From: Myxococcota bacterium
GTDB lineage: Bacteria > Myxococcota_A > UBA9160 > JAFDDA01
Assembly (NCBI GenBank): GCA_965228475.1
Contig: OZ245817.1
Coordinates: 4,544,001 to 4,608,000, forward strand
Length of the DNA stretch: 64,000 nt
Direction: 5' to 3'
In this document: positions 1 to 64,000 of the stretch, piece after piece
How positions within the stretch are numbered: position 1 is the stretch's first letter
How the letters are laid out: each line of letters starts with the position of its first letter
Made by a program: the position numbers and the translations under genes
The notes under the pieces: model-generated
What the model saw: only the letters and a program-made list of their open reading frames with translations
What the model was told of the DNA's origin: nothing
Database searches by the model: none

Positions 1-312
1 GTGCCAGCCTTCGACGACCTGGGGGCCCGACGGCCCGAGGCCGAGGATGAAGCGCCCCCCGGAGAGCTGATCGAGCGTCATGGCGGTCATCGCCGTCATG
101 GCCGGCGTGCGCGCGGGCATCTGCATGATCGCCGTGCCGAGCCGGATCTTCGTGGTCTGGGCGGCGATCCAGGTGAGCGGCACGATCGCGTCGGAACCGT
201 AGGCCTCCGCCGTCCAGATGGAATCGAAGCCGAGGTTCTCGGCCTCCTGGAAGAGTCCGACGTCGAGGGTGAGCTTGGCGCCGGAGTAGCCGGCGGTGAG
301 ACCGAGTCGCAT
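1..312 (-). CDS. LLM-class (probably F420-dependent) oxidoreductase, N-terminal part; runs off window start
   Basis: Own translation from ATG at 312: [11 protein letters not shown]...[81 protein letters not shown], typical luciferase-like monooxygenase N-terminus. Confidence 0.9.
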
Positions 313-379
313 GGGGGGCTCCTTGGGTTCTTACGCGGGGCGCAGGTTCGGCCCATTGAGGGGCGGCGCGCAGGGTAGC

Positions 380-2941
380 CTACTCGGCGTCCTCGGTCGG
401 CGTCGCGTCGATGGGGAGGTCGATGATGAAGCGCGCGCCGTGGCCTTCCTGGGAGGAGACCACCATGCGCCCGCCGTGGCGCTCGATGATCTGGTGCGAC
501 ATGGAGAGGCCGAGGCCGGTGCCCTTGCCGGGCTCCTTGGTCGTGTAGAAGGGGTCGAAGATCCGGCCCTGGACCTCGGGCGACATGCCGGGGCCGTCGT
601 CCTGGAACTCGAGCCGCACGCCGTCGCCCTGACGCGAGCTCGCGATGCGGATCTCCCCGCCCTTCTCCTCCATCGCGTCGCAGGCGTTCATCAGCAGGTT
701 CATGAAGACCTGGTTCAGCTGGCCCGCATTGCAGCGCACGCGGGGAAGGTCGCCGTACTCGCGGCGCACGGTGATGACGTCCTTCAAGCGCGGCTCCATC
801 AGCGTGAGGGTGCGGTCGATCTCTTCGTGGAGGTCGACCTCCTGCACCGCGGTCTGGTCCATGCGCGAGAAGGTCTTGAGGTCGAGGACGATCTGCTTGA
901 CGCGGTTGGTGCCTTCCTGGCTGCGCGAGAGCAGCTTGCCGATCGCGGCGCGGGCCTTTTCTTCGTCGGCGCCGCCCTTCTCCGCGTTCACCAGCCGGTT
1001 CACGTAGTCGTCCATGAGCTGGAGGTTCGCGTGGACGAAGCCGATCGGGTTGTTGAGCTCGTGGGCCACGCCGGCGACGAGCTGGCCGAGGGACTTCATC
1101 TTCTCGGCCTGCACGAGCTGCTGCTGGGTGGCGCGCAGCTCCGCCGTCCGGTCCTCGACGCGCGCCTCGAGCGTCTCGTTCAGCTTGGCGATCTCGTCGT
1201 AGGCCTGGGCGTTTTCGATCGCGATGGCCGACTGGTTCGCGAGGGTCCGCAGGAGCTGACGGTCGTCCGGACCGAGGCGCTCGCCGGTGATCTTGCGTCC
1301 GACGGCGATCACGCCGAGCAGATCCACGCCGAACAGGATCGGCACGAGCAGCTCCATCTCGAGCGTGTCGAAGACGTCGCGGCAGGCCTCGCGCGCCTCG
1401 GGGTCGGGCTCGTCGTCGAAGTCGCGGCGCGCGAGCTCCTCGCGGCGCATCCAGAGGTGTTTCCAGATCGGGTGCGAAGCCGGGATCTCGCTCGCGAGCG
1501 AGGGCTCGTCCCAATCGCCGCGCCAGGCGGTGGGGCGCAGCACGCGCTCGTCGTCGTCGAGCAGGAGCACCATCGCGCGCTCGACGCCCATGGTGTCCGT
1601 GAGCGCGATCAGGATGCGGTCGCCGATCTCCCGGAGCGAGAGCATGGAGACCATCGCCTCGGAGATCTCCCGGACGGCCTGGCGGTAGGTCGCGCGGTCG
1701 CGGTCGAAGGTGCGGTCCACGACGCGCTGGAGCGAATTTCGGATCGGGTTGAAGAGCAGGATCGCGACGAACAGGAAGCCGACCTGGAAGGCCGGCGCGC
1801 GCGCGTTCACGTCGAAGCTCACGATCAACGCGTCCGAGAAGGCGATCAGGACGGCGTAGACGCCGGTGATGGCGACGCTCGCGAGGCCGTAGGCCACCGA
1901 GGACTTCGCCGCACCGCGAATGTCGAACAGGTCGCGGCGCAGGATCCCGTAGGCCACCGCGACGGGGAAGATGAACAGCCAGACCATCGCGTAGTAGAAC
2001 GGAAGCGACGTGCGCAGGAAGTACTGCGCGATCAGCACCAGGATGACGGGAACGAAGGAGGCGAGCGCGCCGATCAGCATGACGTCGGCGCGCGCCGTGA
2101 CGTCCGGATCGTGCTCCCGGCGGCGCTCGACGACCAGGCTCACCAGGCCCGCCAGCGAGAAGCCGAAGCCCGAGAGGAAGGAGAGCGCCGGAGCGAGCAT
2201 GGGCGGAATGCCGAGCGGCTCCTGCAGGAAGAAGAGCCCGGCGATGGTCGCCGCCACGGCGTAGGGCAGGAGCTGGATGCGGCGATGCCGGACGATCCAG
2301 TGCGGCTCGAACGGGTAGGTCGTGAAGAGATGGAAGGCCGCCGCCCCGAGCAATGCGTTGTTCAGGACCATTCGCGGATAGGCGAAGGGGACGTTGTCCA
2401 CGCGCACGGCCGTGAAGAGCGCCGTCGCCATGGCGGAACAGAACAGGAGCAGCGTCCAGGCTTCGACCCGGCCCGGCCGCGAACGCCAGACCGCCATGCC
2501 GATCGTGAGGTAGACGAGGCCGACGCCGAGGATCGCCATCTGCAGGATCGTCGAGACGGGCCCGATCGAACCCGGAGGCTGCGGCGCAAGGGGGATGTCG
2601 AGCCGCCGTCCGTTCGACTTCTCGATCGTATAGACGTTGGTCTGCCCTTCGGTGAGCGCCATGCGGCCGCGGCTCGTGAAGCTGCCGAGCAGGTTGCCGT
2701 CGAAGGCGATCAGGCGGTCGCCGGCCTTGATGCCCTTCTGCGCGGCTTCCGGGCTCGTGCCCTGGACGATGAAGACGCCACCGACGGTGGCGATCTCGAG
2801 CGGCCACTCGGGCGCGGGGGCCCGCACGTAGTGGGCCATCACGTTGTGGAACAGGGCGAGGGCCGCCCAGGCCATGAAGGCGAAGGCCGTGTAGCGGCGC
2901 AGGCGCAGGGTCGCGGACGGGTTCATGCGACTTCCGGGCAC
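380..2941 (-). CDS. Membrane sensor histidine kinase (PDZ-like + multi-TM + GAF + HisKA + HATPase)
   Basis: PDZ-like SPEAAQKGIKAGDRLIAFDG; about 8 hydrophobic segments; GAF (LLVPILFGVDLLGVIAVG...LANQSAIAIENA); H-box VAHELNNP; N-box QVFMNLLMNA; G-boxes DDGPG and GKGTGLGL. Start could be ATG 2926. Confidence 0.92.
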   Translation of the reverse strand: MPGSRMNPSATLRLRRYTAFAFMAWAALALFHNVMAHYVRAPAPEWPLEIATVGGVFIVQGTSPEAAQKGIKAGDRLIAFDGNLLGSFTSRGRMALTEGQTNVYTIEKSNGRRLDIPLAPQPPGSIGPVSTILQMAILGVGLVYLTIGMAVWRSRPGRVEAWTLLLFCSAMATALFTAVRVDNVPFAYPRMVLNNALLGAAAFHLFTTYPFEPHWIVRHRRIQLLPYAVAATIAGLFFLQEPLGIPPMLAPALSFLSGFGFSLAGLVSLVVERRREHDPDVTARADVMLIGALASFVPVILVLIAQYFLRTSLPFYYAMVWLFIFPVAVAYGILRRDLFDIRGAAKSSVAYGLASVAITGVYAVLIAFSDALIVSFDVNARAPAFQVGFLFVAILLFNPIRNSLQRVVDRTFDRDRATYRQAVREISEAMVSMLSLREIGDRILIALTDTMGVERAMVLLLDDDERVLRPTAWRGDWDEPSLASEIPASHPIWKHLWMRREELARRDFDDEPDPEAREACRDVFDTLEMELLVPILFGVDLLGVIAVGRKITGERLGPDDRQLLRTLANQSAIAIENAQAYDEIAKLNETLEARVEDRTAELRATQQQLVQAEKMKSLGQLVAGVAHELNNPIGFVHANLQLMDDYVNRLVNAEKGGADEEKARAAIGKLLSRSQEGTNRVKQIVLDLKTFSRMDQTAVQEVDLHEEIDRTLTLMEPRLKDVITVRREYGDLPRVRCNAGQLNQVFMNLLMNACDAMEEKGGEIRIASSRQGDGVRLEFQDDGPGMSPEVQGRIFDPFYTTKEPGKGTGLGLSMSHQIIERHGGRMVVSSQEGHGARFIIDLPIDATPTEDAE

Positions 2942-3073
2942 GGGCCGAGGGCGGCTACCGGCGACGTGCGGCCGAGAGGTTAGCCTGCGCGCGCCACACT
3001 GTCCGGGGCCCTCTGGAGGGCGTCGGCTGGCAAGTAGAGCCCGGGCTCGCGCCCCTGGCCCCGTGGAGGTCGG

Positions 3074-3472
3074 CTAGCGCCCCTGGCGGCGCATGACCTC
3101 CATCTCGAGCTTGCGGAGCTCGGCGGCCGGTTCGCTGCCCCCGATGTTGTAGCCGCGGGCGTTCAGCGAGTTGACCTTCCAGCTCGGGTCGGTCTCCCCG
3201 GCCCGTTCGGCCATCAGGAGCGGCATGCCGCGCAGCGGAAGCACGGGAGCCTTGTCGCGCGCGGCGCACGTGGCGCCGCGTTCCGTCTGGACCGCGGCCG
3301 GTGAAGCCGGCGGCGGAGCCAGGGCGGGATCGTAGGAGAAGAACTCTTCGGCACCGGCGCCGTGCGAGGAGGCCTCGCTGGCCTCGGTGATCCGCACGCC
3401 GGGCGACGTCAGGAGCAGCATCGCGGCAAGCGACGCGAAGCCGAGAGAACGAAGGAGCGAAGCAACGCGCAT
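3074..3472 (-). CDS. Hypothetical secreted protein
   Basis: ATG at 3472 with GGAGG upstream; signal-peptide-like MRVASLLRSLGFASLAAMLLL. Confidence 0.6.
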   Translation of the reverse strand: MRVASLLRSLGFASLAAMLLLTSPGVRITEASEASSHGAGAEEFFSYDPALAPPPASPAAVQTERGATCAARDKAPVLPLRGMPLLMAERAGETDPSWKVNSLNARGYNIGGSEPAAELRKLEMEVMRRQGR

Positions 3473-3650
3473 GACGACCTCCGTGGTAACCTCCACCACG
3501 TTCTGAGGCATCGACCGGATCCCCGCTGCACTTGACCCCTCTCGAACGCTCGCCCCGCCCGCTCCTGCCGCCCGCTTGCCGAGGGACCGCACGTCGTCTG
3601 CCGCCGCCGAGACGGTCGGCAGCGGGAGCAGAAGACCGGAGGCCCACGGT

Positions 3651-4685
3651 TTGCGGCTAGTCACCTTCGAGCGCGGCGACCGCGGGACGGAGCCCGCCGC
3701 CCACGCCAGCGAATCCGCCCTCGGCCTCGACCCGGTCGAGGCGGGGCGGCCGGGCGCGCGCCGCCTCGGGGCCGTGCGGGCCGCCGGTCCGTGCGCCGGA
3801 CAGGTCGTGGATCTGAACCGCGCACTCGCGATGCGGCTCGCCCAGGAGGACCACGGCGCGCCCGAGGCCGAGGCGGATGCGAACCTGCCGCCGAACTCCC
3901 TGGAGTTCCTGCGGCGCGGCGAAGAAGCCTTCGCCGCCGCCCGGGAGGCCCTCGCCTTCGTCGACGAGGCGCTCGAGCGCTACGACCCGCCGGATCTCGC
4001 ACGCGCCGGCGTGCTCGAAGACCCGAAGCGGATCACCCCGTGCGCGCCGGTCCCGCGCCCGGGAAAGATCGTCGCGGTGGCGCGCAACTACGCGGCCCAT
4101 GCTGCCGAGTCCGGCAGCGAGCCGCCGGCGGAGCCCGTCCTCTTCCTGAAGGCGCCCTCGGCCGTCGTCGGCCCCGGCGACGAGATCCGCCTGCCCGCGG
4201 CGAGCGAGGCCGTCGACTACGAAGGCGAACTCGCCGTCGTGGTCGGGCGCAGCCTCTTCGAGGTCGACGAAGCGGAGGCCCTCTCTGGGGTGGCGGGCTA
4301 CTGCGTCGCCAACGACGTCTCCGCCCGGGATTTCCAGGGCACGCGCGGGCAGCACTTCATCGGGAAGTCCTGCGACACCTTCGCGCCCCTCGGCCCGCTG
4401 CTCGTGACGCCCGAGGAGGTCGGAGACCCGCAATCGCTCTCGCTCGAGACCCGGCTCTCCGGGGAAGTCGTGCAGGCGGCCAGCACCAAGGAGATGATCT
4501 TCCCGGTCGCGCGCCTGCTCGCCTTCGCCTCCCGGCTGATGACCCTCGAGCCCGGCGACGTGCTCCTTACCGGAACGCCGGCCGGTGTAGGACGAAGCCG
4601 CGTCCCGCCGCGCTTCCTGCGGCCGGGCGACGTCGTCGAGGTCACGATCGAACGGATCGGGACGCTACGGAACCACGTCCGCTGA
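3651..4685 (+). CDS. Fumarylacetoacetate hydrolase family protein
   Basis: TTG start after GGAGG (MRLVTF); motifs [56 protein letters not shown]. Confidence 0.92.
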   Translation: MRLVTFERGDRGTEPAAHASESALGLDPVEAGRPGARRLGAVRAAGPCAGQVVDLNRALAMRLAQEDHGAPEAEADANLPPNSLEFLRRGEEAFAAAREALAFVDEALERYDPPDLARAGVLEDPKRITPCAPVPRPGKIVAVARNYAAHAAESGSEPPAEPVLFLKAPSAVVGPGDEIRLPAASEAVDYEGELAVVVGRSLFEVDEAEALSGVAGYCVANDVSARDFQGTRGQHFIGKSCDTFAPLGPLLVTPEEVGDPQSLSLETRLSGEVVQAASTKEMIFPVARLLAFASRLMTLEPGDVLLTGTPAGVGRSRVPPRFLRPGDVVEVTIERIGTLRNHVR

Positions 4686-5903
4686 CGCGCGCTCGTCGCG
4701 CCGAATCCCCAGGTCGACATCGAACCCGACCACGACGCTCCCGAGGAGCTGGCCGAAGAACCAGGGCAGGTCGCGCCCGTCGAGCGGGCTCGTGTAGTTG
4801 GCGACCCAGTGGCGCCCCTCACCGAGGGGCACGCTCGCGGCGAAGGCCGTATCGCCCTGGGAGGGCAGGTCCGCGAGAAGCACCGTGCGGCGCTCCTCGG
4901 GCAGGATCTCGTAGATCGCCGTGCGCTTGCGCGTGGCGGAGTAGCGCACGAGGGACCAGGCCAGGGCGAGCCGCTCGGGGAGCCAGCCGCCGGCAGGGAA
5001 CGGGCCCGAGAGGCTCCGGCGCGCGATCGCGAAGAAACGGCCGCCCTCCTGCACGATCAACGGCGAGTCGTGGCGGTAGCCGGTGGGCGTGCAGTCCCAG
5101 CGGTCGAGTCGGGTGGCCGGCGCCGTGCAGACGAGGCTCCCGCGGCTCTCGATCCGGACGAGGGCGACGAGGCTCCCGTCTTCCGCGAAATCGAAGGCGC
5201 ACTCCGAGGGGCCGATGGCATCGATGGGGGAAGCCTCGCCGGAGACGGAGTGGAAGTTCCTTCCGTCCTCGGAGACGAGCAGCCGCACCGACCCCGAGTT
5301 GCCGAAGTCCTCGTAGAGCTCCGCACCGTGATAGACGCTCATCCAGGCGAGGCCGGCGTGCTCGCGCAGGCGCCACACGATGTGCCCCTCCTCGAAGATC
5401 CGCTCGGACGCGGACCACGCGCCGTCCGCGCCGCGCTCGGTCACGTGGATCCAGCGCGGCTTGAAGGCGAAGGGGTCGTCGCCGAGCTCGACGAAGTAGA
5501 GGCGCAGCGTGCCGCGGAAGGCGAGGAAGCGCGGCTCCCGCAGGTCCGAGCGCGGCAGGTCGATCTCGTGCTCGAGCCGCCAGTCCGAGCGGTCCGGGCT
5601 CGAAAAGATCAGCAGGCGCGCCTCGTCCGTCGCGAAGTGATGGGGCGCGGTGCGCACGGCCAGAAAGAAGAGGCCCTCGAAGCGCGCGGCGTCGAGGTTG
5701 TTGGTGGAGCCCTGGATCTCGACGCCGGCGGGCAGGCCGGGCCCCGGCACGAGCGGAAGCACCTCCCCGACCCCGAGGCCGGGCAGCCGTTCGGGCTCGA
5801 AGGCGTGCGGCTCATCGCGGGTGACGCCGTAGAGACCGAGGAAGGAAACGAGAACGAGGAGGAGGGCCAGGAGCCCGAGGAGCGCGCGAATGAAGCGACC
5901 CAC
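4665..5903 (-). CDS. Hypothetical membrane-anchored protein, possible beta-propeller/sialidase-like
   Basis: N-terminal TM helix; Asp-box-like motifs SSPDRSDW and VSEDGRNF; DLREPRF. Confidence 0.65.
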   Translation of the reverse strand: MGRFIRALLGLLALLLVLVSFLGLYGVTRDEPHAFEPERLPGLGVGEVLPLVPGPGLPAGVEIQGSTNNLDAARFEGLFFLAVRTAPHHFATDEARLLIFSSPDRSDWRLEHEIDLPRSDLREPRFLAFRGTLRLYFVELGDDPFAFKPRWIHVTERGADGAWSASERIFEEGHIVWRLREHAGLAWMSVYHGAELYEDFGNSGSVRLLVSEDGRNFHSVSGEASPIDAIGPSECAFDFAEDGSLVALVRIESRGSLVCTAPATRLDRWDCTPTGYRHDSPLIVQEGGRFFAIARRSLSGPFPAGGWLPERLALAWSLVRYSATRKRTAIYEILPEERRTVLLADLPSQGDTAFAASVPLGEGRHWVANYTSPLDGRDLPWFFGQLLGSVVVGFDVDLGIRRDERASADVVP

Positions 5904-5918
5904 CGCGGCGCCGACGGC

Positions 5919-6437
5919 TCAGGAAGCTTCCGGGCGGTAGCGCAGCAGGACGCGTTCGCCCGAGGCCAGCTCGCGGCGCATCTTGTCCGCCCAGCGGCTG
6001 ATCTCCTTCGGGTACTTCCGGGCGTAGACCGCGAGGATGCGTTCGAGCAGCGCCGGGTCGTCGTCCGTCCGGCCGACGGCGTCGAACTTCGGGGCCTGCC
6101 GGAAGGCTTCGTTCTTCCCGCCGCGCCAGCGGCCGTGGTCGCCCACCCAGATCCGAGTGCGCGTTCGCCCGGTGGCGATGGCCGTCGCCTTCCAGCGGTC
6201 GCTCGCCGTCGACGAGACGACCTCGCCGTCGAGCCACGCGAACCAGATCTCGCCGTGGCATCGGCTCTCGGTCCCATCCCGCTTCAGGGGAGACACGTAG
6301 ACGTAGGGGCTCGTCTCGAGCGCGGCGACGGGCAGCCCGGCCTTCTCGTGATGCGCGGCCCGCGCGCCGAAGGGCGCGGCGAGCGTTGCGAGAGAACCGG
6401 CCACGAAGGCCCGGCGCGTGAGATCGAACGAACTCAA
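5919..6437 (-). CDS. Tat-signal protein with pyridoxamine-phosphate-oxidase-like (split barrel) features
   Basis: TTG at 6437 overlaps the cysH TGA; LTRRAFVAGSLATLAAPFGARA twin-arginine signal; YVSPLKRDG...EIWFAWLDGEVV...W...YARKYP pattern. Confidence 0.7.
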   Translation of the reverse strand: MSSFDLTRRAFVAGSLATLAAPFGARAAHHEKAGLPVAALETSPYVYVSPLKRDGTESRCHGEIWFAWLDGEVVSSTASDRWKATAIATGRTRTRIWVGDHGRWRGGKNEAFRQAPKFDAVGRTDDDPALLERILAVYARKYPKEISRWADKMRRELASGERVLLRYRPEAS

Positions 6438-7204
6438 ATCCCCGACCCTCCGGATTCCTCCCCGACGTGGATCCCGCACTCGCGGGTCTCGGGGTTCTCC
6501 CACCACCAGCGGCCGGCGCGCGGGTCGTCCCCGGCTTCGATCGCCCGGGAGCACGGCGCGCAGCCGACGGAAGGGTACCCCTCCTTGTGGAGGCGGTTGG
6601 TCGGAACGTCGCGGTCGCGAACGTACTGCCAGACCTGGTCGTGGCTCCAGTCCGCGATCGGATTGATCTTCACGATGCCGCCATGGGCGAGATCGATCTC
6701 GACCTTGCGCGTCTCGCTGCGCGTCACGTTCTGATCCCGGCGCAGGCCCGAAACCCAGGCGTCCATGTCCGCGAGGTAGCGGCGCAGCGGCTCCACCTTG
6801 CGCAGGCGACAGCAGAGCTGGCGCTTCTCGATCGATTCGTAGAACAGGTTCATCCCGTGCTCGCGGACCATGCCCTCGACCGCTTCGGAGATCGGGAAGA
6901 CCACCTCGACGGGCTTCCCGTAGCGGTCGCGGATCCGGTCGATCAGATCGAACGTCGCCTGGTGGACCCGCCCCGTATCCAGGGTGAAGACGCGGGCGGT
7001 CGGCTCGATGCGGTGCATGAGGTCGAGCAGGACCATCCCCTCCGCAGCGCCGAAGGAACAGGACAGCGACAGGCGGGGATGAAAATTCTTGATTGCCCAA
7101 CCGAGGATCTCTTCCGGCCCCCAGGACTCGAAGGCACCGGCCTCGATGTCTCGAAGGATGCCAGAATCAATGGGTTTCTCGTGGACGGGTTCGGCGGCGG
7201 TCAT
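6434..7204 (-). CDS. cysH: Adenylyl-/phosphoadenylyl-sulfate reductase (4Fe-4S APS-type)
   Basis: LDTG, CCRLRKVEPL, SGLRRDQ, KINPIADW, GYPSVGCAPC, RAGRWWWE, C-terminal ECGIH. Confidence 0.93.
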   Translation of the reverse strand: MTAAEPVHEKPIDSGILRDIEAGAFESWGPEEILGWAIKNFHPRLSLSCSFGAAEGMVLLDLMHRIEPTARVFTLDTGRVHQATFDLIDRIRDRYGKPVEVVFPISEAVEGMVREHGMNLFYESIEKRQLCCRLRKVEPLRRYLADMDAWVSGLRRDQNVTRSETRKVEIDLAHGGIVKINPIADWSHDQVWQYVRDRDVPTNRLHKEGYPSVGCAPCSRAIEAGDDPRAGRWWWENPETRECGIHVGEESGGSGI

Positions 7205-7248
7205 CGTGGTCCGGGAGCGTAAGCGGGATCGGCGGACCCTGCAAACCC

Positions 7249-7277
7249 ATAAACACAGCAATGCTGACGGTATTTAT
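7249..7277. promoter_or_regulatory. AT-rich imperfect palindrome, candidate transcription-factor operator upstream of cysH
   Basis: ATAAACACAGCAATGCTGACGGTATTTAT: ATAAA/TTTAT ends and an internal CAGCA-A-TGCTG palindrome in a very GC-rich context. Confidence 0.4.
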
Positions 7278-7334
7278 CGGCGAAGGCATCCGTCCCGGCT
7301 CACACCGGCGGAGGGCCTCGCCGATAGGCAACTC

Positions 7335-8063
7335 GTGAGCAACGAAGAACGCGCCACTCCCGAGGGCGGTGCCGGAAGCGGCATCCGCGGGTTCGAGGCC
7401 CTCGAACTCGAACTGCTCCGCCGCCAGGCGGGCGGGGCGGCGCATACCTTGAACAACCTGTTCACGTCGCTGCTCGGCGAGGTCGCGCTGCTCGGCGACG
7501 AGTGCAAGGAGGACCCGGCGGTCCTCGACGCGGTGGCCTCCCTCCACGCCCAGCTCGAACGCTGCGTCCGCACGGTGCGCAACGGGCTTCCCGGGCGAGC
7601 GGCCGAGAGCCGCGAGGCGGAGGTCGACCTCGGCCTCCTGCTCTCCCACTGTCGGCGCGTCCTCGACGGAACGCTCTCGCGCTCGACCACGCTGCGCTGG
7701 AACGTTCCGGACGCATCGTGGGTCGTCCGCGGCGACCCGCAGCAGCTCGAGACGCTGATCCTCGCGCTCACCTTCCGCGCGTCGGACCTGGTGCCCGGCG
7801 GCCCGGCCGAAGTCGCCGTCTCTCTGGCGGATGGCCCCGGCCCGAACCAGCTCTCGCTCCACCTCGACGTCGAGGCCCCGGAGCTTCCGCGCGATGCCCG
7901 CCAGCGCCTGGTCGACCCCGCCCTCGCCGGCGCCCGGGCCGATGCCGAGGCCCTGCGCGCCCTGCACGCCATCGCCGATGGGCACGGAACCCATCTCGGG
8001 ACCGAGCGGACCGGCCCCGAATCGCTCCGGCTTTCCCTTCCGTTCGAACGCCTCGACGCCTAG
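7335..8063 (+). CDS. Histidine-kinase-like protein with degenerate ATPase domain (possible phosphotransferase)
   Basis: H-box-like AGGAAHTLNNLFTSLLG; VRGDPQQLE; no N-box Asn and no DxGxG/GxGxGL boxes. Confidence 0.7.
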   Translation: MSNEERATPEGGAGSGIRGFEALELELLRRQAGGAAHTLNNLFTSLLGEVALLGDECKEDPAVLDAVASLHAQLERCVRTVRNGLPGRAAESREAEVDLGLLLSHCRRVLDGTLSRSTTLRWNVPDASWVVRGDPQQLETLILALTFRASDLVPGGPAEVAVSLADGPGPNQLSLHLDVEAPELPRDARQRLVDPALAGARADAEALRALHAIADGHGTHLGTERTGPESLRLSLPFERLDA

Positions 8064-8070
8064 CCGCCCT

Positions 8071-8376
8071 TCAATCGCCCCGCAGATGTTCCTCGACGAC
8101 GCGGACCTTCTCGGCGGCGCTCGCCACCCGATCGCGGCGTTCGTCGATCTTGATGACGGTCGAAACGCGCGGCGCACCGGCGGCGAAGACCGCCTCCTGC
8201 ATCCGCTCGATCAGCGCGAACACGGCGGGTAGCTCCCCTTCGAGCGTCGTGAACATCGCGCCGAGTTCGACGGCGACCTCGTCCTGCTCCCGAGCGACGC
8301 GCAGCGCCTCGGCGACGTGGCGCCCGACGCTCGCTCCCTCTCCGATCGGCGCGATGCTCACTGCCACGATGGCCAT
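8071..8376 (-). CDS. MTH1187/YkoF-like thiamine-binding family protein
   Basis: MAIVAVSIAPIG...SVGRHVAEA...GAMFTTLEGE...RVSTVIKIDERRD, typical UPF0045 sequence. Confidence 0.88.
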   Translation of the reverse strand: MAIVAVSIAPIGEGASVGRHVAEALRVAREQDEVAVELGAMFTTLEGELPAVFALIERMQEAVFAAGAPRVSTVIKIDERRDRVASAAEKVRVVEEHLRGD

Positions 8377-9923
8377 GGATCCTCTCCTTCCCTCCCCTTC
8401 GGCGGCGGCGCCGGACGCACTGCGTCCGGGTCCCGCACGGCGGCGGCGAGCTCCGCGTAGCTGCGCCCGAGCCGCGGATGCAGGCGGTCCCCCGCCAGCT
8501 CGGCCAGCGGCTCGAGGACGAACGGCCGCTCGTGCAGACGCGGATGCGGCAGCTCGAGGGACGCCTCCGCGAGAATGCGCCCTCCGTGATCGAGCAGGTC
8601 GACGTCGAGCGTCCTCGCCGCATTGCGGTCCGGGCCCCGCTCGCGGCCCCGCTCGCGCTCGATCGCGAGGGCACGCGCGAGCAGCTGCGCCGGTTCGAGG
8701 CTGGTCCGGACGTGGACGGCGGCGTTCAGGTAGGGCTCCTGCGGCGGCGGACCGACCGGATCCGTCTCGTACAGATGCGAGCACGCCACCACTTCGATGC
8801 CCGGGGTCGCCTCGAGGGCGCGCACCGCCGCAGCCAGGTGCGCGCGGCGATTCCCGAGGTTGCTGCCGAGCGCGAGGAAGGCCTCGGAGGCCGCGTCGCC
8901 GAAGGCCCCATGGACCGGCGCGCCGGTCGCCGTGGCGCGGGTGAAGGGCACGACCCCGGCGAGCTCCGCTTCGCGAACGGCGCACGCGGGCATCGCGCAG
9001 CGGCTGCACATCACCGCGCGGCACGGGTCGAAGTGGACGATCCCTTCGCTCGCGCGCCCCGCCGCCTCGCGAACCGCCCACTGCACGCGGGCATCGATGC
9101 CGTGCAGCCGCTCGGCGTCGAAGTAGCGCGGGACGGTCAGGTGCAGATCCGTGTGGACGAAGTCTCCCGAGCGCCACGCCCGGAGCGAGTGCACGTCGAT
9201 CCAGCTCGGCTCGCGCGCGTCGTCCAGGGCGGCGACGATCCCGTCGAGCAGCGGGTCGTCGGCCTCGTCCATCAAGCCACCGATCGCCTCGCGCACCAGC
9301 GCGTAGCCCGTTGCGAAGACGTGGGCCGCAACGCACAGGGCGACGACCGGGTCGAGCCACAGCCAGCCCGTGACCCACACGGCGAGCAGGCCGCCGATCA
9401 CGCCCGCGCTCGTGTAGACGTCGGCGAGTACGTGCTTGCCGTCGGCTTCGAGCGCGAGGGAGCCCGTGCGGCGGCCGGTGCGCACGAGGTGCCATCCGAG
9501 CGCGCCGTTCGCGATGGCTGCCAGCGAGAGCAGTGCGAGGCCGGTGTCGAGCCTCGCCACCTCCGGGCCCGCCAGGAGTTCGCCCAGGGCTTCCCAGAGG
9601 ATCGCCGCGCCGGCGACGGCCACGAGCGCACCCTCAACGCCCGCCGAGAAGAACTCGACCTTGCCGTGGCCGTAGGGGTGATTCGGGTCCGGCGGCCGCG
9701 CCGCCACGCGCAGGCTGAAGAGGAGCATCCCCGCCGCGGCGACGTTCACGAGGGATTCGACGGCGTCCGAGAAGACGGCGGCCGAACCGGTGATGCCCGT
9801 GGCGACGAACTTCGCGCCGCAGATGGCGATGCCGGCGAACAGGGCCAACCGGCCCGCCGCGAGCCGCTCTGCATCCCGCCCGCCCGTGGCTTCGCCCTCG
9901 CCGGGCTCCTTCCGCGACCTCAT
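8358..9923 (-). CDS. folK: Cation diffusion facilitator fused to C-terminal FolK (HPPK)
   Basis: CDF motifs HPYGHGKVE and ALEADGKHVLAD; FolK motifs FLALGSNLG, YETDPVG, YLNAA, RNAARTLDVDLL, LPHPRLHERPFVLEPL in one uninterrupted frame. Confidence 0.88.
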   Translation of the reverse strand: MRSRKEPGEGEATGGRDAERLAAGRLALFAGIAICGAKFVATGITGSAAVFSDAVESLVNVAAAGMLLFSLRVAARPPDPNHPYGHGKVEFFSAGVEGALVAVAGAAILWEALGELLAGPEVARLDTGLALLSLAAIANGALGWHLVRTGRRTGSLALEADGKHVLADVYTSAGVIGGLLAVWVTGWLWLDPVVALCVAAHVFATGYALVREAIGGLMDEADDPLLDGIVAALDDAREPSWIDVHSLRAWRSGDFVHTDLHLTVPRYFDAERLHGIDARVQWAVREAAGRASEGIVHFDPCRAVMCSRCAMPACAVREAELAGVVPFTRATATGAPVHGAFGDAASEAFLALGSNLGNRRAHLAAAVRALEATPGIEVVACSHLYETDPVGPPPQEPYLNAAVHVRTSLEPAQLLARALAIERERGRERGPDRNAARTLDVDLLDHGGRILAEASLELPHPRLHERPFVLEPLAELAGDRLHPRLGRSYAELAAAVRDPDAVRPAPPPKGREGEDPWPSWQ

Positions 9924-9945
9924 CGCGTGAAGCTACTATCCGGCG
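9924..9945. promoter_or_regulatory. Overlapping divergent -10 elements driving two leaderless genes
   Basis: TACTAT (+, 9934-9939) is 6 nt before GTG 9946; TAGCTT (-, 9935-9930) is 6 nt before ATG 9923; neither gene has a Shine-Dalgarno. Confidence 0.55.
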
Positions 9946-11220
9946 GTGTCCGACGTCACCCTGCTCCCCGAGATCGTGACCGGCATCCCCGGCCCCCGCT
10001 CGCGCGAACTCGCGAAGCGACTCGCGGCGGTGGAGAGCCGGAACGTCACGTGCCTCACGCCCGGCGCGCCGATCTTCTGGGAGCGGGCCTCCGGCGCGAA
10101 CGTCGTGGACGTCGACGGAAACCGCTTCGTGGATCTCGGCGGCGGCTTCGGCGTGGCGAACGTCGGCCACGGACACCCGCGCGTCGCCGGGGCCGTGGCG
10201 CGGCAGGCCGAGACGCTTCTTCACGGCATGGGCGACGTCCACCCTTCCGCCGTGAAGGTGGATCTGCTCGAGGCCCTCACCGCGCGCTTCCCGGGCGGCG
10301 AACCCGCCCGCGCCGTGCTCACGAGCTCCGGCTCCGACGCCGTCGAGACCGCGTTGAAGACGGCGCTGCTCGCGACGGGGAACCCGGGCGTCGTGGCCTT
10401 CGACGGCGGCTACCACGGCCTCTCGCTCGGCGCCCTCGACGCGACCGCGCGCGAGGACTTCCGCGCCCCGTTCATCGACCGGCTGCCGGGTGCCACGGTC
10501 TTCGCCCGCTACGGAGACGCCGACGACGCCGCGCGAGCCGCCCGCGCGGCCGGCGTCGCGATCGGAGCCGTGCTGGTCGAACCGGTCCAGGGCCGGGGCG
10601 GCGAGCGCGTTCCCCCCGAAGGATTCCTGCGCGCCCTGCGCGCGCTCTGCGACCAGAACGGTTGGCTCCTCATCGTCGACGAGGTCTACACCGGCTTCGG
10701 CCGGACCGGACGCTGGTTCGCCTGCGAGCACGAAGACGTCGTGCCGGACCTCCTCTGCCTCGGCAAGGGCCTCGCTTCGGGCATGCCGCTCTCGGCCTGC
10801 ATGGGCCCGGCCCGCGTGATGGACGCCTGGCCCCTTTCCGAAGGCGAAGCGCTCCACACCCAGACCTACCTCGGGCACCCGCCGGGCTGCGCCGCCGCCC
10901 TCGCATCGCTCGCGGTGCTCGAGGAAGAGCGCCTCGTCGAGCGCTCGGCGCGGCTCGGGGCGGAGGCGCTCGCGGCACTCGAACGCGACACCCGCGGTGT
11001 CTCGAACGTGCACGAGGTCCGCGGCCTCGGGCTGATGATCGGCATCGAGTGTGCTTCGCCGGAAGTGGCGCTGGCGGCGGTCACGCGCTGCCTCGAGGCC
11101 GGCGTGATCCTCCTGCCCTCGGGCGAGGACGGCCGGGTGCTCTCCATCACGCCGCCGCTCTCGATCGGCGAGGAGGCGCTCCGCTTCGCGCTCGGCGTGC
11201 TGGTCGGGAGCCTCTCGTGA
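9946..11220 (+). CDS. Class-III PLP-dependent aminotransferase
   Basis: DVDGNRFVDLGGGFGVANVGHGHP, SGSDAVETALK, GGYHG, VEPVQGRGG, DEVYTGFGRTG, DLLCLGKGL, VRGLGLMIG. Confidence 0.93.
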   Translation: MSDVTLLPEIVTGIPGPRSRELAKRLAAVESRNVTCLTPGAPIFWERASGANVVDVDGNRFVDLGGGFGVANVGHGHPRVAGAVARQAETLLHGMGDVHPSAVKVDLLEALTARFPGGEPARAVLTSSGSDAVETALKTALLATGNPGVVAFDGGYHGLSLGALDATAREDFRAPFIDRLPGATVFARYGDADDAARAARAAGVAIGAVLVEPVQGRGGERVPPEGFLRALRALCDQNGWLLIVDEVYTGFGRTGRWFACEHEDVVPDLLCLGKGLASGMPLSACMGPARVMDAWPLSEGEALHTQTYLGHPPGCAAALASLAVLEEERLVERSARLGAEALAALERDTRGVSNVHEVRGLGLMIGIECASPEVALAAVTRCLEAGVILLPSGEDGRVLSITPPLSIGEEALRFALGVLVGSLS

Positions 11221-12347
11221 ACGGCGACCCGGCACGCCGCGCGATCGACTCCGCGATCTGTGCGTGGATGCGGGAGCCCGGCGCCCTCGACGCCTCCGCC
11301 GAAGCGACCGAAGCCCGCTTCGAGGCGCTCGCCCTCGAACTCTTCGCCTTCCAGTACGCGCACTGCGAACCCTACCGGCGCTTCTGCGACGGCCGGAAGC
11401 GAACGCCCGAGAGCGTCCGTGGCTGGCGCCAGATTCCGCCGGTCCCGACCGGCGCCTTCAAGGAGATGGCGCTGCGCTCCTTCCCGGCAGCGCGGGAGCG
11501 GCACGTCTTCCGGACGAGCGGAACCAGCACCGAGGCGCGCGGCACGCTGCACCTCGACACGCTCGAACTCTACGAGGCCTCCCTGCTCGCGAGCTTCCGG
11601 GCGGGCCTCCTTCCGGATCTCGAGAGCCGGGCGATCGCCCTCCCCGTCCTCGCCCCGAGCGCCGAAGCCGCGCCGGATTCCTCGCTCTCCCACATGTTCG
11701 CGACGGTCCTGCGCGAGCTGCCCCTGGCCGGCGGCGGCTTCTTCCTTCCCGAGGGAGACGGGGCGGACGGGTCGAGCTGGGATGCCCCGCTCGCGCGCCT
11801 CCGCGGATTCGCGGAGGGCGGCGACGCGGTCGCGCTCTGCGGTACGGCCTTCGCCTTCGTCCACGCGACCGACGCCCTCGCCGAGCGCGGCGAAGCGATC
11901 CCCCTCCCGGACGGCTCTCGCGTGATGGAAACCGGCGGCTTCAAGGGCCGCTCGCGGGAGGTCCCGCGCGAGGAACTCCACGCCTCGATCACGCGGGCGT
12001 TCGGCGTCCCCGGCGAGCGGATCGTGAACCAGTACGGCATGACCGAGCTCGGCAGCCAGTTCTACGATTCCGTCCTGCGCCGGCCCGGCGAGCCCCGCCG
12101 CAAGCTCGCCCCCCCGTGGACGCGCGTGCGTCTCGTCGACCCGGCGACGGGCGAGGACGCCCCTGACGGCGCGCCCGGGGCGATCGTGCTCTACGACCTC
12201 GCGAACACGGGAAGCGTCTTCGCCCTGCAGACCGCGGACCTCGGCCGGAGCGTCGACGACGGCTTCGAGGTGATCGGACGAGAGCCAGGCGCCGAAGCGC
12301 GCGGCTGTTCCATCGCCGCGGATGCGATGCTCGCCGGCGCGCGATGA
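11217..12347 (+). CDS. LuxE-like acyl-protein synthetase
   Basis: GTGA overlap with the upstream gene; IPPVPTGAFK, FRTSGTS, METGGFKGR, NQYGMTEL, DLANTGS, TADLG, IGREPGAEARGCS (acyl-accepting Cys). Confidence 0.88.
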   Translation: MNGDPARRAIDSAICAWMREPGALDASAEATEARFEALALELFAFQYAHCEPYRRFCDGRKRTPESVRGWRQIPPVPTGAFKEMALRSFPAARERHVFRTSGTSTEARGTLHLDTLELYEASLLASFRAGLLPDLESRAIALPVLAPSAEAAPDSSLSHMFATVLRELPLAGGGFFLPEGDGADGSSWDAPLARLRGFAEGGDAVALCGTAFAFVHATDALAERGEAIPLPDGSRVMETGGFKGRSREVPREELHASITRAFGVPGERIVNQYGMTELGSQFYDSVLRRPGEPRRKLAPPWTRVRLVDPATGEDAPDGAPGAIVLYDLANTGSVFALQTADLGRSVDDGFEVIGREPGAEARGCSIAADAMLAGAR

Positions 12348-13537
12348 TCGCGAACCTGAGAGCGACGGGCGCCGCCCTCGGCGCCCTCACCCCCGAGGAG
12401 GTCACCGCCGGCCTCGGCCGGTTGCTCGACGCGTGGTCGCGCCCGGACTCGGCGGAGCGGAGGGAGCTCGCCGGCGCGCTGCCCGATACGTCGGGCCTTT
12501 CTTCGGCGACCGTCGCCGCCGGCCTCGACCGCGCGCTCGCGGGCTGGAACGCGGCCGCGCTCGAGCGCCTCGTCGAAGCGGAACTCGGGCAGCTGCCGAG
12601 CGAGCCGCTCCCGGGCATCACCACCGTCGTGCACGGCGGCGTGATCCCGATGCCCGCCCTCGTCGATCTCCTCGCACCGCTCCTGCTACGCGGTGCCGTC
12701 CTCGCGCGCCCGGGTCGGCACGATCCAATCACGCCCAGCCTCTTCCGGCGCAGCCTCGAAACCCACGCGCCCGCCCTCGCCGGGGCCATCGGCGTCGCGA
12801 GCTTCGGCCGGGAAGACGAAGGCGCCTGGCGGGAAGCTCTCTCGGCGGAGCGGGTCTGCATCACCGGCGGCGACGCGGCGGTCGCGGCGGTGAGGGAGAA
12901 GCTCGGCCCCGGGACGCGGCTCGTCGCCCACGGCGACAAGTTCTCCCTCGCCGTGCTCGGCCCCGACGCCGCGGACCTCGAGGCCGCCGCCCGCGCCCTC
13001 GCCGAAGACGTCGCGCTCTGGGACCAGCTTGGGTGCCTCTCGCCGGTCGCCTGCTGGGTGATCGGCGCGCCGGACCGGAGCCAGGCCTTCGCAGCCTGCC
13101 TCTCCGCCGCCCTCGGCGGACGCGAACGCGCATGGCCCCGCGGTGCGGTCGACCCCGCCTCCCGCGCGGCCATCGCCCACGAACGCGCGGAAGCGGAGAT
13201 GCGCGCCGCCGCGGGCCGCGCCGTCGCCCTCCACGCCGAGGACGCCTTCACCGTCGTCGCCGAAGCGGACGCCGCCCCGCGCCCGGCGCCCCTGCACCGC
13301 TTCGTGCGTGTGCACCCGAGCGCAACCCTCGCCGAGACGCAGGAAGCACTCGCGCCCCTTGCGGACCGCGTCGCCGGAATCGCACAGCTGGGGTTCGGCG
13401 ACCCTGAGCAGTTCGAGCAGTTCGCCGCCGCGCTCGGCGCCACGTGGACGGCGCCCTTCGGCCGCCTCCAGGCCCCGCCGCTCCACTGGGCCCGCGACGG
13501 CCTCGGCCCCCTGCGCGCGCTCCTGACGGACCGCTAG
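12344..13537 (+). CDS. LuxC-like acyl-CoA/acyl-protein reductase
   Basis: ATGA overlap; TGGDAAV, AHGDKFSLAV, DVALWDQLGCLSP (catalytic Cys motif), FGRLQAPPLHWARDG. Confidence 0.85.
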   Translation: MIANLRATGAALGALTPEEVTAGLGRLLDAWSRPDSAERRELAGALPDTSGLSSATVAAGLDRALAGWNAAALERLVEAELGQLPSEPLPGITTVVHGGVIPMPALVDLLAPLLLRGAVLARPGRHDPITPSLFRRSLETHAPALAGAIGVASFGREDEGAWREALSAERVCITGGDAAVAAVREKLGPGTRLVAHGDKFSLAVLGPDAADLEAAARALAEDVALWDQLGCLSPVACWVIGAPDRSQAFAACLSAALGGRERAWPRGAVDPASRAAIAHERAEAEMRAAAGRAVALHAEDAFTVVAEADAAPRPAPLHRFVRVHPSATLAETQEALAPLADRVAGIAQLGFGDPEQFEQFAAALGATWTAPFGRLQAPPLHWARDGLGPLRALLTDR

Positions 13538-13551
13538 CGGAGCCTCGGCGC

Positions 13552-14349
13552 CTACTCCGGGTCTTGGAAGTTCGGCGTGCGCTTGGCGAAGTTCGCCTGG
13601 ACGGCCTCGATCTGATTGGGCGACCCGAGCAGGCCGCGCTGGGCCTTTTCCTCGAGCAGCAGGCCGTCTTCCGTCGTGGCGCGGACGGACTGGTCGAGCA
13701 GCGCCTTGCCGGCGCGAATGGCATCGGGCGACTTGCTCGCGATCTCCTTGGCGAGGGTCATGGCCTCGGCGTGGGGATCGTCCGCGGTGCGCGTGGCGAG
13801 GCCGAGCGTCACCGCCTCGGTTCCGGGAACGCGCCGACCCGTGAAGGTCAGCTCCTTCGCCACGTCGAGCGGCACGAGATCCCGCAGGAGCTGGGTCCCC
13901 GCCATGTCCGGGACGAGGCCCCAGCGGATCTCCATGACGGAGAACTGCGCGTCGGGGGCGACGATCCGCAGGTCCGCGCCCATGGCGATCTGGAAACCGC
14001 CGCCGAAGGCGTAGCCGTGGACGGCCGCGATGACCGGGACCGGGATCTCCCGCCAGATCCACGCCGCGCGCTGGGCGATGTTCGCCGGGCTCTCCTCGAC
14101 GCGCTCGAACAGGTTCACGGCGGTCTCGCCGCCCTGGAAACTCGGGAAGTCGAGGCCGGCGCAGAAGGCGCGGCCCTCCCCGGAGAGCACCACGGCGCGG
14201 ACCGAGCGGTCCGCCGCCAGCTCGCGCCCGGTTGCGATCAGGGCCTCGAACATCGCCCCGTCGAGGGCGTTCAGCTTGTCGGTGCGCACCATGCGGACGT
14301 CGGCGACGCCCCCGGAGACCGCGACGGAAACGCGCTGGGAGTCGGACAT
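13552..14349 (-). CDS. Enoyl-CoA hydratase/crotonase family protein
   Basis: KLNALD, RAFCAGLD, PVIAAVHGYAFGGGFQIAMGADLR, EIRWGLVPDM. Confidence 0.93.
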   Translation of the reverse strand: MSDSQRVSVAVSGGVADVRMVRTDKLNALDGAMFEALIATGRELAADRSVRAVVLSGEGRAFCAGLDFPSFQGGETAVNLFERVEESPANIAQRAAWIWREIPVPVIAAVHGYAFGGGFQIAMGADLRIVAPDAQFSVMEIRWGLVPDMAGTQLLRDLVPLDVAKELTFTGRRVPGTEAVTLGLATRTADDPHAEAMTLAKEIASKSPDAIRAGKALLDQSVRATTEDGLLLEEKAQRGLLGSPNQIEAVQANFAKRTPNFQDPE

Positions 14350-14378
14350 CGGAACCTCCGCTTTCGGTGGAGCTGGCT

Positions 14379-15020
14379 CTAGTCTTCCTGGCCGGGGTAG
14401 GCGAGCAGCGCCAGGTGGCGCGCGCGCTTGATCGCCAGGCAGACTTCGCGCTGCTGCTTCGCGGTGTTACCCGAGATGCGGCGCGGGACGATCTTGCCCG
14501 TCTCCGTCAGGAAGTAACGCAGGGTCTTCGGGTCGCGGTAGTCGACCTCGAGCGTCTGGTCCGTCGTGAGACGGGAAACCTTGCCGCGAACGACCGCCTG
14601 ACCCGAGCGCGCCTTCTGCTTCTGCAGGCGCCGGGCCTTCTTGCGGGCCTTGGCGCGCAGCCGGCCCTTGACCGTCTGGGGTGCGCGGGGCCGATCGCCG
14701 CGGTCGCCCGGACGTCCACGTCCGCCGCCGCGCGGGCCGTCGCCGCGGAAGCCGCCGCCGCCGCCGCCGGGACCGTCGCTGCGGAAACCACCGGGGCCGT
14801 CGCCGCCGCCGCGCGGGCCGCTCGGGGGTCCATCGCCACCGCCGCGGGGGCCACTCGGGGGGCCGTCACCGCCGCCACGCGGGCCGCTCGGGGGCCCGTC
14901 GCCGCCACCGCGGGGGCCGCTCGGAGGTCCACCGGCCGGACCGCTCGGCGGACCGCCAGCGCCGCGCGGGCCTGCGGGGGGAGTGGGGCGCGATTCGTCG
15001 CCGGAGTTCTCTTCGGACAT
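14379..15020 (-). CDS. rpsR: 30S ribosomal protein S18 with long Gly/Pro/Arg-rich N-terminal extension
   Basis: C-terminal [51 protein letters not shown] 15020 preceded by AGGAG. Confidence 0.92.
14799..14930 (-). repeat. Four tandem 33-bp repeats encoding [11 protein letters not shown]
   Basis: Four identical 11-aa units; the DNA copies differ only at synonymous positions. Confidence 0.9.
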
Positions 15021-15196
15021 GGTCGTTCTCCTGCGCCACCCGCCCGCGCGTTGCGCGCGGACCTGGTTTGGGGATGGCGAGCGGCGGCAGGGTAAGGGAG
15101 CCGGACCGCGGGCGCAAAGGGCCGGGAAGGGCCCGGGCACTCGAGGGGCAACACATCGTTTCCAAAAGGCTTTCGCCGAGTGACGCACGCCCCGAC

Positions 15197-15247
15197 ATAG
15201 GGTACTCTGCAGGTCCTGTATGAAGCGGGACCGCCACGGTCCCCTAT
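15197..15247. promoter_or_regulatory. Two tandem 25-bp Rrf2/IscR-like operator candidates upstream of the suf operon
   Basis: ATAGGGTACTCTGCAGGTCCTGTAT (15197-15221) and AAGCGGGACCGCCACGGTCCCCTAT (15223-15247); both have (G/T)AC at positions 7-9, GGTC at 16-19 and a terminal TAT. Confidence 0.55.
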
Positions 15248-15289
15248 CCCAGACGCTCTCTTCCGCGAGAGGCCCCGGAGGCCCGAGCC

Positions 15290-15799
15290 ATGCTCCGCAT
15301 CAGCAAGATCACCGACTACGGCATCGTCTTGCTGACCGAGCTGGCGCGCGCGGAAGCCGGCACGTTGCACGCCGCGCGCGAACTCGCGGAGACCGCGCAG
15401 CTTCCGCTCCCGGTGGCGAGCAAGACGCTGAAGGCGCTCACGCGGCGCGGCCTGCTCGCATCGCACCGCGGCGCCAAGGGCGGCTTCCGGCTCTCGCGCG
15501 CGCCGGAGGAGATCTCCGTCGCCGAAGTGATCGACGCCCTCGAAGGCCCGGTGGCCATGACCGAGTGCAGCGTCGCCGTCGGCGAGTGCCAGCGCGAATC
15601 CATCTGCGGCGTGCGCGAGCCGTGGCAGCAGATCAACTCGGCGATCCTGAGCACGCTCGAGGGCGTGACGCTGCGCGACCTGATCGTCGGACCCCGCTCT
15701 CCGATCCAACTCGAACCTTCGACGCTCGAGCGCAGCGCGGACGAATCGCTCCCGCGCAGCGCCAGCGCATCCGGCCCCACCGAGAGGAACCATGTCTGA
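15290..15799 (+). CDS. Rrf2-family SUF system Fe-S assembly regulator
   Basis: [27 protein letters not shown], three Cys (TECS...GEC...SICG); directly upstream of sufB. Confidence 0.92.
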
Positions 15800-17234
15800 A
15801 GCCCTCGAACGCATCACGAAGCAGGAGTACAAGTACGGCTTCGTCACGGACATCGAGCAGGACACCGTCCCGCCCGGTCTCGACGAAGGCGTCATCCGCT
15901 TCATCTCGGCCAAGAAGGAAGAGCCCCAGTGGCTGCTCGACTGGCGGCTCGAGGCCTTCGCGCGCTGGCAGCGCATGGCGGACGAGGAGCCGACCTGGGC
16001 GATGGTCGACTACCCCGAGATCGACTACCAGGCCATCTCCTACTACGCGGCGCCGAAGGAGCAGAAGAAGCTCGAGAGCCTCGACGAGGTCGACCCCGAG
16101 CTGCGCGCCACCTACGACAAGCTCGGCATCTCCCTCGACGAGCAGAAGCGCCTGGCGAACGTCGCCGTCGACGCGGTCTTCGACAGCGTCTCGGTGGCCA
16201 CGACCTTCAAGAAAGAGCTCGAGAAGCACGGCATCGTCTTCTGCTCGTTCTCCGAGGCCGTGAAGAACCACGGCGACCTCGTACGCGAGTACCTGGGCAC
16301 CGTCGTGCCCCAGGGCGACAACTACTTCGCCGCCCTGAACTCCGCCGTCTTCAGCGACGGCTCCTTCGTCTACATCCCGAAGGGCGTGCGCTGCCCGATG
16401 GAGCTCTCGACCTACTTCCGGATCAACGCCGAGAACACCGGACAGTTCGAGCGCACGCTGATCGTGGCGGACGAGGGCTCCTACGTCTCCTACCTGGAAG
16501 GCTGCACGGCACCGCAGCGGGACGAGAACCAGCTCCATGCGGCGGTCGTCGAGCTCGTGGCGCTCGGCGACGCCGAGATCAAGTACTCGACCGTCCAGAA
16601 CTGGTATCCGGGCGACGCGGAAGGTCGCGGCGGGATCTACAACTTCGTGACCAAGCGCGGCGCCTGCCGCGGCGCGCGCTCGAAGATCTCCTGGACCCAG
16701 GTGGAGACCGGCTCGGCCATCACCTGGAAGTACCCGAGCTGCATCCTCCAGGGCGACGATTCGGTCGGCGAGTTCTACTCCGTGGCGCTCACGAACAACC
16801 GCCAGCAGGCCGACACCGGCACGAAGATGATCCACATCGGCCGCAACACGAAGAGCACGATCATCTCGAAGGGCATCTCCGCCGGACGCGGGCAGAACAC
16901 CTACCGCGGCCTGGTGAAGATCAGCCCCAAGGCCGCGGGGGCACGCAACTATTCGCAGTGCGATTCGCTGCTCCTCGGCGACCAGTGCGGCGCGCACACC
17001 TTCCCCTATCTCGAGGTGAAGAACGACGCCGCCACCGTCGAGCACGAGGCCACGACCTCGCGCATCGGGGAAGACCAGCTCTTCTACTGCCGCCAGCGCG
17101 GCATCTCGGAAGAGGATGCGATCTCGATGATCGTGAACGGGTTCTGCAAGGAAGTCCTGCGCGAGCTCCCCATGGAGTTCGCCGTCGAAGCCCAGAACCT
17201 CCTGGGCGTCAGCCTGGAAGGATCGGTGGGTTAG
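15792..17234 (+). CDS. sufB: Fe-S cluster assembly protein SufB
   Basis: [49 protein letters not shown]. Confidence 0.97.
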
Positions 17235-17245
17235 TGGGAGACGCG

Positions 17246-17991
<746 letters not shown>

Positions 17992-17995
<4 letters not shown>

Positions 17996-19281
17996 ACCCC
18001 GTCGAGCACTGGCAGGAGCGCTTCGCCGCGCAGGGCCCTTCGGGCATCGAAGCCGCGCGGCGCAAAGCCCTCGACCACTTCGCGGCCGAGGGCTTCCCGG
18101 GGCGGCGGAACGAGGAGTGGAAGTACACGAACCCCGCGCGCATCGCGAAGACGGCGTGGGAGGCGGCCCCCCGGAGCTTCGAACTCGACCGCGAGACTCT
18201 CGAGTGGCTCTCCTCGCCAGTCTTCGCCTGCAGCGTCTTCGTGTTCGTCGACGGGCGCTACGTGGCCGACCTCTCGGCCCCGGCAGCCCTCGGCGGCCAG
18301 CTCGGGTTCTCGAACTTCGCCGGAGGCCCCGAGGAGGCGTTCATCGACTCCGTCGGCAGCGCGGTGACGCCCTTCGGTGCGCTCAACACGGCCTTCTTCG
18401 AGGACGGCGCCCACGTGCGCATCGCGAAGGGCAGCCACATCGAGGAGCCGATCCACCTCGTCTTCGTGAACACCGGCGGAGACGACCCGGTCTCGAGCCA
18501 CCCGCGCGTGCGGGTGGAGGCGGCAGCCGGCAGCCACGTCATGGTCATCGAGGACCACGTGAGCCTCGCCGGCGGCGCGACCTTCACCAACGGCGTCACC
18601 GAGATCGACGTCGCCGAGAACGCGGCGGTGGACTGGATCAAGATCCAGCGGGAGGATCCCTCGACCTTCCACGTCTCGGAGATGCGCGGCAACGTCGGCC
18701 GTGACGCCCGGCTCTCCGCGGCCACGCTCTCCTTCGGCAGCGCTCTCCTGCGCAACGACGCCCGCGTGCGGCTCTCGGCGCCGGGCGCCCACTGCGATCT
18801 TCGCGGCCTGTTCGTCGCCGGCGGCAGCCAGCTCGTCGACAACCACACCTGGGTCGACCACGCGGAGCCCCACTGCACGAGCGACGAGCTCTACAAGGGC
18901 ATCCTCGACGGCCAGGCGCGCGGCGTGTTCAACGGGCGCGTCGTGGTGCGGCCGGACGCCCAGAAGACCAACGCCGCCCAGCAGAACCCGAACCTGCTGC
19001 TCTCGCGCGATGCCGAGATCAACACCCAGCCCCAGCTCGAGATCTACGCCGACGACGTGAAGTGCAGCCACGGCTCGACCGTCGGCCAGCTCGACGAGGC
19101 CTCCCTCTTCTACCTGCGCTCGCGCGGCATCCCCGAGCACGACGCGCGGAACCTCCTCATGCGCGGGTTCGTCTCCGAGATCACGAGCGCCCTCGCCGTG
19201 CCGGCCATCGGCGCGCGGGTGGACGACCTCGTCGTCGAGCGGCTCGGCATCGCGCGCGACCTCCCGAAGGAGGACACGTGA
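17992..19281 (+). CDS. sufD: Fe-S cluster assembly protein SufD
   Basis: EEWKYT, GVFNGRVVV, QKTNA, PQLEIYADDVKCSHG, FYLRSRGI. Confidence 0.95.
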
Positions 19282-20510
19282 CGCATCTCACCCCGGAGGA
19301 CGTCACGCGGCTGCGCAAGGATTTCCCGGTCCTCGAGCAGGAGGTCCACGGCAAACCGCTCGTCTACCTCGACAGCGCTGCGACCGCACAGAAGCCCCGC
19401 GCCGTGATCGACGCCGTCGCGCACCACTACGAGCGCGACAACGCGAACATCCACCGCGGCGTCCACGCCCTGGCCCAGCGCTCGACGGACGCCTACGAGG
19501 GCGCCCGCACCAGGCTCGCGCGCTTCCTCGGGGCGGGGGACGCCAAGGAGATCGTCTTCACGCGCGGCACGACCGAGGCCATCAACCTCGTGGCCTGCGC
19601 CTTCGGTGCGCAGGAAGTCGGCGCCGGGGACGAGATCCTCGTCACCGAGATGGAGCACCACTCGAACATCGTCCCGTGGCAGCTCCTCTGCGAGCGCACG
19701 GGCGCGAAGCTCGTCGTGGCCCCGATCGACGAACGCGGCCAGCTCGACGTCGACGCCTTCCGGGCGCGCCTCTCCTCGCGCACGAAGGTCGCGGCCTTCG
19801 GACACGTCTCGAACGCCCTGGGCACGATCAACCCCGTCGAGGATCTCGTCGCCCTGGCCCGCGGCGCCGGCGCGGTGACCGTCGTCGACGGTGCCCAGGC
19901 CACGCCGCACCTCGCCGTCGACGTCGCCGCCCTCGGCTGCGACTTCTACGCCGTGAGCGGCCACAAGATGTTCGGTCCGACCGGCATCGGCGCCCTCTAT
20001 GGCCGGGCGGAGCGGCTCGAAGCCATGCCGCCCTGGCAGGGGGGCGGAGAGATGATCCTGACCGTCACCTTCGAGGGCACGGAGTACGCCGACGTGCCGC
20101 ACAAGTTCGAAGCGGGCACGCCGAACATCGCCGGAGCCGTCGGCCTCGGCGCCGCGGTCGACTACCTCGAAGCGATCGGCATGGAGCGGATCGGCGCCTG
20201 GGAGCACGAACTCCTCGCCCACGGAACGGATCTCCTCACGAGCATCCCCGAGGTGCGCCTCATCGGCACCGCCGAACACAAGGCCGGCGTCCTCTCCTTC
20301 CTGATCGATGGCGTCCACTCCCACGACGTCGGGACCATCCTCGACATGGAAGGCATCGCGGTCCGCACCGGCCACCACTGCGCCCAGCCGGTGATGGACC
20401 ACTTCGGGGTCGCGGCCACCACGCGCGCCTCCCTCGCCTTCTACAACACCAAGGAAGAGCTCGACCGCCTCGCGGCCGGCATCCGCAAGGTGCTGGAGAT
20501 GTTCGCGTGA
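19278..20510 (+). CDS. sufS: Cysteine desulfurase SufS
   Basis: VYLDSAATAQKP, NIHRGVH, SGHKMFGPTGIG, FEAGTP, RTGHHCAQP. Confidence 0.96.
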   Translation: MTHLTPEDVTRLRKDFPVLEQEVHGKPLVYLDSAATAQKPRAVIDAVAHHYERDNANIHRGVHALAQRSTDAYEGARTRLARFLGAGDAKEIVFTRGTTEAINLVACAFGAQEVGAGDEILVTEMEHHSNIVPWQLLCERTGAKLVVAPIDERGQLDVDAFRARLSSRTKVAAFGHVSNALGTINPVEDLVALARGAGAVTVVDGAQATPHLAVDVAALGCDFYAVSGHKMFGPTGIGALYGRAERLEAMPPWQGGGEMILTVTFEGTEYADVPHKFEAGTPNIAGAVGLGAAVDYLEAIGMERIGAWEHELLAHGTDLLTSIPEVRLIGTAEHKAGVLSFLIDGVHSHDVGTILDMEGIAVRTGHHCAQPVMDHFGVAATTRASLAFYNTKEELDRLAAGIRKVLEMFA

Positions 20511-20965
20511 GCGACCTCCGCGAGCTCTACCAGACGACGATCCTCGACCACGGGAAGTCGCCGCGAAACTTCGGGCCGCTCTCCGCGGCGAACCGGACGG
20601 CGGCCGGCCACAACCCGCTGTGCGGCGACAAGCTCACGCTGTACCTCGAGGTGGAGGACGATCACATCCGGCACGCCGCCTTCGAAGGCTCGGGCTGCGC
20701 GATCTCGACGGCCTCGGCTTCGATGCTGACGGAGGCGGTCGAGGGAAAGACCGTGGCCGAAGCTACCGCGCTGTTCGAACGATTCCACGAATGGGTCGCC
20801 GGGCAGGGCGAAGCGGACATCGCCTCGGAGGAGGCGGCCGACCTCGGCAAGCTCGCCGTGTTCGGCGGCGTCCGGGAGTTCCCCATGCGCGTCAAGTGCG
20901 CGACGCTCGCCTGGCACGCGATGAACTCGGCCCTCGGCACGGGCGATACGGTAAAGACGGAGTAG
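20507..20965 (+). CDS. sufU: SUF system NifU-like sulfur transfer protein SufU
   Basis: LYQTTILDH, HNPLCGD, GSGCAISTAS, RVKCATLAWH. Confidence 0.94.
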   Translation: MSDLRELYQTTILDHGKSPRNFGPLSAANRTAAGHNPLCGDKLTLYLEVEDDHIRHAAFEGSGCAISTASASMLTEAVEGKTVAEATALFERFHEWVAGQGEADIASEEAADLGKLAVFGGVREFPMRVKCATLAWHAMNSALGTGDTVKTE

Positions 20966-20967
20966 AC

Positions 20968-21309
20968 ATGTCGGACGCCACGGAAACCCCGCAGGCCGCA
21001 CAGGCGGCATCTCTTCGCGACCGCGTCATCGAGGTCTTGAAGACCTGCTACGACCCCGAGATCCCCGTCGACATCTACGAGCTCGGCCTGATCTACGAGG
21101 TCGCCACCGACGAGGCCGAGGGCAAGGTCGAGATCAGCATGACGCTCACCTCGCCGATGTGTCCGGTGGCCGAGATCCTGCCCCCCGAGGTCGAGTCCAA
21201 GGTCCGGCTGCTCGACGGCGTCTCCGCCGCGAAGGTCGAAGTCACCTGGGAGCCGCCGTGGAACCCGGGCATGATGTCCGAGGCGGCCCGCCTCGAACTC
21301 AACATGTAG
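20968..21309 (+). CDS. sufT: DUF59/SufT Fe-S assembly protein
   Basis: YDPEIPVDIYELGLIY, MTLTSPMCP, WEPPW. Confidence 0.9.
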   Translation: MSDATETPQAAQAASLRDRVIEVLKTCYDPEIPVDIYELGLIYEVATDEAEGKVEISMTLTSPMCPVAEILPPEVESKVRLLDGVSAAKVEVTWEPPWNPGMMSEAARLELNM

Positions 21310-21311
21310 GC

Positions 21312-21731
21312 ATGGCCCGGGCCGTCCTCACCCACGTCGCGCTCCGCGTCCACGACATCGACGCGACGATCGCCTTCTACGAACGCTACGCCGGCTTCGA
21401 GGTCGCCCACGATCGCAGGGACGATTCGACCCGGGTCGTCTGGCTCGCCGAGGACGCGGCGGACCCGGACTTCGTGATCGTCGTGATGGCCATGCCGGCC
21501 GACGCCCAGCCCGAGAAGCGCCCGATCGACCACCTGGGGTTCGCCGTGGCCTCCCGCGAGGAAGTCGACCGGCTGGGAGCGCTCGGCGAGGCCGACGGCT
21601 GCCTGGTGCTCGCGCCCGCCGAGTACGGCCCGGTGGTCGGGTACATCTGCGAGGTCGCGGACCCCGACGGCAACGTCTGCGAGTTCTCGCACGGCCAGGC
21701 GATCCACCCGCGTCATCTGCCGAAGGCCTGA
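21312..21731 (+). CDS. VOC/glyoxalase family protein
   Basis: LTHVALRVHDIDATIAFY, DHLGFAV, DPDGNVCEFS. Confidence 0.9.
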   Translation: MARAVLTHVALRVHDIDATIAFYERYAGFEVAHDRRDDSTRVVWLAEDAADPDFVIVVMAMPADAQPEKRPIDHLGFAVASREEVDRLGALGEADGCLVLAPAEYGPVVGYICEVADPDGNVCEFSHGQAIHPRHLPKA

Positions 21732-21735
21732 CGCG

Positions 21736-22599
21736 CTAGCGACGGCGCCGCGCGGAGACCACGGCCAGGCCCGCGAGCAGTGCCAGCCAACCGAGCGACG
21801 GCTCCGGCACCGCGCTCACGAACGTCGGCACGCCGAGGCCATCCGTGAAGCGCACCTCGAGGCGGGCGACGATCGGAAGGATGTTGCCCAGCGCGGTGAC
21901 CCGGGACGGCGTCACCAACGAGAACTGCTGCGTGCCGACGCTGCCCGTGCGGGTGATCGGGGTCCCCCCACTGGAGGTCGAGAGTGCCACCCAAGCCGTG
22001 CCGACGGTCCACGGCGCCGCGTCGAAGCCGAATCCGCCGACGGTGACCGGGGCCGTCCCGCCGAGGCCGACGTTCAAGGCGGCCAGATCGAAGGGAATCG
22101 TCACGATGTTCGGAACGACCTGCAGATTCACCGTGCCGGCCAGGCCCATGAAGCCGCCGAAACCCAGCTGCCCCGCGCAGGCGACCCCGTAGGTCAGCGG
22201 GCCGCCCGAACAGGGCGGTTCTCCAGGCAGCCCCGCTCCCCCGCCGACCGAGAACGTCGCGGCCAGGTTCGAGAGCTTCGACGCGGTGACCCCGGCGATG
22301 GCGGTGGAAACCCCGTAGTCGATCCCGACGAAGGGCGTCGCGAGCGTGGCCAGCCCCGCCGCCAGGCCGATCGTCCCGGCCGTTTCGTCGACCGTGACGG
22401 TGCCGACCCCGGCCGCGATCGGGCCGTAGACGAAGGCGCAGCTGTAGCAGCCGCCGGGGAGCATCTTCAGCCCGACCATCTCGATCGAGAGCTCGAGCTC
22501 GACCGGCCGCGCGACGGGCGCCGCCTCGGCCGTGTCGACGTCGAAGGCCGTTCCCGCGAACGAGAGTACGAGGAAGAGGACGACGACGGATCGCGTCAT
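21736..22599 (-). CDS. PEP-CTERM sorting domain surface protein
   Basis: Signal peptide MTRSVVVLFLVLSFAG after GGAGG; C-terminus VPEPSLGWLALLAGLAVVSARRRR. Confidence 0.85.
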   Translation of the reverse strand: MTRSVVVLFLVLSFAGTAFDVDTAEAAPVARPVELELSIEMVGLKMLPGGCYSCAFVYGPIAAGVGTVTVDETAGTIGLAAGLATLATPFVGIDYGVSTAIAGVTASKLSNLAATFSVGGGAGLPGEPPCSGGPLTYGVACAGQLGFGGFMGLAGTVNLQVVPNIVTIPFDLAALNVGLGGTAPVTVGGFGFDAAPWTVGTAWVALSTSSGGTPITRTGSVGTQQFSLVTPSRVTALGNILPIVARLEVRFTDGLGVPTFVSAVPEPSLGWLALLAGLAVVSARRRR

Positions 22600-22746
22600 G
22601 GCGCCTCCCATGCCTCGGTGGACGGGCCCGGCAAATGGGCGCTCGAGGCCGCCCCATTCTATCACCACCGGGTATCATGCAGGGCGAGCGCCCTTGTGAC
22701 CGGATCCGGCGTAGAACGCGCCCCGACCCGGAGGAGTGTCGGCTCC

Positions 22747-23715
22747 ATGAGCGACCGAGTGGAAGGCAACCCCGTGGGCCCGGCCATCGATGCGGAGCGC
22801 GTGCTCGTCACCGGCGCCAACGGCGCCCTCGGGCGCCAACTCTTCGCAGCCCTCGCGGGCGGCAAGGGGCGCGCCGCGGCGGTCGTCCGCTCCGAGAACG
22901 CCGCGGACACCCTGCGCGAGCTCGACGAATCGATCCGCCCGGAGATCCGCACCGTCAGCTACGTCGACACGGACGGGCTCGCGCGCGCCATGGAAGGCCG
23001 CGACCTCGTCGTCCACCTGGTCGGCATCCTCAAGGAGACGAAGCACTCGCGCTATCGCGACGCGCACGAGAAGGCCACGGCGGCCGTGGCCGCGGCCGCC
23101 GCCAAGAACGGCGTGAAGCGCGTCGTCTACCTCTCGATCCTCGGCTCCGAACCGGGCGCGGAGAACCGCTGCCTCGCCTCGAAGGGGCGAGCCGAGCAGC
23201 TGCTGCTCGGCCACGAGGTTCCCGCGACGGTGATCCGGCTCCCGATGGTGCTCGGCCAGGGCGACGCGGCGTCCCGCGCCCTGCGCGGCCAGGCCCACGC
23301 GAAGGTCCTCCCCCTGATCGGCGGCGGGCGCAGCCTCGAGCAGCCCATCGATGCGGACGACGTGATCGCCGCGGTGCTCGCCGCGGCGGTGAACCCCGCC
23401 CTCGACGACCATGCACTCGACCTCGCCGGCCCGGAGTCTCTCCGGCAGCGCGAACTCATCACCCGCGCCGCGGCCCTCTACGGAAAGAAGCCGCGCATCG
23501 TCTCGCTGCCCGAAGGCGCCGTGCGCTTCGGCGTCCACCTGCTCGAACGCTTCTCCGGCGAACCGCCGATCACCAGCCCCATGCTCGACGTTCTGCTCCA
23601 CGACGATCACATCGACCCGGAGCCCGCCGCTCGCGCCCTCGGAATCCGTCTGACCCCCCTCGATGAAATGCTCGCGCGCCGGGTCGGACCCGACGCGCCG
23701 GGAGCCCCTGCTTGA
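22747..23715 (+). CDS. NAD(P)-binding SDR/NDUFA9-like epimerase
   Basis: VLVTGANGALG, VVHLVGIL, VYLSILG, SKGRAE, QPIDADD. Confidence 0.85.
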   Translation: MSDRVEGNPVGPAIDAERVLVTGANGALGRQLFAALAGGKGRAAAVVRSENAADTLRELDESIRPEIRTVSYVDTDGLARAMEGRDLVVHLVGILKETKHSRYRDAHEKATAAVAAAAAKNGVKRVVYLSILGSEPGAENRCLASKGRAEQLLLGHEVPATVIRLPMVLGQGDAASRALRGQAHAKVLPLIGGGRSLEQPIDADDVIAAVLAAAVNPALDDHALDLAGPESLRQRELITRAAALYGKKPRIVSLPEGAVRFGVHLLERFSGEPPITSPMLDVLLHDDHIDPEPAARALGIRLTPLDEMLARRVGPDAPGAPA

Positions 23716-24698
23716 CCACCGAGACCCCGGCCCCCGAAGCCGATCCGACCGTCCCCGAAAAGCCGAAGCCGAGCCTCGCCAAGCGCGTCCTGCCCTGGGT
23801 CGTAACCCTCGGCTGCTTCGCCTTCCTCTACACGCGCATGGCGGGCCCCGCCGCTCGCGAGGGGCTCTCCGTCGCCGAGTACCTCGGGCGCGTGTTCTCC
23901 CAGGTGAGCTGGACTTCCTGGCTCGCGCTGATGGTTCCCTACTCGCTGCTGTTCTTCCTGATCGACTCGCTCGTCGTCTGGCGGACGATCAACTGGTTCA
24001 ACGCGCGCGTCGCCTACACGGACATCCTGCCGGTGCGCGCGAGCACGTACATCCTCTCGATCCTGAACGAGCAGCTCGGCAAGGGCGCCATGGCCGTGTA
24101 CCTGAACCGGCGCGAGGGCGTTCCGGGCTGGAAGCTCGGCTCGAGCATGCTCTTCATCATGGTCTGCGAGATCTACTACCTCTGCGCCTGGGCGAACGTC
24201 GGGGCGGCCCTGCAGCGGGAGTCGCTGCCCGACGTCTTCGACGCCCTGCCCCTCGTCGGCGCGGTCATGCTCGTGCTCTTCGCCATCGGGTACCTCTACT
24301 TCCGCGGCAAGATCCTCCCGAACTTCAACCTGCGCGACCGCCACATCATGACCGCCTTCAGCCAGGCGCGGCTCTGGCAGTACCTGACGATCATCGTGCT
24401 GCGCTCGCCCGCGCTGCTCGCGGCGGTCTTCGTCTACTCGCGAGCGCTTTCGCTGTTCGGCGTCGAAGTCTCGATGCTGCAGATGCTCGGCTACCTGCCG
24501 GTGATCTTCTTCGGCGCGGCCGTTCCGGGGCCCTTCCGCGCCGTCGCCATCTCGATGTGGGTGATCCTCTTCCCGGACCACCCGGCCGAGATGTCGGCCT
24601 TCGGGCTCGTCCAGCACAACTTCTTCATCTTCTTCAACGCCGCGATCGGCCTCGTCTTCATGCGGCGCGCCAACCGCGAGATCTTCGGCAGCGCATGA
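23712..24698 (+). CDS. Polytopic membrane protein, possibly lysylphosphatidylglycerol-synthase-TM/flippase-like
   Basis: About 8 hydrophobic segments, size and LGKG loop; TTG overlaps the upstream TGA. Confidence 0.65.
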   Translation: MTTETPAPEADPTVPEKPKPSLAKRVLPWVVTLGCFAFLYTRMAGPAAREGLSVAEYLGRVFSQVSWTSWLALMVPYSLLFFLIDSLVVWRTINWFNARVAYTDILPVRASTYILSILNEQLGKGAMAVYLNRREGVPGWKLGSSMLFIMVCEIYYLCAWANVGAALQRESLPDVFDALPLVGAVMLVLFAIGYLYFRGKILPNFNLRDRHIMTAFSQARLWQYLTIIVLRSPALLAAVFVYSRALSLFGVEVSMLQMLGYLPVIFFGAAVPGPFRAVAISMWVILFPDHPAEMSAFGLVQHNFFIFFNAAIGLVFMRRANREIFGSA

Positions 24699-25120
24699 GT
24701 TCGAGGCAGGCGGCTCTCGACGCCTTCGCGGCCATGCCGCTCACCCTGAAGGGCACCACGAGCTTCTTCGTCGTCTTCGGCGTGGGGTCGCTCGTCGTGG
24801 CGGCGCTGCCGGGCCTCGAGCACCGCGTCGGCGGCGAGACCCTCGGCCAGGGAGAACTCTTCGCGAGCGGCTACGGCGCCTTCGCCATCGGGACGGGGCT
24901 CACGCTCGGTCTCGCCGCGGCAGGGCTCCTGCGCCGGGCCCGCTGGGCGATTCCGCTGACCGCGGCGGCCTACATCCCCCTCGCGCTCGGCGACGCGTGG
25001 TTCGCGGCGGAGCCCCGCATCCTCTGGCAGTCGGCCTGCGCGCTGGCCTGGGCGCTCGGCAGCGGCGCCTACCTGCTCGGGACGCGCGGCTCGCAGGCCT
25101 ACTTCGACGCGTCGCCCTGA
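24695..25120 (+). CDS. Hypothetical membrane protein
   Basis: ATGA overlap; 4 hydrophobic segments. Confidence 0.65.
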   Translation: MSSRQAALDAFAAMPLTLKGTTSFFVVFGVGSLVVAALPGLEHRVGGETLGQGELFASGYGAFAIGTGLTLGLAAAGLLRRARWAIPLTAAAYIPLALGDAWFAAEPRILWQSACALAWALGSGAYLLGTRGSQAYFDASP

Positions 25121-25133
25121 CGCCTCGGCCCGC

Positions 25134-25685
25134 TCAGGGCGACGGCACCGTGCGCCAGCGCTGCGCCATCGACCAGAGCGTCGTAGCGAACAGGAGACAG
25201 CCCGCGGCCCAGACGAGGGTGTCCCAGGGCCACGGCGCGCCGAGCGCGTCGCGGACGAGCGGCGTCCCGAGGAACACGTAGTAGGCGATCCCGTTCCAGC
25301 GGCCGACCGGGTTCGGCCGCAGCGGCCGCCCGGCGCCGACGCGCGAATCCACCACGTACTGCGCGAAGGCGATGCCCACGGCCACGGGCAGCGCCGCCGG
25401 CGCGAGGCCGCGCGCGGCCAGAGCCGCCATCCCGGCGACGTTCAGGAGGGCGTCGGTCGCGTGATCGAGCAGGCCGCCGAGGCTCGACGCCTGACCGAAG
25501 CGGCGCGCGAGGCCACCGTCGGCGAAGTCGCTCGCGCAGGCCGCGACGAACAGCGCGAGGCCGAGGACGGCCTGCTCGCGCAGGATCGCGAGCACGAGGA
25601 AGGGGACGAGCGCGAGCCGCAGCAGCGTCAGCGCGTTCGCCCAGGTCGCGAGCCGGGGCGGTTCGGGCGTCTGGTCGTCGGTCAT
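25134..25685 (-). CDS. CDP-alcohol phosphatidyltransferase family protein
   Basis: ANALTLLRL and signature DFADGGLARRFGQASSLGGLLDHATD. Confidence 0.9.
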   Translation of the reverse strand: MTDDQTPEPPRLATWANALTLLRLALVPFLVLAILREQAVLGLALFVAACASDFADGGLARRFGQASSLGGLLDHATDALLNVAGMAALAARGLAPAALPVAVGIAFAQYVVDSRVGAGRPLRPNPVGRWNGIAYYVFLGTPLVRDALGAPWPWDTLVWAAGCLLFATTLWSMAQRWRTVPSP

Positions 25686-25746
25686 GCACCCGCTACTCTG
25701 CCAGACCGCGGCACCGCTGGCAGCGCGCCCTTTTTCGAGGCACCCG

Positions 25747-26088
25747 ATGAGACGACGGACCTGGCTCCCCCTCGCGGCTTCCCTCCTGCTCACCGCCTGT
25801 GGCGGTGGCGGGGATGCCGAAGACCCCACGAAGCGCGGGCGTGCCGTCTACCTCGGGAACTGCGTGGCCTGCCACAACCAGAACCCGAAGCTCGCCGGGC
25901 CGATCGGCCCGGCCGTCGCGGGCTCGAGTCTCGAGCTGCTCGAGGCGAAGGTCCTGCGCAACGAGTACCCGCCGGGCTACACCCCGGCGCGCACCACCAA
26001 GGCGATGGTCCCGCTGCCGCACCTCGAAGCGGACCTCCCGGCGCTGGCCGCGTATCTCGGCAGCGTCGCCCCCGCCTCGATCCCCTGA
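25747..26088 (+). CDS. Monoheme c-type cytochrome lipoprotein
   Basis: Lipobox LLTAC; CVACH heme motif; distal Met (KAMVPL). Confidence 0.88.
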   Translation: MRRRTWLPLAASLLLTACGGGGDAEDPTKRGRAVYLGNCVACHNQNPKLAGPIGPAVAGSSLELLEAKVLRNEYPPGYTPARTTKAMVPLPHLEADLPALAAYLGSVAPASIP

Positions 26089-26102
26089 GCCGCCCCCCAA
26101 CG

Positions 26103-26133
26103 AAAAGAGGGCGCCCCGGATCGGGACGCCCTC
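26103..26133 (-). terminator. Intrinsic terminator of the PuuD-like gene, possibly bidirectional
   Basis: GAGGGCGCCCCG/CGGGACGCCCTC hairpin followed on the minus strand by TTTT. Confidence 0.6.
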
Positions 26134-26155
26134 CAGGTTCGTTCCGTGCGGCGGG

Positions 26156-26860
26156 CTAGTTCAGGACCGTGCCCAGCACGTAGAGCACCAGCGTCAGGCC
26201 GAGGCCCGCATGGATCGTGCCCGAGACGCTGCCGAGCGGCTTCTGCGTCGCCGCCGGGCCGTTGAAGGCGTTGTACTCGACGAAGAGGATCACGATGCCC
26301 GCGGCGATCCAGTAGACGAGATCGTTGGTGCCGTTGTGCAGCCAGCTCATGTGGCTCGCCGAGCCCATGAAGAAGAGCATCGGGATCGAGAAGAGCGTGT
26401 TGGTGCGCGAGGCGCGGCCCGCGAGGGCGGCCTTGTCCGGCGTGCCGGGGACGGGCTCGCCGCCCGCCGCGACCTGCTCCGCGCTCTTGATCGCGTAGTC
26501 GCGCTGGGCGGGCCAGATCACGAACCACACGTTGTACCACATGAGTGTACCCATCACGCCGCCGGTCAGGATGCGCGTCATGTAGCCGTCGCCGAGCCCG
26601 ATGCCCGAGTGCAGCTTCACGAGCACGATGAGCCAGCCCGTGATGAAGGTGAACATCGCGCCCCAGCGGAACCACCAGAGTGCCGACGGAACCAGGCCGC
26701 GCGTCATGGCGCTCTTCGCGCCGCCGCCGAGCTCGCTGCCGAAGAAGGGCGTCTGGATGAAGTTGAAGTAGTAGAGAACGCCGATCCAGGTGATGCCGGC
26801 CAGGAAGTGGAACCAGCGGAGCAGGAATTCGAAGCCCGCCTGGGTGGTGATGATGTCCAT
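26156..26860 (-). CDS. PuuD/urate-hydroxylase N-terminal-like membrane protein (no fused cytochrome)
   Basis: RWFHFLAGITWIG..YYFNF, WWFRWGA, MWYNVWFVIWPAQ, SRTNTLFSIPMLFFM..SH. Confidence 0.85.
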   Translation of the reverse strand: MDIITTQAGFEFLLRWFHFLAGITWIGVLYYFNFIQTPFFGSELGGGAKSAMTRGLVPSALWWFRWGAMFTFITGWLIVLVKLHSGIGLGDGYMTRILTGGVMGTLMWYNVWFVIWPAQRDYAIKSAEQVAAGGEPVPGTPDKAALAGRASRTNTLFSIPMLFFMGSASHMSWLHNGTNDLVYWIAAGIVILFVEYNAFNGPAATQKPLGSVSGTIHAGLGLTLVLYVLGTVLN

Positions 26861-26897
26861 GGGTTGTCTCTTTCCCTGCCTTCAGTTGAGTAGGTCG

Positions 26898-26937
26898 GTC
26901 GAGTCCGTCGAACGGAACTCGACGTGGAGTCATTCTA
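26898..26937 (-). promoter_or_regulatory. -10 element plus 5'-terminal stem-loop of the PuuD-like mRNA
   Basis: TAGAAT (26937-26932) followed by hairpin GTCGAGT-T-CCGT-TCG-ACGG-ACTCGAC (26923-26898). Confidence 0.45.
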
Positions 26938-27861
26938 ACGGCTCCCCGCGGCGTTTCCGCTGGAGTTTCCGGCCCAGCGTGGCACGCGCGCGGTGATTCT
27001 CTCCCAGCCGAGTCGAGAGAACAGTGTTCTAGTTGATTCATCGTCGGCGCCCCGCCAGGCGAGGGCGCGCAGGTCGGTTCGCAGGCCGGGCACGTCCCGG
27101 CGCACCGTCGCGAGCTCGCGGGTGAGGAGCGCCCGGTCCCGGTGCTCGCGGATGCGCTCCGCCACGCGTGCGGCGCCGCGCAGGCCGATCCCGGCCCAGC
27201 GGTCGCCGGGCGGCGGGATGCGGTCGAGCGTTTCGAAGGCGCCGAGCACCGCCGCCGCGCCCTTGGCCCCGACCCCCGGCACGCCCGGCAGGCAATCGAC
27301 GCTGTCGCCGACCAGGCCGAGGTAGTCCGGGATCTGGCCCGGGTCGACCCCGAACTTCTCGCGCACGCCGCGCGCGTCGAGGGTGGTGTCCTTCGCGTTG
27401 TCGTAGAGCACGGCGCGGCCGTCCTCGGTGACGAGCTGCGCCAGATCCTTGTCGACGCTCACGACCCGCACGGACGCGCCGCGCGAGACGAGGCGGTCGG
27501 TCAGGGTGGCGATCACGTCGTCGGCCTCGAAGTTCGGCGCTTCGTGGACGGAGACGCCGAGCGCCGCCGCCGCCTGCTTGCACAGATCGAACTGCGCCTC
27601 GAGCTCGGGCTCCGGCTCGCCGCGGTCGGCCTTGTAGCCGGGCTCGATCTCGTTGCGGAAGCTCGTCATGGCGTGGTCGAAGCACATGCCGAAGTGGGTC
27701 GGCTCGTGTTCGCGCAGGTACTTCACGAGGCTCGAGGTGAAGCCGTAGGCCGCGCCGCACTCGGTGCCGTCCGGCGCCCTGCGCGAGGGCATGGTGAACC
27801 AGGAGCGGAAGATCCAGACGTGGCCGTCGACGAGATGGACGAGCGGTTCTTCCTCGCTCAC
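26935..27861 (-). CDS. Stand-alone 5'-3' exonuclease/flap endonuclease
   Basis: HLVDGH..FR, FRNEIEPGYKADR, FEADDVIATL, SVDKDLAQL, LVGDSVDCLPGVPGVGAKGA. Confidence 0.92.
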   Translation of the reverse strand: MSEEEPLVHLVDGHVWIFRSWFTMPSRRAPDGTECGAAYGFTSSLVKYLREHEPTHFGMCFDHAMTSFRNEIEPGYKADRGEPEPELEAQFDLCKQAAAALGVSVHEAPNFEADDVIATLTDRLVSRGASVRVVSVDKDLAQLVTEDGRAVLYDNAKDTTLDARGVREKFGVDPGQIPDYLGLVGDSVDCLPGVPGVGAKGAAAVLGAFETLDRIPPPGDRWAGIGLRGAARVAERIREHRDRALLTRELATVRRDVPGLRTDLRALAWRGADDESTRTLFSRLGWERITARVPRWAGNSSGNAAGSR

Positions 27862-28487
27862 GCCGGCTCTCCGGCCATGTGCACGCGCCACTCGCGCATG
27901 AACCAGGTGATCCAGAGCAGGAGGACCGGCAGGCCTGCGGCCATGAGCGCCGTCTCGACTTCATGGGAGAACCAACCGGCGCGGCTCGCCAGCGCGCAGG
28001 AGAAGAACACGATGAACGCCGGCGCGTTGATGCCGAGCGGCCCGGTCGCGCGGGCGAGAGGTGCCACGTGCGCGAAGCCCTCGTCCATCCGGGCCTGCCG
28101 GACCGCCGACCAGTAGACCCCCGTCCCGACCACGATGTAGCCGCAGATCGCGAGGAACCAGGCCGGCGCGCTCGGGGTTCCGACCAGGCCGTTCAGGAAG
28201 AAGAGATAGCCCGGCAACGTCACGACGATCCAGGAGTCCGCGAGCCGCGGCACGGCGTTGCGGGCGATCGCGATGTGGGAGTAGATGATCCACGCGACGA
28301 TGGCGGACTCGAAGGTCAGCGCCGCCTGGACCCAGATGCGCGCAGCCCGCGCGTCTATGGGCCAGAGGCCGTCCATCTCGCCGAGGCTCGAGAAGAGATC
28401 TTCGAGCACCAGACCGATCAGGATGCTGAGAAAGGTGACGTAGAGCCCGGGGAACTGCGCGCGGATTCGTTCGCCTGCCTCGGTCAT
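27858..28487 (-). CDS. Hypothetical membrane protein
   Basis: About 6 hydrophobic segments; sits between proS and the exonuclease with tight coupling. Confidence 0.7.
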   Translation of the reverse strand: MTEAGERIRAQFPGLYVTFLSILIGLVLEDLFSSLGEMDGLWPIDARAARIWVQAALTFESAIVAWIIYSHIAIARNAVPRLADSWIVVTLPGYLFFLNGLVGTPSAPAWFLAICGYIVVGTGVYWSAVRQARMDEGFAHVAPLARATGPLGINAPAFIVFFSCALASRAGWFSHEVETALMAAGLPVLLLWITWFMREWRVHMAGEPA

Positions 28488-28493
28488 CGGCGG

Positions 28494-30206
28494 CTAGCGG
28501 CGCTCCTCGAGCACGTACTCGGCGACGATCTCGGCGGCGCGGTGAAGATCGAGCTCTTCCTGGTGGCCGTCCCGCCGGCGCGCGAGCTCGACCTTCTTGT
28601 TCTTGAGCCCCTTCGGGCCGACGGTGATGCGGTACGGGATCCCGACGAGCTCGGCGTCCTTGAACTTCACGCCCGGGCGCTCGTCGCGGTCGTCGAGGAT
28701 CACGTCGATGCCGGCGTCGCGCAGGGCGTCGTGGAGCTGGCCGCCGGCCTCGCTGGTCTCGACGTCCTTCGGGTTCAGGACCGTCACCACCACCTCGAAG
28801 GGCGCCACCGTCACCGGCCATTGGATGCCGGCCTCGTCGTTGTGCGCCTCGACCACCGCCGCCATCGCGCGGCCGACGCCGATCCCGTAGCAGCCCATCA
28901 CGATCGGGCAGGACTTCCCGTTCTGGTCGAGCACCGAGACGTCCATGGCCTCGGAGTAGCGCGTGCCGAGCTTGAAGATGTGGCCGATCTCGATCGTCTT
29001 GCGCACGGCGAGGGGCGACTGGCACATCGGGCAGGCCTCGCCGGCACGGACCTCGCGCAGGTCCGCCCAGCCGGCGACCTCGATGTCGCGCGCGACGTCG
29101 ACGCCGCGCAGGTGGAAGCCGTCCTCGTTCGCGCCGGTCGTCATGTCGCGCCGGCCCTCGAGCGCCGGGTCTGCCACGACCTTCAGGTCCTTCACGCCGA
29201 CGGCGCCGAGGCTTCCGGGCGAAGCGCCGAGCGCCTTGCGGATCTCTTCGTCGCCCGCGGGCCGCAGGTCGAAGACGCCCGTCGCGTCGATCAGCTTCTG
29301 CTCGTTCAGCGCGTGGTCGCCGCGCAGGAGCACGAGCCAGACCTCGCCCTTCACGACGTAGACGAGCGTCTTGATCTGACGCTCCGCCGCGGCGCCGCCG
29401 TCCATCTGGGCGAGGTCTTCGATGGTGCGGACGCCCGGGGTCGGGAACTTCTCCGGCGCGTCGAGACCGGCGCCGTCTTCGACCGCCGGAAGTTCGGAGG
29501 TCGCCTTCTCGAGGTTCGCCGCATAGCCGCACTTCTCGCAGGAGGCGACGAAGTCCTCGCCGGCGTCCGAGGCCTGCATGAACTCGATCGATTCCTTGCC
29601 GCCCATGGCGCCCGAGGACGCCTCCACCGCGAGCGCGTCGAGACCGATGCGGCCGAAGATCTTGCGATAGGCGTCGAAGTGCAGGCGGAAGGAGCGGTCG
29701 AGGCCCGCTTCGTCGACGTCGAAGGAGTAGGAGTCCTTCATCACGAACTCGCGCACGCGCAGGAGGCCCGACTTCGGACGCGGCTCGTCGCGGAACTTGC
29801 TCTGGAACTGGTACCAGACCTGCGGGAGCTGCTTGTAGGAACGCATCTCGCCGGCGAGGTGCGTGAAGATCTCCTCGTGGGTCATGCCGAGGCAGACGTC
29901 CACGCCGCGCCGGTCCTTCAGGCGGAAGAGCTCCTCGCCGACTTCGTCCCAACGCCCGCTGCGCTTCCAGACCTCGGCCGGATGCATGCACGGAAGCTCG
30001 AACTCCTGCCCGCCGATCTCTTCGAGCTCGTGGCGGATCACCGCGGTGATCTTGCGCGCAACGCGCTGCCCGAGCGGGAGCAGCGAGTAGCTCCCGGACA
30101 TGAGCTGGCGGATCAGCCCGGCACGCACGAGCAGCTTGTGACTGACCGCCTCCGCGTCGGCGGGATCGTCACGAAGAGTGGGAATGAAAGACTCGGACCA
30201 GCGCAA
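28494..30206 (-). CDS. proS: Proline--tRNA ligase (bacterial type with insertion/editing domain)
   Basis: TTG start MRWSESFIPTLR; SHKLLVRAG, THEE, KFRDEPRP..GLLRVREFVMKDSYSF, EIGHIFKLG, MGCYGIGVGR, DDRDERPGVKFKDAEL. Confidence 0.96.
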   Translation of the reverse strand: MRWSESFIPTLRDDPADAEAVSHKLLVRAGLIRQLMSGSYSLLPLGQRVARKITAVIRHELEEIGGQEFELPCMHPAEVWKRSGRWDEVGEELFRLKDRRGVDVCLGMTHEEIFTHLAGEMRSYKQLPQVWYQFQSKFRDEPRPKSGLLRVREFVMKDSYSFDVDEAGLDRSFRLHFDAYRKIFGRIGLDALAVEASSGAMGGKESIEFMQASDAGEDFVASCEKCGYAANLEKATSELPAVEDGAGLDAPEKFPTPGVRTIEDLAQMDGGAAAERQIKTLVYVVKGEVWLVLLRGDHALNEQKLIDATGVFDLRPAGDEEIRKALGASPGSLGAVGVKDLKVVADPALEGRRDMTTGANEDGFHLRGVDVARDIEVAGWADLREVRAGEACPMCQSPLAVRKTIEIGHIFKLGTRYSEAMDVSVLDQNGKSCPIVMGCYGIGVGRAMAAVVEAHNDEAGIQWPVTVAPFEVVVTVLNPKDVETSEAGGQLHDALRDAGIDVILDDRDERPGVKFKDAELVGIPYRITVGPKGLKNKKVELARRRDGHQEELDLHRAAEIVAEYVLEERR

Positions 30207-30271
30207 GGAAAACCCCCGTTCGCGGCCGTAGGCTAACGCCTGGGAGTTCGCCGCGCCGCCAAGGGCCGAGG

Positions 30272-31414
30272 CTAGCGGCCGGCCAGGGCCAGAACGCCGG
30301 TGTACGTGAGCAGCTCCGTCGCGCCGCAGACCGGGCCGATCTCGTAGGCGCCGTGCATTCCGACGAGGGGCAGCTTGCCGAAGCGCTCTTCGAGGTAGGC
30401 GGCCTCGAGGCCCGGCACACCGAACAGGGCCGCGCCGCGCGCGCAGCAGTCGAGGTAGAGGCCGAAGTCCGCCGGGCCGGCGAGCGCTTTCAACATGCGT
30501 TTCAGATCTTCGCGCGCGCCGTGGGGTTCGCGCAGAACCAGGGCCGCGCGGTCGCCCGCCCGGACCGGCTCGGGCGAAGCGATCCCGCGCCGGGCCTCCG
30601 GGTCGAAGCCGACGACGTTGCGCACCCGGTAGTGGCCCGCGCGCAGCGCCGCGTCGGCGTCCTCCCCCTCGGGCCACGCCAGCAACACGAAGGCCGAGGC
30701 GCGACGGAGATCCTCGGCGAGCGGGCCGCGAGCGGCCTCGGTGAAGACGTCGAGGGCCGGGCGGCCATCGAGCTCGAGGATCCAGTGGCCGTCGGCGCGC
30801 GTCACCGTCATCGCGTCCGTCACGGGCTGGCAGGCCTGCGTCACGCCGGCGCGGAAACCCGCCCCGCCGCGAAGAATCATCCCCGCCACCGCGCCCTCGG
30901 CGGTCTCCCCTTCCGCCCAGCACGGCCCTTCGAAGGCACCTGCCCCGACGACGAGCGCATCGCCGCAGGCGGGCACGAGGGAGCCGAGCAGCGCCTCCGG
31001 CGAGACGGCCAGGCCATCCGGGAACAGCACGACGAGGTCTTCCCGGCGGAGGGGCGCCTCGAGGTAGTGGGCGAAGCGCTCGCCGGCGGACGCTTCGCGG
31101 CCGGCGACGTCGGCCAGCAGGAACGGCTCGGGGTCCCAACCCGAGAGCGCGAGCACCGAGACCCCGGCACCGCCCTCCTGGGCATCCCCGCCGACGAGGA
31201 CGCCCTGCGAACTCGCACCGACCGGCGCCACCCCGAGCACCCGCTCCGCCTCGGCCACCATCGAGGGCATGGCGGCAGCGTGGGCCGCGGTCGCGAACAG
31301 CAGCGCGCCGACGGGACGCTCGCAGGCGGCCTCGGCCATGGCCGTGGCGCACGCCTCGCGCACCGCGCGTTCGGGGTTCGACTCCCGCGATAGACCGGCA
31401 CCTGCCTGCAGCAT
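30272..31414 (-). CDS. FIST N/C domain signal-transduction protein
   Basis: GVTQACQPV, VTRADGHWILELDGRPA, DCCARG, GMHGAYEIGP. Confidence 0.85.
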   Translation of the reverse strand: MLQAGAGLSRESNPERAVREACATAMAEAACERPVGALLFATAAHAAAMPSMVAEAERVLGVAPVGASSQGVLVGGDAQEGGAGVSVLALSGWDPEPFLLADVAGREASAGERFAHYLEAPLRREDLVVLFPDGLAVSPEALLGSLVPACGDALVVGAGAFEGPCWAEGETAEGAVAGMILRGGAGFRAGVTQACQPVTDAMTVTRADGHWILELDGRPALDVFTEAARGPLAEDLRRASAFVLLAWPEGEDADAALRAGHYRVRNVVGFDPEARRGIASPEPVRAGDRAALVLREPHGAREDLKRMLKALAGPADFGLYLDCCARGAALFGVPGLEAAYLEERFGKLPLVGMHGAYEIGPVCGATELLTYTGVLALAGR

Positions 31415-31689
31415 CGTCGAAGGATAGGACCTACCCGGGTACCCCCCAGGGGAATTCCGCCGAACTTTCTTGGCAGACAGTCGCCTGCGACGCCGGACCC
31501 CCGGTTTGCGCGGCGTTTCCTCCGCCGCTCGGCTAGAGTCGGCCTGCGGCCACGCGGAAACCCGTGTGGCATCCCCCCCACGCTAGTCTGCGACCCGTTC
31601 CGACTACGGCGGTCCCGGGTCGGGCCTTGGTGCATCCGTGCGGGGTGCATGGCTTTGGGCGCCCGAAGCGGGCGCATTGAGAGGAAGCG

Positions 31690-32853
31690 TTGGCGGACTA
31701 CGAGCTCATCGAGAAGGCGGCCGACCTCCGGGCGCTGTGCCGCCACCTCGAGAAGGAGCGCGTCGTCGCCTTCGACACCGAAGCCGACAGCTTCTACCAC
31801 TACTTCGACAAGACCTGCCTGATCCAGGTCGCGGACCGCAAGACCCACTGGCTGATCGACCCGCTCGCTCTCGGCGGCACGACCGAACTCGCGCCCCTGG
31901 CGCCGGTCTTCGCTTCGCCGGACGTGCGCAAGGTCTTCCACGCCGCCGAGTACGACATCTACATCTTGAAGCGCGACTTCGGCTTCGAGTTCATGAACCT
32001 GTTCGACACGATGGTGAGTGCGCAGCTCCTCGGCTACCCGTCGGTGGGCCTCGCCGCCATCGCCGAGCGACACTTCGACGTGTCGCTCCCGAAGGACGAG
32101 CAGCGTTCGGACTGGTCCGTGCGTCCGCTGACCGACAGCCAGCTCTCCTACGCCGCTTCGGACGTCGAGTACCTGATCCGCCTCGCCGACAAGCTCGAGC
32201 GCGAGCTTCGCAAGGCGAAGCGCCTGAACTGGGCGCAGGAGGAATTCGCGGCCCTGACGCGGCGGGCGTGGCCCGCACGCGAGTTCGACAAGCTCGGCTA
32301 CCTGAAGATCAAGGGCGCACGCGGGCTCGACCCCCAGAGCATGGCCGTGCTGCGCGAGCTCTACCTCCTGCGGGACGCCCGCGCGCGCAAGCTCGACCGC
32401 CCGCCCTTCAAGGTGCTCGGCAACCGCGCGCTGCTCGAGATCGCCCAGCGGCAGCCGGAAGGCGAGGAAGAGCTCGGCCGCATCAAGGGCGTGACGGATC
32501 TGATCCTTCGCCGCATGGGGCGCGACCTGGTCGCGGCGGTGGCCAAGGGCGCCAAGAAGACCCACGGCCCGATCCCGAAGACGGCCGGCGGCTCGCGGCG
32601 CCGCATGGACCGGCGCACCGAGCGCCGGCTCGCGGTGCTGAAGAAGTGGCGCGGCGAGAAGGCGACCGCGATGGCCATGGACCCGGGCGTCTTCGCGCCG
32701 AACTCCGCGCTCGAGGCGATCGCCTGGAAGAACCCGGACGCCGTGGAGGAGTTGACCGAGCTCCCGGAGCTCAAGGGCTGGTTCGTGCGGGATTTCGGCG
32801 CCGAGGTCGTGGCGGCGCTCCATGCGGGCTCGAAGACGGAAGAGTCGAGCTAG
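31690..32853 (+). CDS. rnd: Ribonuclease D (DEDD exonuclease + HRDC)
   Basis: AFDTEADSFYHY..CLIQ, KVFHAAEYD, FDTMVSAQLLG, SDWSVRPL...YAASDV, RDARARKLDRPPFKVL; TTG start after GAGG. Confidence 0.93.
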   Translation: MADYELIEKAADLRALCRHLEKERVVAFDTEADSFYHYFDKTCLIQVADRKTHWLIDPLALGGTTELAPLAPVFASPDVRKVFHAAEYDIYILKRDFGFEFMNLFDTMVSAQLLGYPSVGLAAIAERHFDVSLPKDEQRSDWSVRPLTDSQLSYAASDVEYLIRLADKLERELRKAKRLNWAQEEFAALTRRAWPAREFDKLGYLKIKGARGLDPQSMAVLRELYLLRDARARKLDRPPFKVLGNRALLEIAQRQPEGEEELGRIKGVTDLILRRMGRDLVAAVAKGAKKTHGPIPKTAGGSRRRMDRRTERRLAVLKKWRGEKATAMAMDPGVFAPNSALEAIAWKNPDAVEELTELPELKGWFVRDFGAEVVAALHAGSKTEESS

Positions 32854-32906
32854 CCGCCGCCCCCGCGAAGGGGTCGCCAGAGGCTGGAAGTGGCCGGGGG
32901 GCCTGG

Positions 32907-32942
32907 AAAAACGATGCCCCCCGGAGTACGTCTCCGGGGGGC
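32907..32942 (-). terminator. Intrinsic terminator of the putative sRNA
   Basis: Perfect 11-bp stem GCCCCCCGGAG/CTCCGGGGGGC (32916-32942), followed on the minus strand by ATCG-TTTTT. Confidence 0.8.
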
Positions 32943-33093
32943 GATGCGATTCGGTGCGCTGAAAGCCTCGAGAAGGCGGGGTGCCGTTCTGGGGGAAGGC
33001 GCCTATGTGTCTGGTCTCGAAACCTCCAGCGCGGGGATCAACCGATGAGCGCGCCCTCGTCATCAACCGATCCCATGCCGTATCGCACTCGAA
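32907..33093 (-). ncRNA. Putative sigma54-dependent small regulatory RNA (~185 nt)
   Basis: Bounded by a sigma54 promoter and a terminator; 15-bp and 18-bp helices each with 4 G-U pairs that form only on the minus strand; C-rich loop. Confidence 0.7.
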
Positions 33094-33103
33094 TCGGTAC
33101 TAG

Positions 33104-33120
33104 AGCAGGCTTCGTGCCAA
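33104..33120 (-). promoter_or_regulatory. Sigma54 (RpoN) -24/-12 promoter
   Basis: TTGGCACGAAGCCTGCT versus consensus TGGCACG-N4-TTGCW: correct GG-to-GC spacing, one mismatch. Confidence 0.8.
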
Positions 33121-33284
33121 CTCGCACCAAACCGGCAAGTCGCCGCATTCGTTGGCCTTTCCGAGATTCTGGGGGTTCAGGGAGGCGCCGCCTGGGGTGG
33201 CAGCCTGCCGGGCCCCTGAGGCCGTCTCCAGCGCTTGTGGAGCTTTCTCAACGATTCCGGGGCGTTGGCTGGGGGCCTCCGCGG

Positions 33285-34466
33285 GTGGCCCTGCCGCCGA
33301 AGGGTGCACCCTGGCTGGCTCTGATGCTCTTCCTCGTGGCCGTTCCCGCCGAGGCGAGCTGGGTCGTCCAGCGGGGCGAGCCGCCGAGTTCACAGGAGCG
33401 GTATTGCGCCTGGTTCGCGGCCCCGGCCGGCGACGTCCTCTACTTCGGGGAGGCCGCCTTCTGGACGGCCTTCCGCTCCCAGGGCAAGGACCCGCGCGGC
33501 GACCTCCGGGCGAGCGGCCCACAACGCATCGGCCGGCTCGGGCTCGCCGACGAAGCGCTGCTCGATCCGATCGACGTGACCCAGCCCGGCGCCCGCTCGG
33601 GCATCTGGGACGTGCTTCCCCACCCGAACGGCCGCGTCTACTTCACGACCTTCTTCGAGGAGTCCGGCTGGGCCGACCCGGCGACCGGCGCCCACGAGCG
33701 CATGCCCGCCGTCGGCCTCGGGCTCTCGGAGCTCGCGCTCGCCTCCGACGGGGATCTCGTCGCCGCCCGGTACGGACGGCCGGGAAAGACCGACGGGAGC
33801 CTCGTGCGGTTCTCACCGGAGGGCGAGCTCCTCGCGGAGTGGCCCATGAAGCCGACCCGCGGGTTCCGCGTCGCGCCGAAGAGCGTGGCGTACGACCCCG
33901 TTCGCAAGGAGACCTGGGCGCTGACGGATCTGCTCCCGGAGGCGGGGGACGGCGTCATCTCCCATGACGCGCGCATCCATGACGCAAAGGGGCGCGAGCG
34001 GCTCCGCATCACGGACCCGGAGATCCAGTTCGCCGTCTTCACGCCGGAGGGCACGGGCTACCTGGCCGAAGTCGAGGGCTCCTCTCTCTACCTGAGAATT
34101 CTGGCCCCGGGCGATGCGGCCCGGCCGACCCGCCGAGGCGAGCGGCTCCTGCTCGATGCCGGCTTCCCTTCGGGCTTCGACTTCCTCCAGGACCTCCACG
34201 TCGCGGCCGACGGGCGCCTGGTCGCGACGCGCTGGAGCGGCTGGGTCCACGTCGTGCACCCGGACCGGCGCGTCGAGACGATCCGCATGCCCCGGCTCGA
34301 CGACGAGGGCCTCTACTACTCGGCCGTGGTCCGGGAGGACCGCGTCTGCGCGACCTACTGCTCGGAGGTGACGGTCGTTTGTCGCGCAGCCGACAGTTTC
34401 GACGCCGCGCCCGAGGGCCCGGCCCAGCCGGAGGCCAAAGCCCCGCCGGAGAAGCCGGCGGAATGA
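33285..34466 (+). CDS. Hypothetical secreted beta-propeller-like protein (start uncertain)
   Basis: Signal-like PWLALMLFLVAVPAEA; repeated blades such as PNGRVYFT, DGDLVAA, FSPEGELL, FTPEGTGY, ADGRLVAT. Confidence 0.7.
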   Translation: MALPPKGAPWLALMLFLVAVPAEASWVVQRGEPPSSQERYCAWFAAPAGDVLYFGEAAFWTAFRSQGKDPRGDLRASGPQRIGRLGLADEALLDPIDVTQPGARSGIWDVLPHPNGRVYFTTFFEESGWADPATGAHERMPAVGLGLSELALASDGDLVAARYGRPGKTDGSLVRFSPEGELLAEWPMKPTRGFRVAPKSVAYDPVRKETWALTDLLPEAGDGVISHDARIHDAKGRERLRITDPEIQFAVFTPEGTGYLAEVEGSSLYLRILAPGDAARPTRRGERLLLDAGFPSGFDFLQDLHVAADGRLVATRWSGWVHVVHPDRRVETIRMPRLDDEGLYYSAVVREDRVCATYCSEVTVVCRAADSFDAAPEGPAQPEAKAPPEKPAE

Positions 34467-34514
34467 GCGCCCGCACGCGCCAACTCCCCGAGAAATCGGT
34501 GTAAAGTCTCGGCC

Positions 34515-35813
34515 GTGTACGAAGCACGGCGAAAGCGGGTGCTCGCGGCGATGGGGGAGGGCGCCGTCGCGCTCTTCCTGGGCGCGCGTCCGGCCGTCCG
34601 CTCGGCCGACACCCACTACCCCTTCCGCCAGGACAGCGACTTCCACTACCTGACCGGCTTCGACCACCCGAACGCCGCCGCCGTGCTGCGCTCGGGCACC
34701 GGCTCCGAGCCCGCGGAGTACGTGCTCTTCGTCGAGCCGCGCGACCCGGCCATGGAGACCTGGAACGGCTACCGGCCCGGGGTCGAAGGCGCCGTCAGCG
34801 ACTTCGGCGCCGACGCCGCCCACCCGATCGACGAGCTGCTCGAACGGCTGCCGGAGCTGCTGAAGAACGCGAACCGCGTCTTCCACATGCTCGGCCGCGA
34901 CGCGGCCGTCGACGCCCGCATCACCTCGAGCATCGACGAGATGCGCCTGCGCTCGCGGACCGGCGTCGTCCCGCCCGGCGAGTTCGTGGACCCCCGCGTC
35001 ATCGTGCACGAGATGCGCCTCTTCAAGGAGCCCGCCGAGCTCGACGTGATGCGCCGCGCGGCGGCGATCACCGCCGAGGCCCACCAGGCCGGAGCGCGGC
35101 TGATTCGCGACGGGAACTACGAGTACGAAGTCGAGGCGGCCATCGACGGCACGTTTCGGCGGCGCGGCGCCGCGGGGCCGGCCTACGAGTCCATCGTCGG
35201 CGGCGGGCGCAACGCCACCGTGCTCCACTACGTGAGCAACGCCTCGAAGCTCTCCCAGGGCGAGCTGGTGGTGGTCGACGCGGGCTGCGAGCTCGAAGGC
35301 TACGCCTCGGACGTCACGCGCACGTACCCGGTGGGCGCACGCTACGAGGGCCCGGCCCGGGCGCTCTACGAAGTCGTGCTCGCGGCCCAGGAAGCCTCGC
35401 TCGCGGCGTCGAAGCCCGGCGCCACCCTCGAGGCCGTGCACACGGCCTCGGTCCGCGCGCTCGTCGACGGGCTCGTCGAGCTCGGCATTCTCTCGGGCGC
35501 GCGCGACGGGCTGATCGAGAAGCAGGCCTACGCGCCCTACTACATGCACCGCACGAGCCACTGGCTCGGCCTCGACGTGCACGACGTCGGAAGCTACGCG
35601 GTCGAGGGCAAGCCGCGCGTGCTCGAACCGGGCATGGCATACACCGTCGAGCCGGGCCTCTACGTCGCGCCCGACTCCGAGGCCGACGAGCGCTTCCGCG
35701 GCATCGGCGTCCGCATCGAAGACGACGTCGTGATCACCGAAGACGGCCACGAGAACCTGACCGCGCAGATCCCGAAGCGTCCGGGCGACGTCGAAGCCTG
35801 GATGAGCGACTGA
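34515..35813 (+). CDS. pepP: Xaa-Pro aminopeptidase (aminopeptidase P)
   Basis: [58 protein letters not shown]. Confidence 0.95.
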
Positions 35814-35860
35814 GCGCAGGCCGCCTCCACCCCCAACGCAAACCTGGAGCCCCCCGAACG

Positions 35861-37810
<1,950 letters not shown>

Positions 37811-37814
37811 GCCG

Positions 37815-39515
37815 GTGGGGTCCGCAGGCCCGGAAGCGGCGAACGACCTCCCGCCCTACGAAGCGGAGCGCTTCCGCGAGGCACCGTTCCCCGAACGCGT
37901 GCGGCTCGTGTGCCGCACCTGGGCCTCCCAGATCGAAGCGACGCCCTTCGCGGTGATCGTCTCCTACTGGCTGAAGTACCTGATCTTCTTCGTCGGGGGC
38001 TGGGCGTTCTTCGTCGCCTGGCCGGCGGGCGCCGAGTTCGGCTGGAAGAGCGCGTTCTCGCCGCTCGGCTTCCAGAAGTTCCTGCTCTGGGCGGTCCTCT
38101 ACGAAAGCATCGGCCTCGGGTGCTCCATGGGCCCGATGAACGGCAGGATCTGGCCGCCCATCGGCGGCGTGCTCTACTTCCTCCGCCCGGGAACGACGAA
38201 GCTCGCGCTCTTCCCGAAGCTCCCGCTGCTCGGCGGCATCCGCCGCGGCTGGCTCGACGTCGCCCTGTTCGCGGCCTTCGTGGGCTTCCTGTTGCGCGCC
38301 CTCGTCGCGCCGGAGCTCTCTGCCGCGGACTACTGGCCGATCATCGGCCTGCTCGTCGTCTTCGCCGTCACGGACAAGACGATCTTCCTGGCCGCACGCT
38401 CGGAGCACTACTGGGTGGCCATGGTCTGCATCGCCGCCGTGAGCACCCAGGAGCAGTGGCTCGCGGCCTGCCAGGTGGTCTGGTGCGGCATCTGGTTCTG
38501 GGCCGCCACCTCGAAGGTCAACGACCACTTCCCCTCCGTCATCCAGGTGATGATGAACAACGGGCCCTTCGTCCCGAAGTGGTTCAAGCGGCGGCTCTTC
38601 GTCGACTACCCGGACGACCTGCGGCCCTCGCGGCTCGCCGCGGTGATGTCGCGCATCGGGACCCTGACCGAGTACTCGATCCCGTTCGTCCTGCTGCTCT
38701 CGGGCGAGAGCGCCCTCATGACGGGGATCATGCTCTTCGTGATGACCGGCTTCCACGGCTACATCGCGTCGAACAACCCGAGCGGTATGCCGATCGAGTG
38801 GAACATCTTCATGGTCTACGGCGGGATCTTCCTGTTCGGCTTCCACCCGGACGCGAGCATGGCGTCGCTGCTGGCGCTGCCGTGGCTCTGCGTCTTCCTC
38901 TTCTTCTGGGTCTTCGCGATCCAGTGCTTCGGGAACTTCTTCCCGCGGCGGGTCTCGTTCCTGCTGGCCATGCGCTACTACGCGGGCAACTGGGCCTACA
39001 ACATCTGGCTCGTCCGCCGCGATGCCCTCGGCAAGCTCGACCGCCTCACCAAGGCCGCCGGCACGATGCGCCAGCAGCTCGAGCGCGTCCTGCCGGACGA
39101 GGACGCCGTCGAACAGGCTCTCGCGATGTCGATGGCCCACCGCTTCATGCACCTCGAGGGCCGGCCGATGTTCGAAGCGCTGCCCCACGCCGCGCGCGAC
39201 CTCTCCGAGTACGAGTGGATCGACGGCGAGGTGATGGGCGGCCAGGTGATCGGCTGGAACTTCGGCGACGGCCACCTGAACGGCCAGCAGCTGCTCGACG
39301 CCGTGCAGGCCCAGTGCGGCTTCGAGCCCGGTGAAGTGCGCGTGGTGATGGTGGAGTCGCAGCCGCTCTTCGGCCGCTTCATGGAGTGGCGCGTGGCGGA
39401 CGCGGCGAGCGGCGAGGTCGCGCGCGGCAGGACGGCAATTGCACCGATGCGCGAGCTCCAGCCCTGGCCGAGCGGCGCCTACGCCGAGGCCTTCGCCTCG
39501 CCCTCGGCCGACTGA
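37815..39515 (+). CDS. DUF3556-like transmembrane protein
   Basis: KTIFLAARSEHY, WAATSK.NDHFP, P.EWN, MRYYAGNWA, GWNFGDGHL, VESQP resemble the actinobacterial DUF3556 family (from memory). Confidence 0.75.
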   Translation: MGSAGPEAANDLPPYEAERFREAPFPERVRLVCRTWASQIEATPFAVIVSYWLKYLIFFVGGWAFFVAWPAGAEFGWKSAFSPLGFQKFLLWAVLYESIGLGCSMGPMNGRIWPPIGGVLYFLRPGTTKLALFPKLPLLGGIRRGWLDVALFAAFVGFLLRALVAPELSAADYWPIIGLLVVFAVTDKTIFLAARSEHYWVAMVCIAAVSTQEQWLAACQVVWCGIWFWAATSKVNDHFPSVIQVMMNNGPFVPKWFKRRLFVDYPDDLRPSRLAAVMSRIGTLTEYSIPFVLLLSGESALMTGIMLFVMTGFHGYIASNNPSGMPIEWNIFMVYGGIFLFGFHPDASMASLLALPWLCVFLFFWVFAIQCFGNFFPRRVSFLLAMRYYAGNWAYNIWLVRRDALGKLDRLTKAAGTMRQQLERVLPDEDAVEQALAMSMAHRFMHLEGRPMFEALPHAARDLSEYEWIDGEVMGGQVIGWNFGDGHLNGQQLLDAVQAQCGFEPGEVRVVMVESQPLFGRFMEWRVADAASGEVARGRTAIAPMRELQPWPSGAYAEAFASPSAD

Positions 39516-40450
39516 GACTCGGCGACCACCGCCTGCCAGCGGAACGGCGCGAGCAGGTTCCCCCAGAGCCCCTTCGGGAACTCCGGCAGGTCCTCGATGC
39601 CGATCGCCTCGGGCGGCTCGCGGTCCGCGGGCAGGAAGCGCGTTCCGAAGACGACGTCCCACACGGCCAGGTTCCCGCCGTAGTTGTGGTTCGCCTCCTC
39701 CATCCGGGGCGAGTGATGCCAGCGGTGGAGCTCGGTCATGCTGAAGATCCAGTTCAGCGGGCCCAGGCGGACCGGGACGTTCGCGTGCTGGTAGCTGCCG
39801 TGGATCCCCGAGAAGAGGTTCACCAGCGCCAGCACCGGAGCGCCGGCGCCGAGCAGCGCCAGCGGAACCATCTTCACGCTGCCGACGAGGAAGAGATCGA
39901 TCGGGTGGAAGCGCACGGCGTTCAGCCAGTAGAGCCGCGGCGCGCTGTGGTGGGTCGCGTGGAAGCGCCAGAGCCAGGGCACCTCGTGCATCGCGCGGTG
40001 GAACGAGTACTCGACGAACTCGGCGATCACGAGCGCGAGCGCGAGCTGCGCGAGGATCGGCCAGCCCCCGGGCCAGAGGCCCATGCCGGCGCTCTCGGCG
40101 AGCGCCGCGCCGAGCGCCGTCACCGCCACGAGCAGGGCCGGCGTCAGCACGCCGCCGAAGAGGCTGTTCGCCACGAACAGGCCGACGTCCGTTCGCAGAT
40201 CGCCGCGGGAGTGCAGCCAGCTCCGATGCCAGGGAACGAGCCGCTCGGCGACGGCCAGGCAGAAATAGAACACCACCAGGGGAGGCACGATCGCGAGCGG
40301 CGGATCGACCCCCGCATCGATCAAGGCGATCCCGCCCGCCAGCCCCGCGGCCATGGCGACCGGGAAGCCGAGCATCGCGAAGACCCGTTCGAGCCCCCGG
40401 AGTTCCCGGCGGCCGGACGGCGACCCGGCGAGCCCAGGCCCCGCCGTCAT
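39479..40450 (-). CDS. Sterol desaturase/fatty acid hydroxylase family protein
   Basis: His boxes HRAMH, HATHHS, HRWHHS; NYG...WDVVFGT. Confidence 0.92.
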   Translation of the reverse strand: MTAGPGLAGSPSGRRELRGLERVFAMLGFPVAMAAGLAGGIALIDAGVDPPLAIVPPLVVFYFCLAVAERLVPWHRSWLHSRGDLRTDVGLFVANSLFGGVLTPALLVAVTALGAALAESAGMGLWPGGWPILAQLALALVIAEFVEYSFHRAMHEVPWLWRFHATHHSAPRLYWLNAVRFHPIDLFLVGSVKMVPLALLGAGAPVLALVNLFSGIHGSYQHANVPVRLGPLNWIFSMTELHRWHHSPRMEEANHNYGGNLAVWDVVFGTRFLPADREPPEAIGIEDLPEFPKGLWGNLLAPFRWQAVVAESQSAEGEAKASA

Positions 40451-41079
40451 CAGGCGGCCGGAACCTGGACTTCGAGCGACACCGCGCTCTCGACGCTCGG
40501 CGGGTTGCTGCCGACGCGCCCGCGGTGCCAGGCGCCGCGGTCGTAGTGGAGTTCGAGCGTGTCGCCGAGCTCGAGGGCGTCGCCCTCCTCGGAGGTGCCC
40601 GTGAGCTTCTCCGCGATCGCTCGCGCGACGCCGCGGTGGACCACGACGAGCACCGAGCCCGAGAGTTCGGCCATCAGGCGGTCGACGCCCTCACCGACCC
40701 GTGCCCGGAAGGCCGCCCGGGTCTCGCCGTTCGGGAACTCGAAGCCCGCGGCGCCGTTCTGCCAATCCTCGTAGAGCACGGGGTCCGAGGCCTGGATCTC
40801 CTCGCGGGTCAGGCCCTCCCAGCGGCCGAAGTCGATCTCGCGGAAGGCCGCCTCGAGGCGGACGGGCTCGCCGCGGCCCACGATCTTCGCCGCCTGCCAG
40901 GCGCGGCGCATGGAGCTCGCGACCACGGCGTCGAAGTTGTCCTGGGTGCCGAAGGAGGCGGCGACGGCCCGCATCTGGGCCTCCCCCTCCGCGGAGAGCC
41001 CGACGTCCGTGGCGCCGTGGTAGCGGATGCTGGACTGGCCTTCGGTTTCACCGTGGCGGACGAGGACGATGCGACGCAT
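40450..41079 (-). CDS. Histidine phosphatase (phosphoglycerate mutase/CobC-like)
   Basis: LVRHGET, EIDFGRWEG, VVVHRG. Confidence 0.9.
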   Translation of the reverse strand: MRRIVLVRHGETEGQSSIRYHGATDVGLSAEGEAQMRAVAASFGTQDNFDAVVASSMRRAWQAAKIVGRGEPVRLEAAFREIDFGRWEGLTREEIQASDPVLYEDWQNGAAGFEFPNGETRAAFRARVGEGVDRLMAELSGSVLVVVHRGVARAIAEKLTGTSEEGDALELGDTLELHYDRGAWHRGRVGSNPPSVESAVSLEVQVPAA

Positions 41080-41241
41080 GGGGTCTCCAGAACGGGGGTT
41101 GGGGCAGCGCAAGACCGCGCGGCCGGGTCTCAATGGGTTGGGCGGGAGAATCGGCGACGCCACCAGGGCCGTCAACCGGGAAGCCACGCCGGCGGCACGG
41201 AGGAGATGCTGCCCGATCGAGATCGTCCGAGGCCATCCCAC

Positions 41242-41250
41242 TGCTAGAAT
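41242..41250 (+). promoter_or_regulatory. Extended -10 promoter for the M23-sfsA-mutY-smr operon
   Basis: TG-C-TAGAAT about 20 nt upstream of the GTG start, which has a GGAGG SD. Confidence 0.45.
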
Positions 41251-41271
41251 CCGGGCCCGGGGGGAGGGTCC

Positions 41272-42612
41272 GTGACCGCAGCCGCGCGTCTGCTCATCGT
41301 TCTAGGAGTTCTCGTCGTCTGCGCCGGCGGCCTGTCGCTGCTGCGCTGCGAGGGCACGCCGCCCGAGGTCGACGTCGCCGGCCCGCTGCACGTCGGCAAG
41401 GCCTCGCGCGAGGTCGCCTTCACCGCCCGGGACGAAGGCTCGGGCCTGCGCCGGCTCGAGGTCGTGCTCGAGACCGCCGAGGGCGCGCGCCCCCTGCTCG
41501 AAACCGAAGCGCGCGGCGGCTTCCTGCTCGGCACCGCCAAGGACGACCCGGGCCAGTTCACGGTCCTGGTCTCCGGCCAGGGTCTGCGCGACGGCGACGG
41601 CACGCTCGTGGTCCGCGCCACGGACTGGTCCTGGGCGGGCCTGTTCGCCGGCAACACCACGGAGACCCGCGTCCCCGTCTTCATCGACACCCGCGCACCG
41701 CGCATCCGCGTCGAGAGCGGGCTGACCTACATCCAACGCGCCGGAAGCGCGGCCGTCACCTACGCCCTCGACGAAGAAGCCGAGCGCGATGGCGTGACCG
41801 TCGGCGAACATTTCTTCCAGGGCTTCCCGATCGACGACCTGGGCGAGCGGCGGATCGCCATCTTCGCCGTGCCGCGGAACTTCGAAGGAACGCCCCGCAT
41901 CCGCGTGACGGCGACGGACCGCGCCGGCAACGTCTCCGAGCGGAGCTGGGCGACGGAGTTCAAGGACCGGAGCTTCGAAGAAGTCCCGATCCGCCTGCCC
42001 GAGCGCTTCTTCGAGCAGAAGGTTCCGGACCTCGCCAGCGCCCTCGGCATCGACGCGAGCGACACCACGAGCGCCTTCAAGGAGATCAACGAGCGCATCC
42101 GCGCCGAGAACGAGGCGCGCATCTCGCAGGTCACGACAGTCACCTCGGAGCCGCGCCACTTCACCGGCGGCTTCGCGCAGATGAAGAACTCGAAGGTGAC
42201 GAGCCGCTTCGCCGAGCAGAGAAGCTACCGCTGGCAGGGGCAGGAGGTCTCGCGCGCCGTCCACTACGGCTACGACCTCGCGAGCACGCGCAACGCGCCG
42301 GTCGCCGCGACCAACGCCGGGCGGGTGCTGTTCGCGGAGGAACTCGGCATCTACGGCGAGTGCGTGATCGTCGACCACGGGCTCGGCGTGACCTCGCTCT
42401 ACGGCCATCTGGCACGCATCGACGTCTCGGTCGGCGACGTCGTCGAGAAGGGCCAGACCCTCGGCCTCTCGGGCGCGACGGGCATGGCCGGCGGGGACCA
42501 CCTCCACTTCGCGATCCTCGTCGGCGGCGTCTACGTGGACCCGCTCGAGTGGTGGGACGCGAGCTGGGTCCGCAAGCGGGTCGAGTCGCGAATCCTCGGA
42601 ACCGAGCCTTGA
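41272..42612 (+). CDS. M23 family metallopeptidase, membrane-anchored
   Basis: HYGYDLA, GIYG..VIVDHG, LYGHL, GDHLHF, VDPLEW. Confidence 0.93.
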   Translation: MTAAARLLIVLGVLVVCAGGLSLLRCEGTPPEVDVAGPLHVGKASREVAFTARDEGSGLRRLEVVLETAEGARPLLETEARGGFLLGTAKDDPGQFTVLVSGQGLRDGDGTLVVRATDWSWAGLFAGNTTETRVPVFIDTRAPRIRVESGLTYIQRAGSAAVTYALDEEAERDGVTVGEHFFQGFPIDDLGERRIAIFAVPRNFEGTPRIRVTATDRAGNVSERSWATEFKDRSFEEVPIRLPERFFEQKVPDLASALGIDASDTTSAFKEINERIRAENEARISQVTTVTSEPRHFTGGFAQMKNSKVTSRFAEQRSYRWQGQEVSRAVHYGYDLASTRNAPVAATNAGRVLFAEELGIYGECVIVDHGLGVTSLYGHLARIDVSVGDVVEKGQTLGLSGATGMAGGDHLHFAILVGGVYVDPLEWWDASWVRKRVESRILGTEP

Positions 42613-43337
42613 GCCCGGAGCCGGCCAGCGCCGTCGTGCGGCTCCCGCTGGCCGCGACCCTCTCCGGCCGCCTGCTCCAACGCTACAAGCGCTTCTTCGC
42701 CGATGTCGAACTCGACGACGGCAGGAAGATCACCGCCCACTGCCCGAACCCGGGCAGCATGCTCGGCTGCAACACGCCGGGCTCGGCGGTGCGCTGCTCG
42801 ACCAGCGACAATCCGAAGCGGAAGCTCCCGCACACGCTCGAGATGATCCGGGTCGGGCGTGCCTGGGTCGGGTTGCACGCGAATCTCGCCAACGCCTTCG
42901 CCGCGCGCGTGCTCGAAGCCGGCGCGATCCCGGAGCTCTCGGGGTACGGACAGATCCGCCGCGAGGTGAAGGCCGGGGAGGGTTCCCGGCTCGACTTCCA
43001 CCTCTCGGAGGGTTCGCGCGAGCCCGCGTGGGTCGAGGTGAAGAGCGTGACCCTCGCCGAAGGCCGGGTCGCACGCTTCCCGGATTCGGTCTCCGACCGG
43101 GGGCGCCGCCACGCGGAGACGCTCGCACGCCTCCGCACCGAGGGCAGCCGCGCCGTCCAGCTCTACGTCGTGCAGCGGAGCGATTGCGAGCGCGTCGAGC
43201 CGGCCGACGACATCGACCCGAAGTACGGCGAAGCCCTGCGCGCCGCGGCGCGCGAGGGCGTCGAGGTGCTGGCGGTGCGCGCCCGCGTCGGACCCCGCGG
43301 CATCGTCTACGACGGCCCGCTCCCCGTGGTGCTGTGA
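42609..43337 (+). CDS. sfsA: Sugar fermentation stimulation protein SfsA (nuclease fold)
   Basis: RYKRFFADV, AHCPNPGSM, SRLDF, VEVKSVTL, FPDSVSDRGRRH, IDPKY; start TTG 42609 or GTG 42636. Confidence 0.93.
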   Translation: MSPEPASAVVRLPLAATLSGRLLQRYKRFFADVELDDGRKITAHCPNPGSMLGCNTPGSAVRCSTSDNPKRKLPHTLEMIRVGRAWVGLHANLANAFAARVLEAGAIPELSGYGQIRREVKAGEGSRLDFHLSEGSREPAWVEVKSVTLAEGRVARFPDSVSDRGRRHAETLARLRTEGSRAVQLYVVQRSDCERVEPADDIDPKYGEALRAAAREGVEVLAVRARVGPRGIVYDGPLPVVL

Positions 43338-44425
43338 GCGCCGCAGCGACGCAAGCCGCCGCCCCCGAGCGCGGGCGCCTGCGCGGCGCGCTCCTGCGCT
43401 GGTACCGCCGGGAGAAGCGCGACCTTCCCTGGCGTCACACGCGCGACCCGTACCGGATCTGGATCTCCGAAGCGATGCTCCAGCAGACCCGGGTCGAGAC
43501 CGTGATCCCCTACTACCACCGCTTCCTCGAGCGCTTTCCCGACGTGGGCGCACTCGCCTCGGCCGAGCTCGACGACGTGCTCGAGCGCTGGCAGGGCCTC
43601 GGCTACTACTCCCGCGCGCGGAACCTGAAACGCGCCGCCGAGCAGATCGTCGCCGAGTGCGACGGCGTGCTCCCGGGCACGGCGGACGGCCTGCGTGCCC
43701 TGCCCGGAATCGGCCGCTACACGGCGGGGGCCGTCGCTTCGATCGCCTTCGACCGCTGCGAAGCCATCGTCGACGGCAACGTCGCCCGCGTGCTCGCGCG
43801 CATCCACGGCCTGCGCGACGACGTGAAGAGCAAGGACGGCCAGGCTTGGCTCTGGAGAGAGGCCGGGCGCCTCGTACAGGGCCGCGCCCCCGGCGACCTC
43901 AACCAGGCGCTGATGGAGCTCGGCGCGACGGTCTGCACGCCCCGGGCTCCCCGCTGCGGCGAATGCCCGGTGCGGAGGACGTGCACCGCGTTCGCGGAGG
44001 GCGACCCCGAGGCACTCCCCGTGAACGCCAAGAAGACGAAGGTCCGCGACGTTCGGGCGGTGGCCGGCCTCGTCGCGCGCCGCGGCAGGATGCTCGCCGT
44101 CCGTCGCCCGGAAGGCGGCCTCCTCGGAGGACTCTGGGATCTGCCCGGCGACGCGCTCGCCCCGGGCGAAGAGCCGGGCGCCGGTGTCACGCGCGCGCTG
44201 CGCGACCGCGTCGGCCTCGACGTCGCGAAGACCGAACCGCTTGGCACCGTCGAGCACGTCTTCACCCACCGACGGCTGACGCTCCACGTGTTCCGCTGCG
44301 AAGCGGCCCGCGGGCGCGTGAAGCTCGACGGTTTCTCCGCGCACCGCTGGCTGGCGGACGACGCGCTCGGAGCGCTCCCGGTCGGCAACGTCACCCGCAA
44401 GGCGCTGGCCCTGGCCGGGCGATGA
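43334..44425 (+). CDS. mutY: A/G-specific adenine glycosylase MutY
   Basis: RDLPWR, SEAMLQQT, WQGLGYYSRARNL, LPGIGRYTAGA, VDGNVARV, C-x6-C-x2-C-x5-C Fe-S motif. Confidence 0.95.
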   Translation: MSAAATQAAAPERGRLRGALLRWYRREKRDLPWRHTRDPYRIWISEAMLQQTRVETVIPYYHRFLERFPDVGALASAELDDVLERWQGLGYYSRARNLKRAAEQIVAECDGVLPGTADGLRALPGIGRYTAGAVASIAFDRCEAIVDGNVARVLARIHGLRDDVKSKDGQAWLWREAGRLVQGRAPGDLNQALMELGATVCTPRAPRCGECPVRRTCTAFAEGDPEALPVNAKKTKVRDVRAVAGLVARRGRMLAVRRPEGGLLGGLWDLPGDALAPGEEPGAGVTRALRDRVGLDVAKTEPLGTVEHVFTHRRLTLHVFRCEAARGRVKLDGFSAHRWLADDALGALPVGNVTRKALALAGR

Positions 44426-44940
44426 GCAGCGGCGACGACGACCGCTCGGAGTTCGAACGTGCCATGGAGGGCGTGCGCAAGAGCGCACCGGGAAAGCGCC
44501 GGCCCGAACCCGCGCCGGAGCTTCCCGCAGCGCCCGTGCCGGAGGAAGCGCCGGCCTCGTTCCGCATCGAACGCGGAGGCGAGCGTCTCGCGGGCTTCGC
44601 CGACGGCTTCGATCGCCGCCGGCTGAAGGGGCTCGCGAACGGGGAGATCCCGCCGGACCGCCGCATCGATCTCCACGGGCTCGAAGCCGCCGGCGCGGAG
44701 CGTGCCGTGCGGGAAGCGATCGAGGCGCTCCGCGCGAGCGGCGAGCGCTGCCTGCTCGTGATCCACGGCCGCGGCCTGCGCTCCGAGGACGGCCCCGCCT
44801 TGAAACGCGCGCTCCCGGGCTGGCTCGCCGCGCCGCCCCACGGACGCAGCATCCTCGCCTTCACCACCGCGAGCCCCGGACATGGCGGCCCGGGGGCGAG
44901 CTTCGTCCTGCTCCGGGCGTCCCGCGGCCCGAGGCGCTGA
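44422..44940 (+). CDS. Smr/MutS2-C domain endonuclease
   Basis: IDLHG, LVIHGRGLRS, HGGPGA..VLLR. Confidence 0.9.
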   Translation: MSSGDDDRSEFERAMEGVRKSAPGKRRPEPAPELPAAPVPEEAPASFRIERGGERLAGFADGFDRRRLKGLANGEIPPDRRIDLHGLEAAGAERAVREAIEALRASGERCLLVIHGRGLRSEDGPALKRALPGWLAAPPHGRSILAFTTASPGHGGPGASFVLLRASRGPRR

Positions 44941-44985
44941 TCGGCACGCCGACCGCCCGGCCTCCGGAGACGCTACCCTCCCGGC

Positions 44986-46071
44986 GTGTCGAGCACCTTC
45001 GGACAGATCTTTCGCGTGAGCTCCTTCGGCGAGTCCCACGGCGGCGCCGTGGGCGCCGTCGTCGACGGCTGCCCGCCGCGGCTCGCGCTCTCCCTCGAGG
45101 AGATCCAGCGCGACCTCGACCGTCGGCGCCCCGGCCAGAGTCGGCTCACCACCCCGCGTCAGGAAGCCGATCGGGCGGAGATCGTCTCCGGCGTCTTCGA
45201 GGGCCGGACCCTCGGCACGCCGATCGCGGTGATCGTCCGCAACAAGGACGCACGCCCTTCCTCGTACGAGGACATGAAGGACGTCTACCGGCCCTCCCAC
45301 GCGGACTACACCTACGACGCGAAGTACGGCATCCGGAACTGGCAGGGCGGTGGGCGTGCGAGCGCCCGGGAGACGATCGCGCGCGTCGCCGGCGGCGCCA
45401 TCGCGCGCAAGCTCCTCTCGACCGCGGCCGGCATCGAGGTGCTGGCCTGGGTGTCCTCGGTCCACGAGGTCGATGCCAAGGTGGACGCGAGCCGCGTCAC
45501 GCTCGACGAGGTCGAAGCGAACGACGTGCGCTGCCCGGATCCGGACGCCGCGGAGGAGATGATCCAGCGCATCGACGCGGCGCGCGAGCGGGGCGACTCG
45601 CTCGGCGGCGTCGTCACCTGCGTCGCCCGCGCCGTCCCGCCCGGGCTCGGCGCGCCGGCCTTCGACAAGCTCGAAGCGGAGCTCGCCCGCGGCATGCTCT
45701 CGCTCCCCGCTTCGAAGGGGTTCGAGATCGGCAGCGGCTTCGGCGGCACCCGCATGACCGGAATCGAACACAACGACCCCTTCGTCCCCGGCGAAGACGG
45801 GCGGCCGCGCACCTCGGCCAACCGCTCGGGCGGGATCCAGGGCGGCATCAGCAACGGGGAAGACATCGTGCTGCGCGTCGCCTTCAAGCCGACGGCGACG
45901 ATCCGTCAGGCCCAGCAGACCGTGGACGAAGCGGGCAACGCCGTGACCCTCGAAGCCCAGGGCCGCCACGACCCCTGCGTGCTGCCGCGCGCGGTGCCGA
46001 TGGTCGAGGCCATGGCGCTGCTCGTGCTCGCGGACCACTGGCTCCGCCAGCGCACCGTCGACGCGCTCTAG
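44986..46071 (+). CDS. aroC: Chorismate synthase
   Basis: [56 protein letters not shown]. Confidence 0.97.
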
Positions 46072-46973
46072 CTCGGGGCGCCCGGAGCCGGGCGCGTTCC
46101 GAGGATCGTTCCGACGACGATGATCGCGGCGCCGGCCAGGGCGAGCGTGCCGACCGGCTCGCCGAGCATCTGCCCGAGCGCGAGCCCGCACACCGGCTGA
46201 AGGAAGATGAAGACCGCCATGGTCCCGGCGGTCACGGAGCGCAGCGCCTGGTTCCACGCGAACGTTCCGAGGGCCGTCGCGAGGAAGGCGAGCAGCAGGA
46301 CCCAGCCGGCCGCGGGCAGCGCCGCGTTCCAATCGAAGGGCTCGGCGAGGGCCAGCGGCACGAGCGGGATCGGCGAGAGGATCGTCCCGAGCAGGGTGAG
46401 GCGCCCGGGCTCGTGCCGCTCGAGGAGAGGCTTGGCGGCAAGCGTGTAGATCGCCCAGGAAAGATGGCCGACGGCCATCAGCAGATCGCCGAAGAGGTCG
46501 CCGGCGGCAGGGTCGACGCCGCCCTGTAACACGATCAGCGTGGCGCCGCCGATTCCGAGGATCATCGCGAGCACCCGCGCGCCGTAGAGCCGCTCGCCGA
46601 GGAGAAGGGCGCCCCCGAGCAGGATGCCGATCGGCTCGAGGGGCGAGAGCAGCGCGCCGTTGGTGGCGCTCGACCGCTCGAGCCCGAGAGCGGCGAGGAT
46701 CTGGGGAAGAGCGAAGCCGGCCCAGGCGAGAGTGAGGAGCAGCAGCCACTCCTTGCGGTCGAAACTCCGGGCGGTCGCGCGGAGGCGCGGAACCACCGGG
46801 CCGCTCGTGCGCAGCATCGCGTAGAGGAACGCGGCGCCGAGGAGCTGGCGGACCAGCACGAGCGTCCAGGGCCCGAGCCCTTCGAGGGCGAGCTTCGTCA
46901 GGGCCGGCGCGCTCCCGCCGATGCCCTGGGCGAGCACGATCCAAAAGAGCGTCGCCGCGCCGATCGCCTTCAA
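46068..46973 (-). CDS. DMT/EamA family transporter
   Basis: About 10 TM in two repeats; LLLGERL, FIFLQPV; TTG overlaps the upstream TGA. Confidence 0.88.
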
Positions 46974-47971
46974 ATGAAGGGCCGCCGGTCGAGCACGAGG
47001 CGGAGCGGCCGTGCGCTGCGCAACGTGCCGGGTGCCGCGCGCTGCAGCTCGGCTAGGGCACAGACGGTGCCGAACAGGCGGTGGAGGTCGTCGAGACCCG
47101 GGTCGGTCTCGGGGTCGAGGGAGAGCAGGAAGCGGGCGTGGGCTTCGGCGAACTCCGCGAGCGCGCGGCGGCCTTCCTCGAAGCGATGACTCGTCTGTCG
47201 CAGGGCGCGCGAGAGGCAGTAGGCCCAATCGACGTCGGCGAACCAGACGAGCTTCGCCAGGGGGAAGACGCCGGCCTCCCGCACGGCGAGGCAGGTATCG
47301 ACGAGGGCCTCCGGGTGCGGCCACGGCCGGCGCGCGTGCTCGAAGTTGAACAGGTAGTGGAAGGTCCCGGCGAGGTGAGGAAAGACGCCGCCGGCGGGCG
47401 ACGGATCCACGCGGCCCGCGCGCAGGAGACCCGTCGCAGGGTCGACCTCGGCGGAGAGCCAGCCGAAGTAGCGGTCGTCGAAGTCCGCGCCGGCTTCGCC
47501 CGCGAGCACCAGCGCGGCATGGGCGCCGGCGCCGCGATGCGCCTCGGTCCAGGGCGCACCCTCCCAATCGAGGCCATCCAGAAACGATTCGATCCCACCG
47601 GGCGCGCGAAGCGGAGCGAGCGCGGCGAGCGGATGCGCGGGAAGCGCGTCGAACAGCTCGAGCGCGCCGAGGCAGTGCGCGGTGGTGTGGATCTCGTGGT
47701 GCGTCGTTTCGCGGAAGAACCCGGTCGCCGGATCCTGGAGGGCGCGGAGTCGCGCCACCCAACTCTCCCGCTCCGGCGCGGGAAAACGGCCGAGCGTGTA
47801 GAGCAGGTTCGCGGCGTCGGCGCAGCCGTAGGGGTTCTCGTCCATCGGGCGCGGCGCGCCCGTCTCGTCCTGCCCGGGGATCGTATAGCGACGGTAGGAA
47901 CCCGACGGCCCGAGCGCGTGGCGCGCGACGATCGCCTCGACGGACGCGAGGAAGGGATCGAGGTCGATCAC
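46970..47971 (-). CDS. Hypothetical soluble protein, possibly alpha/alpha-toroid
   Basis: GTGA coupling within the operon; repeats LQDPATGFF / EVDPATGLL resemble prenyltransferase-type repeats; His-rich HHEIHTTAH. Confidence 0.7.
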   Translation of the reverse strand: MIDLDPFLASVEAIVARHALGPSGSYRRYTIPGQDETGAPRPMDENPYGCADAANLLYTLGRFPAPERESWVARLRALQDPATGFFRETTHHEIHTTAHCLGALELFDALPAHPLAALAPLRAPGGIESFLDGLDWEGAPWTEAHRGAGAHAALVLAGEAGADFDDRYFGWLSAEVDPATGLLRAGRVDPSPAGGVFPHLAGTFHYLFNFEHARRPWPHPEALVDTCLAVREAGVFPLAKLVWFADVDWAYCLSRALRQTSHRFEEGRRALAEFAEAHARFLLSLDPETDPGLDDLHRLFGTVCALAELQRAAPGTLRSARPLRLVLDRRPFI

Positions 47972-48963
47972 GCGAGGAAGGGATCGACGCGCTCTCGGCG
48001 CGCCTCTTCCGCATCCTCCACCAGGCCCAGCCGGACCGCGCAGTCGAGCAGGAGGATCCGCTCGGAGCCCGGGCGCCGCGGTGCGTCCGGGTGGATGCCG
48101 TCGCCGGGCATGTGCCCCACGATGTGGAGGAACTGCGCCGCCGCGTGCTTGTAGGCCGGGATCGGGACGCGGAAGCCGACGTTGCCCAGGTGCTGGAGCG
48201 CGTCGTTCTGCATCAAGAAGTCCGGGTCTCCCGCGGCGAGAAGGCGGTCGCGCTCGGCGAATCCCTCGGGCGAGAAGGTCGCGAGCCCGAGCAGGTAGTC
48301 GCTGCCGTACGCCACCATGTCGATGGCGAGATCGTTCCCGGTGTAGACGCGGAAGTCGGGGCGGGTACGGTCGCGCAGTGCGAGCCGCGCGAGCTCGGTG
48401 CCCCGATCGAGCGAGGAGTGCTTCGCGCCGCGCAGGCCCGGGATCTCGATCAGCCGCGCGAAGGTCTCCGCGTCCCAGATCTCACCGTGGGGGGCGAAGC
48501 GCGGCGAAAGCTCGAAGCCGACGGCGCCGTCGGCCGTGGCGCCGACGACCTTCGCATAGAGATCGGCCTTCTCGGCAGCGGCCATGCCATGCATCGCGCG
48601 GCACTGCACGATCACCGGCCGCGCTCCGCGCCCTTCGATCTCGGCGACGGACTTCGCATAGCCCTCGGCCGGATCGCCGGACCCGGCCGCGTAGGCGCCG
48701 GCATAGAAGGGAACGCCCGGGCCGAGGGCGCGGCGGGTGGCGTCGAGCACGGCACAGCGCTCGTCGAAGGAGAGCAGGTCGCCGAAACCCGTGTCCATGT
48801 TCACCGCGCAGTCGAGACCGGCGTCGCGCGTGCGCACGACATGGCGCTCGAAGCTCTCCCAGTCGACCTCGCCGTCGGCCCCGTAGGGCAGCAGGACGGC
48901 GGCGATGCCGTGGACCTCGCGCGGGGCGAGGCGTGCGAACACCGAGGAAAGACCCTCGCTCAT
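47968..48963 (-). CDS. Dihydrodipicolinate synthase-like (class I aldolase) family protein
   Basis: AVLLPY..DGEVDW, AVNMDTG, GAKHSS (putative Schiff-base Lys), YTGND. Confidence 0.8.
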   Translation of the reverse strand: MSEGLSSVFARLAPREVHGIAAVLLPYGADGEVDWESFERHVVRTRDAGLDCAVNMDTGFGDLLSFDERCAVLDATRRALGPGVPFYAGAYAAGSGDPAEGYAKSVAEIEGRGARPVIVQCRAMHGMAAAEKADLYAKVVGATADGAVGFELSPRFAPHGEIWDAETFARLIEIPGLRGAKHSSLDRGTELARLALRDRTRPDFRVYTGNDLAIDMVAYGSDYLLGLATFSPEGFAERDRLLAAGDPDFLMQNDALQHLGNVGFRVPIPAYKHAAAQFLHIVGHMPGDGIHPDAPRRPGSERILLLDCAVRLGLVEDAEEARRERVDPFLA

Positions 48964-50405
48964 TTCTGCTTCCTCTTGATCTCGTCGAGGCGCTTGCGTT
49001 CTTCCCGCTCCCGATAGAACGGGTCGAGCGGATAGCAGCCCGAGACGAGCCCGTTGCGCGGCGCCGTCGTGCAATCGCTGAAGGTCCGGCACACGAGTTT
49101 GCGGGCGTAGGGGCGGCCCGCGAGCGTATCGGCGGGCAGCTCCGGGTAGCTCAAGACCATGCGGCCGAGGCCGACGGCATCGAACCAGCCCTCGCGCACG
49201 CAGGCCTGGGCCACGTGCGGGAGATATTCCTGGAGGTACGTCCAGCCGCTCGAGACGACGGTGAGCGCCGGGCGCGCACGCTTCAACTCCCGCGCGGCGT
49301 GGAGCAGCCGCGCGACCCCGACGAGCGGATCCTCGGGCGGCTGGTAGCCGTCGCTCGGTGGAAAGAGCGCCGGGCGCTGGAGGTGCGGCGCATAGTACGG
49401 GCTCGAAGCCGTGACGTTCACCCAGCCGACGCCGAGGCCTTCGAGCGTCTGTGCGAAGGCGATGGGTTCGCTGAGATCGATCCGGCCGGGCTCTTCGGGA
49501 TCCAGGCCGAAGCCCACCCGATAGGGCAGCGGATGCAGGTCGGGCGTTCCGGTTCCGTCCGGGCCCGGGCCGTGCGGCACGTGATCGAAGATCGAGAGCC
49601 GCACGCCCACCGGAAGGTCCGGCGCCGCCTTGCGGACCGCGCCCAGGATCGCGCGCGTGATGGCGGTGCGTTCCTCGAGGGATTCGCCGCCGAAGGCGCC
49701 CGCCCGCGAGCGCGCCGAGAGGAACTCGTGGAGCAGATAGCCGTGGCAGTGCTTCACGTCGACGAAGGAGAAGCCGAGCTCCGCGGCGAGGCGTGCGGCC
49801 CGGGCGAAGTGCTCGACGAGCGTCTCGACCTCCTCGTCCGAGAAGACGGCGTCGTCGCTGGTGATCCCGACGCGGCGGTCGAGCACGGGGTGCCGATAGG
49901 CGACGCGCGGCGCCTGGGCACCGTGCGGGCGCGACCACCGGCCGCTGTGGGTGAGCTGCAGGCCGACGACGGGCTGCTCGCGCCCGGCTTCCTCGGCGGC
50001 ATCCCGGAGGGTGGCCAACAGGGGTGCCAGGAACTCGGCGGTCGATTCTCCGAGGACGAGCTGGTTCGGGTTCGCGCGGCCGTCGGGATGAACCGCGACG
50101 GCCTCGCCGCCCCAGATCCAACCCGCGCCCGAGCGGCCGAAGTTCTTCCAGCGCCGCTCGGTGAGGGGCGATGGATGGCCCTCGACCGTGGCGTCCCAGC
50201 CTTCCATCGGCTGGATCACGAAGCGGTTCGGAGCCTCGAGCGGACCTTCGGGCCCGCGGCCCAGGGCCAGGGGCTTCGCGAGCGGCGAGTCGGGCGCCTC
50301 CTCGGGCGCGTCGTCGCACGGAAGCTCGACGCCGAGCGCCTCGAGACGCTGGCGCAGGGCCGCGGCGCTCCGCAGGGAGGCGATGCGCGGGTAGCGGTCG
50401 CTCAC
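48960..50405 (-). CDS. NADH:flavin oxidoreductase (old-yellow-enzyme-like)
   Basis: NRFVIQPMEGWD, GLQLTHSGR, DVKHCHGYLLHEFLS, GLGRMVLSYPE, C-terminal CRTFSDC...GC. Confidence 0.88.
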   Translation of the reverse strand: MSDRYPRIASLRSAAALRQRLEALGVELPCDDAPEEAPDSPLAKPLALGRGPEGPLEAPNRFVIQPMEGWDATVEGHPSPLTERRWKNFGRSGAGWIWGGEAVAVHPDGRANPNQLVLGESTAEFLAPLLATLRDAAEEAGREQPVVGLQLTHSGRWSRPHGAQAPRVAYRHPVLDRRVGITSDDAVFSDEEVETLVEHFARAARLAAELGFSFVDVKHCHGYLLHEFLSARSRAGAFGGESLEERTAITRAILGAVRKAAPDLPVGVRLSIFDHVPHGPGPDGTGTPDLHPLPYRVGFGLDPEEPGRIDLSEPIAFAQTLEGLGVGWVNVTASSPYYAPHLQRPALFPPSDGYQPPEDPLVGVARLLHAARELKRARPALTVVSSGWTYLQEYLPHVAQACVREGWFDAVGLGRMVLSYPELPADTLAGRPYARKLVCRTFSDCTTAPRNGLVSGCYPLDPFYREREERKRLDEIKRKQK

Positions 50406-51211
50406 GGCGCCCCCGCTTCGGCGAGGAGATCGCGAAGGTAGGCGATGTCCGCGGCGAGCTTGCCTTCGAGCGGGCGTTCGTCGAAGGCGACGAACTCGAT
50501 CGAGTAGGGCCCGCGGTATCCGGCCTGCACGGCCGCTCGCAGGATCGGCCCGTAGTCGAGAACCCCGTCGCGAAGATCCCCGCCGAGCACCATCGGCCCG
50601 GACGGCAGCGGGTTCGGGCGGTAGTTCTTCACGTGGAAGTAGCGCGAGCGCGGGATCAGCCGGCTGGCGTCCTCGGGCTGTTTCCCGGCCTCGGACGTCG
50701 GAAGGCCATCGAGCACCTGGTAGTTCAGCACCACGTTCGGGCGGGCGACTTCGTCGAGCAGCGCCTCCGTGCGCTCGATGGTGTCCGCGAAGGTTCCGTT
50801 GTGGCGCTCGACCACGACGTCGATCCCGACCGGGTCCGCGGCCTCGCCGACGGCGCGCAGGTACGCGACGACGTCGGCGCGGTGCGCATCGTCCGCACCC
50901 TGGGCGTGGCCCGCCCAGACCCGCAGGAGGCGCGTCTCGAGCACGTGGGCCCGTTCGACCTCCCGGCGGACGGAATCTTCGTAGCCGGGCCCGCCGTAGG
51001 AGAGGTAGGAGCCGTAGGCCGTCACTTCGAGGCCCGCGCTCCGGATGCGCCGCCCGATCTCCGCGACGTCCTCGAGGCTCGCCTTCGCGTCGAGGTGCGG
51101 CGCCCGCGCAGTGATCTCGATGCCGTCCGCACCGCAGCGGCCCGCGAGCGCGACGGCGTCGGCGAGAGAACGGTCCATGGCCGAGATGGAGCAGAAGGAA
51201 ACGGTCGGCAA
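50402..51211 (-). CDS. Sugar phosphate isomerase/epimerase (xylose-isomerase-like TIM barrel)
   Basis: GADGIE, RVWAG, VERH, HVKN, GYRGPYSIEF. Confidence 0.85.
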   Translation of the reverse strand: MPTVSFCSISAMDRSLADAVALAGRCGADGIEITARAPHLDAKASLEDVAEIGRRIRSAGLEVTAYGSYLSYGGPGYEDSVRREVERAHVLETRLLRVWAGHAQGADDAHRADVVAYLRAVGEAADPVGIDVVVERHNGTFADTIERTEALLDEVARPNVVLNYQVLDGLPTSEAGKQPEDASRLIPRSRYFHVKNYRPNPLPSGPMVLGGDLRDGVLDYGPILRAAVQAGYRGPYSIEFVAFDERPLEGKLAADIAYLRDLLAEAGAP

Positions 51212-51223
51212 AACGCGGGGCTC

Positions 51224-52234
51224 CTAGGCGATCCGGTCCCAGTCTTCGCGGCGCACTTCGTGTTCGAGCGGTTCGCTGCGGACGAAGCGCTCCAGTTCGT
51301 CGATGGCGAGGGTCATCATCCGCTGGGTCTCGGACCCCTGGCTCCCGGCGATGTGCGGCGTCAGGAAGACGTTGTCGAGATCGTAGAGCGGGGACTCCGG
51401 CGGCAGCAGCTCGGGCTCGGTCGTGTCGATCACGGCGTCGATCCGGCCGGAGACGAGCTCCTCGGTCAGCGCTTCGTGGTCCACGAGCGCGCCGCGGGCG
51501 GTGTTCACGAAGACGGTGCCATCGCGCAGCAGCCCGAGCCGGCGGCGATCGATCATGTGGCGCGTCTCCGGAAGGGACGGCGCGTGGAGGCTCACCACGT
51601 CCGAGCGCGACAGCAGGGCATCGAGCTCGCACGCCTCGGCCCCCATCGCCCGGGCCTCCTCCGCAGCGAGGTACGGGTCGTGGATCAGGAGTTCGAGGTC
51701 GAAACCGCGAAGCCGCTCGGCGACCATGCGGCCAATGCGCGATGCCCCGACCAGGCCGACGGTCTTCGCGTGGTTCCCGATGCCCGGCAGCTCCTTCGAC
51801 CACAGCCGGTAGCTCCGCACCTCGCGGTAGAGGCGCTGGGCACGGAACGCCCGTTTGTTCGCGAACACGATGGCCGCGACGGTGAACTCCGCCACCGGGA
51901 TCGCGTTGGCGTACGCCGCCGAGGTGATGCGGAGGCCGCGGTCGAAGCAATCGGGCGTGACGTGGTTCTTCACCGTACCTGCGGCGTGGAAGATCGCCCG
52001 AAGCTTCGGCATCCGCTCGAGCACCCGGGCATCGACGGGCGGGCAGCCCCAGCTCGAGAGCACGATCTCGACCCGCCCGAGGTGCTCGGCCGCCGCCGGG
52101 TCGTCGAAGTTCGGGATCGACTCCGGGAGGACCGGCTCGGAGACCGCCGCGAGCCGCTCCCGGTGCGCGGCGGTGAGCTGCCCGCGGTTCAAGGCGGCCG
52201 CGAACACCATCAGGAGGGGGGGCTTGTCGCTCAT
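51224..52234 (-). CDS. D-2-hydroxyacid dehydrogenase family protein
   Basis: HAAGTVK, VGLVGASRIGR, VNTARG, D..EPE, LTPHIAGS. Confidence 0.9.
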   Translation of the reverse strand: MSDKPPLLMVFAAALNRGQLTAAHRERLAAVSEPVLPESIPNFDDPAAAEHLGRVEIVLSSWGCPPVDARVLERMPKLRAIFHAAGTVKNHVTPDCFDRGLRITSAAYANAIPVAEFTVAAIVFANKRAFRAQRLYREVRSYRLWSKELPGIGNHAKTVGLVGASRIGRMVAERLRGFDLELLIHDPYLAAEEARAMGAEACELDALLSRSDVVSLHAPSLPETRHMIDRRRLGLLRDGTVFVNTARGALVDHEALTEELVSGRIDAVIDTTEPELLPPESPLYDLDNVFLTPHIAGSQGSETQRMMTLAIDELERFVRSEPLEHEVRREDWDRIA

Positions 52235-52246
52235 GGCCCGGCCAGC

Positions 52247-52684
52247 CTACGGGAGGAGCACGAAGCCGGCCACCGCCGCGGCCCCGGCCGCGAGGACCGC
52301 CGCCAGGCCGAGGCGCCCGTGCAGCGCCGCGACGTCGAGGCGCCCCTGCTCGGCCTGGCGGCCGAGCACCGCCACCGCCACGAACAGCGCCAGGGCGATC
52401 ACACCGAGCGCGGCGTGGAGCGTTCCGAACGGTTCGCGGTCGCGAAGGAGCCACATCGAGAGCGGCCCTCCGGCGAATCCGATCACGACCAGCAGCACCG
52501 TCGGCCGCGCCAGGCGGATGTGGGCTTTGCGAAGCTCCGAGATCGCGCCGTGCCCACGCGCCCGGGCGCGGCGAACCGCCACGCCGGCACGCAGCGCCGC
52601 GAGCGCCAGAGCCAGGACCGCCACCATGAAGAGCGGGTGCCCGTAGGCCAGCGCTTCGCGCGCGCCGTCGGAGAGGCCGCCCAG
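52247..52684 (-). CDS. DUF4079-like membrane protein (start uncertain: CTG 52684 or ATG 52627)
   Basis: 4 TM with spaced His: AYGHPLFM, KAHIRL, TLHAALG, ALHGRLG. Confidence 0.7.
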   Translation of the reverse strand: MGGLSDGAREALAYGHPLFMVAVLALALAALRAGVAVRRARARGHGAISELRKAHIRLARPTVLLVVIGFAGGPLSMWLLRDREPFGTLHAALGVIALALFVAVAVLGRQAEQGRLDVAALHGRLGLAAVLAAGAAAVAGFVLLP

Positions 52685-53410
52685 CTACTCGACCTTGTAG
52701 ACGGCCTCGTCCCCGAGGCGCCGGAGCAGGTCGTCGAGGGCGTCCTGCAGGTAGCCCGCGTCGCGGGACTCGAGCGTCAGCAGGACGTGGAAGCGCTCCT
52801 CCCCGATCTTCGGGTAGGAGCCGAGCATGAGCTGCGGATACTCGCCGAGCAGCTCGTGCAGGTCCTGGGCGATCGCACTCTCGTGCTGCCGCACGTAGAC
52901 CCGCTTCAGCAGGAAGGGGATGCCGCGGAAGCGCTCGCGGATCGCCTCGAACTTCTTGCGCAGAAGCTCCGGAATACCAGGGAAGATGTGCACGTTCTCG
53001 ACGATGATCACCGGGAACCAGAGATCGCCCGCGTCGATCAGCGTCGAGTCCGCCGGGATGCGCGCCATCTTGAGCTGACTCTCGTTCGGCTTGCCGGCCT
53101 GGGCACGCTCGAGCCGGCCGACGATCGACGGGTTCAGCTCGAGCGGGCGGTCGAAGGCGGCGGCGATGCCGTCGAGGGTGAGGTCGTCGTGGGTCGGCCC
53201 GACACCGCCCGAGGTGAAGACGAAGTCGTACGCCTCGCTCATCGCCCGCGTCTCCTTGGCGATGAGATCGATCTCGTCGGGGATGGTTAGGATGCGCTCG
53301 ACGTCCACGCCGAGGCTGCGCAGCTCGCGGCACAGGTAGGGAGAGTTCGTGTCCACCACCTTGCCCGAAAGGATCTCGTTTCCGATGACGAGGATTCCCG
53401 CGGTCGGCAT
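52685..53410 (-). CDS. Molybdopterin-binding/CinA N-terminal (MCF) domain protein
   Basis: ILVIGNEILSGKVVDTNS, TSGGVGPTHDDLT, FPGIP, GSYP; lacks a CinA C-terminal deamidase domain. Confidence 0.9.
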   Translation of the reverse strand: MPTAGILVIGNEILSGKVVDTNSPYLCRELRSLGVDVERILTIPDEIDLIAKETRAMSEAYDFVFTSGGVGPTHDDLTLDGIAAAFDRPLELNPSIVGRLERAQAGKPNESQLKMARIPADSTLIDAGDLWFPVIIVENVHIFPGIPELLRKKFEAIRERFRGIPFLLKRVYVRQHESAIAQDLHELLGEYPQLMLGSYPKIGEERFHVLLTLESRDAGYLQDALDDLLRRLGDEAVYKVE

Positions 53411-53519
53411 CGCGGCGAAGACTAACCCGAAAGCCGGGGGGGCGCCTGCGCGGCCGGCGACGGGGAGCCCATGCGGCGGGCCGATTTGCCGAGGTGCCCC
53501 CCTCGCGTATGATGCCCGG

Positions 53520-53801
53520 GTGCTGGTGGAGATCCGCTTCCAACCCTCCGGGCGCACGGTCCGCGTACCGGCCGGAACGACGCTGCTCGACGCAGCGCGC
53601 CAGGCCGGGCTGCCCGCGGCCCGCGCCTGCGGGGGCGAGCTCCTCTGCGGGCGCTGCTCCTGCGACGTCGGCGCCGGCGCGCCGCCCGAGTCTGAAGCCG
53701 AGCGGCGCACGAAGAAGAGAAACCGCGTGGACCCGGGGCGCCGGCTCTCCTGCGCGATCCGCATCGAGAACGACCTGGTCGCCACGGCCCCAGGCTGGTG
53801 A
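53520..53801 (+). CDS. 2Fe-2S ferredoxin
   Basis: GTTLLDAA, CGGELLCGRC...RLSC; TTGCCG and TATGAT promoter elements, with the -10 lying 6 nt before GTG. Confidence 0.85.
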   Translation: MLVEIRFQPSGRTVRVPAGTTLLDAARQAGLPAARACGGELLCGRCSCDVGAGAPPESEAERRTKKRNRVDPGRRLSCAIRIENDLVATAPGW

Positions 53802-53839
53802 GCGGGCGCCCGGGGCGGCGCCGGTTCGAGGAGTAGGAG

Positions 53840-54772
53840 ATGAAGGGGATCCGGATCGGAACGGGCGTCGCGGACACCGGGCGCGAAGGCAGCGTCGACG
53901 CACTCGTCGATCAGGTGAAGGCCGTCGAGGCCGCGGGCTTCCAGGCCGCATGGCTCCCGAACATCTTCAACTTCGACGCGCTCACCCTGGCCGCCCTGGC
54001 CGGCCGCGAGACGAGCCGGATCGAGCTCGGCACCGCCGTGGCCGTCACGCACTCGCGCCACCCCTACTACATGGCCCAGCAAGCCGCTTCGACCAACGCG
54101 GCCTGCGGCGGGCGGCTCGTACTCGGCATCGGCCCGAGCCACCAGGTCGTGATCGAGAACATGATGGGCCTCTCCTACGAGAAGCCCGCCCGCCACGTGC
54201 GTGAGTACCTCGAGGTGCTCGGCCCGCTCGTCGAGAAGGGCCAGGTCGGCTTCGAGGGCGAGGTCTACAAGGTGCAGGCGAGCCTCCAGGTCTCGGGTGC
54301 TTCGCCCTTCCCGGTGGTGATCGGCGGCCTCGGCCCGGTGATGCGCAAACTCGCGGGCCGTCTCGCGGGCGGCAGCATCACCTGGATGACCGGGCCGAAG
54401 ACCCTCGGCGAACTGATCGTGCCGGACGTCGTCGCCGCCTCGGAGAAGGCCGGCAAGTCCGCGCCGCGCATCGTCGCCGGTTTCCCCGTCTGCCTGACGA
54501 ACGACGAGGAAGGCGCGCGCAAGCTCGCCGGGAAGCTCTTCGCGACCTACGGAACGCTGCCCTCCTACAAGGCGATGATCGAGCACGAAGGCGCCTCGGG
54601 CCCGGGCGACATCGCCATGGTCGGCGACGAGCAGGCGCTCGAAGCGGGCGTGCAGCGGCTCGTCGACGCGGGCGTGACGGACTGGAACGCCAACGTCTTC
54701 CCCTTCGGCGACGACCGCGCGGCCTCGATGGCGCGCACCACCGAGTTCCTCGCGGATCTCGCAAAGCGCTAG
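53840..54772 (+). CDS. LLM-class (probably F420-dependent) oxidoreductase
   Basis: ETSRIELGTAV, GRLVLGIGPSH, GLGPVM, YGTLPSY. Confidence 0.9.
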   Translation: MKGIRIGTGVADTGREGSVDALVDQVKAVEAAGFQAAWLPNIFNFDALTLAALAGRETSRIELGTAVAVTHSRHPYYMAQQAASTNAACGGRLVLGIGPSHQVVIENMMGLSYEKPARHVREYLEVLGPLVEKGQVGFEGEVYKVQASLQVSGASPFPVVIGGLGPVMRKLAGRLAGGSITWMTGPKTLGELIVPDVVAASEKAGKSAPRIVAGFPVCLTNDEEGARKLAGKLFATYGTLPSYKAMIEHEGASGPGDIAMVGDEQALEAGVQRLVDAGVTDWNANVFPFGDDRAASMARTTEFLADLAKR

Positions 54773-54782
54773 CGGAGCCTCC

Positions 54783-55952
54783 GTGTCCAAGGACGACGAT
54801 CTCGATTTCGCCACCCGGGCGATCCATGCCGGCCAGGAGCCGGACGAAGCCACGGGCGCCACGGTCGTTCCCGTCTACCAGACGACGACCTATACGCAGG
54901 CCGGTGTCGGCGACCACAAGGGATACGAGTACTCCCGCGGCGACAACCCGACCCGGGCGGCGCTCGAGACCTGCCTCGCCGCCCTCGAGGGCGCGCGCTT
55001 CGGGTTGGCCTACGGCTCGGGCATGGCGGCCATCACCGGGGCGATGCAGATGGTCGGGGCGGGCGACCACGTCGTGGTCGCGGACGATCTCTACGGCGGG
55101 ACGTACCGGCTCTTCACCGAGATCCTGCCGAGCTACGGCGTCGAGTTCACCTGGGTCGACGCGACGCGGCCCGAGGAGGTCGAGAAGGCCTGCCGCCCGG
55201 ACACCAAGGTCGTCTGGATCGAGAGCCCGACGAACCCGATGCTGCGGCTCGTCGACGTGGCGGCGTGCGTGGAGATCGCGCACCGCAACGGTGCGCGCCT
55301 CGTCATCGACAACACCTTCGCGACGCCCTTCCTGCAGCAGCCGCTCTCGCTCGGTGCGGACGTCGTCATCCACTCGACGACGAAGTGGATCTCGGGCCAC
55401 TCGGACGTGCTCGGCGGCGCGCTCCTCACGAGCGACGAAGCGCTGAAGGATCGGCTCTCCTTCGCACGCAACGCGACGGGCGGCATCCCGGGCGCCTTCG
55501 ACTGCTGGCTCACCCTGCGCGGGGCGAAGACGCTGGCCGTCCGCATGCGCGAACACTGCAAGAACGCACGGGCGATCGCGGAGTTCATGCGCGGCCGGCC
55601 GGAGGTCTCGCGCGTCCACTACCCGGGCCTCGCCGACCACCCGGGCCACACGCTGGCCGCCCGGCAGATGGCGGACTTCGGCGCCGTCGTGACCGTGGAT
55701 CTCGCGGGCGACGGCGAGATGGCGCGCCGCTTCGCCGGCGCGACCGAGCTCTTCGCCCTGACCGAAGGGCTCGGCGGCGTCGAATCGCAGATCGGCTACC
55801 CCTGGCACATGAGCCACGGCTCGTTCCCGGCGGAAGAGAAGCTCCGCAAGGGCATCACCGAATCGACCGTGCGCCTCGCCGTCGGCATCGAAGGCGCGGA
55901 CGATCTTTGCGCGGATCTCGGCCGGGCTCTCGAGCGCGCCACACGGGAATGA
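54783..55952 (+). CDS. Cystathionine gamma-synthase/gamma-lyase family PLP enzyme
   Basis: YSRGDNPT, SGMAA, DLYGGT, IESPTNP, DNTFATP, HSTTKWISGHSD, RLAVGIE. Confidence 0.93.
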   Translation: MSKDDDLDFATRAIHAGQEPDEATGATVVPVYQTTTYTQAGVGDHKGYEYSRGDNPTRAALETCLAALEGARFGLAYGSGMAAITGAMQMVGAGDHVVVADDLYGGTYRLFTEILPSYGVEFTWVDATRPEEVEKACRPDTKVVWIESPTNPMLRLVDVAACVEIAHRNGARLVIDNTFATPFLQQPLSLGADVVIHSTTKWISGHSDVLGGALLTSDEALKDRLSFARNATGGIPGAFDCWLTLRGAKTLAVRMREHCKNARAIAEFMRGRPEVSRVHYPGLADHPGHTLAARQMADFGAVVTVDLAGDGEMARRFAGATELFALTEGLGGVESQIGYPWHMSHGSFPAEEKLRKGITESTVRLAVGIEGADDLCADLGRALERATRE

Positions 55953-56308
55953 AGCGCGCCGTGCTGCTGGTCGATCACGGCAGCCGCCGTGCCGAGGCGA
56001 ACGATCTCGTCGAGCGCCTCGCCGACGCCCTGCGCGACCGCGTCGACCACGTCGTCCACACGGCGCATCTCGAGATCGTCGAGCCGGACATCGCGGCCGG
56101 AATCGACGCCTGCGTCGCGGACGGCGCTGCGGACATCACCGTCCTCCCGTGCTTCCTCGCGCCGGGCCGCCACACCATCGAGGACGTCCCGGCCCAGGCG
56201 ACGGAGGCCGCCGCCCGACACCGAGGCGTGACCGTCCGCGTGGCCGAACCCATCGGCACCCACCCGATGCTGATCGAGATCCTCCTCGACCGCCTGGAGC
56301 TGCGATAG
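55949..56308 (+). CDS. Single-domain CbiX/SirB chelatase-like protein
   Basis: LVDHGSR, AHLE, PCFLAPGRH. Confidence 0.88.
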   Translation: MKRAVLLVDHGSRRAEANDLVERLADALRDRVDHVVHTAHLEIVEPDIAAGIDACVADGAADITVLPCFLAPGRHTIEDVPAQATEAAARHRGVTVRVAEPIGTHPMLIEILLDRLELR

Positions 56309-56345
56309 ACTCGCGCGGCGTCGTCCCCGAAAAACCCGAGTTCCC

Positions 56346-57548
56346 ATGCGCGTCGAGTTTCGCCTTGGCCTGGTCTGGTTCCTGTACTTCGCCGGCTTCG
56401 GCCTCTATTTCCCGTTCTGGAGCCTCTACCTGACGGAGAACGCCGGGCTCTCCGGCGGCCAGGCCGGGTTCGTGATCGCGGCGCTCTCGCTGATGGGCAT
56501 GCTTTCCCAACCCTTCTGGGGGCAGATCGCCGACCGCACGGGTTCGCGCACGCGCGTCATGGGCATCATCGCCCTCGGCGCGGGCGTCGGGTTCCTTGGC
56601 CTCTTCCTCGCACGCGGCTTCCTCCAGCTCCTGTTCGCGAACGCGCTGTTCGCCGCGTTCCACACCGCGATGATGCCGATGACCGTCGCCGTGAGCCTCG
56701 CCCTCCTGCGCGACCACAGCCACCACACCTTCGGCATCGTGCGGAGCCTCGGCACGATCTCCTTCGTCGTGATGGCCCTGGCCTTCCCGCGCCTGCTCGA
56801 CGCCGCCCAGGCCGACCGCGGCTGGAATGCCGTCCCGGGCGGCCCCTCGGAACCGGGGCTCGAATGGATGTTCCCCGTCTCGGCGGCCTTCGCCCTGCTC
56901 GCCGCCCTCGCCACGCTCACGCTCCCGCGCACCGGCGCCGTCTCCATGCAGGCGGCGCGCGGCGATTGGCGTGCCCTGCTTCGGCACGGCCCCTACGTCC
57001 GGCTCGCCCTCTTCTCGATCGCGGCCTACTTCTTCACGCACGCGCCGATGCTCTTCTTCCCGAGCCTGGTCACGGCGAGCGGCGGCACGCTCGAGACCGT
57101 GAGCAACATGTGGCTCCCGATGGTCGCGCTCGAGATTCCGGGCCTGATGCTCTCGGGCGTCCTCTTCCAGCGCTTCGGCCCGCGCGGCCTGATGGCGATC
57201 GGCCTCTTTGCGGTGGCCCTGCGCTGGACGCTCTCCGGCTTCGCACCGAGCCTCCCGCTCCTCTACGCGACGTCCTTCCTGCACGGCGTCACGGTGGCGG
57301 GGCTGATGATGGGGACGCCGCTCTACATCGAAGCCGCGGTCCCCGAGCGCCTGCGCGCCACGGGACAGGGCCTCATCGCCGCCTGCGTGCACTTCGGCGC
57401 GATGATGTCCTCCCTCGTCGCCGGGCAGCTGATCGACGCCTTCGACATCGAGATGCCGTACAAGGTCGGAGGTCTCGCCTCCTTCGCGCTGCTGCTGCTG
57501 ATGCCGTGGATCCTGCCGCCGCCGCACCGGCCGGAGGGCGAGAGCTAG
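56346..57548 (+). CDS. MFS transporter (nucleoside/HcaT-like)
   Basis: About 12 TM; YFPFWSLYL, PFWGQIADRTG, VRSLGT. Confidence 0.88.
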   Translation: MRVEFRLGLVWFLYFAGFGLYFPFWSLYLTENAGLSGGQAGFVIAALSLMGMLSQPFWGQIADRTGSRTRVMGIIALGAGVGFLGLFLARGFLQLLFANALFAAFHTAMMPMTVAVSLALLRDHSHHTFGIVRSLGTISFVVMALAFPRLLDAAQADRGWNAVPGGPSEPGLEWMFPVSAAFALLAALATLTLPRTGAVSMQAARGDWRALLRHGPYVRLALFSIAAYFFTHAPMLFFPSLVTASGGTLETVSNMWLPMVALEIPGLMLSGVLFQRFGPRGLMAIGLFAVALRWTLSGFAPSLPLLYATSFLHGVTVAGLMMGTPLYIEAAVPERLRATGQGLIAACVHFGAMMSSLVAGQLIDAFDIEMPYKVGGLASFALLLLMPWILPPPHRPEGES

Positions 57549-58792
57549 CCGGCGCTGGCCGCACGCCCCGTCAGGAAGAACGTCTCGATGGCGTCGCGCC
57601 CACGGAGCTCCGTCTCGCCCCGCGCCTCGAAGGCATAGGCATCACCGAGCGCACGCCGGGCGTCGCTCGAGACGTGCACGCGGGAAGGCTGCCCGCTCGC
57701 CTCGAGGCGGCTCGCGACGTTCACCGTGTCTCCCCAGAGGTCGTAGGCGAACTTCTTGCGGCCGATCACGCCGGCCACGATCGGCCCGCAGTGCAGGCCG
57801 ATCCGCACCTCGACGCCGAGCTCCCGCTTGGCCCGGAGCTTCTCGACCTCCTCGAGCATGTCGAGCGCCATCTCGGCCGCGGCCTCGGCGTGGTCCGTGC
57901 GCGGGCGCGGGATCCCGCTCGCCACCATGTAGGCGTCGCCGATGGTCTTGATCTTCTCGACCCCGTGCCGCTCGGCCAGCGCGTCGAAGACGGAGAAGAT
58001 CTCGTTCAGGAGCGAGACGACCTCCGCCGGGTCGCGGTCCGCGGAGAAGCGGGTGAAGCCGACGAGGTCCGCGAAAACGACGGTCACTTCCTCAAAGCCA
58101 TCGGCGAGGGGGTTCACGCCGGCCTTCAGGCGCTCCGCCACGGGCTCGGGGAGGACGTTCAGGAGCAGCGCTTCGGAACGCTCCTGCTCCTCGCGAAGGG
58201 CCTCCTGGGCCTGGGCGACGAGCCGGCTGTTCCAGATGAGCGCGCCGGTGACGAGCCCCGACGTCAAGAGCAGGATCAACCCACGCGCGAGTGGAACGAA
58301 GCCCGGGTCGAGCTCGACCACGGGCTTTCGCCCTGCGACCCCGGCGTACATCGCACCGATCGACGCCACGCCGAAACCGAGCGCGAGCAGCATCCAGGGC
58401 CGCTCCGTTCGGGCGAAGAGCAGGACCCCTGCCATCAGCGGCACGAGCGCGAGGAACGGCGCGCCCGCTTCGATCCCGATCAGGCGGCCGAAGGTCAGGA
58501 CCTGCACGGAAGCCACGCCGACGAGCGCGAGCCTCCCGCCGAGAAAGTGGCCGCGCAGGATCATCAACAGGCCCGCGAGGTAGAGCGCGCCGAAGATCAG
58601 CGGAAGAAACCGCCAGGCGCCGGGGAGCGTTTGGGTCGCGAGCATCGGCGCGAGGACGAAGGCGTTGAACGTCGCGTAGAGGCTCACGACGAGGGCGACC
58701 CCGCCCACCCAATAGGCGAGGCGTACGGGGCGGACCTTCTCCGGCTCGGCGGGGACCGGGAGATTCCGCAGGCTCATGCGCCGCCCGCTCAC
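57545..58792 (-). CDS. Membrane class-III adenylate/guanylate cyclase
   Basis: 6 TM; LLLNVLP, FADLVGFT, KIKTIGDAYM, AYDLWGDTVNVASRLE. Confidence 0.93.
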   Translation of the reverse strand: MSGRRMSLRNLPVPAEPEKVRPVRLAYWVGGVALVVSLYATFNAFVLAPMLATQTLPGAWRFLPLIFGALYLAGLLMILRGHFLGGRLALVGVASVQVLTFGRLIGIEAGAPFLALVPLMAGVLLFARTERPWMLLALGFGVASIGAMYAGVAGRKPVVELDPGFVPLARGLILLLTSGLVTGALIWNSRLVAQAQEALREEQERSEALLLNVLPEPVAERLKAGVNPLADGFEEVTVVFADLVGFTRFSADRDPAEVVSLLNEIFSVFDALAERHGVEKIKTIGDAYMVASGIPRPRTDHAEAAAEMALDMLEEVEKLRAKRELGVEVRIGLHCGPIVAGVIGRKKFAYDLWGDTVNVASRLEASGQPSRVHVSSDARRALGDAYAFEARGETELRGRDAIETFFLTGRAASAG

Positions 58793-59511
58793 TTCCGCTT
58801 CTCGAATTCTCGGCGCTCGCGCTCCCAGGACGGCGGGAGCTTCTCGCGGAACTGGCGACGCATGGAAGAGCTGTGCGGCGGCCCGTCTCCCCAGTAGGCG
58901 GCATCCTCGGAGCGGATCGGGTCCTCACCCGCGGCAACCATCTCCAGATACGGAAGGTCGTCGTAGCCCCAGAAGAGTTCGCCTTCGAGTTCGAGCATCG
59001 GTACGCCGAAGACGCCGCGCTCGATGGCATCGTCGGTGTTCCCGCGGAGGCGGAGCTTGATCTCGGGCGCCGTGGCGCGCTCGGCGATCGTGTCCGCATC
59101 GGTGACGCCGGCCTCCCGGGCGACCTCCACCACGACGGCGGGGTCGGAGACGTCGCGCTGCTCGCTCCACGTCGCGGCGAAGAGAGCCCCGATCAGGCGC
59201 TCCCGCTCGGCCGGGTCGAGCTCGAGGCAGGAGGCGCGCAGCGGAAGGAGCGGGTTGAAGGGGTGCGTGTTCGGAGGGCGGAGCGGAACGCCGAGCAGCG
59301 CCGCCTTGCGCAGCGTGTTCCGGACCATCCAGCGCGCCTTCGGGCGGATCTCCGCCGGGCCGAGCTGGCCGTTCGCTTCGAGCAGACCTGCGAACAGCAC
59401 GGGCACCGGCTCCACCTCGAACGCGTACTTCTCGGCCAGCTCCGGGAGGCGGAGCCACGCGAGGTACGCGTTCGAGGAGATGTAGTCGAGGTAGAAGCGG
59501 AGCGTCCTCAC
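58789..59511 (-). CDS. DsbA-like / 2-hydroxychromene-2-carboxylate isomerase (kappa-GST-like)
   Basis: FYLDYISSNAYL, HPFNPL, GVFGVP, FWGYD. Confidence 0.88.
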   Translation of the reverse strand: MRTLRFYLDYISSNAYLAWLRLPELAEKYAFEVEPVPVLFAGLLEANGQLGPAEIRPKARWMVRNTLRKAALLGVPLRPPNTHPFNPLLPLRASCLELDPAERERLIGALFAATWSEQRDVSDPAVVVEVAREAGVTDADTIAERATAPEIKLRLRGNTDDAIERGVFGVPMLELEGELFWGYDDLPYLEMVAAGEDPIRSEDAAYWGDGPPHSSSMRRQFREKLPPSWERERREFEKRK

Positions 59512-61181
59512 GAGCGCTCCGCCTGCGCCTTGCGGGCACTGGCGCGGATGTAGCGGCGCGAGATCGGCGAGATGTCGTCCTTGGGCACGACGCACTCGAC
59601 GAGGGCGAAGCGGCGCTGGGCGTGGGCGGCGCGCAGGGCCTCGCGCAGCTCGACGGGGTTCGTCGCGCGGAAGCCGACGCCGCCCCACTCCTGGGCCAGC
59701 TCCGCGTAGGGCCAGTTCGGGATCTCGAGCAGATCCTGGCGCGGCGAGACCGGGCGGAAGATTCCCCAGCCCGCGTTGTTCACCAGCACGACGATCGGCG
59801 AGAGCCCGCGCCTGGGCGCGTGGGAGATCTCCATCCCCGTCATCTGGAAGGCGCCGTCGCCCGAGAGCACGAGCGGCCGGCGCCCCGTGCCGATCTGCGC
59901 GCCCATCGCCGCGGGCACGCCGAAGCCCATGGAAGCGTAGTAGCCCTGAGCGAAGTAGAGGCCGCCCGCCGGGATGCGCACCTCGAGGCCACCGAAGAGC
60001 ATGTCGCCGGACTCGGCGAAGACGTCGTAGCTGCGCGGCGCCTCGGCGAGGAAGTCGTTCACCTCGACGAGCAGATCGTTGATGGAGAGCTCCGAGGGCG
60101 TGCGCGCGCCGGCCTTCCTCCGCTTCAGGTTGTCGTGGTAGACCACGCGCTCCTTGAAGCGCGGCAGCTTCTCACGCCCAAGCGCGCGCACGAAGTCGCC
60201 GAGCGTGACGTCCGTGTACTGATGGAAGGAGACGTTCACGCGGTTGCCGACAGCCCAGACGGAGTTCTCGCGCTTCACCTGAGGCTTGGTCGCGCCAAGG
60301 TTCATGTCCGTGAGCTGGTTTCCGAGCGAGAGCACGAGGTCCGCATCGCGCACGCGCTTCTCGATCGGCTTCGGGCTGAAGGGGCCGATGTGGATGCCCA
60401 TGTGGAGCGGGTGATCCATCGGGAAGACGCCCTTGGCGAGCACCGTCGTCACCACCGGCGCGCCGATCTTCTCGGCGAGCTTGCGGAAATCCTTCTCGCA
60501 GCGCTCGCGGAAGAGCTCGACGCCGCCGAAGAGGACCGGCCGTTTCGCCGCGCGCAGCCGCTCGACGGCCTCGGCCACCGCCTCGCGCAGCTTGCGCGGG
60601 TCCGAGCGCGTGGGCGGGAACTTCCCGTCCCAATCGCGGATCTCCTTCGGCACCGGGATCTCCATCCCGACGAGGTCGCGATGGATTTCGAGGTACCCGG
60701 GCCGGAGCTCGGTCTGGATCCGCCCGACCAGCTCGTGGATCTCGAGGGCCGCGCGTTCGGGGTGCTCGAGGATCCGCGCGTCGCAGCAGATCTCGCGGAA
60801 GATGTTGCACTGGCCCTCGATGCTCTTGGCCTGGTGGTGGACACCGCCGATCTGGGTCTCGGCCTCGCCCGGCCCGCCGGAGACCACGAGCAGCGGCACC
60901 TGCTCGGCATAGGCCCCGGCCACCGGGTTCACCACGTTGTGGCCCCCGGCGCCGTAGGTCACACAGACCACGCCGAGGCGCCGGGTGCTGCGCGCGTAGC
61001 CGTCGGCGGCGAAGCCCACGGCGGGCTCGTGGGAGAAGGTCACGATCTCGAGCCCGCGGTCGCGGCCGAAGCGGTGGAAGAGGCTGAGCACCAGATCGCC
61101 GGGGAGCCCGAAGATGTGGGTCACGTCCATCCGGTTCAGGTAGGCGACGAGGAAGTCGCCGAGGGCCATGCGCGGCTTCAT
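59508..61181 (-). CDS. ThDP-dependent indolepyruvate/phenylpyruvate decarboxylase family
   Basis: FGLPGD, SHEPAVGFAADGYAR, VTYGAGG, HHQ, GYYASMGF, GDGAFQMTG...NN. Confidence 0.9.
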   Translation of the reverse strand: MKPRMALGDFLVAYLNRMDVTHIFGLPGDLVLSLFHRFGRDRGLEIVTFSHEPAVGFAADGYARSTRRLGVVCVTYGAGGHNVVNPVAGAYAEQVPLLVVSGGPGEAETQIGGVHHQAKSIEGQCNIFREICCDARILEHPERAALEIHELVGRIQTELRPGYLEIHRDLVGMEIPVPKEIRDWDGKFPPTRSDPRKLREAVAEAVERLRAAKRPVLFGGVELFRERCEKDFRKLAEKIGAPVVTTVLAKGVFPMDHPLHMGIHIGPFSPKPIEKRVRDADLVLSLGNQLTDMNLGATKPQVKRENSVWAVGNRVNVSFHQYTDVTLGDFVRALGREKLPRFKERVVYHDNLKRRKAGARTPSELSINDLLVEVNDFLAEAPRSYDVFAESGDMLFGGLEVRIPAGGLYFAQGYYASMGFGVPAAMGAQIGTGRRPLVLSGDGAFQMTGMEISHAPRRGLSPIVVLVNNAGWGIFRPVSPRQDLLEIPNWPYAELAQEWGGVGFRATNPVELREALRAAHAQRRFALVECVVPKDDISPISRRYIRASARKAQAERS

Positions 61182-61212
61182 CGTCGAGAGGCCGCGCCGG
61201 GCCTTCGCCGCC

Positions 61213-61776
61213 CTACGAGCCGCCATCCGCGCCTCCGAGCATGCGCCAGCGGAAGAGCGCCGCGATCACCAGCGCGTGGTGGATCTCGCCGGCCTCGATC
61301 CGACGCTCGATCTCGGCTCCGGGGACCAGCTCGACGTGGGTCTCCTCGGTCGATTCGTTGCGGATCTCGGCGACCTTCTCGCAGGCCGGCGCCACGAACT
61401 GGAAGCAGCGGTTGTCGAAGAGCGCCGGGTTCGGGTTCACCGAGCCGATCGGGATGAGCGGTGCCCCGGCCCGGTAGCCCGTCTCCTCGAGGAGCTCCCG
61501 GGCGCCGGCCACCACCGGCTTCTCGCCCGGGTCGACCATCCCGCCCGGGATTTCGAGGGTCACTTCCTGGCAGCCGTGACGGTACTGCCGCACCATGACG
61601 ACCCGGCCGTCGCCCGTCACCGGGACGACGTTCACCCAGTCGTCCGCCTGGATCTGGTAGAAGGGATGGACGTCGCCGGTGCGCGGAGAGCGCGCCTGTG
61701 TCCTGGCCACACGAAAGACGGCGCAATCGTGCAGGGGTTCGGTCTCGACCACCGACCACGGTCGCGGAGACGACAT
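61213..61776 (-). CDS. NUDIX hydrolase (ADP-ribose pyrophosphatase-like)
   Basis: RQYRHG, EIPGGMVDPGE...ARELLEETG. Confidence 0.92.
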   Translation of the reverse strand: MSSPRPWSVVETEPLHDCAVFRVARTQARSPRTGDVHPFYQIQADDWVNVVPVTGDGRVVMVRQYRHGCQEVTLEIPGGMVDPGEKPVVAGARELLEETGYRAGAPLIPIGSVNPNPALFDNRCFQFVAPACEKVAEIRNESTEETHVELVPGAEIERRIEAGEIHHALVIAALFRWRMLGGADGGS

Positions 61777-61834
61777 CGCAATGGAAGCTAGCATCCCCGC
61801 GGCACAGCGCGGCCACTCCCGCCGGAACTTGTTC

Positions 61835-63841
61835 ATGGTGGTGGTGGCGATCGCGTGCGGCGTGGCCGGTGCCTTCGGCGCGGTCTTCTTCCGCTACCTG
61901 ATCGAGTTCTTCCAGTCGGGCTTCTACGGCGGGCTCGCGGGCTTCGCCTCCTTCTTCGCCGGCGAGGCACCCCACGCCGACGACCTGGTCGAGATCGCGC
62001 GCGCGCTGCCCTGGTACTGGGTCCTGCTCGCGCCGGCGGCCGGCGGCGCGCTCGTCGGACCGCTGGTCTGGTTCTACGCGCGGGAAGCGAAGGGCCACGG
62101 CGTGCCGGAGGTGATGCAGGCCGTCGCCCTGAACGGCGGCGTGATCCGCCCGCGTGTCGTCGTCGTGAAGACCCTGGCCTCGGCGCTCTCGATCGGCTCG
62201 GGCGGTTCGGTCGGCCGCGAAGGCCCGATCGTGCAGATCGGCTCGGCGGTGGGCTCGGTGATCGGCCAGTTCCTGCGGCTCCCGCCGAGCGAGCTGCGCG
62301 TCATTGTCGCCTGCGGCGCGGCGGCGGGCATCGCCGCCACCTTCAACGCGCCGATCGCCGGGGCGCTGTTCGCCGTGGAAGTCATCCTCGCGGACTTCGG
62401 CGCGGTCATGTTCACGCCGATCGTCATCTCCTCCGTCGTGGCGACGGTCATCTCACGCAGCATCCTCGGCGACGTCCCCGCCTTCGAGGTGCCCCAGTAC
62501 GAACTCGTGAGCGGCTGGGAGCTCTTCCCCTTCGCGCTGGTCGGCGTCGCCGCCGGGATCGCGGGGCTCCTCTTCCAGTTCTCGCTCTACAAGACCGAGG
62601 ATCTCTTCGAGCGCATCCCGCTCCCGCCGTGGTTGAAGGCCGCGCTCGGCGGTTTGCTCGTCGGCGGCATGGGCGCCATGGGTCTGCCCCACGTCTTCGG
62701 CGTCGGCTACGGCTCGATCACCGCAGCCATGACGGACCAGCTCCCGCTGCTGACGCTCGTCGGCCTGCTGTTCGCGAAGATCATCTCGACCGCCATCACC
62801 GTCGGCTCGGGCGGCTCGGGCGGCATCTTCGCTCCATCCTTGTTCATGGGAGCGATGCTCGGCGGCGCGCTCGGCAGCGTGATCCACGCCTGGTTCCCGG
62901 AGTCCACCGCGACCGGCGGCTCCTACGCGCTCGTCACCATGGGCGGCTTCGTCGCGGCGACCACCCACGCGCCGATCACCGCGATCATCATGATCTTCGA
63001 ACTCACGAGCAACTACACCATCATCCCGGCGCTCATGGCGACCTGCGTGGTGGCGATGCTCGTGACGAGCCTCTTCTCGCGCGATTCCATCTACACCGCG
63101 AAGCTCCGCCGCCGCGGCGTGAACCTCGACGCCGAGCAGGACCCGAACGTCCTGCGCGGCCGATCCGTCGCCGAAGTCGCGGACCGTGAGCCCGAACGCC
63201 TGCGCGCCTCCGCCAACCTGCAGGTGGTGGTCGACCGCATCGTCCAGAGCGACCACACGGAAATCTTCGTCGTCAACGAACGCGACGAGCTGCTCGGCAC
63301 CATCTACCTGAGAGAACTCCGCCGCGTCCTCCCCGAGATCAACGAGCTCCGCGACGTCGTCGTCGCCGAGGACCTACTGGTCGGCGAAGTCCCCTACGTC
63401 ACCGAAGACGACGACCTCGCCCAGGTCATGCGCATCTTCAGCCAGGACACCTACGAAGAGATCCCCATCCTGGACGACGAAGCGCGGCTGATCGGCAGCG
63501 TCCACAAACGCGACGTCATCAACATCTACAACCAGGGCGTCCTCGAGCGGGACCTCGCCGGCGGCGTCTCCCACTCCTTCAGCGTCCTCAGCAAGGTGAA
63601 GTCCGTCGAGCTCGGCGGCGGCTTCATCCTCCAGGAGATGCAGGCCCCGCCCTCGTTCTTCGGGAGGACGCTCGCGTCGCTCGACGTGGCGCGGAGAAGC
63701 GGCGTGCAGGTGATCCTGCTCCGGCGCCACGGCGAGAGCGCCCCGCGCCTCCCGAAGGCCGCCGACCCGATCGAGGCGGGAGATCGCCTGGTCGTCGCGG
63801 GCACGGTCGAGAGCGTCGAGAAGCTGCACACGCTCCGATAG
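61835..63841 (+). CDS. ClC chloride channel/H+ antiporter with CBS pair and C-terminal TrkA-C domain (start may be 61781 or 61829)
   Basis: GHGVPEV, GREGP, FNAPIAG.LFAVE, GIFAPSL, SIY; CBS and TrkA-C-like tail. Confidence 0.92.
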   Translation: MVVVAIACGVAGAFGAVFFRYLIEFFQSGFYGGLAGFASFFAGEAPHADDLVEIARALPWYWVLLAPAAGGALVGPLVWFYAREAKGHGVPEVMQAVALNGGVIRPRVVVVKTLASALSIGSGGSVGREGPIVQIGSAVGSVIGQFLRLPPSELRVIVACGAAAGIAATFNAPIAGALFAVEVILADFGAVMFTPIVISSVVATVISRSILGDVPAFEVPQYELVSGWELFPFALVGVAAGIAGLLFQFSLYKTEDLFERIPLPPWLKAALGGLLVGGMGAMGLPHVFGVGYGSITAAMTDQLPLLTLVGLLFAKIISTAITVGSGGSGGIFAPSLFMGAMLGGALGSVIHAWFPESTATGGSYALVTMGGFVAATTHAPITAIIMIFELTSNYTIIPALMATCVVAMLVTSLFSRDSIYTAKLRRRGVNLDAEQDPNVLRGRSVAEVADREPERLRASANLQVVVDRIVQSDHTEIFVVNERDELLGTIYLRELRRVLPEINELRDVVVAEDLLVGEVPYVTEDDDLAQVMRIFSQDTYEEIPILDDEARLIGSVHKRDVINIYNQGVLERDLAGGVSHSFSVLSKVKSVELGGGFILQEMQAPPSFFGRTLASLDVARRSGVQVILLRRHGESAPRLPKAADPIEAGDRLVVAGTVESVEKLHTLR

Positions 63842-64000
63842 CTAGGACCCCACCGCGAAAGCGTTCAGCTTGTTGCCATCCAGGTCTCGGAAGTAGGCGG
63901 CGTAGAAGAATCCGTCCCGATCCCCCGGAGGGCCTTCGTCGCTGCCTCCGAGTTCCAACGCCTTCGCGTAGAGCGCATCGACCTCGTCGTTCGACTCGAG
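63842..64000 (-). CDS. VOC family protein, C-terminal part (starts beyond window end)
   Basis: Own translation: EVDALYAKALELGGSDEGPPGDRDGFFYAAYFRDLDGNKLNAF. Confidence 0.88.
   Translation of the reverse strand, partial: LESNDEVDALYAKALELGGSDEGPPGDRDGFFYAAYFRDLDGNKLNAFAVGS

Follow-up and report, generated by a model that had tools for sequence, protein, structure and literature searches.

Does the intergenic region that follows the RNase D gene in this myxococcotal genome encode an RNA and, if so, how might that RNA be controlled and what might it do? The window, by which we mean the whole 64,000-nucleotide stretch of DNA analyzed here, contains rnd at 31690..32853 on the plus strand, with the Pfam domains DNA_pol_A_exo1 and HRDC and with TIGR01388 rnd as the best NCBIfam match, under the cut-off. 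The next plus-strand gene, delineated at 33285..34466 by third-position GC (GC3) frame analysis and translation, has an uncertain start and encodes a protein with a signal peptide that matches nothing in Pfam or NCBIfam and belongs to no known family. Between the two, a first-pass annotation made from the letters alone had seen no credible protein gene and had proposed a sigma-54-driven, highly structured small RNA (sRNA) on the minus strand. Third-position GC analysis agrees that the region between rnd and the gene near 33285 is non-coding, and the long minus-strand ORF 30877..33066 lacks the coding GC3 pattern. With near certainty, we predict from the sequence that a real sigma-54-dependent non-coding RNA gene is located here.

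Structure and distribution of the RNA

The predicted transcript, ~187 nt in length, occupies 32907..33093 on the minus strand, with the start at ~33093 placed from the spacing to the −24/−12 promoter element and the 3′ end placed at the U5 tail of the terminator. All elements listed in the first-pass annotation are present in the sequence at their assigned positions. The MFE fold of the minus strand from 33093 to 32907 reaches −97.7 kcal/mol, compared with −69.8 ± 4.2 kcal/mol for dinucleotide shuffles (n = 200), none of which folded as well (z = −6.69), so that the suggested comparison with shuffled sequence came out in favor of a structured RNA.

The architecture, as read from the folds and from an alignment of 85 distinct sequences, is a three-way junction of ~150 nt followed by a terminator. 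The junction is closed by stem P1 (5′ arm 33078..33088, 3′ arm 32944..32954, minus strand) and carries two further helices, P2 and P3. P2 (33034..33074, minus strand) is a 15-bp hairpin with arms 33074-33060/33048-33034, four consecutive G-U/U-G pairs, and the loop motif GGGCGCG at 33056-33050. P3 (32956..33032, minus strand) is an 18-bp helix with arms 33032-33015/32973-32956 and four G-U pairs, which bears the conserved apical core and is capped by an AGGC(G)/(C)GCCU stem around CCUUCCCCC. The closing stem, 15-bp hairpin, 18-bp helix, and AGGCG/CGCCU stem that had been drawn by inspection are all found in the MFE fold, and independent MFE folds of 28 homologues, read by eye, recover P2 and P3 and, in most cases, the closing stem as well.

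The prediction of a stand-alone structured RNA gene on the minus strand is backed by covariation in the three main helices among 85 distinct homologues. In alignments (A4 and A5) that were fitted to the model structure, so that pairing counts are favored, compensatory changes were observed in 10/10 pairs of P1, 15/15 of P2, and 18/18 of P3, that is, in all 43 pairs of these helices, and in 48 of 53 pairs overall; paired cells amounted to 86.7%, compared with 63.5% in shuffles and 33–44% when the partners were slid. Covariation was also computed on a set of 34 sequences. RNAalifold, applied to a plain MAFFT alignment of the 28 homologues, missed the variable helices because these were misaligned, and suggested that the P2 loop GGGCGCGC pairs over a long range with the core segment GCGCYUUCCC. 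We did not adopt this pairing, which involves only invariant columns and is disfavored both by family f9, where the core is kept without the loop motif, and by one locus (L096), where the core GCGC has changed to GCAA with the loop unchanged. For the inner fold of the core, G96-C118, within the 5-bp AGGCG/CGCCU stem, and G96-C113, present in the MFE fold, are equally compatible, with a single A-U compensatory case favoring the former.

In the conserved core AGGCGCCUUCCCCCAGAACGGCACCCCGCCU (32974..33004, minus strand), delimited with BLAST and a list of variants, a variable linker rich in A joins the 5′ module GGCGCYUUCCCC to the 3′ module GGCACCCCGCC. The core is 90–97% identical across families in BLAST comparisons, and the best-conserved part of the RNA is its C-rich stretch UUUCCCC(C); GCGCYUUYCCC is present in 70 of the 85 sequences, and the adjoining linker varies in length. 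By hand count, the P2 loop includes GGGCGCG in 81 of the 85 sequences, and in the remaining four the loop differs or is absent. The parts of the RNA are separable, given that P2 is missing from the f9 RNAs, which keep the core, and that the C-rich core is missing from three divergent hits, in which the rest of the RNA is kept.

A covariance model of the RNA matched 117 of the 151 genomes of the order to which the window belongs, always once per genome, and the positives span all 12 families and 58 of the 65 genera. No match was found in the 4 genomes of the sister order or in the 123 genomes from the rest of the phylum sample (127 genomes outside the order in all). The order, labelled Myxococcota, is uncultured and known only from metagenome-assembled genomes. 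A search of the whole window against Rfam 15 (4227 models, including 6S) produced no match at the gathering score, and in the segment 32600-33500, at E ≤ 10, only seven chance-level matches appeared, with 13–20 bits against cut-offs of 35–70. The novelty of the RNA, which a hit to a family such as 6S would have removed, therefore stands. Judging from these searches, this is a previously undescribed RNA family, confined to one order in the samples searched. As an uncatalogued family it is unusually well supported from sequence alone, with the promoter, putative enhancer sites, three covarying helices, terminator, and synteny conserved across the order, and its covariance model is ready for annotation use.

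Promoter, putative enhancer sites, and genomic setting

The predicted sigma-54 promoter, TTGGCACGAAGCCTGCT, with GG at −24 and GC at −12, is located at 33104..33120 on the minus strand and is conserved in relatives. The pattern TGGCAY-N6-TGN is found directly 5′ of the RNA in 82 of the 85 distinct loci, in keeping with the original promoter assignment; TGGCA is invariant, the −12 position reads TGC in 67 of the 82 promoters, and the distance from the promoter to the start of the model is 18–33 nt, with 42 nt in one locus.

A motif search upstream of the promoter identified TGC-N11-GCA dyads in 64 of 82 loci, clustering at about −104 (−110..−100) and about −197 (−200). Enrichment is seen only at a spacing of 11, with 38 sites over 28 upstream regions where downstream controls have 1 and shuffles 2.7. 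In the window, the distal dyad TGCACCCTTCGGCGGCA (33292..33308, minus strand) overlaps the divergent gene at its presumed 5′ end, and the proximal one, TGCCACCCCAGGCGGCG (33186..33202, minus strand), which was assigned by eye about −83 from TGGCAC, is imperfect, ending in G rather than A; another locus of the same family (L003) has a perfect dyad at −81, and in most other loci the site is near −104. We read these dyads as putative enhancer sites, typical of those bound by enhancer-binding proteins (EBPs). The genome encodes one rpoN (a single Sigma54_DBD match) and has 27 matches to Sigma54_activat, of which 21 reach E ≤ 1e-46. The proposal that an EBP controls the RNA is supported at the sequence level, with conserved upstream dyads and the requisite sigma factor and ~21 activators all encoded.

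None of the 27 activator matches falls within the window, and candidates were sought elsewhere in the genome. Membership in the NtrC nitrogen regulon (amtB/glnK/GS-linked) was rejected because the sRNA dyads are of a different site type: four sigma-54-like promoters near P-II or GS genes, placed by coordinate, are accompanied by TGC(C/A)C-N7-(G/A)GGCA-type sites, arranged in three of the four cases as pairs ~20 bp apart, whereas the sRNA sites follow the consensus TGC[AC]NC-N5-GN[GT]GCA, seldom have C at position 5 (3/38), and are separated by ~93 bp. A genome-wide scan detected no other sigma-54 promoter preceded by dyads of the sRNA type. In a tree of 110 activators, drawn from three RNA-positive and three RNA-negative genomes, two candidate orthogroups emerged. 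Orthogroup B, found in no more than 21 of the 151 genomes, was set aside. The best profile candidate is orthogroup A (G000 4964273-4965679), whose association with the RNA is imperfect: of the 151 genomes, 84 have both the RNA and this EBP, 33 the RNA only, 8 the EBP only, and 26 neither. With genomes that are related to one another, a Fisher test on these counts does not yield a true probability.

At the other end of the gene, the MFE fold contains the annotated intrinsic terminator (32907..32942, minus strand), with an 11-bp GC stem (32942-32916), a 5-nt loop, and a U5 tail ending at 32907. Of 83 loci, 66 have a terminator-like hairpin with a T-run, and several of the 17 misses have a hairpin with a weak T-run. 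The hairpin lies 54–89 nt past the stop codon of rnd, which is convergent with the RNA, and no second terminator for rnd is visible in the window sequence. In all 28 other loci tested, the downstream ORF is likewise a convergent RNase D gene, and none of these loci has a same-strand gene downstream, so the RNA is not a leader. On the upstream side, a divergent gene occupies the homologous position in most loci, with pepP as the upstream neighbor in some.

Possible modes of action

The RNA is probably regulatory. The best reading of the combined analysis is a new family of activator/sigma-54-controlled, trans-acting sRNAs with a C-rich apical loop, functionally similar to Pxr or Qrr, an explanation that, as a whole, we hold with middling confidence. 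Under this scenario, an NtrC-family EBP would bind the two TGC-N11-GCA dyads, ~100 and ~200 bp upstream, and switch on the sigma-54 promoter; transcription would stop at the intrinsic terminator hairpin, tail-to-tail with the RNase D gene; and the transcript would form a three-way junction in which P1 closes the structure, P2 presents GGGCGCG, and P3 presents the apical loop GGCGCYUUCCCC(C)-A-rich-GGCACCCCGCC. The RNA would act in trans, without Hfq, and the C-rich loop, perhaps together with the P2 loop, would pair with G-rich mRNA segments, for example, ribosome-binding sites, as other C-rich-loop sRNAs do, apparently including stem-loop 1 of Pxr. The regulatory input would be defined by a TGC-N11-GCA-binding activator and sigma-54, and the output motif by the C-rich loop, in a lineage without a known regulatory RNA.

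The predicted unpaired probability of the C-run and the following A is 0.67–0.98 in 28 sequences with the canonical core, which fits, without proving, the idea that this segment pairs with Shine-Dalgarno regions. Searches for complementary targets gave no clear answer. Ranking of whole-core duplexes over ~2,765 candidate start regions was noisy, with no convincing target; exact core complements of 10–13 nt were scattered and mostly intragenic; the perfect complement of the 12-mer seed, with the sRNA gene itself excluded, occurred 24 times in 151 genomes, compared with 32 for a reversed-pattern control (hand count); and G-rich complements at start codons were not more common than control purine motifs. 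The best candidate target close to a ribosome-binding site belongs to a multi-copy exported protein (G000 597971), with complementarity kept only within the genus. No Hfq was found in the genome. Of the original interpretation, then, the structured RNA gene, the promoter, the dyads, and the lack of an Rfam identity stand, whereas its predicted targets did not rise above controls, and for trans base-pairing through the C-rich loop as such the chances appear evenly balanced.

The difficulty with targets is one of several observations that would be accommodated if the RNA instead served a protein partner, whether as sponge, decoy, or scaffold, with the GGGCGCG loop and the GGCGCYUUCCCC and GGCACCCCGCC modules displayed as recognition sites on a rigid junction. 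Two separate motifs, both containing GGCGC, remain nearly constant over the order while the sequence of every helix turns over, and an RNA of ~190 nt with a junction is more elaborate than most seed-type sRNAs. Each motif, however, occurs once per RNA, unlike in sponges of the CsrB/RsmZ or CrcZ type, f9 has lost the P2 motif and yet keeps the core, and no protein of the neighborhood co-varies with the RNA. The genome has one CsrA gene, and a CsrA sponge was specifically considered and rejected: the conserved loops, read by eye, contain no GGA, which makes CsrA an unlikely partner. On balance, we regard protein binding as rather unlikely.

The constant proximity of rnd raises another alternative, which we judge improbable, namely, that the RNA is tied to RNase D, either being matured by it in the manner of Pxr-XL or exerting cis control on rnd, whether by way of convergent transcription and a shared terminator hairpin or by overlap with a read-through 3′ end of rnd. 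Such a tie would suit the convergent arrangement in all 28 loci, the hairpin 54 nt past the rnd stop codon with no other rnd terminator in sight, and the processing of the sigma-54-dependent sRNA Pxr by RNase D reported in Myxococcus xanthus (PMC10217877). Nevertheless, the whole block of rnd, hypothetical gene, and pepP is syntenic, so that the two genes may simply have been inherited side by side; the RNA lies outside the rnd coding region; core complementarity to rnd start regions does not exceed background; and pxr (MXAN_1078-1080) and rnd (MXAN_5981) are reported to be unlinked in M. xanthus (PMC10217877, PMC5568312). Finally, it is hardly credible that the region is a DNA-level feature (a repeat element or sites bound by a protein) or that it is a leader or riboswitch controlling a downstream gene in cis: palindromic hairpins would form in DNA too, and the plus strand of the region also beats its shuffles (z = −4.54), but there is one copy per genome and no same-strand gene downstream, only the minus-strand reading tolerates the G-U pairs, as the first-pass annotation had argued, and the replacements of G-C by G-U, and the promoter and T-tail match that strand in nearly all loci.

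Comparison with known regulatory RNAs

Several known RNAs share some of the features of the new family. Like 6S RNA, it is of similar length, highly structured, and single-copy; its three-way junction differs from the 6S rod with a central bubble, and sigma-54 control is, to our knowledge, not a feature of 6S. Other sigma-54-dependent sRNAs, namely, GlmY, CrcZ/CrcY, and NrsZ, none of which is known from Myxococcota, resemble it in having a promoter of this class, with activator sites upstream, for a non-coding RNA. GlmY and CrcZ are protein decoys with repeated motifs, whereas the new RNA has no such repeats, and the Rfam library, which includes such families, was unmatched. Closer in logic are the Qrr RNAs of Vibrio, controlled by LuxO and sigma-54, in which, as far as the abstracts describe them, an NtrC-family activator likewise drives an sRNA that acts in trans and contains a long single-stranded stretch of invariant sequence; the shared logic is that of a single activator with an RNA as its output. 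Qrr RNAs are ~100 nt long, Hfq-dependent, and often multicopy, according in part to the same abstracts, whereas the new RNA is single-copy, occurs in a genome with no Hfq found, and differs in sequence, fold, and phylum.

The closest parallels are with Pxr (RF01812) of Myxococcus and related Cystobacterineae, also a small RNA of hosts labelled as myxobacteria. Pxr is reported to be transcribed from a sigma-54 promoter, with an NtrC-like activator acting through an enhancer region upstream of it (PMC5684412, PMC5568312), comparable to the promoter and dyads found here. Stem-loop 1 of Pxr is described as functionally essential, with a C-to-A change in its loop inactivating the RNA (PMC5684412); in 11 metagenomic pxr loci this loop reads UUCCCCC, compared with UUUCCCC(C) in the new RNA. 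The host lacks a detected hfq in both cases, M. xanthus being reported to be without Hfq (PMC5684412), and both RNAs have a link to RNase D, through experimentally demonstrated processing for Pxr and through gene adjacency here.

The differences are equally clear. Neither model detects the loci of the other: RF01812, which as a positive control recovered metagenomic pxr loci with 125, 129, and 91 bits, had no match at E ≤ 1 in the whole genome and none in the 151 genomes of the order, and 11 pxr loci searched with our covariance model R2 yielded nothing at E < 0.01. None of 401 genomes of the phylum sample was matched by the published Pxr probe, so that this sample holds no detectable pxr and is uninformative on Myxococcus itself; in the samples searched, the distributions of the two RNAs do not overlap. 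Pxr is 108 nt long and folds into three tandem stem-loops, compared with ~187 nt and a three-way junction for the new RNA; the activator gene pxrR/nla19 immediately precedes pxr, whereas the new RNA has no activator gene nearby; and TGC-N11-GCA occurs in none of the 11 pxr upstream regions. The shared sigma-54 promoter and C-rich loop are a resemblance in kind and do not indicate homology.

It is distinctly improbable that the new RNA, under sigma-54/NtrC-type control, is the counterpart in a deep uncultured lineage of the Pxr checkpoint known from fruiting myxobacteria, with its C-rich loop gating a starvation or lifestyle switch and its maturation depending on RNase D. Were this so, it would explain why the tail-to-tail position of rnd is kept across the whole order, and the module of sRNA and RNase D would be more ancient and more widespread than is implied by the 'recent origin in Cystobacterineae' now assumed for Pxr. 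If the parallels are coincidental, the new family is one more lineage-specific sRNA. The combination of sigma-54 control, a C-rich loop, no Hfq, and a link to RNase D poses the testable question of whether RNase D-dependent maturation of sigma-54 sRNAs is a theme general to myxobacteria.

Fold and genomic setting of the RNA gene

The first-pass annotation had proposed a sigma-54-driven, highly structured small RNA on the minus strand, and its elements are borne out: the promoter TTGGCACGAAGCCTGCT lies at 33120-33104, and an 11-bp terminator stem with a U5 tail ends the predicted ~187-nt transcript (33093..32907) at 32907. The minimum-free-energy (MFE) fold of this transcript is a three-way junction that contains each of the proposed helices, namely, the closing stem P1 (33088-33078/32954-32944), the 15-bp hairpin P2 (33074-33060/33048-33034), and the 18-bp helix P3 (33032-33015/32973-32956), with four G-U pairs each in P2 and P3, and a short stem around CCUUCCCCC on top of P3. 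The fold energy is -97.7 kcal/mol, compared with -69.8 +/- 4.2 kcal/mol after dinucleotide shuffling (z = -6.69); for the plus strand, z = -4.54. As had been claimed, the unit contains no credible protein gene: judging by third-position GC, it lies within ~430 nt of noncoding DNA flanked by two genes of the plus strand: rnd, for RNase D (31690-32853), and one whose product has a signal peptide and belongs to no known family (start near 33285, to 34466). A 729-aa open frame on the minus strand (30877-33066), antisense to rnd and reaching the RNA region, lacks a coding GC3 pattern and was dismissed as a shadow ORF of the sort common in GC-rich DNA.

Wherever a downstream gene could be called (28 tested loci), it is a convergent RNase D gene, which means that the RNA is not a leader. 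The upstream neighbor is the family-less secreted protein or, where this is missing, pepP. The secreted protein, encoded divergently in the window (33285-34466, plus strand), is a conserved signal-peptide protein of ~390-430 aa in most loci, with no Pfam or NCBIfam family and, in one homolog, a weak DUF5122 beta-propeller match. The terminator hairpin lies 54 nt beyond the rnd stop codon, and the window sequence shows no second terminator that could serve rnd. At the other end of rnd, the 5' regions of several loci (L028, L047, L046, L020, L021, L009, and L026) carry a run of about six C residues ~20-45 nt before the start codon and then a GAGG-like ribosome-binding site; in the window, the rnd leader (~31620-31690) has GGGCGCCCGAAGCGGGCGC in place of the C-run, an echo of the P2-loop motif of the RNA. 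These motifs could represent a leader element of rnd.

Covariation, conserved motifs and distribution

When 28 homologs were folded separately, the P2 and P3 hairpins recurred although the helix sequences differ, and the closing stem, by inspection, recurred in most of the MFE folds. Covariation, counted on 85 distinct sequences aligned to a covariance model, revealed compensatory changes at 10/10 pairs of P1, 15/15 of P2, and 18/18 of P3. Standard pairs were formed in 86.7% of the cells, compared with 63.5% in column shuffles (0/500 reaching the observed value) and 33-44% when partners were slid by 1-3 columns; compensatory double changes were found at 48/53 pairs, compared with a shuffled mean of 41.5 (again 0/500) and 27-33 for slid partners. 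Fitting the alignment to the model favors pairing; nevertheless, the controls with slid partners and the separately computed folds lead us to regard the pairing signal as real.

Two single-stranded elements are conserved, the P2 loop, whose last residues are GGGCGCG in 81/85 sequences (a hand count from the variant list), and the P3 apex, which reads (A)AGGCGC-UUUCCCC(C), followed by an A-rich linker of variable length and GGCACCCCGCC(U). The canonical 29-mer of the apex is kept in only 28/85 sequences and its 5' module, GCGCYUUYCCC, in 70/85; in the 28 canonical sequences, the predicted probability of being unpaired is 0.67-0.98 for the C-run and the A after it. Reduced versions exist as well: in family f9 (L016, L018, and L019), the P2 hairpin or its GGGCGCG loop is missing and the core is retained, and three divergent matches (L108, L113, and L117) retain P1-P3 and have lost the C-rich apex.

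A BLAST search with a 261-nt region produced matches in the genomes of 23 of 41 relatives, with a ~30-nt core that is 90-97% identical even between families, and a single copy was found in the window's own genome (G000). The strict core pattern occurs in 27 species of the genome collection, all represented by metagenome-assembled genomes and labeled mostly as Myxococcota or delta proteobacterium, with one plain Proteobacteria and a few Spirochaet*. A covariance model, built in two rounds (from the window sequence and its fold, and then from 34 aligned matches), had exactly one match in each of 117 genomes among the 151 taken from the window's order, covering 12/12 families and 58/65 genera, although counts over related genomes are not independent. 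The misses gather in a few genera (for instance, 0/6 in g9), and some may be false negatives with weak scores, given the stricter filters. In a phylum-wide sample, 18/24 genomes of the same order were positive, compared with 0/4 in the sister order and 0/123 in the rest of the phylum, a sample that does not speak for Myxococcus because no pxr, the gene of a Myxococcus sRNA, is detectable in it. No Rfam family matches the RNA, and full-text searches of the literature on sigma-54 small RNAs in Myxococcota and on Pxr/Myxococcus sRNAs found no description of such an RNA.

Promoter, upstream dyads and candidate activators

The promoter motif TGGCAY-N6-TGN is located 18-33 nt upstream of the model start in 82/85 loci (at 42 nt in one), with TGGCA invariant and TGC as the -12 triplet in 67/82; the three misses comprise one TCGGCACG, one locus whose promoter was taken into the alignment itself, and one next to a run of N. 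Downstream, a hairpin followed by a T-run was found in 66/83 loci. Farther upstream, TGC-N11-GCA dyads are enriched, with 38 sites across 28 upstream 300-nt regions, compared with 1 in downstream control regions and 2.7 in shuffles; the enrichment is strong only at spacing 11, with spacings of 9, 10, 12, and 13 giving 2-7 sites. Dyads are present in 64/82 loci, clustered ~104 and ~197 nt upstream of TGGCAC; in the window, the distal dyad TGCACCCTTCGGCGGCA is at 33308-33292 and an imperfect proximal one at 33202-33186, both on the minus strand. In layout, these dyads are similar to TGCACC-N5-GGTGCA, the classical NtrC site. The distal dyad overlaps the presumed 5' end of the divergent gene (33285-34466, plus strand), and hence the two genes may be coregulated. 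Collectively, comparison of the sequences establishes a single-copy gene for a structured RNA with a predicted sigma-54 promoter, enhancer-like dyads, a terminator, and conserved, apparently exposed motifs.

G000 encodes one rpoN and ~21 strong activators, none of them inside the window. Membership of the RNA in a nitrogen regulon was rejected because the sigma-54 promoters near P-II/glutamine-synthetase genes of G000 use a different site, TGC(C/A)C-N7-(G/A)GGCA, mostly paired ~20 bp apart. Four such sigma-54-like promoters, all outside the window (3789697(+), 3842650(+), 4850651(-), and 4844948(-)), three of which carry the dyads as pairs ~20 bp apart, probably constitute the NtrC nitrogen regulon of this organism. 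A comparison of 110 activators, drawn from three genomes with the RNA and three without it, singled out two G000 orthogroups, A and B, with close relatives in the RNA-positive genomes only. Orthogroup B was rejected, being present in only 21/151 genomes of the order; its protein has a degenerate N-terminal domain and is encoded by one of two divergent activator genes (3853348(+) and 3854725(-)) ~10 kb from a glutamine-synthetase-like gene. Orthogroup A, a REC-AAA+-HTH response regulator (4964273-4965679) with a paralog at 147673-149058, separates cleanly (68-79% identity among orthologs, 51% or less for paralogs). It is present in 84 and absent from 33 of the RNA-positive genomes of the order, and present in 8 and absent from 26 of the RNA-negative ones; because several nearly complete genomes have the RNA without A, and because the genomes are not independent, orthogroup A is a lead rather than an identification.

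Mode of action and comparison with Pxr

In the mechanism we favor, an NtrC-family activator would turn the gene on in response to a signal, and the RNA would then work in trans, with its C-rich loop acting on G-rich mRNA segments. Duplex ranking of targets was noisy in this 70% GC genome. Exact complements of the 12-mer seed outside the RNA gene were not commoner than the reversed control in the 151 genomes (24 vs. 32 matches), G-rich complements had no preference for start codons, and the best candidate near a ribosome-binding site was kept only within the genus. Since these searches yielded no convincing targets, the RNA may plausibly have a protein-binding role or a functional link to rnd. 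A multicopy family of ~440-aa exported proteins (G000 597971-599302, with paralogs at 557063, 1227239, 2909551, and 3287667) carries UUCCCAGGGGGA(A) ~75-110 nt upstream of the start in three relatives (L231, L234, and L236) and CUGGGGGAA at the ribosome-binding site in G000 and a second genome, G001.

A comparable known system is Pxr of Myxococcus, described as a 108-nt RNA of three stem-loops, the loop of stem-loop 1 being essential; its sigma-54 promoter is controlled by the NtrC-like PxrR, its host reportedly lacks hfq, and pxr, which adjoins pxrR, is given as restricted to Cystobacterineae (PMC5684412, PMC5568312). Pxr-XL is reportedly converted to Pxr-L by RNase D (PMC10217877), and a 2025 account gives the Pxr targets as still unknown (PMC11928866). 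RF01812, the Rfam model of Pxr, scored 91-129 bits on 11 metagenomic pxr loci retrieved with a published probe (positive control) and had no match in the window or in G000; conversely, our model had no match with E < 0.01 on these loci, and TGC-N11-GCA was found upstream of pxr in 0/11. On this evidence, the two RNAs are not detectably homologous, and their predicted activator sites are different. One metagenome contig (L221) carries three tandem RF01812 matches (325-435, 606-714, and 931-1019), which fits the tandem pxr paralogs reported for Cystobacter (PMC5568312). Both RNAs have the same kind of promoter, a hairpin loop of the UUCCCCC type, a host lacking Hfq (no Hfq was found in the window's genome), and a connection to RNase D. 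The RNA of the window belongs to a known kind, the activator/sigma-54-controlled sRNAs, and forms a new family within it.
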